A stretch of DNA of 64,000 bases from Alloascoidea hylecoeti. Its lineage: Eukaryota. The translations under genes and the position numbers were made by a program. Where the stretch lies: positions 957,566 through 1,021,565 of the forward strand of contig BCKZ01000004.1 in NCBI GenBank assembly GCA_001600815.1, written 5' to 3'. Positions 1 to 64,000 of the stretch are shown piece by piece. The notes beneath the pieces were generated by a model that saw only the letters and a program-made list of their open reading frames with translations, had not been told where the DNA came from and ran no database searches. Every line of letters starts with the position of its first letter. Position 1 is the stretch's first letter.

Positions 1-1428
1 TTACAAGATAAGTTTCTTATACCACTTCTGCCTCATCAATTCTATCCGGTTGAAGAGCTATACTCTCGGGAGTACGAAAAGGCTTTGAAGTCTATTCCAC
101 AGGGTACCGCTACAAGTGAGGCCAAACGTGTCACAGAAGCAAAAAGCCAGGCTAGAAAATATATTCATGATCTATTAACGGCGACACCAGAAAATCTATA
201 TACTTCTATGAAGGCAAATGGTAATGACACAAATATCCCCGCTGCCTCTAAACGTGTTAGACGAAATCAACCCCCAGTGTATACCACTGGAGGTAGAGTC
301 GTTAATCCCGATATGCCTTTACAATTCAATTATAATAAGTTTCATTTACACAATAGGACTCAAGCATTAGTTAAGTTCGCTGCTCAGAGAGTGGGACCTG
401 TTACTGCAAAGGTCTACGAAGCAGCTCTTGGAATATTGGAGAAAAAGATGACCCACTGCAAAGATCCATTTATCAAAATTGGTGGTATTATTGCTGAACA
501 AGATGTCGTTAGCAGAATGAGAAGAGATAATGAAGATAATGAGCTTAGTAGTGAACTATCATTCTCGGCATCTGAAGTCATGAACCGCCTAGGGCCAGAA
601 GTAAATTTACAGAGCACAATTGTCTTAGCTCCTACAAATGGATATAAACGAAGTGGTGAAAACGGTCAAACAAACGATAACAAACGAGCTCGAATTAATA
701 ATGGAACTGCGTTACCATTTCAACAAATGGACCAAGACGATGATGACGATGACGACGACGACGATGATGACGATAATGGAATGGATAATATGGACGAAGG
801 CTCTTCAGCGTCTATAGGATTGGTTATGAATCATTTGAAACTTCTGGCAAACAACCCTACACCTTTTTTGAAGGAATCTAAAAGTGGTATATTTTGCGTT
901 CAATTTTCAAAGTTGATTCCCAAACTCCAAGGATCTACATATGATAAAATTTTACAGAGTTGTTTATCTCCAATAGCAATGCGTATTCTGCGCATAGTTC
1001 GAGAAGAAGGGCTTGTCGACGAAAAACAACTTACAAACGTTGGTCTGGTTAAAAATAAGGACGTTAGATCTGTAACGTTTGAACTTGTTCGTTGGGGTGG
1101 GGTAGAAATTCAAGAAGTTCCAAGGTCTGCAGATAGAAATCCTGCCAGATCCATTTTTTTATTCCGTCATAAGTCTACTGTCGCGTATAGTATTCTAAGT
1201 AATTGTTTATTAAGTACAATGGCAAAAATGTATGAAAGAATATTAGCCGAGAGAAAGGTACTTACTATTCTGCTTACCAAATGTGAAAGAGAAGATATAA
1301 AGGGTAATGAGAACTTGCTAACTAAATATGAGTTGCTTGAACTTCAGAAATTGCAAAAAAAGGAAATAAAACTTTTAGGACAAATCTCAAGAGCAAGAGA
1401 AATCAATGACATTTTTGAAGTATATTAG
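1..1428 (+). CDS. RPC82: RNA polymerase III subunit C3/C82, 5'-truncated by window edge
   Basis: Frame is open from base 1. C-terminal winged-helix region with 'IQEVPRSADRNPARSIFLF' motif and coiled tail typical of Rpc82. Convergent with SKI3 as in S. cerevisiae. Confidence 0.93.
   Translation, partial: LQDKFLIPLLPHQFYPVEELYSREYEKALKSIPQGTATSEAKRVTEAKSQARKYIHDLLTATPENLYTSMKANGNDTNIPAASKRVRRNQPPVYTTGGRVVNPDMPLQFNYNKFHLHNRTQALVKFAAQRVGPVTAKVYEAALGILEKKMTHCKDPFIKIGGIIAEQDVVSRMRRDNEDNELSSELSFSASEVMNRLGPEVNLQSTIVLAPTNGYKRSGENGQTNDNKRARINNGTALPFQQMDQDDDDDDDDDDDDDNGMDNMDEGSSASIGLVMNHLKLLANNPTPFLKESKSGIFCVQFSKLIPKLQGSTYDKILQSCLSPIAMRILRIVREEGLVDEKQLTNVGLVKNKDVRSVTFELVRWGGVEIQEVPRSADRNPARSIFLFRHKSTVAYSILSNCLLSTMAKMYERILAERKVLTILLTKCEREDIKGNENLLTKYELLELQKLQKKEIKLLGQISRAREINDIFEVY
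735..773 (+). repeat. GAY trinucleotide run encoding poly-Asp in RPC82
   Basis: gacgatgatgacgatgacgacgacgacgatgatgacgat. Confidence 0.85.
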
Positions 1429-1595
1429 TCTACCTTTTTTCCTTTTGTACATAATATTAATATAATTTTCCAAGCATGTTTACATTTTATCTGAATTTTA
1501 TTTTACTGCAGATATAACTCTGGCTATACCTATTCATATGTGGTGTAGTACTAGAATAATAGGTATATGCAATCAACAATCATCGTGAAGTTTTT

Positions 1596-4500
1596 TTATC
1601 CTTTCACGACCTTCTGAAAACTACTCCACGCATTTTTATTCCAAGGAGCTAGCATTATTGCTCGTTGATTTGCTCCGAATGTTCCTTGATTAACGTATTC
1701 ATCCGCTAGAATATTAGCATCAATATCCTCAGATTCCGATCCAATCTTTAACGCTGTATTAGAATTAATATTTGTCCATGCTTTAAACCTATTTGGCCAC
1801 AGCATTACCGCTCGTAACCATGGTTCCAATTCGTTAGAGCCTAATTTTTTCTTCAAAACCGATAAGAGATACTGAACATTGTTTTCACTATCTGTGTTCA
1901 GCTCCTCTAAAGATAATGATTCTAATTCCTTAGCGCTAGCTTCAATTAAATCGTCATTACCCTCAACAAAACTCAAAGCCCCTAGTAGTAACACCACCGA
2001 TATGGAAGATCCTGATTGCTCAATATTGGCATATAATTCATCTAGTGCAGCCTGCTTTTCATCTTCTCCACCATTAGCCCAAAGTATTTGAGCTAGTAAT
2101 ATGATCATAGCTTGTGCTTCATCAGATTCCACCAAAACTTTCCTGAATTGTTGTAGTGCTGAACTGAAATCTTTCAAGAAATAAAAGGCCAAGCCAGAGG
2201 TGACTAAAGCAGATAGATAGCATCTTTTCGTCTCCTTTTTTAATTCACTCGTATTCTCACTATCCTTTTCATCTTCATCATTATTACCGTCGTCAAGCAA
2301 ATCTAAAACTAACTGTGACTCTTCAAGAGCATTATCATACTCTTTCAAACCTAAGTTCAGTCTTGCTAATTGCGCTTTGGCAATTGCATACTTGGCAAGA
2401 AGTTGGTCCGTTTGCTCTTCTTCATATTTCGACTCTACATCATCTGTATACTGAGTGATGAGTTGAATAGCAGAACCATATTCCTTAACACGCTCAGCTT
2501 CTAGACCAAAAACGTTATACGCTATTGAGGAATTTGAATCAAAACAAATGTATTGATTTAAAGCAACAAGAGCGCTCGAAAGTTCCTGCACTGCTAAAGT
2601 AGATTGAGAATTACCCCAATTCTTTTCAATTGCTGATAGTCCATATAGTAATTTAGGAATTTTATTTGTCCCCTTTGACATGACATATGAATGTTCAAAT
2701 AAGTGATGTGAGTCAGTACTATTACCATTGATTGATGAAATGATAGCCTGTCCAGCCCATGTATTCGCGATTTCCGGATCTTGTGTTTGGGCTTTTTGAT
2801 AAGCCTCCAAGGCTAGTTCGACATCTCCAAAACTAAGATATAACGTTGCAAGATTCGACCAAACTAACGGTTGACGAGAGCTTAGACTTAATGCACGAAT
2901 AAAGCAATGTTGGGCAACTTTAGGATTCACATCTATAGCTGCAATTCCAAAAACATTCCAAGCCTGGAAGTTTCTGTTTTCTAATTGAATGCTTCGTTTA
3001 ATTGCAGTAATTGCAGAATCCAAGTAACCTTTCAATGACTTTCCGGTTTCATGATATACATTAAGTTCAGAAAGTGCTAGATTATACCAAGAAAGGGAAA
3101 GAACATTCCGGCTTGGGTTGATGACCGCCAATTCCCGCGTATTATTTTTATAACATAAGATATATATCATAGAAACAATCCTGTGTAATTTCCAATTGGA
3201 TTTATACTCTGAGTATTCAGTTATTTTCTTTAAAATGGAGTCAGATGAAACTTCATCATCTTTAGTAATTTCTATTAATATTTCAGAATCTTTAATCCCG
3301 GGTCCTTTAATTTTTAAAATATTTATGAAATTCTCAAGTGGGAAGGACTCAAGTTTACTCTGAACGGTTAAAAATGTTCGACACACTTCGCCAGCTTTCT
3401 CCCAGAGAATATGTGAAGCATTCTCTAATTTTATGGCTTTTTCAATGATTAAAGTCGCTTTATTTGCAATCTCTAAAGCTCTTCCAAAAAAACCCTGCTC
3501 TAACAAGCTATCTGAAGAAGCTAACAAAGTTGTAATTAATTCCATTAACAAACACTTTTCTTCTGGTCTTGATTCACAAATATCTTCATAAATTTCAATA
3601 GCGTTCTCAAATTCACCAATATATCGTGATACCATTCCAATCATAAACTTTGTATGCCAATCGTCCTTTAACAACAAAGATCTGTTAAACACCTTTAAGG
3701 CAGCATCAAATTTACCACAACCACAATAAGCTTCACCAAGACCAAACCAGGAATTTGAATCGGTAGCATCCATACGAATAGCTGATTGGAAGTATTCAAT
3801 AGCTTTTACATAATCCGACCCATTCAAAGAAGTAATTCCCAACATTCTATAAGGCCAACCGGAATCAGGCCCAGACTGATTTTTGAATGCATTTGATGAA
3901 ATCACTCTCTCAGATAAGACCTGTATGAATTCCCAATCTTTAGCATCAGCAAAGCTAGAAACTAAACGTTTGGCTGCATCAATTTCCGAAGCATCTAATT
4001 CTAAAGCTTTATAGAAACATTTTGATGCGCGTTGTTCATCACCAGCAATATCAGAGTAAAATATACCAAGTGCGGTATAAGAAGGAGCGTAGTTATTACT
4101 TTCTCTCAAAGAACTTATCAAACTTTCGAATGTCTTATTCAAAAGCAGGTCATTTTCATCGTCAGGATTGTTATCAAAGTGTTCATTCCAATAACTGCGA
4201 GAGATACGCCACCACATTTTAGCCCTAATTTCTCTGGAGAATAAATCATTACCATCAACAATTTTCAAACATTCATTGAGTTTTTTCCGGCCTTTTTCAT
4301 GTTGATCCATTAGAATTTCACACCATGCTAACTCAATCAAAGCTTCTGTATTCTCTGGGTGAGCTGAAGAGACTTTCTCTAGAAGCTCTTTTGCATCATC
4401 AAGATAACCTTGCTCAACGAGAATTAAACCCTTACCTACTTGTGCTGTGGTATTTGAAGGACTACTTTTCAATACTTTATCGAACAATGCAATAGCTTTG

Positions 4501-6098
4501 TTGAAATTTTTTGGGGTTTCATAATAAATGTATGATGTACCTAAGGAAACACTAAGATATTCAACTGATTTATCAAGTTTAAGAGAAAATTGGGCAGTTT
4601 GTTGTTTACAAAACTGAAGTCCATTTCGAGAAACCTCCAATGAAGTTTCAAACTCTTTTAAGTGATTATAATATTGACTTAAAATTCGATATGATAAAAT
4701 AGTTGGCTGTTCTTCAAGACCTTGCGTCATTATACTGAGTATTTCAGCGCTTTCCATTTTAACTGCTTCATCTAGAGCCTCATCTGTTTCTTCAAGTTCG
4801 TCTTTATCATCTGACTCTTCCTCATTGTCTAACTGTTTCTCTAACTTTTTTTGAACTTTAATTTTCAGCTCCTCTTGGACTTTTTCTTCTTCAGTTGGTT
4901 CTGAAGATTTAGGGAAAGGTGAAATATCTGATTGTGAATAAGCATATAAAACTTTAGCCAAACCGGAACTGGCAAAAGTAGTCATAAAATGTTCTAATAA
5001 ATTGAAGTCAAAATGAAAGAGATCATCATAATCATTCCAGTCAATTGTGATAATCCAGGCTAACTCTACATTGCTATTGACAGTAACCATACCTTCTGCT
5101 AGCTTTTTGACTTCCTCTAGCAATTCCAACCTATCTTCTTCATTCGGCGAAATTTTCAACAAGTCATACTTTTCTTGCAACAGTTTCCCTTCCATTTGTC
5201 TTCGTTTGAAGTCATCCATACACCAATCACAATACATTTGATATAATTTAGGCAATTCTGATTTTGATTTGAATTCATATCTAACTTCATTTAATTTATG
5301 TTCTCTAAGTTCACCTTTTGGTGGTAATTTCAAACTAATTTTTGCAATTTTCTTATTCATTTCTGTATTTTCTCTATCCTCAATAATTTTGATCAATTTA
5401 GTGAGAGTATTATGAGGAGCTGGAATACAATGTGAGATAATGTGATATATCTTGGAATCTGGAAGTAATAATCGGTAAAACGTTTCTGTCTTTGAATGAA
5501 GTTAGTTAGTGAATTAATAACATATTTTAGCAATATTGGAAAAAAGGGAAAAATCATTTACCTGTTGGATGTTTCCATGGACTTTCATAAATGTAGTCGA
5601 TTGCCTAACTTGTGTTGCAATAGTTGCTTGTTTTCCTGATACCTTTTCGAATGATTCTATTATATGAGTAAAAGCAGTTATAAAACCATCACAATCTTCC
5701 ATAATTTGGTATAAATTCATTAGACCTTTCCAATGCAAAACATTATCAGGATCTGTATTATTATTCTTTGCTTTTATATACTTTTTTTTTGCTTCTGGAT
5801 AGTTTTCGGTGATTTCATAATTTTTGGCTAAAAGGACCAATGTCATGTAATCATTGGGATCCTCCTCAAGTATTGCGTTCAATATATCAAAAGCTTTTTG
5901 ATTATTATGTAATTCAATACATTTTCTCGCTTCTTTTAGCCGTTTTTTAAAGGAATCTGAGATTGGATTTTTTTTAACGGAACCTTTAGAAGATGTTTCC
6001 TTTGGATGTTTTTCCGTGGAAATTGTGGAAGATGGTTTTTTAAGACGCTTCCTAGTGGAACTCGATCCATCCTTCGCTTGATTTTTAATGGAACTCAT
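1596..6098 (-). CDS. SKI3: Superkiller complex TPR protein Ski3, ~1476 aa; exons 6098-5562 and 5489-1596
   Basis: Two TPR-rich ORFs joined by a 72-nt phase-0 intron 5561-5490 (GTAAAT...ACTAAC...AAG). Motifs 'NYAPSYTALG..Y', 'KCFYKALELDA' and 'QHCFIRAL'. Confidence 0.92.
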
Positions 6099-7506
6099 GG
6101 AGGTTAATTATGATTGAAAGGTATTACAGAACAGAGCTCGAGCATACAATTAAGTTATGAACAGAACCTTCAAATCGTTTAGTTACCCTTCCATTGTATC
6201 TTCCAGTTACCCAATTGATCTCAACTCCACAATAAGATCTTATAATAATATTAATTATACCATTCACAGCACACCGTATTGAGTAGCTTATATAAATAAA
6301 TTATTGAGTCTGCTCAGCTGAAAATAGTTGAATTGATGTTATCAACTATTCCAATTCATACCCCGTTATTAGTTAAGTCTAAGATATATCCCCAATACGT
6401 ATCAAACCACAACAATTTTACTACTGAATTCTAAATAAAGAGCCAATTAAAACACTATTTCCTTGATTTCAACTTAATTAAAGCATAAAAAATTATCTTC
6501 GCCTTTTTTCTCGGATGCCATTATTTTTGCATCTCATTCCTTCGATTTCACAATGTTCACATATGCACCAGTTTAGCAATTGCAACTTTGCAAGTACGAT
6601 AGTAAAAACATAACAAACATAAAAAATGTTATTTTTAGAATATGAAATATATTGGGATTTATCATCTGATTATATTATAAGTAAAAGAGCATGCTAAAAA
6701 TGATTATATATTACTCATTTCACTCTACAATTCCTAACAACACGGTTATTCCAAAACATACCGCCAAAATATGTCGTTACAACATCCATACCAACTATTA
6801 CCAAGTACAATCTGTATATATTGGAAGGCCAAGTGAATCGTGTTTTCGAATGAATATCTATCATTAAAGTCCAATTAAAATGATGGTGTTATTTATTTTT
6901 GCTCCGCCCCACTCATTATCTCCCTATCACAACCCACCGGTATCATCACCTGCTAACTAAATCAACGAATTTGTTGGGGGAGTTCTTCGGTGCATTAATG
7001 TGCATATGGCGTTTATCCATTTCTTAACCGTTGAATCATTCTTGGGCCAAAGGAGGACTCACCACGGAATACGGAACCGGGCATTTGGGGGTGTTGTTAA
7101 CGAGTATAAGCTGCAAGATCAGCATAGATTATATAGTGGATTTAATACGAAACTGAGTTGTTAAACGGCAGAAGTGTCGAGCCCTTATCATCTAGGTGTA
7201 TGCTACGGCTGTGACGTGTGGACTTGTCGCACGTGTCTTCACTCACCGTTTTATTTGGTTAGCTCCCTTAAATCATATATTGGGGAAGAAATGTAAACGG
7301 ACTTCGAAGTTGAGGATCTCAAGTAAATTGTAATATCACCACCCTGCTAGATCTCGATTAGATTACAATCATGTCACTAAATACGAGCCAAGTTGGGGTA
7401 ACTTCACAGATTACGTACCCATTAGCTAATTAGTATCACGTGCGATATACTCTATCTTGGATATATTTTGGCCCAACTTCTATAAAGCTTTATATTTAGT
7501 TTCCAA

Positions 7507-10110
7507 ATGGCGGAACACCAACGGCAGACAGATCCCAGAACGGGTAAGTCTCGCGATCAGGTTTCCCAGACAAGCAAGCTACAGCAGGTCGTCCAGAACT
7601 TCTTCGTCAAAGCTAGCCAGACGGTGGTGGCATCCCGTATGCACACCATACCGGTGCTCTCTAAAGGTTCTGGTACTCCCAAGATAAATGGGTGGTTTAA
7701 TCTTAACACCGAGGTGTCGGATTATCACAAGGAGGATCTCAAACTGTGGAAGCTTGACAGACCCTATGATCAGATTCCACCTATGGTTCTGGAGACATAT
7801 CTTGACATCAGAGGTCTCAGCTCCAAGCAAACCCTGGTGTTAACAAGTGATCAGGATGGTAAGCCATGGCCAGCCACAAAAGGTACAAAGCGAACTGAAG
7901 TTGTGTTGGAGCGATGGCTAGTGGAGCTTAGTCCAAACTCATCTCAAGCAGTTACCGAGGGTTCAATCGATCTCCTGGTTATATATAGGAAATGTATTGT
8001 ACTGTTTCGTGCTTTATACACCTTCACACGTTTAATGCCTGCTTATAAACTCAGAAGAAAACTACAAAAGCAAAAGCTAAATGTGTCTCCTCTTAAAATA
8101 TCTGTTCGAATACTTGATGGCTCTTTGCCGATCACTAGCCGGGGGCGAGTAGGTTTATCCAAAGCAATCGTTGAGACACCCACAACTTCTTCCTTTTCAT
8201 CCCAACAACAATCCCAATCTTCATCCCAGTCACAACCGCATCTTGGTCAGTATCGGTTTGCTCCAATACAAACTCCGGTGGGCGATTTCCGAATATCTGT
8301 TTCATATAGATTAAATTGCGACTTCAAAGTTGACGATCAAGAACAGTTACTAAGCACACACTTTTTAAATCTAGACGAGAATTCAAAGCGGCCCAGTGGT
8401 GGTCCAATAGATGTCGTGAGGAGAATATCAGTTTCAAATAACTCTAATACAAACATCAACGCTATTTCTCCATCTTGGAAAACAGATACCAATCAAACTT
8501 CTAACCATGTGAGAATACCTAGCTTATCTGGCAGAAACTCTTACAAAAATGAGGATAATATACATGACCGTGATTTGACCTCAAAAGCATCCATAAATAG
8601 TAGAAGACAATCAGTATCATTTATGCAACCTTTCAGGGAGTCCTCTTTCTCAGGATCTCCAGCAAGTGAGATATCTATACCATCATCATCTCAATCATCT
8701 CATCCAGGTTCTTATTTCACACGTAATATATATAATACAACCTCAACTTCAATGGCCCAAAGGATTCCAAATCGGTCTTACTCAAACGTTTCTATTGCAT
8801 CTGGAGGTAACACAACAACCCCAGTTCCCATATCAACATCAAATGACCATGCTATATCATCTTCAATTTCAAGTACGTCTGGATCTGCTCGAAGATATAG
8901 TAGTAGTTTTGGTTCGAGGTCTGGTTGGAAGCGTCCTGGCTCGGTGACAAGTGTTTCATCTAAAATCCGAAGAGATTCGAATATTAGCATAGCGTCATCG
9001 ACATACGAACCAGCTAGCGGTCTTTATCTCGACGAATCAGATCTAGCTATCGGAGAATTTGTGAAAATGGTTGATTCACGTCGTGACCTTAAAATATTTG
9101 ATAAACAACAACATAATGCCAGTCAGATCTTTTATGGTTCTTCGGCGAATTCAACAGAAGATAACAATCATGAAAGAGGATCGGCTGGTACCAAAAATGC
9201 ATTGGAAAAGTTTCAACACTTAAAAGGGACTCATAATGCTTTGACTGAATCAATTTCTAATTCTCTACTTTTTTCCAATTCCCCAACTGTATCTTCTCCA
9301 CATCAGGTTTACCAGAATTCTAATTACTCAAGATCGTCTACAAACTCTGGATCTCCACATGGAGCAAGTGTAGGTGCTATCTATAATATGCCTAATCTTC
9401 CAGGATCTGTTATCAGTATTACTCCTTCCTCATATAAAGGTACATCTCCTCACTTTCCTTATACTCCAACTATACCTTCAAGATTGAGCGAACAAACAAG
9501 TCTTGAAAACGAAATAGGATCCGAGAACGCTTACTTCAAAGAAAGATTGGCTTCAGATTCTAGAACTTCTTCTACTGCACATCAAAGGCATATCTCTGAT
9601 AGTGTGGTTAGTAAAGCAAATTCCTATAACAACGTTTCTAATCCTCGTGCAATTGATATTCCATCGTCGCTAGCAACCAGATTTACTATCCTGAACTCAA
9701 GAGGGAAGGCTGCACTTAGTGTATCTGGTAGTCATACGTCTGAGTTTAAACATTTACATGCTGAAATGGAACTTGATACAGTGAATCATCCACAAAGTAT
9801 GAATACAAATATAATTAACACTATAAACAATGAACATTCAATACCTACCAATGAAAGCCCGGATTATCTACAGCAATATATATCAAGGCCTTCAAATTCC
9901 GATGTGTCTCGGTATCGGACTAGCTTACGTCAAAACTCTTTATTGGGTCATGTTTCCCAGCTAGATGAATATGACCATAGACAGACTAGATCAGATGTAA
10001 CAAGAATTGGAATTAGCGGCCGTCTAGATAGTCCACCTCATTTGGATACCGGTGTAGGTGCAGATGATGATGACTTGGTATTTGCAATGAGTGATATGAA
10101 CATGATTTAA
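7507..10110 (+). CDS. ATG13: Autophagy protein Atg13 (N-terminal HORMA domain + Ser-rich disordered region), 867 aa
   Basis: 'KLQQVVQNFFVKA', 'INGWFNL', 'PPMVLETYLD', 'VVLERWLVEL', 'LFRALYTFTRLMPA', and C-terminal 'DDDLVFAMSDM'. Confidence 0.95.
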   Translation: MAEHQRQTDPRTGKSRDQVSQTSKLQQVVQNFFVKASQTVVASRMHTIPVLSKGSGTPKINGWFNLNTEVSDYHKEDLKLWKLDRPYDQIPPMVLETYLDIRGLSSKQTLVLTSDQDGKPWPATKGTKRTEVVLERWLVELSPNSSQAVTEGSIDLLVIYRKCIVLFRALYTFTRLMPAYKLRRKLQKQKLNVSPLKISVRILDGSLPITSRGRVGLSKAIVETPTTSSFSSQQQSQSSSQSQPHLGQYRFAPIQTPVGDFRISVSYRLNCDFKVDDQEQLLSTHFLNLDENSKRPSGGPIDVVRRISVSNNSNTNINAISPSWKTDTNQTSNHVRIPSLSGRNSYKNEDNIHDRDLTSKASINSRRQSVSFMQPFRESSFSGSPASEISIPSSSQSSHPGSYFTRNIYNTTSTSMAQRIPNRSYSNVSIASGGNTTTPVPISTSNDHAISSSISSTSGSARRYSSSFGSRSGWKRPGSVTSVSSKIRRDSNISIASSTYEPASGLYLDESDLAIGEFVKMVDSRRDLKIFDKQQHNASQIFYGSSANSTEDNNHERGSAGTKNALEKFQHLKGTHNALTESISNSLLFSNSPTVSSPHQVYQNSNYSRSSTNSGSPHGASVGAIYNMPNLPGSVISITPSSYKGTSPHFPYTPTIPSRLSEQTSLENEIGSENAYFKERLASDSRTSSTAHQRHISDSVVSKANSYNNVSNPRAIDIPSSLATRFTILNSRGKAALSVSGSHTSEFKHLHAEMELDTVNHPQSMNTNIINTINNEHSIPTNESPDYLQQYISRPSNSDVSRYRTSLRQNSLLGHVSQLDEYDHRQTRSDVTRIGISGRLDSPPHLDTGVGADDDDLVFAMSDMNMI

Positions 10111-10890
10111 AATAATATTAAGAAAGAAGTCGTTAATGCAACCAAGTTTAATTAAGTTAATAAATGATGATTTTATAATTGAATCAAAGGCTATTTCGTT
10201 TTTGTCATTTTTATTTTCATTTATTTGTAATTAATTTTAAAGAATTTTTAAAGGTTTCTCATGTCGAAAAAAAAAGGTTAATATTCATTATTATTTATGT
10301 AAATACAAAAAATAAATAAAGATAGATGGACATACTTTTCCTTTAAATTTACATTTATTCTGATTCCTTCTAACAGAGAAAGGGTTATTTTTTTTTATTT
10401 AACTATCTTCTAATAGTAATGCCACTAATTAAATCCTAACCTCTTTCATTTTGTGAAATATCAGTTGATATGAAGTTTTTTTAATAGTCTTTGTATGAAT
10501 TACTATTATAACGAGTATGATGATGTTGATGATTCAGGGGAATTTGTAGTTAATTATCCGACATAGAACTATCCATAATTCTAGTTAGTAAAGAGATCAG
10601 ATTATTGATCATATTTTATTTTTATAATTAAGCATCATTATTAATTCCAAACACGATTTTTAAATCTTTCTGGAATACTAATAAAATGAAGAAAATAGAC
10701 AAATCATCATCATATATTTTTGAATTAAAACTGGGTGATGATCATCATGATCAAGAACATTCTGGTTTTATCCCAGATCATTGGAGATAATTCTTACAGG
10801 TGTTAATTGGTTTTATATTCTTTGAATTCTCATAATATTGTACATGATTACACATAGTTAAAATACAAAAATAAATAGAGACAATAGAAA

Positions 10891-12399
10891 TTAATAATCG
10901 GTAGATATATCCACAAATTCATCATAAAGTTTATTTTGATTGGCGTCCGAAATAGATTTTTCAACTGATTTTACTTCGAGTGATTTATCAGTTTTTAATG
11001 AAGGTGATATCGATGTTTCTGCCAGATGTGCAGCTTTTATGTGTCTATCTCGATCATACTGCCTTGTAAACATATCTGAGCATCCATCAAAAGGACAAGG
11101 TATATTCCTATTTTCTTCGTAGTTGCCTGTTAACCAATTAATCATTGACATTGTAGAAACAGGTTCTAAGTGGGAGATTTTCCTTTTTTTAGTTGGTTGT
11201 GATGAGGGGGAAGATGCATTTTTCTTAACAGATAGTCCAGGTGTAGATATTCTTACTAATTCTGTGTCAATTAAATCATCAGAAATAGCGGTAGAAGGAG
11301 AGTCAAAACCAACTTCAGATCCCAGTCTTGTAGTATTAGAGTCTACCAATGGCGGCGGTCGACTATTACATTCGAAATTTGCAGGAACAAATGCATGCTC
11401 ATTTTCATAATGTGATCTCAAATGGGCCTTTTTAGCGAATAACTCAGGACAAATTTCACATTTCCATTTTTTAATGACTTTCAATTCATCGTGAATTAAT
11501 AGATGTTTGGCAAGACCATTATTTCCAACACAAGATTTACCACATTTAGGACACTTTAATTTTAGATGGTCTTTATTAATATGTGCCCTTACTTGGGTCC
11601 AATTTTCGAAGCTCCTGCCACAAGTTTCATATTCACAATGATATTGAAGTACATTGGAATGGCATTTAGCCATGTGTATTTTTAGTCGGGCTTTATGAGA
11701 AAATTCCTTCGTGCAATCCTCATGAGAACACTTGTATTGCTTTTCGTGGGTATGGTTTATCCTGATATGTTTATTCAGTTGAGTCTTCCTATGAAATTTG
11801 GCATCACAACCTTCATAAGTACACAAGACACTAGCAATATGTGTCTTAATATGCCTTCGTAAATGTTGAGTAGTGTTACATCCTTTCCCACAGGTTTCAC
11901 ACCTAAAAGGCTTTTCTGAATCTTTAAGGTGTGAAAATTTATGGATTTTTAAATGCGAGGCTCGAAAAAATGAATCACCACAAGTAGTACAAATGAATGG
12001 TCTTTCACCAGTGTGTGATCTTTTATGTTGGTCCAGCAATGATGTCCGTGAATATACTTTATCGCATCCCTTAAAATCACAATGATGTACTTTAGCACGA
12101 GGACGTGTTCGCTTTGATGACTGCGTTGATGACTCTGTTGGTGACTCTGTTAATGACTGCTTTGATTGCTCTGATGTCTCAGTTAACGTTGTTGTCTTCT
12201 TTGACGTATCTGTTAAAACTTGCTTTGACGTTTGACCTGGTGTTTGCGATTGACTTTTACTTTTCTTGCTATCTTTATCTGTTTTGTGAAATACTTTCTC
12301 CAAATCATTTTTATCGTTGTTATCTTCTTCTTCTACTTCTGAAGGTATGTAATCTGACTCTGAATAATCGCTGAACATCTCATCCTGACTATCTCCCAT
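10891..12399 (-). CDS. PZF1: Transcription factor IIIA (5S rRNA), 502 aa, 9 C2H2 fingers
   Basis: Eight tandem C2H2 fingers, a ~95-aa spacer, then a ninth finger (yeast TFIIIA layout). Divergent from RPO26. First ATG at 12399. Confidence 0.9.
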   Translation of the reverse strand: MGDSQDEMFSDYSESDYIPSEVEEEDNNDKNDLEKVFHKTDKDSKKSKSQSQTPGQTSKQVLTDTSKKTTTLTETSEQSKQSLTESPTESSTQSSKRTRPRAKVHHCDFKGCDKVYSRTSLLDQHKRSHTGERPFICTTCGDSFFRASHLKIHKFSHLKDSEKPFRCETCGKGCNTTQHLRRHIKTHIASVLCTYEGCDAKFHRKTQLNKHIRINHTHEKQYKCSHEDCTKEFSHKARLKIHMAKCHSNVLQYHCEYETCGRSFENWTQVRAHINKDHLKLKCPKCGKSCVGNNGLAKHLLIHDELKVIKKWKCEICPELFAKKAHLRSHYENEHAFVPANFECNSRPPPLVDSNTTRLGSEVGFDSPSTAISDDLIDTELVRISTPGLSVKKNASSPSSQPTKKRKISHLEPVSTMSMINWLTGNYEENRNIPCPFDGCSDMFTRQYDRDRHIKAAHLAETSISPSLKTDKSLEVKSVEKSISDANQNKLYDEFVDISTDY

Positions 12400-12635
12400 G
12401 TTAACGATTCTGTGTAGCGAAAATACGAAGCAAAACAAACTTTCTCCTGGCTTATTATTTCACTTCAAGGATACTTTTTTGGATGCTATCCGGTACTAAT
12501 ATTTACTGCGGTGCTGCTCAATTGTTGCGTATATTACAGGCCGATGGCTTAGTCATTGCAGTGCGAGACTATTAGTAATTAACAAAAATTTTGTTTTTTA
12601 TCTCCAGTCTTTAAATTTCATATTTCAGTTGAAAA

Positions 12636-13193
12636 ATGTCAGACTACGGAGAAGACGACGGAGCGTAAGCATATTAGGAGATTCATGACTCATTCTATAT
12701 TGAATTAATTGTACTAATATTTGATATTTTTCTTAGCTTCAATGATGGTGCTCAGGAAAATTTTGCTGATTTCGAGGAAGAGCATTTCTCTGATGAAGGA
12801 TACAATGGAGAAGAAGGAAATGACAAAGTTGATCCAGGTCATGAAATCACTGCTGATGGAAAAACAATAGTCAGTGGTATGGAGGTCGAAGAATTCTCTA
12901 ATGGCAATCATATACCACAAAAGAAGACAGTGAAAGAACTAGCGATTCCAAAAGAAAAAAGGACAACAACTCCTTATATGACAAAATATGAAAGAGCCAG
13001 AATATTAGGTACAAGGGCCTTACAAATAAGTATGAATGCCCCGGTTTTGGTTGACTTGGAGGGAGAAACAGATCCTCTACAAATTGCCATGAAGGAGTTA
13101 GCTCAGAGAAAAATTCCTTTAGTTATCAGAAGGTATCTGCCAGATGGATGTTACGAGGATTGGGGATGTGATGAACTTATCGTTGATTCGTAA
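12636..13193 (+). CDS. RPO26: RNA polymerase I/II/III common subunit Rpb6, 161 aa; exons 12636-12664 and 12737-13193
   Basis: Spliced N-terminus [14 protein letters not shown]. Intron 12665-12736 (GTAAGC...TACTAAT...TAG). Core '[26 protein letters not shown]'. Confidence 0.97.
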
Positions 13194-13443
13194 AAGAATT
13201 GTAATCGATGTTTGAAGCTATAAGGAGATCCAGTGAAAAATAAAAAGCATAGATGGTACATCTTAATGTGTTTCGATTTTGTTAAGCCAAAGTTTTCCCC
13301 TTCATGGGATTGAATATGTACAGTAGTAAATCAAAAACCAGGTAATAATTTAAATAAATGTTTATTATTATAAAAATATATTTGATAATCAATAAGTGGT
13401 TCCTGAAACTAAATAATAATCTTTAGACTCACACCTTTTTTTT

Positions 13444-14072
13444 TTAATCATCCCTAATCATCTCTATAAATCTTGATGCGTTAAATGTTTCGCCTCCTCT
13501 CATCCCCCATTTGGCAAATCCTTTAATGGCAGCGTCTATGTCTTTATTATCCATCCCGGCCTCAATTAGGGATTCTCGTAGTTCATCCATTGGTATAATT
13601 AGATCTTGACCGTTCATCGACATATCTTTCATATCGAAATCATTATCTCCAAATACACTAAAAGCCATATATAAGTCTTCTTTGGTATCAACATCTAATA
13701 AATGTTGAGATATTTTATTTAAAAAGGAACTGAATGTAACTGGTTGTGTAGGACAATTTTCTTTTGATGAATCTAACATATCCTCAGCTAATTGTTCAGC
13801 ATCATTTTCTTCATGTCCCAACGAAATTAACATTTGTTTGAGATCATCATGCTGTATAAATCCGTCTCCATCATTATCTAATAATGTGAAGGCATCTTTT
13901 AATTTGGCTATTTGAGGTTGTGTTAACTGATTAAAAGCTCCTGATATGTTCCTTTTAGTAGTGTATTTTGAGGTTGTGGTTGAATACGATAATCTTGGTT
14001 TTGCCTGGAGAATATGAAACGATCAGTATGAAATTTTAAAATAAATAATTTAAAAGGAATAATACCAACCAT
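13444..14072 (-). CDS. MLC2: Myosin II regulatory light chain (EF-hand), ~187 aa; exon 1 probably the ATG only (14072-14070), exon 2 14004-13444
   Basis: Frame extends upstream of the listed ORF through 'FNQLTQPQIAKLKDAFTLLDNDGDGFI' to an acceptor (TACTGAT...CCAG, 14005). The only nearby phase-0 donor is ATG|GTTGGT. Syntenic with RPO26. Confidence 0.82.
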
Positions 14073-14139
14073 TCTAATTATAATGTTATATATGTCTAAG
14101 TTTAAAGATTTATTAATGTTTTGTTTACCTTTCAACATC

Positions 14140-14146
14140 CGGGTAA
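14140..14146 (-). promoter_or_regulatory. Reb1-type site TTACCCG upstream of MLC2
   Basis: CGGGTAA on + strand, ~68 bp upstream of the ATG. Confidence 0.5.
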
Positions 14147-14651
14147 ACATCTCTTCTTTTTTATATATAAAGGTCTATGGCTACAAATAGTTGTTCCAAT
14201 TCTTTCAGATCAACTTCAAGTGAAATTTCACAAGCTAGTGGTTATTTATGCGTCTCAAAAACTTGTGAAATCTTGATCATGATACATTTTGATCATTGAG
14301 TTAATTAAAAACATAGATAAAGAGTCCTACACAACGTTAACCAAATATTTTTTCCTGAAAAGTCGATTTCTCGAAAGATTTCTGTAAGCTGTTTATAAAA
14401 TAGGATATATGATAGATTGAGTTGAAAGGAATATAATTATGTAAATTTTTATCAGAAGATTGAGAATTTGAGTGGAGTAAAAAATTAGGGTTAAATTCTT
14501 ATTTTTAAAAGAATATAAGCTATCCTAACCTTGGCTATGTATTAATATACAATAAATAGTAATTGTGTTTTGTTAATATGCAAACAAAATAAAAATTAAC
14601 AAAGATTCTGAGCTACTTATGCTGCACTATCACATCCCTCTATCGATGCTG

Positions 14652-15695
14652 TTAGACTGTCATTGGCGTTGAGCCAGTGGATGATATTGAAGGACTTTTT
14701 TCATTCAATTTCCTCTTCTTCTTTAACTTCTTCTTCATTTTTGGAACAGCAGGTTTTCGCCGTAACTGTGCAAGTGCCCTTTCTTCGAACTTACTATCAC
14801 ATATAGGACATGTTTCTCTGTTTGGGACTGATCCAAAAATACAGAGACAAACACTACAAACATAACCTATATCCACCACCTTTTTTGTAAGAATACATGA
14901 TGCCCTAAAATCAATATCATTATTCGTCGGTAGATTCACTAAAGATCTAATACTTGGTTCAACAAACATAGCAGTAAGTAAATATTGTATTATTCCCTTT
15001 GGAACCTTTACTAGCATATAAACACCATTTGTTGCATCAGCAGCTTGCTGAAGAAAAGTAGCTTCCTCGCCAATTTTACAAACATCGATTGGAATCCTCA
15101 TTTTTTGTGCTGCAAATATACAATTCATCAATGAAATATAATGAAAACATTCATCATTGCTGACACTAATTACCAAAATTTTGGATTTTATAAGGGATCT
15201 TCCAGCTTCATTGGAGAGTCGGTTTATAAAAGCGAGTGCTAGTCCTAAAGCACCAGATAATGATGATCGTGTTCTTTCCTCTGAATTTGGTGCATTAATT
15301 AATCGTTGTAAATTTTCAAGGACCATATTATCAATAGCTTTAAATTGGTTATACATTTCATTTCCTGATATTTTTGCATCATTATTACTTTGACCTGGAG
15401 TATCCCCATTAGTATTCTTTTCTCTCCATTTTATTTCATCATCAGGATGAGGTGGGTATAAGAATCTACTTTCATTATTATGAGCAGCAATGACAGCTAC
15501 TGTATTTGCAGTATTTAATGAAATATGCGCATTAACATAAACCAAAACAGCTTTAATGAGCTCTAGTAACGATAATTCATGTTCCACCTTTTCCCATTGT
15601 GTAGGATCGGTGTCTATGATTACCGTGAGATGGCTAGGAGCATTTCCGATCTCATGAATTGTATTATTGAAACCGGTTTCAGCTATGTCGTCCAT
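14652..15695 (-). CDS. TFB4: TFIIH subunit Tfb4/p34, 347 aa
   Basis: vWA-like domain 'YISLMNCIFAAQK', 'FLQQAADATNGVY', plus C4 zinc finger 'IDFRASC...GYVCSVCLCIF...CPIC'. Confidence 0.96.
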   Translation of the reverse strand: MDDIAETGFNNTIHEIGNAPSHLTVIIDTDPTQWEKVEHELSLLELIKAVLVYVNAHISLNTANTVAVIAAHNNESRFLYPPHPDDEIKWREKNTNGDTPGQSNNDAKISGNEMYNQFKAIDNMVLENLQRLINAPNSEERTRSSLSGALGLALAFINRLSNEAGRSLIKSKILVISVSNDECFHYISLMNCIFAAQKMRIPIDVCKIGEEATFLQQAADATNGVYMLVKVPKGIIQYLLTAMFVEPSIRSLVNLPTNNDIDFRASCILTKKVVDIGYVCSVCLCIFGSVPNRETCPICDSKFEERALAQLRRKPAVPKMKKKLKKKRKLNEKSPSISSTGSTPMTV

Positions 15696-15750
15696 GAAAA
15701 TGGTAATACGGATTATATTGAGGAGAAGTTTAATGTTGCAAACGTAAAGT

Positions 15751-15757
15751 CGGGTAA
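15751..15757 (-). promoter_or_regulatory. Reb1-type site TTACCCG upstream of TFB4
   Basis: CGGGTAA on + strand, ~56 bp upstream of the ATG. Confidence 0.5.
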
Positions 15758-18504
15758 CTTAAATATTTATAAAAATACTACCATAAACGGTGACCCTATT
15801 CGTGACTCGTGGCTGAGACTCGAAGTCTGTCTGAAACTTAAGCTTGACGAAAACGATTGGTATATTCTAGCCATTCTGGTTTACCAGTCGTATAACATAT
15901 TCTAATAGTGAATGTGTGCCTAAATATTTCTTGTTCATAGTCTCTCGCGTTTTATTGATTAGGTTATACTTTCCTTCTCCGGTTTATTTTCAGAATTTTT
16001 GAATGTTTGATATCAGAAGGAAAATTGTACCAGGTACACATCGCTGTAATCTAAGCATTCAATTTTCAAATGTCGAAATTAAAGGGTTCGACGGAAACAC
16101 AAATTGAATAGATCCAGAGATGAATTAAATGATAATTCTGTTAACTTTGCCCATTTATTTCCGTCGAATGCTTTAATTTGGACATGAGAATCTGAGAGCC
16201 ACATTGGCATTTAAAGTTTACGGCTTCTCCGTCTCGAACCGGGAATATCGATATCTAATTTTAGTTGACTCTGTAGTAGAGTCTGTACCAACATGTTCGA
16301 TCACATTCAAACGTTTTACATGTACTCCATTCGAACTTCAGCCTAAATTTTTACATATGTTTAAGGGTCCAGTTGTAAAATATAGTAGACAAATTAATTT
16401 TAATCTATTTATAATTACAGCTATAGTACTATTTTCTTTCTATTCGGCGGCTGTATCTCTTCAATTCCCATTTCTTTTCTCCATAAATATGTATTGCAGC
16501 TAATCTCATTTCTAGTTGTTTCGGCAGCTCGGAAATGATATTGATAGCTGGAATGGGGATACAATATTGCCATCAGAAATGAGAATTGAAGCATGAATTC
16601 GAAGAACTCCTGGATCTAGATGTAGGGAATCGCCTCCATGCACTCTAGATCTGTATACCACATGTCACCATGGTTTAAATATAAGGCTGGAAACAAGTGA
16701 AAAACTATTATAGGCTCAGGCTTGGGAAATAGGTTTCTAAGAAATTAAGAATTATAATTAGCCAAGTGGCCAGAGACATCCACTTTTGCAAAGAAACGAC
16801 ATGCAGATGTCATGTCAGCCGTATCTCATAGACACACTTAACAAATGCATAAAGAACTCCCATCTACAAGTTTTATAATCATGATCTGGTCAATAGATTT
16901 GTAGCCGGACTTAGCTTTACAAAGCGTTTCATTTTTAAATCATCAATCTCAATCGTCTCGAGTGGTAATATCAACAGTAACATATATTATATCATTGCCT
17001 AATTTTAAGTTTTATTTTATTTTATTTTGTAAATGAGTCGCCTTATTTTTGGTCCATATATTCCAATTAAAATTATAGCTTACAAACACCAATAATCTCA
17101 TTGCGATGGTGATTGAATCAGATTTATATAAATTATATGTTGTATTAAGATTAAATTTATATTTGAAACATGCAATTAATTTCGATTACAAATCTTTGAT
17201 TTATAATTGATTATTCTATTCAAAATTCAAAAATGTTCATGGTACATGTATCGGTATTCTATATCATAGTAGAGCACGATATACCGGTAGGTTTTCTAGA
17301 TCTTAGTACTCGAGCTCTTACAGATTGTTATTTATGAGTCCCTATATGAACTTTCATGATCCGATCATTAAGGAACGCAAAAAATTATAAAAAGTGCTAT
17401 ATATCGGATAATACTATTAATCCAAATCGAAAATTATAATGTGATAATGTAAGGCCTTATAGGTAAATTTATTAGTTAATTAGATTATTATGAATAATAA
17501 TGTTTTCTTTTTAAATTGTGTCTTAAAATAAAATAGTATATTAGTAAACAATTAGTGGCAATTAACGACAGCATGTCATTGTAAATGAAGAAAGCGAATA
17601 GTTAAAATCAAATATTAATCATATGGTTTAAAATGTGGAAAAAAACTCCATTAGCATATACCCTAAATGTTTCAACAATATATCATTTTATAGTTTGTAG
17701 ATATTTTCTCAATTGTCTGATAAATTGATATCAATTAAATTGCAAATAAAAAAATTAAAAATAGATAGTTCTAAGTCAAATATTAACTTTCATATAATAA
17801 CCCAGAAACAAGCGAAAAGTGTTCCACAATAAAAGAGAAATATAAAACGATTGTGGGCAATATAACTGAAAAGTTTTCTAGATATTGCTCACCGTTATTA
17901 GCTATAAGTTCTTATATGAAATGACCATGTGGATAAGAGCACTGGTATTTAGATTAGACCTGATAATGATAGATTAGCTAGTTGATTTATGTTATTTTTC
18001 AAACTGAGGTTTGAAAAAAAGAGATGGAATAAAATAGGAACAAAACTAATAGAAACTGTATTAAAGGAAAGGGAGGAGCACTTTAAAATAACAAATTAGT
18101 GGTCATGAATATTTTGTTTTTCTTTATTTGGAATAATAAAAAGGGAATTTTGCAAAAAGAAAAGAAAATGACTAGCTATATAAAAAGCATTGTAAGCAAA
18201 AAAATTATTGTTTTAATAATATTAAGTTATATTATAACAAAAAGATCAAAAATCAATTGCAAAATAAGAATTCAATCAAATAAAAGCTTAAGTTAAGGAT
18301 AGTGATGTTTTTTTTATAATAGAATCTAAAATTAAATAAGGTAAATAAAAGTAAATAAGTAAGTAAATTAAGATATAATCAACAACAATATAAAAAAAAA
18401 AGTGAAATGAAAAAAGCGGATAAAACTTATATAGTATAATAATAACAGTTAATTTATGTTTTTTTAAATCTTTTTATGCTTAAAAATCAAATTTTCAAAT
18501 TCAA

Positions 18505-20706
18505 TTAATAAAAATGTGTAAATTTCATTGAATCAGGATGAATTGGCCATTCTCTTTTCAATTCGTTTAATTCATTCCTTATTTGAGCAGCTAAAAATGG
18601 TGTTAATTGATTACATGTTGCAACTTCTGGTGTTCGATCATAATCTATTGGATTAAAAGTATCAAAAACTAAAATCTTAGATGAAAAATGAACACAAGGA
18701 TTAAATGATATTGAATCATCCATAGATGCATCATACAGTGTATTAGTATTATTATCTGAAATTTGTGATAAAAATGGATTTTTAGAATGATCTCTATTAT
18801 TTAGTGGTGGTAATGGAGGTGGTTTTATTTGAGGTGGATTTGATGTTTTTGTTGTACTATAATTTGGTTGAGTTTGAGAAGTTGGTATCACTGTTCCATT
18901 TGTACCTTTTATAGGCGCACCTGCTTTATTAGCTAATGATTGTGCTGAATTGTTAACAGATGTAATTAATTTTTGTTGATAAGAAGAATAACCACTTAAA
19001 TCAACATTACTATGATTTTCTTCATCATGAGTAGTAAAACTATGTGAAGATCTTGGTGTATCTGTAGAACTAACAGGTGGTGATGAACGTTTTTTTCTTA
19101 AAGATTGAAATCTTGCAACAGATGCTGGAGTTGGGGTTGAATTTTGAGATACTGACATTGTTGAAGTTGCTATTGATGCAGAACGAGACCGGGGTGATGT
19201 AACTGTGGTTTCATTAATACCTAATTTATCAAAGACATCAAGATTAATACCAAGGTTTATACCAGTGTCAAGTTCCGGTAATTCAAAATTGATAAAAGAA
19301 TAATCCGTTGACATCCTATTATTATTATTATTATTATTATTATTTGTAGGTTTTGTTGAAGTAGAAGTAGAAGGATCAGAATCATTTGATTTTGTATTAA
19401 AAGAATTCTTTTCAGGTGTTGGTAAAGGACTAATTTGAACTTTGAAAGAAGGATTTGTTTTTTTTAAAATACTTGCTCTTCTTGTTGTAATACCTAACCC
19501 AACACCAGCATCAAGACTATTCATTTCACCTAATTGACTACCACGTATACTTCTTGGACTTTTTGGATCAGTATCTTGATTTAAATTAACATTTTCAAGT
19601 GATGATATAACTTCAACAATAAAATTATCATCAGTTCTAAAACTCATTCTAACATTTCTTTTTCTTTCTTTTTCTTTTTGTTTTTCTTTTTCATCTTCAA
19701 TATCTTCTTCAATAATTTGAGAATCATTAATTATTGTATTTCTGTTAAAAGCATCATCCTGTTCTTTAATTAATTCATCTAAATTTTTATTTGCATCATT
19801 TGGAATTATTGTTGAATTTGGTCTTGATCTTTCAGATATAATTGATCTTATTGATCTAATAGATTTATTTCTTTCCATTGTATTTTTTCTTGCAATTTCT
19901 AATGAAGCTCTAATTAAATTTGATTCTTGTGGATCTAATCTTTTAGGAAAAATTGTATCATTTAATAAATTTTTTTCAAAATCACTATCTATTGAAGTGA
20001 TATTATCATTGTCATTAATATCTTTAGAATTTGTATTATTAGATAAAGAAGTTGAAATTTGAGGTTTTGAAGTCGGAACTTGAAAAGAAAAAGATAATGG
20101 GGCTGAAGTGACAGATGTTGGAACAGAAGAAAATGAGTTATCGTATTCATGGGCATAATTATTATGTGAGGTACTATTGAAACTCTCATGAGTTAATTCA
20201 GGTTCATTAATATGATCATCGAAATTTGATGTCATTATGGACGCACTCGAAGAAAGATTTGAATGAGAGGTATTTCTTTTAAATATATTAAAGATTGAAG
20301 ATTTCTTCTTCAAGGTATTTCCACCGCCATTTATTATAGAACCTTGGGAGGAGAATAAAGGGAGCGTAGCAGATGATTGAATGGAAGTGGCCGTGTCACT
20401 CTTGACTAGTTGGGAGTAAGCAGACACGCTTCTTTGTTTTGGAGAACTTGGATAGCTTTGATCAGGAAGATTAAGAGACTCTGAGCTTCTTCCTATTTTG
20501 AAGAGGGAGTAAAACGAACGTTTTCTTCTTGGTTCTCTATGAGGTTTTCCATTTCGCACGTCCTTCGCGTTTGGGTCTCTTGGGTCGACGGATTGTTCCC
20601 CCACCCCCGGAGACGAGGTGGGGGAGGGAGATCTTGAAGGCGACGCAGAGGAGTAGACGGAGTAGGAGGATTCTGAGGGCCTGGAAGGAATGGACGGCCT
20701 TAACAT
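18505..20706 (-). CDS. BNI4: Bni4-like bud-neck PP1 (Glc7) targeting protein, ~733 aa
   Basis: Ser/Asn-rich body. C-terminus 'VHFSSKILVFDTF..DYDR.PEVATCNQLTP.LA..IRNELNELK...IHPDSMKFTHFY' matches the conserved Bni4 tail. First ATG at 20706. Confidence 0.82.
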   Translation of the reverse strand: MLRPSIPSRPSESSYSVYSSASPSRSPSPTSSPGVGEQSVDPRDPNAKDVRNGKPHREPRRKRSFYSLFKIGRSSESLNLPDQSYPSSPKQRSVSAYSQLVKSDTATSIQSSATLPLFSSQGSIINGGGNTLKKKSSIFNIFKRNTSHSNLSSSASIMTSNFDDHINEPELTHESFNSTSHNNYAHEYDNSFSSVPTSVTSAPLSFSFQVPTSKPQISTSLSNNTNSKDINDNDNITSIDSDFEKNLLNDTIFPKRLDPQESNLIRASLEIARKNTMERNKSIRSIRSIISERSRPNSTIIPNDANKNLDELIKEQDDAFNRNTIINDSQIIEEDIEDEKEKQKEKERKRNVRMSFRTDDNFIVEVISSLENVNLNQDTDPKSPRSIRGSQLGEMNSLDAGVGLGITTRRASILKKTNPSFKVQISPLPTPEKNSFNTKSNDSDPSTSTSTKPTNNNNNNNNNRMSTDYSFINFELPELDTGINLGINLDVFDKLGINETTVTSPRSRSASIATSTMSVSQNSTPTPASVARFQSLRKKRSSPPVSSTDTPRSSHSFTTHDEENHSNVDLSGYSSYQQKLITSVNNSAQSLANKAGAPIKGTNGTVIPTSQTQPNYSTTKTSNPPQIKPPPLPPLNNRDHSKNPFLSQISDNNTNTLYDASMDDSISFNPCVHFSSKILVFDTFNPIDYDRTPEVATCNQLTPFLAAQIRNELNELKREWPIHPDSMKFTHFY
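19318..19343 (-). repeat. (AAT)n run encoding poly-Asn in BNI4
   Basis: attattattattattattattatt on + strand. Confidence 0.8.
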
Positions 20707-20780
20707 TACTGGGTGCTGGAGAGAGGGGAGACTCTTGGAGGACGGACTTCTGCAAACACAAAGCAGTTGAGGCGTCGCGG

Positions 20781-20787
20781 TTACCCG
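20781..20787 (+). promoter_or_regulatory. Reb1-type site in the 140-bp BNI4/SWS2 divergent promoter
   Basis: TTACCCG midway between the two ATGs (20706 and 20847). Confidence 0.55.
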
Positions 20788-20846
20788 GAGTCCGTTCCTC
20801 TGTTTTGCACTTTTTTGCAACACCACTGGCGACCTCTATAATTATA

Positions 20847-21319
20847 ATGGTGCTCATCAACGGTCGCAAGTTCCGAGGGAACCAGATGATAAGGGTATGT
20901 CCGCTGCTCCTTCCCCGTCAATGCTGTCACTAACACCGCACTAGATTGCTCTGGCCACCAAGTTCTTTGGAATCGGGCCTGCCAATGCCCAGCAAATCTG
21001 CTCCAAGCTGCTGTTTTACCCAGAAATGCGGATGCATCAGTTGGGAGAGCAGCAGATCCTCGCCATTTCCAAGGAGCTGACCAACTACACAATCGACAGA
21101 GAAGCCAAACGGGAGGTGCTCAACAACATTGCGATCAAGAGAGATATCGGTAGTTATGCCGGTATGCGACACTCTTTGAGTCTGCCAGTGCGTGGTCAGC
21201 GAACAAGAAGCAACGCCAGAACCGCACGACGGCTCAACCACATCAAACGACGTTTATATTCAACCGATGCCTCTCCGTCTCCGTCAAAATGGTCCAACTG
21301 GCTGGCATGGCTTTTCTGA
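20847..21319 (+). CDS. SWS2: Mitochondrial ribosomal protein uS13m, 140 aa; exons 20847-20894 and 20945-21319
   Basis: 50-nt intron GTATGT...CACTAAC...TAG. Spliced '[27 protein letters not shown]...[25 protein letters not shown]' (S13 signature). Confidence 0.95.
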
Positions 21320-21435
21320 GTGTTCTCACTGTTATAGCTTTTGTACATAGTAATTGCATGTGTAATTCTCAGCACAAACATTTCAAGTAGCCTTTAAATT
21401 CGTGAATAACCTTTAAATATAGTTGATCTAAATAA

Positions 21436-24158
<2,723 letters not shown>

Positions 24159-24808
24159 TCTTGTATGGGTTTCATTAAAGATGGGAACTGGTTTATATAA
24201 TAGTGAAGGATATAATATCAAATAAAATAAATACATAACTATAGCTATAATGCCGCCAATTCCATGTAATACTATCTCATATCAAATCTGGAGAAAAGGA
24301 TCGTTTATCATTCTAGATTCTAATACCATGAAACGGCTTAATTTCAACCATTGGAACATTCTCGTTATTGTAGAAATATACACTTCGACTGTCAGCACAG
24401 AATGATATGGTTTCTCTTCAGTTAAGAGGTTTCCCGTTAAATATTCAATAAATTTGAAAAAACCTGAGAGCCAAAACTTAAATCGCCATGGTGTATCCTT
24501 TAATAATCAATATTGTGAACTAATTAATTGGTTGTATCATGACGAAAATTGATTATAAATATTGGCCGATAATTACTAGTCATCATGACCTAAATTAAGT
24601 GAAATGACTACATAAAGATTATGTAATATAATTATAACTAGCCACTATTTTCCTGTAGCTGTGATGCTGATCGCGTAATATTGCTTCATCCAGTAAAACT
24701 GATTACATTTTTATTCTTACTCATCTCTTACAATAAAGACTCTTAGTCATTAAATCTAGAATTATATTGTTTGATTTTGTATACCGGTAAATTTATACAA
24801 TTATTTAT

Positions 24809-26140
24809 TTATTTCTTATAGCCTAATTCTTCTAAGCTTGATTTAATTGCGCTGAAAACAATATCAGCATCATTTCTACCTTCTTGAACGACAGAAACAC
24901 CCATATGACCTATTCTAAAATAAGAAGTTGCACGGCCTTTGTATAAACCACCAGCTAAAACAACACCTTTTTTAGCAATCAAAGGTAATAAGTCAGCATT
25001 TGAAATTCCATCAGGTAAATAAACAGCTGTTAAACCATTGGCAGAAACTTCTGGAGTATTTGAAACTAATTTAAGTCCTAAATCATTTTTCAATTGATTT
25101 TTAAAGTTTTTAGAAACTTCAGCATGTTTCTTAAATCTTGCTTCAATACCATTTTCAAGTACTTCATCTAAAGAGGCATTTAAAGCAGTTATTGTTTGAA
25201 CTGCAGGAGTTGCAAAATAAGCACCATTACCAGATTCGTAGGCATTCATAATTGGAGTCCATCTTTTTAAACTTGCAAAGAAAGTAGAGTTTTCTTTTCG
25301 GTTTAATGCAAATTTAACAGCTCTTTCACTTGCAAAAGAAACAGATAAACCAGCTGGACAACTCAAAGCCTTTTGAGAAGCAGTCAATACGAAATCAAGA
25401 CCCCATTCATCAAATCTAATTTCTTCAACACCAACGGAGCAAACACCATCAACAATAATAAGAGTTTCTGGTGAAACTTTATGAACAATTTCAGATAAAG
25501 ATTTAATATCACTAACAACAGCAGTTGAAGTATCAACATGTGTCACAGTAATAATTGCATATTTGTTTGCTTTTAATTCTGCTTCGACTTGTTTAAGATC
25601 AACAGCATCACCACATGGAGCAGATAAGATTTTAACATCAGCACCATATGTTGAAAGACAGTCAGCAAAGGAATCACCAAAAAATCCAGAAGATAATAAT
25701 AAAGCCTTGTCACCTTTATTAATTAGATTGGAAGCAACAATATCCCAACCAAGAGTACCAGATCCAGCAATGACATAAGGTTGAGCATTTGAATCAGTTG
25801 AAATGAAGACTTTTCTTAATTTTTTCAATACTTGTTGAAAAGTACTAATAAATTGTGGAGAAGTATGAGCTTGAGAAGGTGTTGCCATTGCAGCAAGAAC
25901 TTTATCAGAAAACTCGATTGGACCAGGAATCATGGTCAATGGATGAGCAGCTTGATGATATTCAAAAGACATTTTAGATTTGAAAGTATTTGATAATGGA
26001 CGAGAAAAAGTAGATGATTGCAATTGATGGTTAACAATTGAGGAAGAGGATAGAAATTGAGCTTTGGACGATGTGGAAGAGAAAAGAAAAGGTTTTGGTT
26101 TGGCAGCGATCTTATTTAAATATGAAAAAAGCCGGGTCAT
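24809..26140 (-). CDS. AGX1: Alanine:glyoxylate aminotransferase (class V PLP); long form 443 aa from 26140, short form 387 aa from 25972
   Basis: 'LTMIPGPIEFS', 'GSGTLGWD', 'THVDTST', 'VDGVCS', PLP lysine in 'TASQKAL', 'YFATP', 'FRIGHMG'. Confidence 0.94.
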   Translation of the reverse strand: MTRLFSYLNKIAAKPKPFLFSSTSSKAQFLSSSSIVNHQLQSSTFSRPLSNTFKSKMSFEYHQAAHPLTMIPGPIEFSDKVLAAMATPSQAHTSPQFISTFQQVLKKLRKVFISTDSNAQPYVIAGSGTLGWDIVASNLINKGDKALLLSSGFFGDSFADCLSTYGADVKILSAPCGDAVDLKQVEAELKANKYAIITVTHVDTSTAVVSDIKSLSEIVHKVSPETLIIVDGVCSVGVEEIRFDEWGLDFVLTASQKALSCPAGLSVSFASERAVKFALNRKENSTFFASLKRWTPIMNAYESGNGAYFATPAVQTITALNASLDEVLENGIEARFKKHAEVSKNFKNQLKNDLGLKLVSNTPEVSANGLTAVYLPDGISNADLLPLIAKKGVVLAGGLYKGRATSYFRIGHMGVSVVQEGRNDADIVFSAIKSSLEELGYKK

Positions 26141-26398
26141 AATAATGATTGGGGAGAGCACGTGCGAGATTTAGATTTAGATAAAATGATAAACCAAATA
26201 AAAGAATATTAAATATTATAAATATTATGAATTAATTAAAAGCCGTTTAAACTCGGAGTTGAAAACTTAACAAATCCTTACTTTGGAGGAGTTTGGGGGA
26301 GTTCTGAAATATCCCTGGCCAATGGCGGAGAAGAAGTTGTTGGGCCCCGGATTTTTCCTTTTCCCTTTTCGCTTATCGGGTCGGCTGGTTAACGTTGT

Positions 26399-27310
26399 TT
26401 AAACGGTTCTTTTCTTCCTTTTGGGTCCCAATTTGCTACGAATCTTTTCAAATTCTTCTTCATCGATTTCATCAATTAACTTGTGCTTTTTGTGTTTCTT
26501 TGTGTTTGTGGCATATTTGGCTTCCAACTTATCAATAAAACTGTCTAAACCATTGGATTTGGATCTTTTCGATAGTATTAGAGATCGGAGTGCGTCTTCT
26601 TCTTCTTCTTTACTTTGTTTGCCGTTGGGTTTTTTCTTTATTTTCTTTAAATTTTCATCTAATCCTAATTCTTTCGCCAATTCTTCTGCTTCCTTCGCCT
26701 CACTTTTCACCTTCTTAAGTTGTTTCTTAATCTCCTTACTTCTGTTCTTTTCGTACTTTTTGAACTTATTCGTTGTTTTAATATCTTTCTTATCCAATGC
26801 CTTCTTTAACAACCTAAAAATCCTTTCTTCTTGTTCTTCACTATATTCTAAATGTGCAATACCTTCAAATATTTCATCAATATCCCCACCACTTGATTTG
26901 TAAATCTCTAATATATCATCGTATTCTTCATCACTTCCTTGATAAGCTATTCTATCATTTTCAATTAATTCAGGTGTAACATCAACATTTTTAATCGTAT
27001 CAAAATATTCTTTCCATGAAAATCCATCTTCATCAATATTATTTAGATTTTCAACAGATTTTGTCAAATCATATCTTTGTTTACGCTTTTCATCTGATAA
27101 TACCCAATAAGCAAATGATATTTGTTGAAACTTTTCTTTACTTTCTTCTTTTTCCTCTTCTGTAGATTTTGATTGTAATTTATCAGGATGATGTTTTAAT
27201 GCTAATTTTCTATATGCTAGCTTTATATTTGCAGGAGTCAACGTTGACGCTTGCTCTTCATCAAGTGATAATACTTCATATGGGTTTAAATCAGGATATG
27301 GTGTAGACAT
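26399..27310 (-). CDS. J-domain protein, DNAJC9-like, 303 aa
   Basis: N-terminal J domain with HPD, then 'W.EYF', '[15 protein letters not shown]...GDIDEIFE', '[14 protein letters not shown]' and '[12 protein letters not shown]' (DNAJC9 family pattern). Confidence 0.8.
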
Positions 27311-27470
27311 TGTAGATCCAAATGTGAACAAAAAATATATAAAAAATATATTCAAAGAAATCTCGCGTTTTCGCGTTTTGGGAAAGTATAAACTGAGTGT
27401 ATGGGTGTACTAACATATAGTGTATCAATAGAAAAAAATTCAAGATCTTTGATCTATAAGCGCTAGCATA

Positions 27471-28394
27471 ATGGTTTATTACTTCAAGTCGGCTGGATCA
27501 AGTAAAAGTATTGATCCTCCTCGGATGCTTTATATGGGGAAACATAAGGAAGAAAGTATGTTTACATGCTGAAGTGTCCTAAAAGGTTAACAAATTAAAC
27601 TAATCTTATAAATAATAGATGAGGACTTGATTAAATATGGATGGAAAGAAGATGTTTGGTATGTCATATGAAATAATATATTTATAAATTCCTTAAAGTA
27701 GCTTTGCTAACTGTTTTATTTCTTAGGGTATGCTATGAAAAAAAATTGGTTTTGTGGTGATAGAACTAATGTAATCCAGTTTCATGTTGATAATCTAAGT
27801 TCCGCCCACGTTTATCTCAGATTACAGGAAGGGGAAGAATGGGATTCAATACCCGAGGAGATCTTAATTGGTATGTTTTCAAATATCTTCAACAATTAGA
27901 ATTCCAATTATCCAATCAAAAACATCTTATTAATTAATATTATAATTTTAATTACAGACTGTGCACAATTAACAAAGGCAAACTCAATCGAAGGAAATAA
28001 AAGAGATAATATAACAGTAATTTATACACCATGGTCAAATCTACGCAAAACAAAAGGCATGGTAACAGGCCAAGTTGGGTTTAAAAAAGACAAATTGGTT
28101 AAGAAAGTGTATATTGAAACAAGAGAAAATCCAATTGTAAACAGATTGAATAAAACAAAAAAGGAAGAATTTCCAAATCTTCAAAAATTAAAGTTAGATC
28201 ATGTCAGAAAAGTAACTGATGTTGAAAAATCAAAACAAAAGGCAAAAGAAGATAAGAATGCAAAATTAGAAGAAGAGAGGAGACAGTTAAAATGGCAAAA
28301 GGAGCATGCCTACGATGATTTATTTAATGAGGATAATGTAAGAGCCTCTAATAATCAGTTTAGAGACGAAGACTACGAAGATGATTTTTGGTAG
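27471..28394 (+). CDS. JLP2: CCDC25/Jlp2-family (NFACT-R/DUF814) protein, 217 aa; exons 27471-27555, 27619-27658, 27727 (1 nt), 27780-27870, 27958-28394
   Basis: Spliced 654 nt gives 'MVYYF...[38 protein letters not shown]...[15 protein letters not shown]...[19 protein letters not shown]...[12 protein letters not shown]...YEDDFW'. Four GT-AG introns. Confidence 0.93.
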
Positions 28395-28653
28395 ATTAGA
28401 ATATTAAGATAATTATTAATTACCATAATAAATGTACTTGTAGTGGTATTCGTTATTGTCGCTGTAAATATAAGTATAAACGTATTGTCATTGTATTATT
28501 CATTTGTATTAAGAAAAATTATATATGGGACAATGTATTAACCTGACAAATTAACCCTTTTAAAGTGTCAATAGTAACCATATAGAACTTCCCATTTTCT
28601 TTCATTTAATGATTCCGATTCTCTTTAAAATAAACCGTTGATTCTACATAAAT

Positions 28654-28954
28654 TTAAGGATTTAAATCACCTGCAAAGTTACCATTATCTACAAATACGT
28701 GTTAGTTTATCAAATTATATCACTCTATATCCCGATAATAAGAACATACCTCTTTGCTCATCCCATTTTGCAATCCAATCATTTGGACATAAAGAGTTAT
28801 AAGTTCTCCAAAAAACCTTGCATGGAGCAAATTCTTCGCCCTTGGCTGTAAGGCATTTGTGGTAGTCAACATATGATTGCCAGCAATGTCTTGTCTGGTT
28901 TTGATTTGGGAAACGAGAGTCAAACTGAACTGTTTTTAACTGAGATTCTGACAT
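28654..28954 (-). CDS. COX12: Cytochrome c oxidase subunit VIb, 79 aa; exons 28954-28750 and 28688-28654
   Basis: 'FDSRFPNQNQTRHCWQSYVDYHKC...C..FWRTYNSLCP..WI.KWDEQR|DNGNFAGDLNP'. Intron GTATGT...ACTAAC...TAG. Confidence 0.97.
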
Positions 28955-29185
28955 TATTTGTGATGGTGTGAAAGAGAAGAGCGGAGGAATCTGCGTTTCT
29001 TTGTGGGCTCACTTTTCTAAGCCCTCGCTCTGATTGGTTGTTTGCTTGGTGCTCAGTAATACGCTTGAACAGTTCCTGTCTCAGTACATTTCAGCATGAA
29101 ATATCTATATTTTTTTTGAAGTACAAAACATTTTTTGTATAGAAATCTTCTAATTTTTAAATTTGTTTCTTTTTCTTTCTGTTCA

Positions 29186-31364
29186 ATGAGTAAATCTCTA
29201 AAAAATCGTATGTTCATTCATGGTAATTCGCAAATATTAGTCCTATCTCTAACTGTCAATAACTAATATAGTCAGTGCGTTTGAAGCTGCTAAAAATAAT
29301 CAACTCCATCATTTTGTTTCCTCAGATTCAATCCCAAGATATGAAAATGATGATACCGATATAATATCTGAAGACGATAATAATAATTTCAATAACAATT
29401 ACATTAATCATAACGAAGGTTTAATCCAAATTTCTAACTTTATACCAAACGATTTAAATTTAAGAATTGAAGATGATGATAATGAAAATATTCATATTAC
29501 ATTAAATGATTTAAATGAATCATTGGTTGTTCAAGGATCATATTTTATCTCAGTCTTATCGGGATCTGTTTCAATTTATGGTGCAATAATCAATTCAAAA
29601 TCAGAACCGTTACCTGTTTTTGCACCATTAACGCATGCATTACCAATAATTAAACCATTTAAGTTTGATGGTGATAATGAAAATAAGATTGAAATTAAAA
29701 TATCAAATCTTTATACTGGGCATGAAAAAATTGGCACATTAAGTACCCATTTTCGTAGTATTTGGGGTAATCATTATACCAATAATAAAAATAATATTGG
29801 TTATGAATATTTAGATAATATATTTAAAGATAAATCATTTTTCATAATATTTAACACAACTCAATTATTGAATTTACTTGAAATACCTGATTCTTGGAAA
29901 GAAACAACAAACGAATTAATAAAAGATATTAAAAATTCAAAATTATCATCGGACGCATCTGATAGACCAATCGTTATATTAATCATTGGTTCAAAATCAT
30001 CTGGGAAGTCAACATTTTCAAAATATTTATTAAATTCTTTATTAAAACAAGATCAAGATCAAAATTCAGAACAAATTGAAGATGATGCAATATCATATAT
30101 TGATTTAGACCCTGGTCAACCTGAATTTTCACCACCAGATTCAATTTCATTATCAGTACATCAAGAACCGGTTATAGGTCCACCTTTCACTCATCCATGG
30201 AATACGGACAATAAAACCAATATTTCTTCCCATTATGTTGGTTATTCATCACCAATGGAAGATCCAGATAGATATAAAAAATTGTCCCATGACTTACTTG
30301 AAAATTATTTTTTTCAAAATCAAAAAATTAATAGACCATTAATTATAAATACGATAGGTTGGATTAAAGGATTTGGTGTTGAACTGTTAAAAGAAATCGT
30401 CGATTTTCATCTTGTGGTTCCTTCTCATATTGTTCATTTAACACCTATAGCATCATTAAAGCAACAATTATCTGCTAATGATAATAATAATAATTTAACA
30501 CAAGCACAAATTTTAATGAATGAACTTACAAGTTCAAATCCAAATATCAATACTAAATTCATAGAAGGTATCTTTAATGCAAATAATACAAATAAATATT
30601 CAGCGCCTAAATTGCGTGAGTTAACAACGTTGTTTTATTTCCATTGTAAAGGATATAAATCTATTCATAATAATATATCAATTCCAGTATTTGATGATTT
30701 CAATCTACTTATAACAAATCCTCCTATCCAAGCACCATATGAAACTGAAATTTCATATTCTTCAACCGAAGGTGTATCCACTACAGTTATGCTTGGATCA
30801 TCAATAAACACAGTTAATTCAATTATGTCATTTTCAACATTACAAGCTTCAGTTGTTGGAATTTACTCAGTTAATAATGATTTTTTTAATTTAAAATTAG
30901 AAAATTTACAAAATTTATGTGAACAACAGAAAGAAAGATGTATTAATGATAATATACCATTTTTCCCAATTGCACCTGAATCTTTTTCAATTTCTGGATT
31001 TGATAATTATATTTATAATCGAAATAATGATGATTTTAATGATTCATTATTATCATTAGAGTCTTCAAAATTTATTGGATTGGCTATTATTCATTCAATT
31101 GACATCTCCAAAAATATCATTAATATATATACACCAATTAAGTTAACTATATTACAATCAATATCTGAACAAAATAGAACTGTTTTAGTACGTGGTAAAT
31201 CCTTATTACCGAGTTGTGAACTGTATCAAAAGGGATTATTTGATAAGGAAATTAGAAAGGGTATTAATTTACCTTATATATCTTTTAAAAAGGGAAAGGA
31301 CTCGCATGTTGGAGGTAAAGCAAGGAGAATTAGGAAAATAAGGAGAGGTAGAGCTCAGAATTAA
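29186..31364 (+). CDS. GRC3: Polynucleotide 5'-hydroxyl kinase Grc3/NOL9, ~704 aa; exons 29186-29207 and 29272-31364
   Basis: P-loop 'GSKSSGKST', 'DLDPGQPEF', 'INTIGWIKGFG', basic C-terminus. Intron 29208-29271 extends the frame to 'MSKSLKNLSAFEAAK'. Confidence 0.9.
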
Positions 31365-31703
31365 AGCAGATAGATTAACTTATATCAAATTATGTAATGA
31401 ATGAACATGTTTAACGAAACATTTAATGAATAATATATAAGAAATGACCATTCATATATAGAGTTTTGTTTCCTAATAGTGAATCTATTAAAATATTAGT
31501 ATTATTATTTATTTAAGATTAATACGACGTAGAGTTTGAGCCTAATCATATCATTTCATTACGGTTAAAGATCAGATTTATGAATTCGAAACTGTCTTAA
31601 GCATCCAAAATTAAATAAAATAGAAATTAGGCTTTCCAACAAGAAACGTTGTGTTCGTATTTCACCTAGTTATCATTCAATGTATAGCATAAATAAGAAG
31701 ATA

Positions 31704-32265
31704 CTAATTTTTTTTTCGTACTTCGAATAGTCTTTTCTCTATTTTTTCAAATCTTTCTAGTAAAGCATCGGCTGATATAAATATATTTGTTAGTTTTCAT
31801 ATCAAATAAATAATGTTAAGGAAATTAAATACCTTTTCCATTAAACTCTTCATTATTACCCTTAACTTTGGTAACCACATTTTCTAACATCGTATCAATA
31901 TCTCCAATAAGATCTAGCATATTATTTTTAGCAATATGATTAGCTTCGGTGTCAACAATACTTGTGTCGTTTACAGCTTCTTCCTCTTGATTCTGTTCTT
32001 TACCACCAATATTTAGTCTTTTAATCGATCCTGAAGAAGAAGAAACTGTTCTTTGACTATTCCTCTTTTCATCTCCCGCCCCCGTTGATGATTGTTTTGA
32101 ATCAACTAGTGTGATACTACCTCCTGTACCCTGAGGGAGTACTATATCGTTACTTGATCCACTTTGTGTATGTTCAGTAATCGTTTCTAATCCAATTTGT
32201 GATGAATGTGATTGTGATTGTGTTAGAGCTGGTGGTTCAGTAGCTGCTATATCAGGCTCTCCCAT
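31704..32265 (-). CDS. Small protein with C-terminal HSBP1-like coiled coil, 166 aa; exons 32265-31833 and 31771-31704
   Basis: Intron 31832-31772 (GTATTT...ACTAAC...CAG). Spliced tail 'LDLIGDIDTMLENVVTKVKGNNEEFNGKADALLERFEKIEKRL' resembles heat-shock-factor-binding protein 1 heptads. Family call is tentative. Confidence 0.55.
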
Positions 32266-32369
32266 ATTTGTTTTATTTCTTAGTTTTTTATTTATGTGGT
32301 GGAGGTTTATTATTTGTAAACATCCTCAAACACCTTTTCAGAACGCCAAAAATACGCGTACGCATAAAC

Positions 32370-33470
32370 ATGAGGATTTGGTCACCATCAAAACATCGAA
32401 ATTTGCGGACATTTAAAGGATATTCAGTAATATCCAATAACTTTAATAAACTTTACTCAAAAATTGCATCTATAAATCCAAATCCATCGGTGATAACCAA
32501 TGATAATAAAAATAATGTTAATAATTCATCAATATCAAAACGCAAAGAAATATCAACAATTCTTTCTGAAAAACCAACTCCACTTCATAATGATATAAAA
32601 TCTTTTTTAAAACATTGTGAAATAACAAATAAATCACCAACTTCAACAGTATTTGAAGGAACATTATATGAATATACAGTAGGAAGTTTATTAAGTCAAT
32701 TTTTTGAAATTGATGATATGATTAGATGTGGTGGATCATTTGATAATGGAATTGATTTACAAGCATCTTGGAAATTTAATGATTTTAAAAAAACAAATGA
32801 AAATTTATTATTACCTTTATTTTCTAATGATGAAAAAGAAAATATAAATATAATTATTCCAAAAAAAAGAGGTAGACCACCAAAAGGTAGTGGATCTCGG
32901 TTAAAAGGAAATCAATCAACATTACAAAATAAAGAACAATTAATATTACGAAATAGTCCTTCAATAATGAAAGTTCCAACTACATTAAATGATTTAAGTA
33001 ATCGAAAATTTAAGTCAGTACCAATTATTATACAATGTAAAAAATCGACTACCAAATTAAATGCAAAAACAGTTCGTGAATTAAGTGGATCATATTATTT
33101 CAATTTAGGAGGTTCAAAATCACTTGAAAAAGATTATACAATATCAATTTTAGCATCAAATAATAGAATCTCAAAACAAGGTTTACAACAAATTGATTTA
33201 AGTCCTTTTCCATTAATTTTCATAAATATAAGTAGAATGAAATTGAAAAAAGTTAAACAATTAACATCAACAATTAATAATAATAATGATAACGAAAAGA
33301 CTTGTCTAATTAATGATTATGATTATAATCCTTTTGATATTGAAAGTTATACAACTGGTGTTTTAGATTCAATCTATCCAAATCCTTATGCTAAGGCAAT
33401 CATGGGTGATGATATGATAAATCAAATTCAGTTAAGATTAAGTTTGTTTAAATATTTATTTGATTATTAA
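32370..33470 (+). CDS. RRG7: Rrg7-like mitochondrial protein (DUF2034, restriction-endonuclease-like fold), 366 aa
   Basis: 'STVFEGTLYEYTV', 'CGGSFDNGIDL', 'IIQCK', 'VRELSGSY'. Basic presequence-like N-terminus. Next to SNU66/SLY41 as in S. cerevisiae. Confidence 0.85.
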   Translation: MRIWSPSKHRNLRTFKGYSVISNNFNKLYSKIASINPNPSVITNDNKNNVNNSSISKRKEISTILSEKPTPLHNDIKSFLKHCEITNKSPTSTVFEGTLYEYTVGSLLSQFFEIDDMIRCGGSFDNGIDLQASWKFNDFKKTNENLLLPLFSNDEKENINIIIPKKRGRPPKGSGSRLKGNQSTLQNKEQLILRNSPSIMKVPTTLNDLSNRKFKSVPIIIQCKKSTTKLNAKTVRELSGSYYFNLGGSKSLEKDYTISILASNNRISKQGLQQIDLSPFPLIFINISRMKLKKVKQLTSTINNNNDNEKTCLINDYDYNPFDIESYTTGVLDSIYPNPYAKAIMGDDMINQIQLRLSLFKYLFDY

Positions 33471-33646
33471 TTAAACGTATAAATTCAAGTGGAAACCATT
33501 ATATTTTGTATAAAATTATATCGACTATGATCCCAATATATTAAGAGGTTAACTGTGGGTAAATACAGGTACGCATAAGTAAATATAGGTATAGATGTAT
33601 AAATATAATTACGAAATAATGTTACTGGTATATCTTAATATCAATA

Positions 33647-35668
33647 ATGGAAGAATTAAGTATCGAAGAAACAAATAAACTCCGGATATCTCTTGGTTTA
33701 AAACCTCTTCCAGTTCCCAATGCCGATTCAAATCACGAAGATACTAACAATAATGATGAGAGTGAATTATTAGATGAGGAACAACAAGAAGCTGAAAATT
33801 GGAGAAAAGATGAAATTAAAAGGCAAAGAGAATTTAAAAGTTATAGGATTAAGAAAAATATTGAAGAGAATAAATTAAAATTAAAAGAAGAGTTTAAACG
33901 GAGAAATGGGAAAACTATTGTTGATTTTAATGAAGAAGAGGATGATGAAGATGCAGAATCATGGGTTAAGAAATTAACGCGAAAAAAAGATAATAAAGGT
34001 AAAAGTAAGAGTATGAAGAGTCAAGAGACGAGGAAAATAATTAAGAAAAATAAAAATAATGAATATACTGAAGATAATTTAAAAGGGCTGAAAGTTAGGC
34101 ATACATTAGCAGAACTTGGAAATTTAAATGAAGATACTATTTTAACATTGAAAGATAGATCTGTTTTAGATAATAGTGATGACGATAATGATGGTGATGA
34201 TGATGTATTAGAATCTACAGCTCTATTAGAACAAAAGAAATTAGAAAAAAAATTAAAGGATAAAAAAGGCAAAATAAAATTTAGAACATATGAAGATGAT
34301 AATGAGGACTTTTCATTTAGAAATGAAGATGAAAATGATGAAAATAATAATAATAATGAAAATGATTTTTTTATACTTAATGGATCAACAATTAATAAAA
34401 AAGAATTTAATAATGGAAATTCAGATGATGATAATGATAATAATAATAATATCATTTTACAAAGTGGTGGTATTAATAAAAAAATAAAAATTAATTTAAT
34501 TGATATTGATGAAGAAACATCAACATTATCATCAGATTATCAAAAATCAAAACCTATAAAGTTTAAAAAAATTAAAAAAATTAAGAAAATTAAATCAAAT
34601 AAACGGCAAAGAGATAATGATGATAATGATATACAATTTAAAAAAGTTGAGTTAAATGATGCAGATGTTAATGATAATGGAGATTATATTGATGAAGAAA
34701 ATTTCCAATCAATTTTATTAAAAACAAGAAGAAATGCAATTAAAAAGAGAAAAATACTATCACCTGAAGAATTAGCAGAACAAATTGAAGAAGAGAAGAA
34801 AAATCAACAATTAGAAGAATCATCTTCTAAAATAGAAAGAGGAGGAATAGTAATTGATGATACAGCAGAATTTTTAAGTGATCTTCTTAAGCAGAACGAA
34901 GAAAAAGGAGATGACGCAGTTAAGAAAGAAGAGAATTCAGGGTTTGTCACTGTTAAGAGGGAAGAAAATCATGATGATGTTTCAAATATTGTTATCAAGA
35001 AAGAATCGGATCATGATGATGTTCCAAATGTCTTCGTGAAGAAAGAATTAGATAAGGAAGATTACGATGTTGATATGGAAGAACAAACTACGAATATAAA
35101 GGAGGAATCTAACAAATTTGAAGAAGTGTTTGTTGATGAAGATCTGAGCTCTACAGGATTGGCGAGTGCATTGAAATTACTTGAAAGGAGTAAAGAACTT
35201 GATATTACGTCGACTTCTGCCAAGGAAAAGCATAGGAAAGAAATGGCAGAAAGAGAATGGAAAAAACAGAATGATAAGCGGTTAGTAGAGAAACAAATAT
35301 ATGACCGAAGAAGAAAAGAAGAGATAAGAAATTCACTTAAAAATAGTGGGTTAAGTGCTAAGGAACGAGAAATCGAAGCACAAGTGGAGAACAGAAAAAA
35401 TGAAATTGAAGAGGCGAGAAGGGCCAATGAAAAGTTTAAGGATTGGGTGCCTGAGATTAAGATTGAACATCGTGATGATGATGGAAGGTTACTTAATGAG
35501 AAGGAAGCGTTTAAACAATTATCTCATCACTTCCATGGAAAAGGGCCAGGTAAGAAGAAGATTGAAAAACGGATCAAGAAACATGAAGAAGAAGAAGAAA
35601 GAAAACGAGGGAATTCTGGATTTGTGGCTGGGACAAAAAGGAAAAATGTAGGAGTACGATTACAATAG
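33647..35668 (+). CDS. SNU66: U4/U6.U5 tri-snRNP protein Snu66/SART1, 673 aa
   Basis: HIND motif '[18 protein letters not shown]', 'LKGLKVRH', '[10 protein letters not shown]', '[24 protein letters not shown]'. Confidence 0.95.
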
Positions 35669-36077
35669 TTTATAATTATGTTCAGAGATGAGCCCTGCTT
35701 AATAGAAATAGTGCCATAGTTACGCTTAAAACAACTTGTAAAACTGGAATATCGTTGCAATTGTTAATTTTCAAACACAGCAGACATTCCGAGCGTTCCA
35801 GAATAAAAATATTATTACCATTAAACTTGCAATTGTATTAAAATCAAAACAGCATCATATAATTATCATATAAAATGTTTAAAGTAGTTGGACTGAATAT
35901 TTAAACATTCTGACATTTTTAGGTTTTCCAGGCACCAAAATCCATACTTTGTGCTACATAAGCTTTTTCAGTGCTACGTACTAAGACAGTCTTTTCACAT
36001 TTTGGAACCTCCTCGGACAAAATTTCCAAGTACCCACAGAATTACAGCCAGTCGGAATCTTTTTTTCTCGTGAGATA

Positions 36078-37682
36078 ATGTCATTTACACATACTTCCAA
36101 GACACCAAATGGCCATTTCAACTTACACCAAAAGTTAAATAATAATCCGGCTTTGATGACAACCTCAGCCATTTCGAATAATCATAACGAATCCCATCAT
36201 CGCTCGCCCTCAACTACCTCTTTTTCCCAAAAACGACTATCATCTTCGGAGTTTTTAAATCCGCAATATATACAGCCGCAATCGATGCCAGCTAAATTCA
36301 CCAAAGGCCATACTCGATCAAAATCTTCTGTTGTTGAGACCGTGAATGAATCTTTAAAAAAGCAACTTTTACAATATATTAGTTTCAAAGTTGTCGGCCT
36401 ATGTATTGCTTGGTATACAATCTCCTCCATATCAAACAGTTTAATTAAAGTTGTTTTAACTGAATTCAAGTATCCGGTGATGATAACCGAAATACAATTT
36501 ATGTTATGTGCTTTTTTCTGTTTGATAACGAATGCTCTAGTTGATATTTTAAATTTCGATGATAAAAATCAAAATCAAATCAATGGGCATGGAATTAAAT
36601 TTAATCTTAGGGATAAAATGCCAAAAGGAAGTGTCCCAAAACTAAAGACTTCTAAAAATTTTACAAATAATCCAATGTTAAAAATATTCAATTACACATC
36701 TTTACCACATCCAACAAAATCATTATTTAAAGTAGTTTTACCTATGGGAACTTTTCAATTTGTTGGTCATTTATCAAGTCATTATGCAACTTCTCAAATC
36801 CCTGTTTCAGTTGTTAATATTATAAAATCATTATCTCCATTCTTAACGGTGTTAATCTATAGGATATTTTATAAAATTAAATATTCATGGGTTAGTTATG
36901 CCTGTCTCATACCTTTAGTTTTTGGAGTTGGTATGGTTTGTTTAAGTGGTAATAATAAAAATTCTAAAAAATCAAATGTTAATCAAATTAGTAATATTGA
37001 ATATATTAATGGTTTAATAAATTCATTTTTTGCAATGTTGATCTTTGTTTTACAAAATGTTTATGCTAAGAATATATTAACAATTGAAAAACAAAAAACT
37101 ACTTTATTACCTATTAATGAATCAAGTTCAAATAATAACAATGATTTTAACTTAAACAAAATTAATAATAATTATTATTCAAAAGATTATCCTAATGGAT
37201 ATAATGAGAATGCATTTGAATTTAATAATATTAAGGATAACAATAATACCTTAGAAGAAAAGAAAGATGGAAAAATTGATAAGTTAACAATTTTATTCTA
37301 TTGTTCAATAATTGGCTTTACATTTACTTTGCCTGTATTAGTATTTACAGAACTTCCCGAGTTTTTATTCCCATCTTCATCAACATCAACATTAAAATCA
37401 ACACTAGCACCAACATTAACAGAGCAAATATCGATACCTTATGAATATATATTTTTAAATGGTTTAACGCATTTTATTCAGTCGCAACTGGCGTTTCATT
37501 TATTAGGAACAATTTCATCAGTATCATATTCAATTGCAAGTCTATTAAAAAGAATTGTTATTATTGTTGTTTCTATTATACTATTTGATAAAGGGTGTTC
37601 TATGAATCAAAGTATTGGAGTTGGTTTGACTTGTGTTGGACTTTATTGTTGGGATAGATGGGGAGGTAAACAAGTCCATTAA
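36078..37682 (+). CDS. SLY41: Sly41-like triose-phosphate/nucleotide-sugar transporter family protein, 534 aa
   Basis: Multi-TM; 'CIAWY..SSISN', 'FQFVGH', 'IPVSVVNIIKSLSP', 'VSYSIASLLKRIVII', 'GLYCWDRW'. Adjacent to SNU66. Confidence 0.88.
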   Translation: MSFTHTSKTPNGHFNLHQKLNNNPALMTTSAISNNHNESHHRSPSTTSFSQKRLSSSEFLNPQYIQPQSMPAKFTKGHTRSKSSVVETVNESLKKQLLQYISFKVVGLCIAWYTISSISNSLIKVVLTEFKYPVMITEIQFMLCAFFCLITNALVDILNFDDKNQNQINGHGIKFNLRDKMPKGSVPKLKTSKNFTNNPMLKIFNYTSLPHPTKSLFKVVLPMGTFQFVGHLSSHYATSQIPVSVVNIIKSLSPFLTVLIYRIFYKIKYSWVSYACLIPLVFGVGMVCLSGNNKNSKKSNVNQISNIEYINGLINSFFAMLIFVLQNVYAKNILTIEKQKTTLLPINESSSNNNNDFNLNKINNNYYSKDYPNGYNENAFEFNNIKDNNNTLEEKKDGKIDKLTILFYCSIIGFTFTLPVLVFTELPEFLFPSSSTSTLKSTLAPTLTEQISIPYEYIFLNGLTHFIQSQLAFHLLGTISSVSYSIASLLKRIVIIVVSIILFDKGCSMNQSIGVGLTCVGLYCWDRWGGKQVH

Positions 37683-38420
37683 TGAACTATTTTTTAGAAT
37701 ATCGGTGGAATATAGATTTAGAAAGGAATTCGGGTTCAAGAGGAATTCACATACAAACAAATATCATATATATATTTAAACTAAATAAAGTTGGTAAATA
37801 AACAAGAAACTGTACATGTCTGTTATATAGCTATAGCTTATATATTTCTTGAAAATAGCACACTGTGTTTCAGAAGGCCTTCAGTAGATTCCAGTTGACA
37901 GCATTTCAGGGTTCGCATTCTTTAATTTCTACCAAAAAGGCGTTTTTTCTGGCATACCAATGTCCATGCCTTATTTATCCATGATTTCTGGGACTGGTTG
38001 GCGGCATGAGGCGCAAAAATTAAGCGTAAAACACCAAAAATTCCCCGATTAAACAAAAAATGCGCATATTTATACATTTTGTTAAATTCCAGATTTAAAA
38101 ACTTTGTTTATAACTAACAAAAATTTCCCGAATGTTTCCTTTTACGAAATTAATTATACCTTCAATTTTGGAATTTAGCGCAGTTTTCCTGAGTCCGAAT
38201 AAATATTTAATTAATTGTTTGTCATATAATATTTTATAGTTGCCAGGCAATTTCTGAATGTAAACATCTTAAACTTTTCGTCTTTTTGTTTTTGGCTTTA
38301 TCCACATTTAATCTTAAACCTCTTATTACATTTTTGCCTTCCTTTTTTTCTTTTCCTCTTTTTTATCCTCTTTCTTACAATTAGCTGCTTAGTTTTGGGT
38401 TTTTATAACCTATTTACTTT

Positions 38421-41400
38421 ATGTCACAGCAACAGCAGACTGATCAGGGGAGGGATTCCCTTAAACAAAGAGCTGCTCATGGTATGTTAGGATTTTCCTA
38501 ATCTAAATCTACTTTTCTGTATACTAACCAGGTTTTTACTTTTTCGTTTTTTAAAGGAGTTGATAAAACTTTAGATCCAAATCGAACGAGAGATCTACGT
38601 TCCTTTTGGTTACAACTAGAAAATGATATAACAACGGATCCCGCAAAGTACTCTAAAGTGGGTAATGTTATACAGGAAACTAAGGGAAAGATAGATACTT
38701 CTATCTTTCAAGAAGATAAGAAAAAGTTGATGTTAGAAAGATTACCATCAAAATTAGATGTTAAACCATCTACTTTTAGACTTGAACAATTGAAAAAACA
38801 ACATGAAAATAACTATTTCAATAATAATAAAAAAATAACTAATATTAGAAAATTAGATACTCAGAAAATATCAAATTTTGAAGCAATGACTGATGAAGAG
38901 AAACAAATTTTTTTAAAAAATTTAAAAGTTAGTCTTTTACAAAAAAATGGTTATATTAATAAATCGGCTATTAAAAGTCCTTTAAACATTAGAAGTGCTG
39001 CTTTTATTGATATGATGGGTGGTAAAAATCCTTTAAGCCCTACTGATTCCGAGTCCGGGTTAAAATCTGCTACTTCATCTACTTTTGCAGATATTAATAA
39101 TAATACTAATGACGACGATTTCTATTTAAAAAGGGGCTTGGATATATCTGATGTTAATTTAAGACAACAAGAAACAAAAACTGTTCCGGAATTAGCTGAA
39201 CAATTAAGGAGAGAGTTCTATGAATTACACGGTATTGATCCTGATAATATTCCTGAACAGTACAAAGAAATCGATGAAGAATTAAGGAAATATCAATATC
39301 AAAATGAAATTGAAATTGATAGCGAAATTAAAACTGAAAGTTCTACTCCTAATAGTGCTAAACCTAGGATTGATAGGTCATTTGAAACGATCGATAATCA
39401 TCTAATTGATAAGGAGGAGAATGAAGATGAAGATGAAGATCGTGTGAAGGATTTAATTTCAAATAGAGAAGAGGAAATTCAAAAATTAGAACGACAAAAA
39501 GAATTGGAACGTGAGCGTGAACGTGAACGTGAAGCACAGCTGCAAGAGAATAAAACAGAAAGACAATTTGATTCAGATTTATTAAATCCTATTAATGAAC
39601 AATCAGATGATGATGCTTTTTCAATTTCTGAATATCAAGAAGAAAAGGAGGAAGAAGAAGAACATGAAATTCAGGAATCGTTACTTGCGTCAGTACAAAA
39701 AGAAGATGCACCATTACTTCCTACTCAACCAGGTTTAATACAGGAAGATGAGAAAAGTGATGTAATAATCCCTAATGAAAGTATTGAAGAGAACGAATCC
39801 AGCCTATCTGAGAAACTTGATTTAGAATCATCAACTGAAACTAAAACTGAGACCAAAGCTATGACCGAGACTGAAGTACCAATCATCGATTCTGAATCTG
39901 ATATAGCTAAAATTGAAGACAATATTTCATACTTGGATACACAGTATGATAATGATTCAGAAGAAAAGGTCAGTATAACATCTGATAAAGATCATGAAGA
40001 ATTGGAATCATCTAATCTTGAAACTTATGAACACACACAAGAACTACAGACTACTGAGACCATCAAACTAGAACCTGAAGTAGAACAAGAACCTAAAACA
40101 GAACAAGAGAAGGATATATTTATTCCTGAATCACATGATGAAAAAGAACAACAATCAACATTACCAGAGGAAGAGCATATTGATATTGACACTTCATATG
40201 ATGATGAAAGCTCTGAATCACCACAAGATATAACATCACCTATTGAATCATTCACTGAAATTTCACAAGTTGAATATGCAAAATCAGTACCTATTGTTAA
40301 ATTTGAATTAGCATCTAAAACACAACCACAACCTGAACAAACTAAAGATAAAAAAGAATTTGAAAATGGCATTGAACCCCCCACAAATAAACCTTTTGTA
40401 ATGCTAGGTAGACAATCTAGTCAACGTAAAAGACAAACAACAATTGAGACATTAGAAATTTATAAACCATTAAAGAAACTAAATGAAGATCAATCTGTTT
40501 TACCAAAACAGAGAATTGATGAAGATAAAATTGAAAATGAAAATGAAAATGAAAATGAATCGTTACAAATTAATTTTGAGAAATCCACTAAAGAAAGAGA
40601 TCCATCAGCTAGTTCTTATTTATTTGATACTGACATATCATATCTTAGTAGTGCTATACTATTTGCTGATGAAATTCCCGAAGAAGAAAAAACATTATCT
40701 CCTAAAAAACCTGAACCTGAGCCAATTCCTACAACACTCCCTGGTTTAAAACCAATTAGACTTCAAATATTGGAACCCGAAGATATTAAAGAAGAGAAAG
40801 AAGAACCCGTTAGTAAGGAAACGGCAAATCTAAAAGTTGATACAAAAATTGAAAGCGGAAAAGAGTTAAATCGGACTTTAAGTCCTGCATCTGCCACTTC
40901 ATGTCAAATACCAGATACATTCAAATTGTTTGAAGATAGTAAGTATAAAGATTCAGATAGTATTTCTATCATGACCTCTGATAGTCGTATGTCTGACGAA
41001 TCAATGCAAATAGAAATAGATGAAGAAATTACAAAGAGATCAAATGCAATGGATAATGCCTGGAAAGAATTATCACCAACATCAGATATATCAAATCCAA
41101 CGATTAGATTAAGTATTGGTGGTGGTAATGTAGTCTCAAGAGCAAGAACAAGTCTTACCCCTGGACTTGTTAAAGAAATTTCATTTGCTAGAAATTCATG
41201 GGAAACAAGAGTTGCCTCTAATTATTCTAATAGAACTTCAGAGGAGGGTGAAAACTTAAGGGATAGTAAGAAATTAGATGCATCTATTTTGAATGAAATT
41301 CATAATGCTCCTGTTCAAGTGGACTTATCTGATATTGGTGGTGAAGACACAGATTTTATGGTTGATTTTGGATCGGAAAAGGATACTACTCTGAATTCTC

Positions 41401-43013
41401 CTATACTAAAGGAAGAACCTAATTTAAACCCTACATCATCTCCTACGGATATCAAGGAACGATCACCCAGAAATAAAAAGAATCTTGTGATACAATCACC
41501 AACGGATTCCAATCCAAGAAGTCCAAGTGGGAATCCACCTATTGTAATAAAAACAAATGGGATTATTAGAACCCCTTCATTAACGAATGATAATGTATTA
41601 AATCCAACACGCTCGTCGTCTGTATTCTCAAGTTTAGGACGACAGGATACAATTCCTAAACGTTCTCCAGATGTTGACAACTATCTGCCAGAAAGACCAC
41701 CAAAAATATTTGAAAACTCAAATGATGCATCATCAATAATTAGTGGTGGACCAATACAAAGGCCAAGTTTTTCATCATTGAGACCTAATAATAGCTCTGC
41801 AAAATCAATTAGAAGTGTTGATTCATCAAAAACAACTGGCGCTAGACCATCAAAAGGTTTCCACGATTTACGTTTAGGACCAACGAAAAGTAATTTAACG
41901 GATATGTATACATCAAGAGCACCGTCAATGTTTTCAAATTTCAAATTAACGAGCTCAGCTCGATCAATCGTAAGTAAGAATGAATCAATTGCTGAGCCAC
42001 GTGGCAGAGAAAGAGGTAGATTATTTATAAGAGTTGTTGGTATTAAAGATATTGGATTACCTGATATCAAGAGTCATAATGCAAAATTTTATTTGATTTT
42101 AGATAACGGTATTCATTGTGTTAATACGGCAAAAATACCATTAAATGATGATTCTTCAGTTAATCAAGAATTTGAGTTGACTGTTCAAGATAATTTGGAA
42201 TTCATTGTTACTTTAAAAGCAGCTTATACTCCACAAACTCAAACTATTGAAGTACCAATTGATGAAAATTCTACTGATCAACCACTTCAACGAAAGAGAA
42301 CAGGCTTATCAAAATTATTTAAACACCGAAAAAGGAGGCATCATAAAAAAGTTAAAACTAAAAAGATTATTAAAAAATTAGCTGATCCATGGGAACCTCT
42401 AATTGATCAGGATGGAAGTTTTGGAAGAGTTTATGTTGATTTTTCAAAATATGAAGAAAGTGTGTATGCACAATTGGGAAATTTCGAAATACCTTGTTTT
42501 AATGAATGGGCGAACTTTAAAAATGATGATGGGTCCTATACTATAAAGGAAGCTTATAGAATTGGTAAAATGGAAATTTCAATGTTATTTTATCCCACCA
42601 CTAATAGTCATGGAAAAATACCAACAAGTATGAAATTAGCTTTAAAGCAAATTCGTTTATCGAAAGCTATTAAATCTGTTTCGTATGAAGGTTATCTAGC
42701 TCAACAGGGCGGTGATTGTACAAGTTGGAAACGACGATACTTTAAATTGAAAGATTTAGATTTCATGTCTTACAGCACAAGTTCAATGAAACCACGAGCT
42801 AATATTAATCTAGGTAAAGCTGTTCAAGTGAAACACATCGGTACTGATGACGATCAGGACGAGCTTTATGGACCACAAGAATTTAAAGTTATTTTCTTGA
42901 ATGGAGAAAGCATAAACTTCACGGCAGAAACAGTGGCACAAAAAGTCGATTGGATTAATGCTTTACAGCTTGTTATTGGACAGAACGCAATTAGAACACG
43001 GAATTTGTTTTAG
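38421..43013 (+). CDS. BUD4: Anillin-like bud-site selection protein Bud4/Int1, ~1505 aa; exons 38421-38481 and 38557-43013
   Basis: C-terminal anillin-homology region 'ERGRLFIRVVGIKD..LP...LDNGIHCV...QEFELTV' and PH domain 'EGYLAQQGGDC..WKRRYFKL'. Intron GTATGT...TACTAAC...AAG restores the frame. Confidence 0.9.
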
Positions 43014-43471
43014 ATAATTTATATGCTTTAACTAATTAATATCTCCACAATTAATCAAATAATCGAACAAAACGCAATCAGAGCGCGGAATCTATTTTAT
43101 AAATAAAATATGAGTGTGTCTCATGGATGCTGTTCTTCGATACCTCGATTTCAAAATTTTTTTTCAAGAGTCTTATAAGTATTACCTCATGAACTTCTCA
43201 TGGGGTTTAATTTTCTTTTTCTTTTCTCCATATTATCACGAAGTTCAAGCACATCGCTGAAACTCATCGACTTTCTTTTTTGATTAATATTAATAATCTA
43301 CTATATAGTTACGTATATGAGTTAAGTTTGATATATATAAATATTTGTTTACAGCATTTTAAGAATAGAAATAATTTAGTCAATGATGCATTTTTTAATT
43401 TTTTTTTTCATTAAAATTCATGATAAAAATAGAAATACAGTAGTTATATAATCAGTTATTTTTCTGACATT

Positions 43472-44607
43472 TTATTGGTTCCATCCGTTATTCCAGTTCC
43501 CATTTTGCTGATTGAAGTTATTGTTGAAATTATTAAACCCTTGCTGCTGTGGTTGTTGGTTCATTCTATTGTTCCGATTATTATTATTGCCGTTATTGTT
43601 GTTACCTCCATTTTGTGGAAAGTTTGGCATTCCAAAATTGTTGTTATCTCCTTGTTGACCATTGAACATTCCCATATTCATCTGATTTATGGCGCTAGCG
43701 GGCCCAGTTGGAGCTCCCATGCCTGGTGGAGCTCCCATGCCTGGTGGAGCTCCCATACCTGGAGGTCCATTGTTATTACCACTGGAGTACATATCAACAT
43801 TCATCATGTCATCAGCATGAGGCATTCCATTTGGAGGGGGAGGGAAACCATTCATACCCATCATTGTCGGCGGAAACATACCTGGCATCCCCATAGGACC
43901 CATTCCAACCATCATCTGTTGCATTAAGGTTTGTGGGTTGAAATCATCTCTAGTCTTATCTTGTTTGGCACAATAGGCTGTCCATGTGAAGTCATCAAAA
44001 CCATAATTAAAATAATCTGTTACATCAGCACCAGGTTTTCGCCATGGTTTATCTTCAAAAGATTCCAGTTCAACCTCAGTTATAGGTTTACCTTCATATT
44101 CGCCTATTTTGTCAATATCTATTGTTGGAACATTTATTGTCGAACCAGGTGTAGATTCTTTGGGTTTCTCTATATCTTCTTCTTCTTTTGTCGTGGTCTG
44201 CCTTCGTATTGAAGAATAAGGTGTGTGTTTTGCAGGTGCCTCAACTTTCTGTCCTGGGAGTGGTTCAATAATAAATTCAACATCTGAATCTGAACCCTCA
44301 TCGTCGTCACCTTCTTCATCATCATCGCTGTTATCCTCATTACTTTCATTTTCTCCAACTTTATTCTTCTCAGTGTTGTTTTTTTCTATATGTTTTGAAG
44401 GTTCCTCCTTATCTGATTCACCGTAAAGTTCATCTTCATCAATATCATCTAAATTCAAATTGAAAACGTTAGAAACAAATATTTAATCAATTAATATAAT
44501 TAAATATATATATGTATAGACCTACCCTCTAGCACCTTTTGTCGTTTTGAGCTCGGTTCATCGGACGCATAAAGAAACTCATCATCTTCATCTTCATGGT
44601 TTGTCAT
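43472..44607 (-). CDS. FIP1: Pre-mRNA 3'-processing factor Fip1, 352 aa; exons 44607-44526 and 44448-43472
   Basis: Fip1 motif '[29 protein letters not shown]' and 'DSDVEFII'. Intron 44525-44449 (GTAGGT...TCTAAC...TAG). Confidence 0.94.
43709..43766 (-). repeat. 18-nt tandem repeat x3 encoding (PPGMGA)n in FIP1
   Basis: ggagctcccatgcctggt repeated on + strand. Confidence 0.9.
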
Positions 44608-44702
44608 TTTCGAACAATCTTAAAGATTTTGCTTTAAGCTTAGTAGAAATGAGGTGAAGCAGAAAAATGAATGTACGGATGTAATGAATATAAGATTCGT
44701 TG

Positions 44703-44717
44703 TAGGGTTTAGCCCTA
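44703..44717. promoter_or_regulatory. Inverted TAGGG-N5-CCCTA element (Tbf1-like) in the FIP1/RPL43 divergent promoter
   Basis: tagggtttagcccta; resembles the paired Tbf1 sites of Candida ribosomal-protein promoters. Confidence 0.45.
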
Positions 44718-44855
44718 TTATATTTTAATTCCCAATATGGGAATAGCAGTCATTGCATGCTCTAAGTATATTCTGGAATGACTAGATTCTGTATTTCGAT
44801 TAAACTATTACCAATTTCAACACAAATATTTTGACATTAATAGTTAACACAAGAG

Positions 44856-45150
44856 GTATGTTTAAAAGTAACCACGAGTAGAAGTTTGTGACAGGAGAAT
44901 GCAACAGGATATTCTAAATTCAATCAAAATGCTCTTATCAGTTAAAAGGGGTGAATATGTAAATTGACGAATGATTAAATGTGTTTTCCAAGTCTGGTGA
45001 ACAAGAATATTCAACAGTACTTGTCAATTATAAAAAATTCAAAGATGATATAAAAGTTCATATGATTTTGCAGAATATCCTTTGTTGTACTTGTCTATAA
45101 TCTCAACTTTTTATTTAATTATGGCTGGAAGCTAACATTTATATTTTTAG
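44856..45150 (+). other. Putative 5'UTR intron of RPL43 (295 nt)
   Basis: Donor AG|GTATGT at 44856, branch GCTAAC at 45131, acceptor TTTTAG at 45150, followed by a 9-nt exon ending in the AT of the start codon. Confidence 0.7.
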
Positions 45151-45157
45151 ATCAAAA

Positions 45158-45618
45158 ATGTAAGTTACAAGCGAAGATTATGAAACTGAGAAACATAATT
45201 CAACACTCTGAAACTCGAAACTTTACCCAAGAATTCAATAATAATCTTTTAATCAACATTTACTAATAAGTTAACAATAGGACAAAAAGAACTAAGAAGG
45301 TCGGAATCACAGGTAAATACGGTGTCAGATACGGTTCATCCCTTCGTCGTCAATGTAAGAAACTTGAAATTCAACAACATTCTCGATACACATGTCCTTT
45401 CTGTGGTAAGAAGACCGTTCAGAGAGTTGCTACTGGTATCTGGAACTGTAAGGGTTGTAACAGACAATTAGCTGGAGGTGCATATGCTTTTGCGTAAGTA
45501 TATTTTATTATGATATTATGTCAAGCTTGTGAATTGTTTCTAACTGTCTTTTAGTACACCTGCTGCCCTCACTGCTAGATCAACCATTAGACGTCTAAGA
45601 GATCTTGCTGAAGCATAA
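45158..45618 (+). CDS. RPL43: 60S ribosomal protein eL43, 92 aa; coding exons 45158-45159, 45281-45493, 45555-45618 (absent from ORF track)
   Basis: AT|G split start; '[25 protein letters not shown]...CPFCGK...GIWNCKGC...[26 protein letters not shown]'. Introns 45160-45280 and 45494-45554 (both GTAAGT...TAG). Confidence 0.97.
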
Positions 45619-45619
45619 A

Positions 45620-48600
45620 CAAAATTTTCAGAAATATAACCCTACTATTTAAAGTCTAATATACTTGTAATATTTATCTTTGGCATAAATAATTAATGAT
45701 TCGTATGACTAAATGTGTGGAATAGTAGAAATTATAATTGTAAAGTTTTCAAGAGATCGAGCGGTATTGGTTAAGTATTTACTATATACTCGGATCTAAA
45801 TAGAGGCCGTTGATTTTATACATGAATATTCGCGACTACTGTGTAAAAAATCAGGTGAGTATAAGTAAGGAGCTGATCATAATTTCTTTCTCATGATATA
45901 TTAAGAGATTAAGCCAACGTGAATTGCAACGTGTACCATAAAGGATACAAGGTTTCTAATAACTGAGGTCAGAGGACCTGAGGTTAATACTAATTAGAGT
46001 ATTGGTATATAATCAGGCTCATTAAATTGAAAAGATTCTTTAAAAATGTATCGAGATCGGGAGTAGTAAGTACTGCACTGCGGCTCAAAAATTAAGTTGC
46101 AGGTGTCAATCACTATCAAATATAATTAAGCTTGTTACTCTCGAGCTCATTCCTAACTGATAACTATTAACATGGCCATGGAGGATGGTACTTTGTAGGG
46201 CCGTATATCTATACTGCAGCTACATATTAATATATCGGTATAAGCTTATAGTTGATTATTTATATATAAATCGATGATGATTATTTATAATTAGTAGTAT
46301 CGCACTGTATAATTACCTAATAACAAATATGTTGTGACACACAGAGGGAGTACTGGTAGCAATATATAGGCTATAATATAATGGATCTGAAAACAAATAC
46401 AAGTACACCTTTCGATTTTCATAAACAAATAGCTGTAATTTTAAAGCTCATGAGAGGGAGGTGCTTCTGCTGTCACAATTAGAGTAAGTATCCTATTTTC
46501 CGAACAGTTTCTTTTATCTAGGCTATGGTCATTGACACTGTTATAGCAAGGTTACAGGGTAATAATACGGGTACACTACAGCTAGCAAGTACTAGAATAT
46601 TAATTAATACCATGATCGTTATATTATATAAACGTTAAAACTAACTATTAAATATAATGCTAGTTTATAATTAGGGAGTGAATTTTAAATTGTTAATCTA
46701 CAAGATGTAGACATTCGATGATAAAAGCAGCCGATTTTAATGAAACTATATGTTATTAATAACCGTAAGATTTTGTTAATTTATACTTATAAGATATTAA
46801 ACTTTTCAGATAGCTCTAATTCCATACACATGACCACTTATAATTATGAATAAATTGGTTACGAAATGATTTATAGCTATAGATATTGATCTATATTAGA
46901 CCTCGAGTTCGTATAGCATTATATACTTTATATATTCATAGCGCTGTAAATAAGTTTAGGGTATATATAGAAAACAATACCATCAAATATGTTTTTATTA
47001 TTTCCAAGTATTATAAGTTCAAAGTTATGATTAAGCAATTAATTATACCTATTGCAAATATTATTCTGATCGGATAATATGCTCTTAAACTTTAAGATCT
47101 CACGATCGATTATATTGGTGAAGTGATATCAAATAGTATAAGTTATACCTTTTGCGCAATATATTATTTGTTAAGCTGTATATGTGTACGCAGAAAGTTA
47201 GTCTTCGGTATATTTTTTTAGATCTGTCATCAACACATTGAAAACTCGGATTTATTTTATTTAAATTTCATATTTATATATATTTCATTATTGATGCTTA
47301 TAGTAAAATTTTAATATTAATATTCATATAGATAGTTATGTTCATATTCATGGCGCGCTCGCGATTGTATACACTAATGAATCTTAAATATATTCATTTA
47401 TCATTTTAAAAGTAGATATTCACATTTGTAATCTGGCCGTTATAATTAAATGTAGATCTATATTCAGTGGTATAATAAATATTTATATAATTAAGCTTAA
47501 GCCTAATCGATCGGCAAGACTGTTATTTATAATCAATAATCATATTTTAGTAATTTGTTTTCATATATACTTATTAGAAAGAATATAAATATATAAGCAT
47601 ATACATATAGGATGTTATATATGATGTGAAAACTTATCGTTGTATATGATTTACATATAATATGATATACATATAATTAATATTAATATATGAAACGACA
47701 CATGTAAATTATGTCTTAACTCTCAGAAATATTGCTATTAACGTATGGTAAATAAATAATAAAACTCAATCAAACTGTAAGATTTCCTTCAACTAAAGTC
47801 CATAGTGATCATAAACATATATGTATTTTTACGGTATTAATGTATATCTAATGACTAAGAGAGCCGTTCTACGGATCTTTCGGACTTCTGACAATCTTAT
47901 AGAAACTACTTATCTTAAATGAGTCAATGAAGTTGACTTTAAATGCTAGTATATATAACAATAATAAGGTATATTTATACAGTTTGTATGGTAATATAAA
48001 ATATATATTTAATCTTGGTATAGGCTATATTGGCTAAATACATATCGGGGGTTTAAATTTTTTGCTGAAACATATATTGTCAGCCAAATAAATATGTTAT
48101 AACTATAGTTTAAAAGTGTTATTAGTCGATATATTGTTGATAATTAGCCAGAAAAATTAAAAAAGCGGTAGATTTTTTTTAGAAGTACTTGAAAGGTCTG
48201 TAACTATTAACTAGTTAGCTGAAGATACTTTCATTCATTGCTAATTGATTTTTGAAAGTATCTGCAATTGATGAAATTAAATTTAAATATATGTAAACTA
48301 ATAAACTTATATTTGGTAAAAAAAAGTGATAGAGTGCTATCACTGAGTTAAACCTGGTACTCACTTGCAGAGTAGTTAATACGGCTTCAAGTATTCGTTA
48401 TCTTAACCAATTGAGGATATAAACTTGCAATTTTTTAAAGGTTATATTTTAGTCGGCTATTAAGCTTAAATAATCTTACATCGATATGAAAAAATATGAG
48501 TTATTTCGGAATATTTGCACAAGACCAATGCAGTAGTGCATATGCATACCAATTTAAGTAATTAATATTACCTTATATGTTAACTAATTAAAATATCACA

Positions 48601-51600
48601 TGATCTGAATAGTAGATCCTTCGAAACAGAGAATTATTATGAACAAAATTGAGCAAACTATTAAATCCCTTTAACTGTACTTGTTCCTAGTCATGTAAAA
48701 CAGATATGAGTATAATGTCTTTAAATTGAGTAATTATAGCACCGATAAAATTTAATTGCAAGCACACACTATAATCATATCTTAAGTTTCAAATAATTAC
48801 AACTATATGATGTTACATAGATTTTTGATTCACGGTCATTATTGGCCATGTTTAATTATAAGTTTATATTACTGGGATAATAATGCTTAAGCATACTATA
48901 ATTAGAAGTATATATTATAAGACTTTATATTGTTTGCGAGTCAGTAAATGAACGTTAACCAAAGATCCTCAAACAAATATCGGGATACATATACTTTGTT
49001 GCAAATATTGAATGAGTACGTATATATATACAGATGTGTTATAGTTATGATGGAGTCAGGAATTTGTATAGGTTGATAATCGATCGGTTGAACATTTGGA
49101 CTTATACTTATATACTGGTATATACAAATGCATATCTAATTAAAATGGCGTTAACCATATTAATAGCTGAATGTTATGATCACAAATAGTTCAATATTAT
49201 TGGTACACAAGATTAAAAACACCGATCGCAATAGATTATTATATTAATAATAAATAAAATAAGAAGACAAATGGTAACAAAATACTATTTATTATTGTTT
49301 AAACCTTATTATTGAAACCTTAAGATGCATATAATTAGAACCTATATATAGCTATATAATAGATATATGGATCTAGATCTAGATCTCAAGCTTATCTAAA
49401 GCTTGTAGAAAATATTAGTTGCTCCTACTTTTTCCTTCTTTAAAAAGTTATAAAGAGATGTATATATTATATATATTTGATGAATAATCTGCATATATAT
49501 GATTATCGGATATCACGCCTGTATTTAACTATGATATATGTTACAATCGTATCAAAACCTTTTATATATAATATATCTAGCTATGGTATACAAGCTGGTA
49601 CGGTTAAAAGTCTTAAAACTATATGTATAACTATGTATCAGCAGCGAATGATTGTATATTACTGCTATTGGCTACATGTGTATATATAAATATAATATTA
49701 TGAAGTGATATATGAGCCAATAATTGAGCTACCAATTATAATATCGCTTTAATACTGTCATAACTATCTTGTAACTGATTAATGAATATTAATTATTGGT
49801 TTACGTTTTTATTTTCTGCCACGATGAAATCTTTTTAGCCACTACATGTCATTGTAATATTAATTGATGGCTTCAAACAACACAAAGAGCTTTTTCAAGC
49901 AGGATCTAAACTTAAATATATACATCATAATCTCTTTATATATACATTTCATTACAGGGTAATTGGTCCCGGGAATAAACAATGGTGATCTATAAAAAGC
50001 CTGGCACAATTATTCAAACAAAAACTCATCTCACTTTTGTTTTAAATTTAAACAGTCCAGAGTTTTATTATACCGGTATATGCAAAACCTATCTATAGGG
50101 CCGAATATAGATACCATTATCTTGGAAATTTATGATCTTCTGCAGTTGGGGTTTAGAATGTGAGATTTTATAATTTAGCTTTCACTTGGTGGGGAGCGCG
50201 CGCATACGTAATACAAGCTCAAGGGAACTCAACGAAGTTTACCATCTTTTGCTTTTTAACATTAATTTATAGTCACAAGTATTAGATATAAGTATACTTC
50301 TTCATATGTTCTTAGGCCCACACTTTCTAGTAGACTTGTTAAGGAAGTTAACACTATATAAATGTTAACTGTGATACTGGTATATTTATTAATGTTTCTA
50401 ACAATCAACTAGCGCTCTATAGCCATGGCGTTGTATTCTAGTCAAAGTTATAACTCGTTAAAACCTATGTGTATATTAACTCAATTTCGTTAAAAATTCG
50501 TAATTACCAGTCCTTTAGTCCCAGATGAAGAGTCTATAAAATATGAATAATTATAAAATATTGAGCACACCATTTGAGTGTTTTATACATAAATATATTG
50601 GAATATTGAAAATATATTGATCATAGTTTATGTCTGGGCATATCATTTTCTGGGTACTTATGATTTACATTTTCTTTCAAATCTTATCGCTTTTTAATAA
50701 AAGTATGATATCGGTATTATAGAAGAAAATTTGAAGCTATTTTAAAATTTAATGCATTTTCTATGTATATGACTAGATCAGCATATATAACTAATTCTTC
50801 CGACTCAATAGGGTATATTCTAGTTTAAAATATTATATTGTTAAAAAAAAATATAATTTGCATATAAAGTTTACAGTAGTACTGATACGCAGCCATTCCA
50901 CTAAATAATCGGCCATATTTTGAACTTAATCAAGTGTACAGTATTATAATCAACTCATGCCATGTGCATAATTTTTTATATTCCAATTATTAATTTTGCT
51001 ATATGGTAGTATATGTATAGTTTTAGATGCTTACTTGGACTTCTTCTAACATTTATTATCGGTCATATTACTATGACGTCTAAATTTGCGAAACGTCACG
51101 TGATGAATGGTTTTCCTAAAATTACATAATTACAATATAATATAATACTGGAGTTATTTTAAACAGAAAAAAGTAGAGTATAATAATCTGAACATGAAAG
51201 CTCATATATTTATAATTGGTGATACTTTTTGCTTAATTTCAAAAAAACGTGTAACTTTAACTACAATTAGCATTAATATTAATTGCTACTTATAATGGAT
51301 AATCTAATTAGAAACACATAGCTATAGGTAATCAGCCCTTAACATTGTTAATATATTGCAATTGGAAACAGGGGTCCCTGCTTAATTTTATTTTGACACA
51401 TGGTATGATATTGGAATTGAAAGATGGAAAATTGGAAATAGGTATTATTGCGAGATATGAAATCTCCGGATCAGCTGACACCAAAATTACCCTTTTTCCC
51501 CTGTTAGTTATGTACACAGTGCTATTAAATATAAATATCTTATTCAATATTTGAGAAAATGAAAAATCGTAATTGTTTGCACTTTATTATTAAAATCGAA

Positions 51601-54200
51601 GATTTCTTTATGATTTTATACCAAATCGCGATCGGAACAATTATCGTTCCGGATATGTGCATGCAATATGCAGTCTCACAAATAACTTTAAGCTTTAAAT
51701 TGGTTAAACATTACAAAATAAGACCCTTCTTACATCGGATTTTCTAGTAAAATGATAACGCAATAATCAGGCCTATTATGCACAACCTTTTCTCATAATT
51801 TTTACTTGAAAAAAATTAGTTTTCAGAAATCCTTAATATAAGCTTAAAACTACTTGAGAACACTGAAGAGTCAGTGAAGACGGTTTGGGTGAAAGATGCG
51901 GCATAATTCTGCATGCGCATATGCTAGATATGTTGCATCAGTACCTGCATAATCGATATATTATTTCAAATTTCTAGGCCCTCGATATCGATGTATTATT
52001 CATGACCAATTGATTGTTGCCCATAATTGTGGTAAAAATGTTGAACATGTGATCTTTGTATGATATTAGAATAGAACAACCGTTATATTTTTATTTGCTG
52101 AAACAATTGCAAACAATGGTTCAGATACCGCCTCATTAATCCAAATATATAAATAATTGTAAAGTAATTGGCTTAATATATAACAAGTTTGATGTCAAAG
52201 AATCATAAACGTATGGAAAGCTTACATACGATAATTGTAAATTGTAATTAATTATAACAGATTGAAATATAATTTCCCGAAAGGGTAATGTGGCATCATA
52301 TGACTACCAATATTGACTAGAAACCTTCATAAAATCAATTTCAATGATTTCCAATTGCAATAAAAATACCCTAATTGTGGCTGGACCTCTACCATAACAT
52401 TGACAAAGGTTATTGCTGTATTTTCTTTCTCAGCCAAATTTACATTAGGAAAGAGCTACTGAATCCGACCTGAGCGTTCTCACTGTTAATAAATGCTAAC
52501 AAGTACTTGAGCTTACTGACTTACTTATTAACCAATTGCAATTTTACAAAGGTATATAGTGCTTTAGATATTAAAATGGAGACGCTATAGTTGTATAATA
52601 TATATTATATATACTTAAACCCCATGGCCAGAAGCTTTCTTTATACAATGTTCATTTAATCATACCTATCAATATATATAATTTTTGATTGACAAAACAG
52701 TACTTTCAATATTGGTAGAGCAATGAGCATTCGTCTTTGTTTTCGACCTAGTCTGCTAATTATATAATTATATATACTATAACTTGATATGCGTGTAGTT
52801 CATCAACATGGTTCTGCTTTAAGCTTATTATATATTGCTCAAGCTATATATATATCTCTTGATAGATTCTTAGATAAACAATGTTCATATATAAAATACT
52901 CCGTATAAAGTTTGACTGATGATCATGAACCTTCAGTATACTGCCAAACGAATATATATCCCGATTTTCATAGCTAACTAAATGCTGACGTTTCTTACTC
53001 CAATTTACATTTTACGTTTTCAATAAATGAATAAATCCGACAGCGACACATCCAATTGCGATACCAAGATTTCCAATTACTAGAAATTGTTCAGCAATGA
53101 TGATTTTTTCAAAGATAAGTTAATGTTGACTAATAAAAATAAAGACCGATATCTATAGCTAGAGGCTACCTTGGCCAATTGGTGAACCTTGCACTTTGAG
53201 CTCGAGGGTGATGAATATTGAACTGACTAATCAAGATAAAAAGGGATCTTAAACTTATTATGAATTAATTATGTATTGAACACGGGTAATGACCAGGGTT
53301 GTTCCTTTTCATCTTAATTTTGGAATATCTCTATATTTAAATTTAGCTACAGATATATATATTTATATGTATAGAAGTGAATGAGATTTAGAGTGCCTAA
53401 TTTCTGTTCAACTGGGTCAACAGTGTGTTGTAAAGGAAATGATTCAGCAGTTGAATCATGAACATATAAATATAGTTAAAATTATATGATTATACAATTG
53501 GGTTAAAAAAAGATGCCAATTGCAATGAGCTGCAGAGACGCTAATTTGAATAATAAAAGAGATATGATCCTAGCACTAAGCAAAATAAGCTAGTAAGTGG
53601 GAGTGAAGGTCATCATAAATCATCTGCGAGAGTACATGAAATCATAATTATATAACTAAAAAAGATTAACTTTTGGTATTTTACGCGTAGTTTTCCTTTA
53701 CATACACTTACTTGATGCATTATTTTATATTATTAATTGATCACTAGAATGTCTGCTGATCTTTTCTGAAGCTTTCCTGCTTTTTACGCTTTTCAATTCT
53801 GATCGTGACTCTTTCCAGACAAGAAAGTGTCAAACTACATTTTTGAGATCTTGAACCAAGATTTTACTCACTTTCGAGTTATCATTCTTAAGCTCATCGT
53901 TGATAACTTCACTGCAAGCTTGAGATTATAAAATAAAAACACGCGTATAATATTTAGCTAAATGTATTGAATAATTTGAATTCTATAAGCCGAAGAATAA
54001 TATTGAAGTGAAAAGTTAGAACTGCTTAGCAACAGGATAGTTTACTAGGCTACGACTGTCTTAGAACTGATAATTGTTCTATACGTCGATCGCATTTAAA
54101 TATAATTATATTAATATTCCTGCTTTCTCCTTAAAACTAACTAACCCTCTCCACGAAATAAAAACAGGCTACCGATAAATACAGCACTCTTTCCCTTCTA
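45620..54200. other. ~8.6-kb gene-free AT-rich tract of unknown function
   Basis: Only short hydrophobic junk ORFs (<75 aa) and no recognisable exons. Rich in TA runs and short palindromes. Confidence 0.7.
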
Positions 54201-54241
54201 TATAATAACCGCTCTAAACATATATATAACTTGGTTTCACT

Positions 54242-57200
54242 ATGTTAGTTGGCTCCACGAAAAGTGTCACGGATGAGCTTAAAATTCTGCCTCTTCTAAA
54301 AGAATCGGCTCCCGCTTCCCAAGAGCCTAAGACGAAGACCCATCCATCCAAATCAAGACATAAGAAGAGAAATGCGAGGAGGACATATTCCTGCGGTATG
54401 TGTCGTCGGATGAAAATCAAATGTGATAATAAGGTTCCCTGTTCCTCATGTATCAAACACAACAGAATTAGTCAGTGCTTGGACGATCCAGCGAATCCTC
54501 CATCCCCTAAAGTCGATTCAGCGTCAAGCCGAAGCACTAAAAAGGTTGAAAGCATATCTCTTAGTTACCAACAACATGAGTTACGTAATAAGAAACGCAA
54601 ATTGAGCGATTTCAATGTACCAACAATACCCGCTAGTGGGGCCGCCATCCAACTTTATTCAAAACCAGCTCATTCACACTCATCAGATCAACTTTTTCAA
54701 CAAGCTTCGACTCCTTATAATAAAAATGACAATCAAAATTCACACCCGACCCCAGCACATACAATGATGAGAGGTCAATCCGAATCCTCAGGTTTACCAT
54801 TTGCGGTCCCTAAATTTACTGGAAATGGACGTAGAAAGTCTTTGTCACCTCTTTCACAACCACAATCCATGGCTTCTATTATTCCGCATTTTAATTCGAG
54901 CAATTGTTCATGCACCAGCTCGCCGCCACTCTCAGCACCTGTGACCAATTCAAATTCCTTCGGACAAAATCTTTTTGATGAATTGCCACAGCCGGTTGGT
55001 GAAAGCACAATTTCAAATAAATTTGAAGAATGTCAAGATTTTGATCTTAGCCAGTTTCAGTTTGGCGTTCCGTATGCACCATCTTACACCATTAAAAATA
55101 ACTTTGACTACAACAATACTAATGCAACATCAATTATTGGTCCACGGGGAAATAAATTTCATTCAGATCAAGACAAAGATGCTGAGATTAATAGACTTCG
55201 AATGAGTATCGCACATCTTACAGAAAAATTAAGCAAATATTCTTTAAACAATATTTATATCTTTAATGAACCTGAAATTAACTGGAAAAATAGATTAGTA
55301 CAATTAATTCCAACTAGAGCTAAATGTGATGCTATTATTGAAGTATATTTAAGAAATGTTGATTATATTTTTCACACAGTTCATCATCCAACTTTTAGAG
55401 CTGAATTAAAAGAATTTTATGAATTGACTGATGTTAATGAGGTCAATCTTCATTGGTTATCATTGCTTTTTATGGTTCTTGCGATTGGTTGTTTACATCT
55501 ACCAAAAAAATTGGGGAAAGAACTATATGGAGATAATGAAGATACTGGGATGATATGTGAAAATTGGTTTAAAGCATCAAGACAGGCACTACAGGCAGCA
55601 AATTCAGATGAAGATGTTCAACTTGTTCAATTACAAACCTTTTCATTGACACAGGGTTATTTAGCTTTAACAAAACATGCGGAATTAATAAATTCTTTAT
55701 TAGCTAAAACTATCAGTCAAGCTTTAGCATTAGGATTAAATGTTGAATCAAAAGAAGATAATCAATTAACAAGAGAAATGAAGAGACGAATATGGTGGGA
55801 TATCTGTGGCTGTGATACGTAAGTTTTGATTCATAATTTACAATTATCGGTTATCTGGTCTAACATTTATGATTATAGATTTCGCGCTCTGACCCTTGGT
55901 AGACCACCATTAATAAGATCATATCGGTCACGAGTCCCATTACCTTCAAATATTGATGATATTGATCTTTCTGAGTCATCTAATGCTACTCCTAAACCGA
56001 TGCACATCCCAACGGATAATTCCTTGAATATAATAAGAGCTAAGATTATGCAAATATTAAATGGTGTTTTTGAATATTCACAAGATGTCTCATCCCCTAT
56101 TTGTCACACATTATCTGAAAATAATGATAATAAAATAGAACAGAAAGAAATTGGAAAAACAACAAAAGAAAAAGAAATTTTAATATTTAAAGGGCTTTTA
56201 AGAATTGATCAAGAATTATGTGAATATGTTAATGTTAGACCATGGTATTTTAAACTTGATAATAATGGAAATTTACCAAATTTGGATGGTTATTCACATC
56301 CTGGTAAATCTACAAAAGATATTGAAGATTTCAAATTAATGATCCGTTTCAGTCATCATATGATTCAAACATGCATTTGTATTCATAGATTTAGAGTTTA
56401 TCAACCATATTTATCATTGAATATTCCAATTGCTTGGGAGGTTTGTTTATCATCTGCTAAAACGATGTTTAGTGTTTATAGGAAATTACGACGAAAGTAT
56501 CCAAATTTGCAAAAGATAGGATATACAATGGCACAAGTTCATCAATCATTTTCATGTAGTGTTATTCAATCAATGATGTTATTAATTGAAAAGGATATAA
56601 CACAAGAAAATATTGAATATTTAGTTCATGATACAGATGTATTTGTTCAAGATTTAGCTGTTCTGAGCGCACAGTTTTATTATACAACATGGGATCAAGG
56701 TCTCGAAGTGATGAAGAAATTAAGAAAGTTATTCTTAACTAAAGCTAGTCATCGAAAGAGACATTCAACGAAATCATCCTATAATAGGAATGAGATTAAT
56801 TACGAACAGCGGGAAGTGATTGTAAAATCTGAGGAGAAAGATATAAATGTAGATAGTAATGAAAGTGATGAAGAAGAAGAAGATCAATCATCAGATCATA
56901 AAAATGACATATTGAACCACTTTTCAAGCTTTTTTGGTGGTAAGAAAAACACGGAGACATACTTAAGAGAAAATAAAGTTGATCTTATTATAAATACAAA
57001 GAAACAACAAGGTAATAGGAGTGATTCCAAATCAAGCTCAAGGCACACTAGCCAGGTAGTGGATGATTTAGAATTAAAAGATGTATCAGCACCAGTTCTA
57101 CGTTCACAAAATAGGGGAGAAAGGGAATTAAATTATGGAACAATTATCTCAGGAAATAATACTAGCCCCAATTACAAGTATGGGTCTAATGGTGTCATTA

Positions 57201-57757
57201 CAGATGATCAAGGAAATGTTAGTGAAGGGTCAATTTCACCTGAAGTTGTTCAAGATTTTCATCATAGTCATAGTAATTCTTTATCAGCGAATGATTCTCC
57301 ACAAAACAATTTTGGAAATCAAGTTGGAAATGTTCCCTCGATGGATGTTGTTGCAGAGTCATTCAAAGTCTGGGATGAAGTTCAGGATATTGATATGAAT
57401 AATTTTAGTACCCGTAGCAATAACAGTATTCAGTTGAATATGGGGATGGCTGAGCTGAATATGAACAGTAATAACTACGCACAGAACAAAGAATTAGGCT
57501 ATGAATATTTGGTTTCAAATAATGATACGGTATCAAATGGATTTATCTGTCATGGAAAGGAAAATACAGCTAGGACAGGTTATGGGATGAATCCTAGTAC
57601 TGGTACAAATGGGTTTGTTGCAATTGGTGGTGGAAATGGGGGCAACGTGAACATGAACATGAACACGGATGTTGCGGATCTATTCAGTGATGATTTATAT
57701 ATGGAGGAGTTAAACGAGATGATCATGGGATACTCAGGATCAGGATACAGGTTTTAA
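54242..57757 (+). CDS. Zn(II)2Cys6 fungal transcription factor with Fungal_trans middle domain, ~1151 aa; exons 54242-55818 and 55879-57757
   Basis: 'CGMCRRMKIKCDNKVPCSSCIKHNRISQC' cluster and 'REMKRRIWWDICGCDT|FRALTLGRPP...PSNIDD'. 60-nt intron GTAAGT...TCTAAC...TAG joins the two ORFs. Confidence 0.92.
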
Positions 57758-58414
57758 TCTTCGTGGGATACCAATACTATTTACTTTTGTTCATACTTAT
57801 ACATTATTTATTATTTATTCTTTTTTGTTGTATTATTTATAGTTAGATTTGTTTTATATATAGTTGCAATTGTTGAACAGAATAGACTCAAAAGAGCATA
57901 CAGTTAAAAAGTGATTACATATGAAAAACCTTAAAGGCACGGAGTTTCTTGTAGTGATGATTCTTGAGCTTAAAGCAGGAGGTTTCTTGGTTATTTAAAA
58001 GTTTTCCATCTATAGATTAACAATTTTAACAAGATCATCTTCCGAGCCTTTCGGATCAGCTGGAAAGTGAGTAAATTTTAGAGATTTTCAAGGTTTGTTG
58101 CTACCAAATTACCATATTAAGTTGGTCTGGGATCATTGCTTTTTTCTCGCTATTGTTAATTAGAGCAGATCAGCATAGTGCCAAGGTGGTTGGCTGAATA
58201 AGCAGGCAATGCTGCATAAAACTGACATTCTCAACGATAATCGATTCCTCCTAAAATTAATTTATCATTTGTTTAAATTTTGCTTATTTTCCTTCATCTT
58301 TTTGCTTTCTCCCCTTTTTCATATCAATCGTCCTATAGCTGATTTACTCGTTCTCCTTAGAAGTAAAAGTTGAGATTTTAACCCAACCCCATCTCTATAA
58401 ATAGAATACGAGCT

Positions 58415-59917
58415 ATGCGACCCGCCCTAATATCTTTAATACCATTATTATCAATAATACCAACTTTCACACTCGCTAAAAATGTTGCCAACGAGGGTTT
58501 CAAGATTGATTTTGTTGCTGAAAGAAACTCTGATCACTCAATATCAAAAAGGAAATATTCTTCTTTACGTAAAAGAAGTGAAGAGTATGCCGACTTTACT
58601 CTAACCAATGAGGATACTTTTTATATGGCAAATATATCATTAGGTACCCCATCACAAGAACTATCCGTATTATTGGATACTGGCTCTGCTGATTTATGGG
58701 TCATGTCCTCTGATAATTCATATTGTTCAACTGAAATTGATTGTGATACTTATGGCACTTTTGATGTTGAGAAATCAACTTCATATAAATATAACAATTC
58801 AGATTTTAATATTCAGTATGCTGATGATACTATGGCTATTGGTGATTGGGGTACAGACACATTAACAATTGGTGATTCAACATTAAAAAAATTTTCTTTC
58901 GCTTTAGCAAATGAGACAAATTCTACCATTGCTGTCCTTGGTGTTGGGTTTAGAGGCTTAGAAACCACTGCTTTGCAACAGTATACTGAAAATCCATATA
59001 CTTATGCTAATCTTCCAGAGGCGTTGGTAGAGGCCGGCCTCATAAACTCAAAGGTTTATTCCCTATATCTTAATGATAAAGATGCAACATCAGGTTCTAT
59101 TTTATTTGGAGCTGTTGATCATGATAAGTATTCAGGTTCACTAGAAACGGTTCAAATTATTAATACTTCTGGTGGCTCAAGTCCAATTAAATTGGAAATC
59201 ACATTAAGTGGAATAAAGTATAATACTTCTACAGGTACAACAAAGACATTAACTAGTACCAAATTCCCTGCTTTACTTGACTCAGGTACTACATTAACCT
59301 ATTTTCCACCCACTTTAGCATCAACAATTGCTAAAGCTGTAGGTGGCTCATATTCATCTACTGTTGGTGCTTACGTAATGAATTGTGAAAGTAGTGATAA
59401 TATAGCTATCGACTTTAATTTTACCGGTGCGATTATTTCGGTCCCATTAGCAAATTTCTTTATTCAAGTAACTTATTCATCAGGTGGTATAGCAACTTCT
59501 GGTGGGGATGAAATTTGTGCTATTGGTATTCTTGGAAATTCTGAGAATGCTTTTATACTTGGTGATTCATTTCTTAGAGCTGCTTATGCTGTTTATGATT
59601 TAGATAATTTTCAAATTTCATTAGCAAATGCAAATTTAGATTCTTCAAAAAGTAACATTGAAACAATTAATTCAACTGGTACTACAATTCCTGGTGCAAC
59701 AACAGCATCTGCTTACTCCCAAACATATAATGGCGTCGAAACTGGAACGGATCTTGGTGCAATGGGGACTGGATTGGATAGTGGTAGTACTTCTACATCA
59801 ACAGCCTCTGGAGTTAGTAAGAGTGGTTCAAAAGATTTAATCATGGGTGATAGTTTTTTTTATGCATGGTTCAGTCTTGGTATAACATTTATGACATTCA
59901 TTTATTATATTTGTTAA
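58415..59917 (+). CDS. Yapsin/SAP9-like GPI-anchored aspartic protease, 500 aa
   Basis: Signal peptide, KR propeptide sites, catalytic 'LLDTGS' and 'LLDSGTT', 'ILGDSFLRAAYAVYDLDN', Ser/Thr stalk and hydrophobic C-terminal GPI signal. Confidence 0.92.
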   Translation: MRPALISLIPLLSIIPTFTLAKNVANEGFKIDFVAERNSDHSISKRKYSSLRKRSEEYADFTLTNEDTFYMANISLGTPSQELSVLLDTGSADLWVMSSDNSYCSTEIDCDTYGTFDVEKSTSYKYNNSDFNIQYADDTMAIGDWGTDTLTIGDSTLKKFSFALANETNSTIAVLGVGFRGLETTALQQYTENPYTYANLPEALVEAGLINSKVYSLYLNDKDATSGSILFGAVDHDKYSGSLETVQIINTSGGSSPIKLEITLSGIKYNTSTGTTKTLTSTKFPALLDSGTTLTYFPPTLASTIAKAVGGSYSSTVGAYVMNCESSDNIAIDFNFTGAIISVPLANFFIQVTYSSGGIATSGGDEICAIGILGNSENAFILGDSFLRAAYAVYDLDNFQISLANANLDSSKSNIETINSTGTTIPGATTASAYSQTYNGVETGTDLGAMGTGLDSGSTSTSTASGVSKSGSKDLIMGDSFFYAWFSLGITFMTFIYYIC

Positions 59918-59946
59918 TTAATGAATGACGTTTATTAAATTCAGAT

Positions 59947-59967
59947 AAAAAAAAAAAAAAAAAAAAA
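59947..59967 (+). repeat. A21 homopolymer 30 nt downstream of the yapsin stop
   Basis: Direct reading. Confidence 0.9.
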
Positions 59968-62900
59968 GAACTATTATAAGACTTAAAATTTATTTTAATT
60001 TCTGGTTTTTTTTATTGAATTTTTGTAATTTTTGTTTTGTATCATTCGTTTATTCATTTTCATTGATATTTTTTTACTTCATTTAAAATAATTGGACAGG
60101 TATAGTTAACAATTGCATATCTCAATTAATTTATATTTTTTCATTACATTTCACTTCAAAAATCTCATAATTGTTTTAATTAATCATTATTCGAATACTC
60201 AAATTCCAAGTATTTAAATTTGCTATTACTTTTTTTTTGTTTTATACGATTCATTCTTTTCCTAATATCATTCATTAATAATATATTTATTAAAATTATT
60301 TTAATCCATGGATTCCATACTCATCGATTATGAATTTCAATTCCAATTGTAGATTTTAAAAAGCTTATAGTTATAAGTTCTAGGGAAGTAGTGTTATTAT
60401 CTTTTTTCTCACAAAAACTATAACTCTAAAATAGGTACTATTAAATTATTATTAGAGGTCAATAATATAAGTTTAACTTTAATTATAAAGACTGTAGTAG
60501 GTGTAAATATGATCTAGTGGGAATATTAATTGCTTTTGCCCAAGACGCTTCACTGATGCCGATAAGATACGAATGTGTGTTAATATCGACCACTTGTCGA
60601 CCTATTTTCGCCGTATTTTAAATTAATAATTCGGTCACATGATATAAAAGAATTCCACCAGTCATCTCACTTAATTTCGGCCACTTAAGGTTCAGAAAAA
60701 CCATGCATAGGATCATGATCAACGGCGACTCAACCCCAGGACTTTCAAAAACTTGAAAAATGTTACCATGTTATTACATCATCTGGGCGAATATGGGTCG
60801 ACAAGTTGTCGATATATTACACTGGTATTTGGGGATATGAAACGTGGTCGAAAATTAAGTTTGGGGACAGCCGATATGTGTTGTGTTATGAGAAATGATT
60901 TAGGACTCTTCAATCCAGATTTCAGAAAATTGAAACGTGTCCCACCGCATATTCTTCACGCGATTGACAGGTCAAACCCTATATTCTGAGGACCTAAACT
61001 CATGGAAGAAGCAAATATGAATACACCTCAAGGCACTTGACACGTTTGGCACTTGCTGACCACGATTTGCTGTTGACATATCACGAAAATTAAACAATCT
61101 TCCGTGTGACTGCCAATATATAATTCTAAAAACTGCCTCGCTTTGTCGAAAACTTTAAAGAAATTTTAGATTTTAAACACAAAATAATATTCAAGGAAAA
61201 CAATACTCCTATTCACGAAGCTGGCGTTACCGTAAGGGGAACTCCGAGCAGATTGAAGCGATGAAGCGACATGCAGGTGAACCCAATTGGGAAAGTGTTT
61301 AGAATCCTCGGCAAAGAATAACCAGCACTAGCCCTTATAAAACTATGAGGAGAGAGGAGAAACGAAAATAAAGGAAGATGGATCAACTTCGGGAATAAAT
61401 TAGTAATCCCTCGGCAGCATATAGGCTCAGATTTCTACCCCAGAACTGTATTTCGAATTCCGAAGGTGGTGAATGAATTAACGTTATTGAAAAATGGTGG
61501 CGGCCATATGGTAGGTTGAGCTCCGAACATTCATCCTAATACTCCCTAAATGATATAATTAGAAAGAGCAGATCTCCATGTTCTTTTTTTTTTCTTTTCT
61601 ATAAAGTATTCTCCTACCTTAATAGAATTTGTGTCATCTGTGACTGAAATATAGTTGAATATACTTAAAAAAAGTTCTTGAACTGATCTAATTAGATAAA
61701 TTACAATTATATACTGCAGTATTCCCCTCCAATAAGCTTAAGTACCGAATTCAGAATAGAGATACTTATAATATAATTGTATTACCGGTAAGATCTTTGT
61801 TCTATAAACAGATCAATATTAACATTAATCTTTTTACGCATAATTGATTATATTTACAACTTATACTCAATTATATAAAATCAATTGGTGTAACTATGGA
61901 AAAATTTTAAGCGCTTAATAAAATTTCCTTTGAAAACGACAATTGATCATGCCTGATAATTAAAGATATAAAGCTTTCCATTTCATATAAGTTAGTACAA
62001 AAATACATAATTAAATGGTGGGACGTGACTAGTAGAATTCCGTGCTCCTACCAACACTTATAATTCATAGCTACAGTGTAATGTAATTAGCTTCGGTACC
62101 CAGACAAACATAAATTATGCAATTCGGGAAATTTTATGATAATATATCAAATAACAGAATCATGTATACTTTCTCCTACAATAAATGAAAAGTTCTAACC
62201 CTCCATGTAAAGGGTGGATATTTGGTCTACTTTTTTAATTGTTTTTTAACCAACGTAACAGTGATTACTCTGTAACTTTTCAAACTTATTTACTTTTGTG
62301 TATAGTAAAATCACAACTAGATTAATTATTCATGTGTTCATAAATTGTTGGTACTCGCCAAGTTTTCTTTAGTAATAGGAAAGATATTGAGATGGGGCTT
62401 CCATCAATTTGTGCCAAATTACTTTTACTTTGATTAGTGAAATCTTTTGCTATGACTGATAAATATTCAGAAGTTTTATCCGAATACAACACAGGTGTCA
62501 GATATATTCATTTTCTTAAGCTCGTCTATCACTCGAAGGCATTAATGAAGAGGGGATATTAGCTATATATAGCTCATCATTGCTAATTACATCATTAAAT
62601 AAATAATAATGTTTATTGACGCTGGAAAATGTCCAGTTGTAGTTCTATAGGTTATAGAGTTCAACTAGATAAGTGAATAGGCCAAATTAGGTATTCATCC
62701 GTCTCGATAGTTTGGTCATTGATCCGTCATTTCTTCAAATAATTTTAAGGACGAAATCCTGTGGTTTGGACGTCTTGTACCAGGCTAATGAAGTCCGAAG
62801 ATTAGTTGATGAAGTCGGAAAGTTGAGGGGTAATGATTGGTGAGGGTCATTCATTAAAAATGTCTTGTTGGGGTTGGAATGAACTATTTTGGGACTCTTT

Positions 62901-64000
62901 ACTCGGAGCTTTCTTGGAGTGGCGTTGGCAATAATTACTTTTTTGCGAACTTGTGAAGATCTGCTCGCTTTCGGCATGGTTCGTTTGGGAGAGTGTCTCG
63001 GACTGTCTCCGCGCCATTGGTTAAGGGAGGTTGGAATATAGAACTATAGATAACGATGATCTCATTTATAATTGTATTCCATAACGTTAGCCAGCAGCAA
63101 AGCACATAAGGCCTTATATATATTAGATCTAGATACAATACATATAATTATAAGTATATATATATGAGGCGGTATAAATTACAGTATACTGCCTGGAGCT
63201 CAGATCTAGAAATGAACGTATTAGGTATTACGTAGAGTCATATTCAAAACGCTGATTATACATACGACAGTTTTATTTAAGTTGTAATGTAACAAAGTCA
63301 GTGTGGGGATTGGGCAACGTGCCATCGCCGAACCCGATTTCTCACCATTTAGGTAACAATCAACGTATTTATGCCTTCAGCTTTCACGAAGTATAATACA
63401 TAAGTACTTGCGTTTTTTGTTGTTGTTGCATATAGCGCTAGCTATAAGGTTATAGAATATACATGCTATAACTTATAACATATATTCTTCATATTTGTCC
63501 ACCGTTATCTATATAAATTTAAATCATACATTTTTGATATATGTTAAGAGTTATCAATAAGTTTCACCCTCTAGATGTTTCAAGCAAGGTTGAATATGAA
63601 TTTAAAAGAGGGTTTTCGGTTCTAGATTTGCTTAAAGTTTATCTATTATTATACCCAATAAATGGCATAATCTTCTCAGCCGGCTCTTCGGAGGTTCTTG
63701 GAATTCATGGTCTGTGCAAATTTAATATAAGGACTCGGAAATTTCAAGAGTTATTACCAGATTAGGTATAATATGATCACATGATCGCGTTTACGTCAAT
63801 ATTAACAATAAGGTAAACGAGGAGTTGCATATGAAGAATAGTCAACCATTCATTTGAGATCCAACCTCCTCCCACCACCCTTGTCCACTCTGCTGGAAAA
63901 TGGTAAGTCTCGGTGATTATGAATTTATATAGGTTGCGATTGCAATTTGTAGATCAATTCGAGATATTGCATAGCGTATGAGAAAACGGTTGATGGTTAG

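Follow-up and report, generated by a model that had tools for sequence, protein, structure and literature searches.

A likely one-nucleotide internal exon in a budding-yeast JLP2/CCDC25 gene, with a layout shared by filamentous ascomycetes

In the 64,000-nucleotide stretch of DNA analysed here (the window), a single G at position 27727 was found between two complete introns of the JLP2/CCDC25 gene, where it is needed for a conserved tryptophan codon; this observation was confirmed. The reading frame, the conserved Trp and the presence of AG-G-GT wherever orthologous loci have an intervening sequence (44 of 44) strongly support G27727 as an obligatory single-nucleotide exon between two complete introns, and it is very probably a true one-nucleotide internal exon of budding-yeast JLP2/CCDC25. 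The evidential weight is carried by reading frame and conservation, since splice motifs by themselves prove little. Among the features that mark a single-nucleotide internal exon, three were found here, namely a lone base between complete introns that end in AG and start with GT, a requirement of that base for the frame and for a conserved residue, and retention of the layout in orthologues.

The gene is read on the plus strand. Exon 1 (27471..27555) starts with the ATG at 27471, has a translation that aligns with the N-termini of fungal CCDC25 proteins, and ends in phase 1 within an Asn codon. Intron 1 (27556..27618) is 63 nt long, with the signals GTATGT...ACTAAT...ATAG, and is followed by exon 2 (27619..27658), whose 3′ end, ...GAT GTT TG, contributes TG as the first two bases of the Trp codon. 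Intron A (27659..27726; 68 nt) has the donor GTATGT, the branch motif GCTAAC at 27706-27711 and the acceptor TTAG. The single-nucleotide exon (27727..27727) is the third base of the codon for Trp42 and stands at +1 to acceptor A and at −1 to donor B. Intron B (27728..27779; 52 nt) has the donor GTATGC, the branch motif ACTAAT at 27765-27770 and the acceptor CCAG. Exon 4 (27780..27870) begins with TTT CAT GTT GAT (Phe-His-Val-Asp), the NFACT-R core, and is separated by a fourth intron (27871..27957; 87 nt, GTATGT...ACAG, branch candidates solely of the ATTAAT/TTTAAT type) from exon 5 (27958..28394), which matches PF05670 and ends with a TAG stop. Intron 1 and the fourth intron occupy the same phase-1 positions in a related yeast locus (L046, described below). 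The distance from the branch A to the intron end was 16 nt in intron A and 10 nt in intron B, and in both introns no AG occurred between the branch motif and the intron's own 3′ AG. The donor of intron B ends in C; the other likely introns of the window begin with GTATGT.

When rebuilt from these coordinates, the five-exon model gave a stop-free coding sequence of 654 nt for a protein of 217 aa. Retention of intron A or of intron B introduced a stop codon. A preliminary description of this DNA had placed the end of exon 2, intron A, G27727 and intron B at these positions with these motifs, and had assigned to each intron its own donor, branch point and acceptor; both statements were confirmed by re-reading the window. 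Its claim that splicing from donor A directly to acceptor B would shift the frame was likewise correct, as omission of G27727 left 653 nt and brought in a stop eight codons later. It had further held that only the joining of TG, G and TTT would serve. This is true of the conserved motif; for openness of the frame alone it is not, as a weak donor, GTTTGG at 27654, together with the acceptor at 27779 gave an open frame of 648 nt without Val-Trp.

The identity of the protein was examined exon by exon. Exon 5 alone matched the Pfam family NFACT-R_1 (PF05670) with an E value of 9.3e-10 and 39.5 bits, above the cut-off of 29.8, and the 30-aa piece encoded by exon 4 alone gave an E value of 4.6e-4 and 21.1 bits, under the 29.8-bit cut-off. 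A PF05670 match above the gathering score in a protein of about 210 aa is the pattern of CCDC25/Jlp2 (solo NFACT-R), and the 217-aa product shows it. Searching a protein database with exon 5 returned 2183 relatives; among the best 120 listed, those with names were CCDC25, Jlp2p or DUF814, and the fungal CCDC25 homologues were mostly about 55–63% identical to the query. The sole entry from the window DNA among these best 120 of 2183 matches was an ORF call of 111 aa; the window gene is therefore without a spliced model in that database. The neighbouring ARG5,6 ORF (21768-24155) encodes a protein 62–68% identical to 119 listed relatives, and the named ones among them were all budding yeasts (Ogataea, Pachysolen, Geotrichum, Sugiyamaella, Wickerhamomyces, Yarrowia and others), which places the window in Saccharomycotina, without a close named relative in that collection. 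A recent preprint presents Jlp2 as a release factor for stalled ribosomes (bioRxiv 10.1101/2025.09.04.673968).

Since the competing readings of this junction differ by a single base, the integrity of the sequence was checked. All words sampled from positions 25500-31500 of the window were present in four runs from three studies. Three of the runs, one from each study, each provided a contig spanning 26300-29300 with no differences and no gaps, although one of these runs may itself have supplied the window. The agreement of two or more independent assemblies over this region makes an indel artefact very unlikely. The preliminary description had named an assembly error among the findings that would overturn it, and on these observations such an error at the JLP2 junction is unlikely. 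More broadly, an assembly error or a decaying pseudogene, with one base missing or extra and one ordinary intron enough, is barely credible, given that elsewhere the ORF is undamaged and conserved and that the same layout occurs in 44 unrelated contigs. None of the listed runs with this DNA was catalogued as RNA, and the metatranscriptome of a related study contained two short pieces less than 90% alike to the window, none of them on JLP2.

Orthologous loci were sought in metagenome contigs, starting from an alignment of 26 proteins and using the patterns QLTKANSI and [IV]T[VI]IYTPW. As these patterns lie in exon 5, the junction had no influence on the search, which found 342 relatives; the best 80 were classified at the Trp-Phe site. 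An intervening sequence followed TG in 43 of the 80, and a locus truncated at its end (L024) had the same core, bringing the number to 44; AG-G-GT was present in every one of these 44 at the split Trp codon. Another 33 loci encoded Val/Ile/Leu-Trp-Phe with no intron at the junction, and 3 lacked the region. A single intron, lying between TG and G or between TGG and TTY, was seen in none of the 77 informative loci among the best 80 of 342.

The intervening sequences, including that of the window, formed 33 distinct clusters at a similarity of at least 90%. Each of the 33 could be divided in just one way into two GT...AG halves that were both 40 nt or longer. Intron A measured 45–90 nt and intron B 44–163 nt across the clusters, and most were 49–63 nt long, the size of small fungal introns. 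Shuffled interiors offered such a split in 2.2% of cases per locus (5.8% at most); log10 p summed to −57 with the clusters taken as independent, a value that is overstated, the clusters being homologous. Among the 33 clusters, donor B had A at position 3 in 25 and G at position 5 in 26, and donor A had them in 25 and 29, respectively. With patterns this close, the position following the lone G has the character of a 5′ splice site. Branch-like NTRAY motifs were located 5–40 nt from the 3′ end in 29 of the 33 A introns and 28 of the 33 B introns. An all-against-all blastn comparison (at least 90% identity) of the 80 loci for pairs of transcript and genome returned duplicate contigs only.

Two readings with a single intron have to be weighed against the one-nucleotide exon. 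The intron may be non-canonical and shifted by one base, extending over 27660-27779 (TA...AG) or 27659-27778 (GT...CA); the G of the Trp codon would then come from 27659 or 27779, and the internal AG-G-GT would be functionless. The resulting mRNA and protein would be identical to those of the one-nucleotide exon, and alignment software would render the transcript as a shifted intron. Because TGG is contiguous at 27657-27659, as it is in every locus, every donor starting with G, the mature mRNA alone cannot separate the two. A functionless interior should drift, however, and AG-G-GT persisted in all 33 clusters, where shuffling predicts about 0.022 per locus, with donor-like A3/G5 after it, branch-like motifs before it and both halves at least 44 nt long. 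In addition, TA...AG and GT...CA are non-standard boundaries for U2 splice sites, which counts against a shifted intron. We consider this explanation very unlikely. In the other reading, a single intron of 126 nt would run from the donor GTTTGG in the Val codon at 27654 to the acceptor at 27779, yielding a protein of 215 aa without Val-Trp. Its 648-nt frame is open, and many public models of other fungi are built alike, but all 33 intron-less loci encode Val/Ile/Leu-Trp and GTTTGG is unlike the GTATGT of the window's likely introns. These facts, together with the Cenococcum-like ORFs described next, make it highly improbable.

One of the loci with both introns (L066) agreed exactly in 210 of 211 residues with an annotated Cenococcum geophilum protein (P0289), and the model of that protein passes from ...Glu-Asp straight to Phe-His, with GTCTGG used as a donor and Val-Trp dropped. 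Two splice-free ORFs from Logan assemblies matched the same locus and keep Val-Trp, against the genome model that drops it. The ORF P0093 (213 aa, from contigs of about 1.3 kb) matched L066 in 211 of 213 residues over six intron gaps, and P0089 (199 aa) in 196 of 199, its first matched residues lying inside intron 1, a start that a partly spliced transcript would show. At the junction, both have Asp-Val-Trp-Phe. We infer that P0089 and P0093 derive from RNA of a Cenococcum-like filamentous fungus, not of the window yeast, because a gene with six introns cannot otherwise give an uninterrupted ORF. The homologous layout would accordingly be one that gives an mRNA keeping a G, with which a one-nucleotide exon and a shifted intron are alike compatible; these two are separated by the conservation of AG-G-GT, not by P0093 and P0089.

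The two-intron layout was widespread among ascomycetes. The locus most like the window, L046 (62% in exon 5), is rich in AT, uses GTATG/TACTAAT signals, matches the window gene in all four intron positions, and shares with the window the order JLP2, COX12 on the opposite strand, then GRC3. Judged by its sequence, it is a second, well-diverged yeast with an orthologous layout. Another locus, L037, was 95% identical to a protein of Wilcoxina mikolae and was therefore placed in Pezizomycetes, which branches early within Pezizomycotina; Val-Trp is missing from the protein annotated for Wilcoxina. Other two-intron loci were nearest to Penicillium capsulatum (77–86%), Parathielavia (82%) and Thermothelomyces (76%), these being labels by nearest named protein only, and contigs with the layout included ones resembling Sordariales and Cenococcum. 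The intron-less loci, labelled in the same way, were mostly nearest to Cladosporium. More distant two-intron loci, of the type of L035, had no usable match in the protein atlas.

Budding yeasts and several classes of filamentous ascomycetes thus agree in the codon and the phases at which the two introns lie, which is most simply explained by inheritance from a common ancestor. Comparison of these sequences suggests that the layout probably goes back to the ancestor common to these two groups. The preliminary description had implied a recent intron gain among related yeasts; as the layout is common to Pezizomycotina, including the Pezizomycetes-like locus, it is old, and that suggestion finds no support. 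Taken as a whole, it is likely that no one-nucleotide exon seen so far is older or more widely kept than the AG-G-GT of JLP2/CCDC25, that it was already in the ancestor of budding yeasts and filamentous ascomycetes, that the pair of introns has been lost only whole, that a strict GTATGT/CTAAY spliceosome copes with it, and that about 30% of public models are corrupted by it.

For splicing, we propose that introns A (68 nt) and B (52 nt) of the pre-mRNA are independent, complete and of the U2 type, that each relies on a GTATG donor, a CTAAY branch site and a YAG acceptor of its own, and that two separate splicing reactions would join TG, G and TTT. The product would be the sole possible Trp codon, followed by Phe, in the NFACT-R motif Asp-Val-Trp-Phe-His-Val-Asp. 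The lone G would satisfy three constraints, as it belongs to the Trp codon, is the favoured G after an acceptor and is the favoured G before a donor. The AG of acceptor A is also positions −3/−2 of donor B, and two spliceosomes probably cannot sit there together; on account of this overlap of factors, the introns would probably be removed one after the other. Sequential removal of A and B is also plausible by analogy with the model for APC11 (see below). On paper, removal in either order should be workable, since each first product would be an ordinary intron with ordinary exons, and stepwise removal would be akin to recursive splicing with one base left over. Should donor A be joined directly to acceptor B, the mRNA would be frameshifted and probably degraded.

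The proposal also bears on how the introns disappear. The pair would be lost only whole, probably via recombination with spliced cDNA. The all-or-none pattern observed (44 loci with both introns, 33 with neither and none with one) fits cDNA-mediated loss, because a conversion tract cannot end within a one-nucleotide exon. Occurring in the same codon of distant ascomycetes and never as a single intron, the arrangement is a natural experiment on intron loss, which apparently takes place pairwise or not at all.

As an addition compatible with the one-nucleotide exon, skipping of the G might serve as a regulated switch in which the frameshift leads to NMD and tunes how much of a ribosome-rescue factor is made. 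In its favour, a stop comes eight codons downstream when the G is skipped, and the layout is of very long standing. Such retention is, however, accounted for equally well if one intron of the pair is hard to lose alone, and the pair is dispensable, being absent as a whole from 33 of the 77 informative loci. Such an NMD-coupled switch is conjectural, and we regard it as unlikely.

Several further searches were made in the window and in the introns. A loose scan for intron motifs over the whole window gave 17 matches, compared with a mean of 20.4 in Markov shuffles, and thus no enrichment. A scan of the window for AG followed by 1–3 nt and GTA[TA]G found no site with all three of an upstream donor and CTAAY on both sides. 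The JLP2 site itself showed two of these three features, its GCTAAC being uncounted because the regular expression excluded G before CTAA. Origin of intron B as a duplicate of intron A found no support, as local alignment exceeded shuffles (p < 0.05) in 1 of 33 clusters only. For a non-coding RNA within the introns, Rfam gave a single match far under its threshold, to snoZ165 (21.8 bits against 90; E value 0.44), which was taken as chance.

One-base exons test the lower limit of the spliceosome, and very few have been documented. The preliminary description rightly cited APC11 as a known case; its list was incomplete, as cases from Fusarium (CYP621A; PMC12940212) and Coprinopsis (PMC12230235) are also in print. 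The one-nucleotide exon of Arabidopsis thaliana APC11, A333 within a 422-nt interval, was verified with a reporter and base substitutions, and its authors propose intron definition and one-after-other ('recursive') removal (Guo & Liu 2015, PMC4674806). Like that of JLP2, it is one base between GT...AG introns, required for the frame and missed by annotation; the APC11 base is an A, and the rice paralogues have no intron there according to that report (PMC4674806). The JLP2 exon differs from it in being a G that completes a Trp codon, in having introns of 68 and 52 nt, in a layout that extends across ascomycete classes, and in being known from sequence.

In fungi, a one-nucleotide exon of the Fusarium P450 gene CYP621A is reported with 18 SRA reads and 20–24 orthologues in one genus, and is labelled by its authors as the first in fungi and the second overall (Nelson & Syed 2026, PMC12940212). 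It resembles the JLP2 exon in its AGGGT core, in its inference from out-of-phase exon borders and a conserved motif, in its misannotation, and in a total intron length about twice the usual (PMC12940212). Its G is the middle base of a Gly codon and is reported from one genus (PMC12940212), whereas the JLP2 layout spans budding yeasts to Pezizomycetes. The long-read annotation of the basidiomycete Coprinopsis cinerea lists 13 transcript-supported one-nucleotide exons in 13 genes, indicating that such exons can be spliced and that they are not unique (PMC12230235). In five supplementary files of that publication, CCDC25, NFACT, DUF814 and PF05670 gave no match. Within the open full-text literature, subscription-only papers being outside the scope, no paper was found that ties CCDC25, JLP2 or DUF814 to a micro-exon, a one-nucleotide exon or a stwintron. 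New here are the budding-yeast instance with strict yeast-type signals, the syntenic second yeast lineage and the implied age.

Stwintrons had been offered as an analogue in the preliminary description, wrongly, since the JLP2 introns leave each other's splice signals uninterrupted. A stwintron has an external intron whose donor, branch site or acceptor is split by an internal one, and which gains its function once the internal intron has been excised (Fekete et al. 2017, PMC5587772). The stwintrons of Pezizomycotina are like JLP2 in having two reactions per intervening region and one-nucleotide relations between intron positions, but they are nested and keep no base (PMC5587772), whereas the JLP2 introns lie side by side with signals intact and one base kept. 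Both JLP2 introns have an intact GT, branch motif and AG and are adjacent, not nested, and the region was not assigned to the stwintrons. Nor was it classed as a zero-nucleotide recursive splice site, since AG-G-GT retains one coding base. At zero-nucleotide ratchet points, a 3′ splice site abuts a 5′ splice site and very long animal introns are removed stepwise. Ratchet points keep no base, whereas JLP2 keeps one coding base between introns of about 50–70 nt. With its budding-yeast setting, S. cerevisiae-like signals and very short introns, the JLP2 exon is a tractable case for the study of abutting splice sites.

Public protein models are often wrong at this junction. In an alignment of the spliced JLP2 protein with 98 near-full-length relatives (99 rows), the column of the split Trp was W in 74 rows; the other 25 had a gap, C or Q, or odd insertions exactly at the junction. 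The junction was then surveyed by regular expression in all 119 relatives from the listing of the best 120 exon-5 matches and in 103 further relatives. Among the 119, 61 were correct (Val/Ile/Leu-Trp-Phe), 26 were anomalous and 32 were without the N-terminal part or unreadable; the corresponding numbers for the 103 were 51, 23 and 29 (unreadable or without the region). In the two surveys pooled, 49 of the 161 public CCDC25 entries covering the junction (30%) were wrong at the split Trp.

Four forms of error were observed. Val-Trp was deleted in one form, because the predictor took GTNTGG as a donor, and Asp-Phe was read directly in 13 of the 26 and 13 of the 23 anomalous entries. In another, the sequence Trp-Tyr... 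resulted from read-through into intron A; in a third, Trp-Val... appeared where intron A had been taken out and the GT of intron B was read as Val; and in the last, Val-Cys...Gln-Phe stood at the junction. Most of the 49 wrong entries are without a conserved Trp of NFACT-R, and work on structure or function that relies on such entries would start from a damaged sequence. The error will persist with any gene finder unable to emit one-nucleotide exons. The named taxa affected include Aspergillus, Penicillium, Talaromyces, Coccidioides, Thermothelomyces, Chaetomium, Podospora, Pseudogymnoascus, Geoglossum, Phyllosticta, Cenococcum, Wilcoxina, Morchella and Tuber. For Penicillium vulpinum and for Coccidioides posadasii, two annotations of the same species conflict with each other at the JLP2 junction.

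Comparison of the window with L046, a second, diverged yeast-like CCDC25 locus on a metagenome contig, showed that JLP2 (+), COX12 (-), and a GRC3-like gene (+) occur in the same order in both (window 27471-31364 and L046:2469-6185), with identities of 62% for JLP2 exon 5, 57% for COX12, and 29% for GRC3. A motif resembling that of L046, Leu-Ile-Lys-Trp-Gly-Leu-Pro, was found in the database relative P0002, a full-length JLP2 of 217 aa on a Logan contig of 11,965 nt. All four JLP2 introns may have been lost in a related yeast, unless the P0002 contig is cDNA. The metagenome-contig loci L003 and L018, each about 1.0-1.1 kb in full, comprise a complete CCDC25 ORF without introns between short flanking stretches and resemble assembled mRNAs. 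Neither was nearly identical to any locus possessing the intron pair that flanks the one-base exon; therefore, they cannot be used as transcript evidence.

The intron pair is missing from the Teratosphaeriaceae-like loci L008 (2830-2900) and L010 (430-490). In its place, each has a single canonical intron (GAG|GT...AG|GAC ATC TGG TTC) at a Glu/Asp codon boundary, 8 nt upstream, which may have been either gained independently or relocated. The related database proteins P0077, P0096, and P0104 are apparently mis-modelled near this upstream intron.

The fourth JLP2 intron (window 27871-27957) contains no CTAAY branch motif, in which it differs from the other three; its branch candidates are only ATTAAT, TATAAT, and TTTAAT, situated 6-24 nt from the acceptor. 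An Rfam match to snoZ165 at 27558-27650, spanning parts of JLP2 intron 1 and exon 2, scored 21.8 bits (E 0.44), far below the gathering score of 90, and was taken as chance.

Elsewhere in the window, the long ORFs at 18505-20823 (-; 772 aa) and 55826-57754 (+; 643 aa) had no Pfam matches at E 1e-5 or better. Based on GTATGT and CTAAY signals, four further short introns are likely, at 20895-20944 (+), 29208-29271 (+), 28689-28749 (-), and 63206-63265 (-); one of these appears to open the GRC3-like gene and another to lie within COX12.

Follow-up and report, generated by a model that had tools for sequence, protein, structure and literature searches.

A predicted zipper stem in the putative leader intron of an RPL43 gene

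The putative 295-nt leader intron of the eL43 (RPL43) gene described here contains a basal long-range stem, which in the folding models is the only non-random structural feature of this intron. The stem satisfies the positional rule that was established for zipper stems in S.cerevisiae, and only few shuffled sequences or genomic windows match it under this rule. We infer that the leader is transcribed and spliced and that the stem draws the ends of the intron together and thereby promotes its splicing, i. e. that it is a zipper stem. We put the probability of this interpretation at about 0.5.

A possible mechanism is the following. The stem would form in the pre-mRNA and would bring U1, at the 5' splice site, and U2, at the branch point, effectively closer to each other. 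The shorter distance would help an intron of 295 nt to be spliced in a genome where the usual introns are much smaller. This genome is an AT-rich, budding-yeast-like one, with usual introns of about 60 nt.

The eL43 gene and its leader intron

The window, that is the whole stretch of 64,000 nt that was analysed, encodes eL43 (RPL43) on the + strand around 44856..45150. Exon 2 scored 111.3 bits against the Pfam family PF01780 (Ribosomal_L37ae), for which the cut-off is 21.9, and hence belongs to this family. The start codon is split by an intron: the bases AT lie at 45158-59, the intron extends to the TAG at 45278-80 and the G follows from 45281. An intron at this position was located in all ten yeast-like loci of the metagenome scan that is described below. 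Judged from its signals, 44856-45150 most likely represents a spliceosomal intron of the eL43 leader, which is followed by a micro-exon of 9 nt and then by the start-codon-splitting intron. The coordinates of all features are given in table 1.

Table 1. Features of the eL43 gene and of its putative leader intron (positions in the window)
Feature	Positions	Strand	Basis or remark
Putative 295-nt intron in the 5'UTR of eL43 (GTATGT ... AGCTAAC ... TAG)	44856..45150	+	sequence signals
5' splice site GTATGT	44856..44861	+	sequence
5' arm of the basal long-range (zipper) stem	44886..44915	+	pair probability 0.85-1.0; three G.U wobbles on this strand
Inner hairpin domain with AATTGAC/GTCAATT closing stem, 68 nt	44962..45029	+	-12.9 kcal/mol, z -1.18
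Apical hairpin, AGUC loop 44991-44994	44982..45003	+	8 pairs, one U.U mismatch
3' arm of the basal long-range (zipper) stem	45072..45100	+	two-strand fold -24.0 kcal/mol
Hairpin bridging the micro-exon (marginal)	45101..45192	+	branch point 1 paired with 5' splice site 2
Branch-point motif AGCTAAC	45130..45136	+	branch A 45135, 15 nt before the 3' splice site
3' splice site TAG	45148..45150	+	sequence; end 8 nt before ATG
Micro-exon ATCAAAAAT, 9 nt, holding the first two bases of the start codon	45151..45159	+	sequence
Start-codon-splitting intron, 121 nt (GTAAGT ... TACTAAT ... TAG)	45160..45280	+	sequence, pattern scan
Exon 2 of eL43	45281..45493	+	translation; Pfam Ribosomal_L37ae, E 2.4e-32
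Third intron, 61 nt	45494..45554	+	sequence signals, pattern scan
Exon 3 of eL43, ending at the stop codon	45555..45618	+	translation

A preliminary description of this DNA had proposed a 295-nt intron in the RPL43 leader, and GTATGT, AGCTAAC and TAG are present at 44856, 45130-36 and 45148-50. The hexamer GTATGT also opens six of the nine long RPL43 introns that were obtained from yeast-like loci. When the 550-nt intergenic region was shuffled, a full splice signal (GTAWGT...CTAAC...YAG) that ends at most 60 nt from the ATG arose in 20 of 5000 cases. This number rose to 92 of 5000 with CTAAY instead of CTAAC, and it fell to 4 of 5000 if no more than 10 nt were allowed between the end of the signal and the ATG. 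A looser intron pattern gave about 13 long spurious matches in 128 kb, several of them within ORFs. Since such long spurious matches occur in the window, the splice signal alone is not proof of an intron. The leader intron gains independent support from the position of the basal stem. A look for RNA reads over 44600-45700 brought up none, and three metatranscriptome runs of one study gave none either. Altogether, we consider 44856..45150 very probably a real intron.

The base preceding CTAA varies among the other candidate introns of the window, and thus the GCTAAC branch motif need not be weak. For the other introns, the preliminary description had given lengths of 50-121 nt; the other short intron candidates of the pattern scan have this size range.

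With a real leader intron, only 9 nt would be left as the exon between the two introns, and the branch point of intron 1 would be 25 nt away from the 5' splice site of intron 2. This spacing suggests that the two introns would have to be removed in order. Skipping of the micro-exon would yield a transcript without a start codon. Two introns that are parted by a 9-nt micro-exon with two bases of the start codon would be a small curiosity. In two loci from the same metagenome, L002 and L003, the 5' exons end in the same nine bases as the micro-exon (ATCAAAAAT). The start context of these two loci is identical (ATCAAAAATG); the start-codon intron has 524 nt in one and 112 nt in the other, and both carry ACGATTACC together with a long pyrimidine tract about 40-60 nt before the ATG.

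Ahead of the putative first exon, at 44669-44681 and 44704-44719, there are a string reminiscent of the Rap1/RPG box in ribosomal-protein promoters of yeast and an inverted pair of TTAGGG-type sites, which look Tbf1-like. Similar paired sites are found 200-400 nt before the ATG in L003, L005, L010 and L012. The string GAATATTC was considered as an enriched DNA motif and discarded (4 matches, 3.1 expected). The divergent neighbour on the - strand contains a Fip1 motif. In a gene model made by eye, this neighbour has an apparent intron after about 27 codons (window 44536-44449, - strand) with GTAGGT as the 5' site and TTCTAAC as the branch motif.

On the 3' side of RPL43, about 2 kb (45700-47700) contain no ORF of at least 60 aa. 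The pattern scan gave two long matches there that look like introns (46066-46344 and 46484-46663). At 46272-46279, a GATGATGA string comes with a weak, sub-threshold Rfam match to the box C/D family snoZ7 (20.2 bits, gathering score 43, E 3). The window region 45700-47700 may be non-coding or a snoRNA host region. A tRNA search found none.

Folding of the leader intron and of related RPL43 introns

The preliminary description had proposed a series of nested stems in the intron. All of them were recovered at their positions and are part of both the MFE and the centroid structure, but only the basal stem exceeds chance. In the partition function of the 295 nt, GACAGG/CTTGTC pairs with a probability of 0.85-0.87 and CAAC/GTTG with 0.96-0.97. 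The segments AGGATATTCT (44906-15) and AGAATATCCT (45072-81) form a perfect inverted repeat of 10 bp, in which nine of the ten pairs reach 0.89-1.0. The corresponding values are 0.75-0.96 for six of the seven pairs of AATTGAC/GTCAATT and 0.76-0.93 for the apical stem; the terminal pairs of the stems are weaker (0.47-0.52).

The total folding energy of the intron is ordinary. With an MFE of -53.5, compared to -51.7+-4.4 for shuffled sequences (z -0.42), it was equalled by 60 of 200 shuffles, and holding the splice signals fixed in the shuffles gave a z of -0.49. The preliminary description had named an energy not superior to that of shuffled controls as refuting its proposal, and this is the outcome for the intron as a whole. 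Likewise, 35.6% of 1098 genomic windows of 295 nt fold as well as the intron. The interior (44930-45060) showed a z of +0.48 against its shuffles and the 34-nt stretch around the apical hairpin a z of -1.73. The inner hairpin domain was matched by 24 of 200 shuffles, and thus is not beyond chance. In the MFE structure the branch point lies at a graph distance of 17 from the 5' splice site (shuffles: 18.9+-11). As this distance is equally short in 45% of the shuffles, the predicted compaction as such is not special. We take the inner branches and the AGUC hairpin of the predicted fold to be incidental.

The basal stem comprises 22 pairs in the two-strand fold (-24.0 kcal/mol) and 26 pairs in the fold of the whole intron. 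When its 5' arm was barred from pairing, the MFE rose from -53.5 to -34.1. In a fold of 560 nt of pre-mRNA the stem stays at a probability of 0.9-1.0. It is more stable on the + strand than on the - strand (-24.0 and -18.4 kcal/mol, a difference of 5.6) because of the three G.U pairs.

By definition, at least 10 nt separate the 5' splice site from the start of a zipper stem, and its end is followed by at least 20 nt up to the branch point (PMC12350175). Its total linker is 42-85 nt, and it counts no fewer than 6 bp and no more than 5 bulged nt (PMC12350175). The definition also calls for a high helix confidence from in-vivo probing and for a stability above that of matched controls (PMC12350175); the pair probabilities of 0.85-1.0 given here are thermodynamic ones. 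The basal stem opens at position 31-35 of the intron and leaves 35-40 nt to the branch A at 45135, and its total linker is 64-73 nt, depending on which outermost pair is counted; both values lie within the rule. With at most 5 bulged nt the stem has 17 bp, an energy of -12.7 kcal/mol and a linker of 64.

Under this rule, the stem was matched by 7 of 500 shuffles and by 8 of 666 genomic windows, in a search that tried every starting pair. An earlier, greedier routine, whose outcome depended on the order in which helices were built, found 6 of 500 shuffles and 22 of 1098 genomic windows as good. When 6 or 8 bulged nt were allowed, a limit picked after the stem had been seen, the stem extended to 22-26 bp (-22.8/-24.0 kcal/mol), and this was reached by none of the 500 shuffles and none of the 666 windows.

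A hairpin that bridges the micro-exon was also considered. In this hairpin AGCUAACAUUU, the branch point of intron 1, pairs with AAAUGUAAGUU, which contains the start codon and the 5' splice site of intron 2. Its predicted pairs reach 0.73-0.94 and its z is -2.24, with 5 of 200 plain shuffles as good. Once the splice signals were fixed, 53 of 1000 controls folded as well and 70 of 1000 paired as strongly. The signal is partly due to the generic complementarity of CUAAC and GUAAG. The hairpin is thus marginal and was dropped as a significant element.

To compare the intron with those of other yeasts, a metagenome scan was queried with exon 2 of eL43. It yielded 80 loci (best protein identity 79%), ten of which are yeast-like. 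An orthologous 5'UTR intron was found in none of the 80 loci, the ten yeast-like ones included. Nine long start-codon-splitting RPL43 introns (272-686 nt) from the yeast-like loci were examined for a stem in the MFE structure. By the same rule, seven of the nine have a zipper stem, compared to 84 of 780 of their shuffles. In five of these seven, at most one of 100 shuffles was as good (0/100 each for L005, L009, L010 and L015, 1/100 for L014). L002 was equalled by 2 of 60 shuffles, and the stem of L012 is weak (11/100). The long introns of L001 and L008 are without a zipper stem by the rule.

The whole-intron z values of the nine related introns range from -2.5 to +0.8. In the predicted structures these introns match the pattern found here: their total energy is ordinary, and the stem in zipper position is extraordinary. 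In S.cerevisiae, RPL43A is listed with hasZipper = 1 and RPL43B with hasZipper = 0 (Fig. 5 source data, PMC12350175). The absence of a zipper in L001, L008 and RPL43B speaks against the zipper interpretation, as does the finding that the whole intron is no more stable than its shuffles. If the interpretation is nevertheless correct, the zipper feature would accompany the long 5' intron of RPL43 also where this intron sits in the leader and not in the start codon. In practice, a z-score of the whole-intron energy misses structures of this kind, and a position-aware test finds them.

Alternative interpretations

A real intron with a neutral inverted repeat, i. e. a young palindrome or an insertion scar without effect on splicing, is conceivable, though we consider it doubtful. 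This would agree with the shuffle-like values of both the whole-intron energy and the distance from 5' splice site to branch point. Moreover, about 1-2% of arbitrary genomic windows bear an equally good stem in zipper position, and the present one was noticed by eye among 64 kb. However, the stem lies within narrow positional limits of splice signals that were recognised independently of it, and the same feature is found in seven of the nine related RPL43 introns. Nor was a repeated element detected in the leader intron: when the intron was compared by blastn with the window and with the 80 loci, no second copy appeared, only chance words of 11-16 nt. Another possibility is that 44856..45150 is not an intron but promoter DNA of RPL43, with transcription starting at about 45100-45140 and with the splice signals and the palindrome being coincidence or DNA motifs. 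Two TATA-consensus strings, which lie 110-130 nt ahead of the ATG (about 45029 and 45049), would fit such a promoter, and a micro-exon of 9 nt is unusual. None of the ten yeast-like loci has a 5'UTR intron, and in L003 the TTAGGG-type sites are about 400 nt away from the ATG, with no intron in between. Yet a promoter would require the full splice signal to have arisen by chance (20/5000) and, in register with it, a stem this good (chance about 1%). The G.U pairs favour an RNA of the + strand, and an unspliced transcript starting upstream of 45122 would be left with an upstream ATG in its leader. Hence we regard the promoter as an unlikely explanation.

Other interpretations assign a different function to the structure. 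As in RPL7B, excess eL43 could bind an alternative fold and dissolve the zipper stem or stabilise the bridging hairpin, by which productive splicing would be blocked. Precedents for such a switch are RPL7B (PMC12311795) as well as RPL18B and RPS22B (PMC13232506). The 3' arm does have alternative partners at 44764-78 and 45003-12, and the pair probabilities of the micro-exon hairpin are 0.73-0.94. Nevertheless the alternative pairings are negligible in the ensemble, and the hairpin becomes marginal when the signals are fixed (53 and 70 of 1000). No conserved protein-binding element was identified in the eL43 leader intron, and a literature search for RPL43 leader introns, intron structure or autoregulation found no report that was relevant by its title. 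A switch of this kind is quite unlikely. In a more specific version, the zipper stem and the bridging hairpin would together act as the switch: when the stem is dissolved or the hairpin stabilised, e. g. by excess eL43, the micro-exon would be skipped or the introns retained and the start codon lost. This would be autoregulation at the level of the start codon by micro-exon choice, which we consider very unlikely.

Rnt1 (RNase III) substrates lie in the RPS22B and RPL18A introns. These have in common with the eL43 leader intron a hairpin with an AGNN tetraloop inside a ribosomal-protein intron, and the preliminary description had interpreted the apical hairpin as of the Rnt1 type. In this case Rnt1 would enter at the AGUC-capped hairpin and degrade unspliced pre-mRNA or the lariat. 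The loop is present at 44991-44994 on a stem of nine positions with one U.U mismatch. Its closing pairs A-U (p 0.78) and C-G (p 0.97) qualify it as an AGNN tetraloop. The tetraloops that Rnt1 recognises are of the form A/UGNN; it cleaves double-stranded RNA at distances of 14 nt upstream and 16 nt downstream of the loop, and some of its in-vivo substrates have bulged or complex stems (PMC13183374). Here, however, the 8 pairs and the U.U mismatch give way to a 4x4 internal loop (-10 to -13), and double strand does not continue to the cleavage sites. The pairs at -14/-15 have a p of about 0.33, -16 is unpaired, and by symmetry of the fold +16 on the 3' side is a single unpaired base between a 2-bp and a 3-bp segment; such short segments at cleavage distance are weak (p 0.33-0.62). 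Unlike in RPS22B and RPL18A, the helix thus stops short of -14/+16, and for this reason we do not class the hairpin as an Rnt1 substrate. Furthermore, its stem has only -6.4 kcal/mol, and the two strands, 128 kb in total, contain 18 AGNN-capped 9-bp hairpins when one mismatch is tolerated, i. e. 0.041 per 295 nt. RPL43 is absent from the main text of the PARE study (PMC13183374). Degradation by Rnt1 therefore appears highly improbable, and the earlier functional interpretation as a whole is only partly supported. It had also included an RNA hosted by the intron and a search of the Infernal/snoscan type as a way to find it. Long ribosomal-protein introns of yeasts do host snoRNAs, and a snoRNA or other structured RNA could be located in this one. 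The search was negative: no Rfam family matched the intron at E<=10, nor did any reach its gathering score across the window. Heuristics for both snoRNA classes were negative as well. The + strand of the intron contains no CTGA and no exact C box (C-box matches occur only with mismatch), and the sole H/ACA layout uses the branch point as ACA. Together with the z of +0.48 of the interior, this makes a hosted RNA hardly credible.

Comparison with known intron structures

Intron-based autoregulation of ribosomal-protein genes is known from RPL30, RPS14B, RPL22B and RPS9. As in the eL43 gene, a structured intron is located near the 5' end of a ribosomal-protein gene in these cases. Autoregulation through introns also occurs in RPL18B, RPL28 and RPS22B (PMC13232506).

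The zipper interpretation, which we prefer, can be compared with well described cases. In the first intron of RPL7B, the zipper stem is a structural splicing enhancer, and an alternative structure is bound by Rpl7 (PMC12311795). The eL43 leader intron resembles it in its predicted zipper stem and in a branch motif with G in front of CUAAC (UGCUAAC in RPL7B, AGCUAAC in eL43; PMC12311795). In contrast, the alternative structure and the binding of Rpl7 are features of RPL7B (PMC12311795), of which none was identified in the eL43 intron. A zipper does not necessarily act in the same way in every intron: zipper variants of RPL28 lowered the amount of retained intron, and zipper stems do not always promote splicing (PMC12350175).

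The closest likeness is to the S.cerevisiae zipper stems of RPS17B, RPL7A, RPS11A and RPL43A, which obey the same rule for position and linker as the stem described here (PMC12350175). In these introns, too, the stem beats the shuffles and the whole intron does not (PMC12350175). The eL43 case differs from them in that the usual introns here are of about 60 nt and in that the stem is a predicted one. RPL43A, with its zipper intron, belongs to the same gene family as the eL43 gene (PMC12350175). The basal stem would accordingly be a further example of the known class of zipper stems and as such of low to moderate interest. What sets it apart from a zipper of the RPL43A type is its placement: the intron that contains it is a separate one in the leader, and the short start-codon-splitting intron follows 9 nt further downstream.
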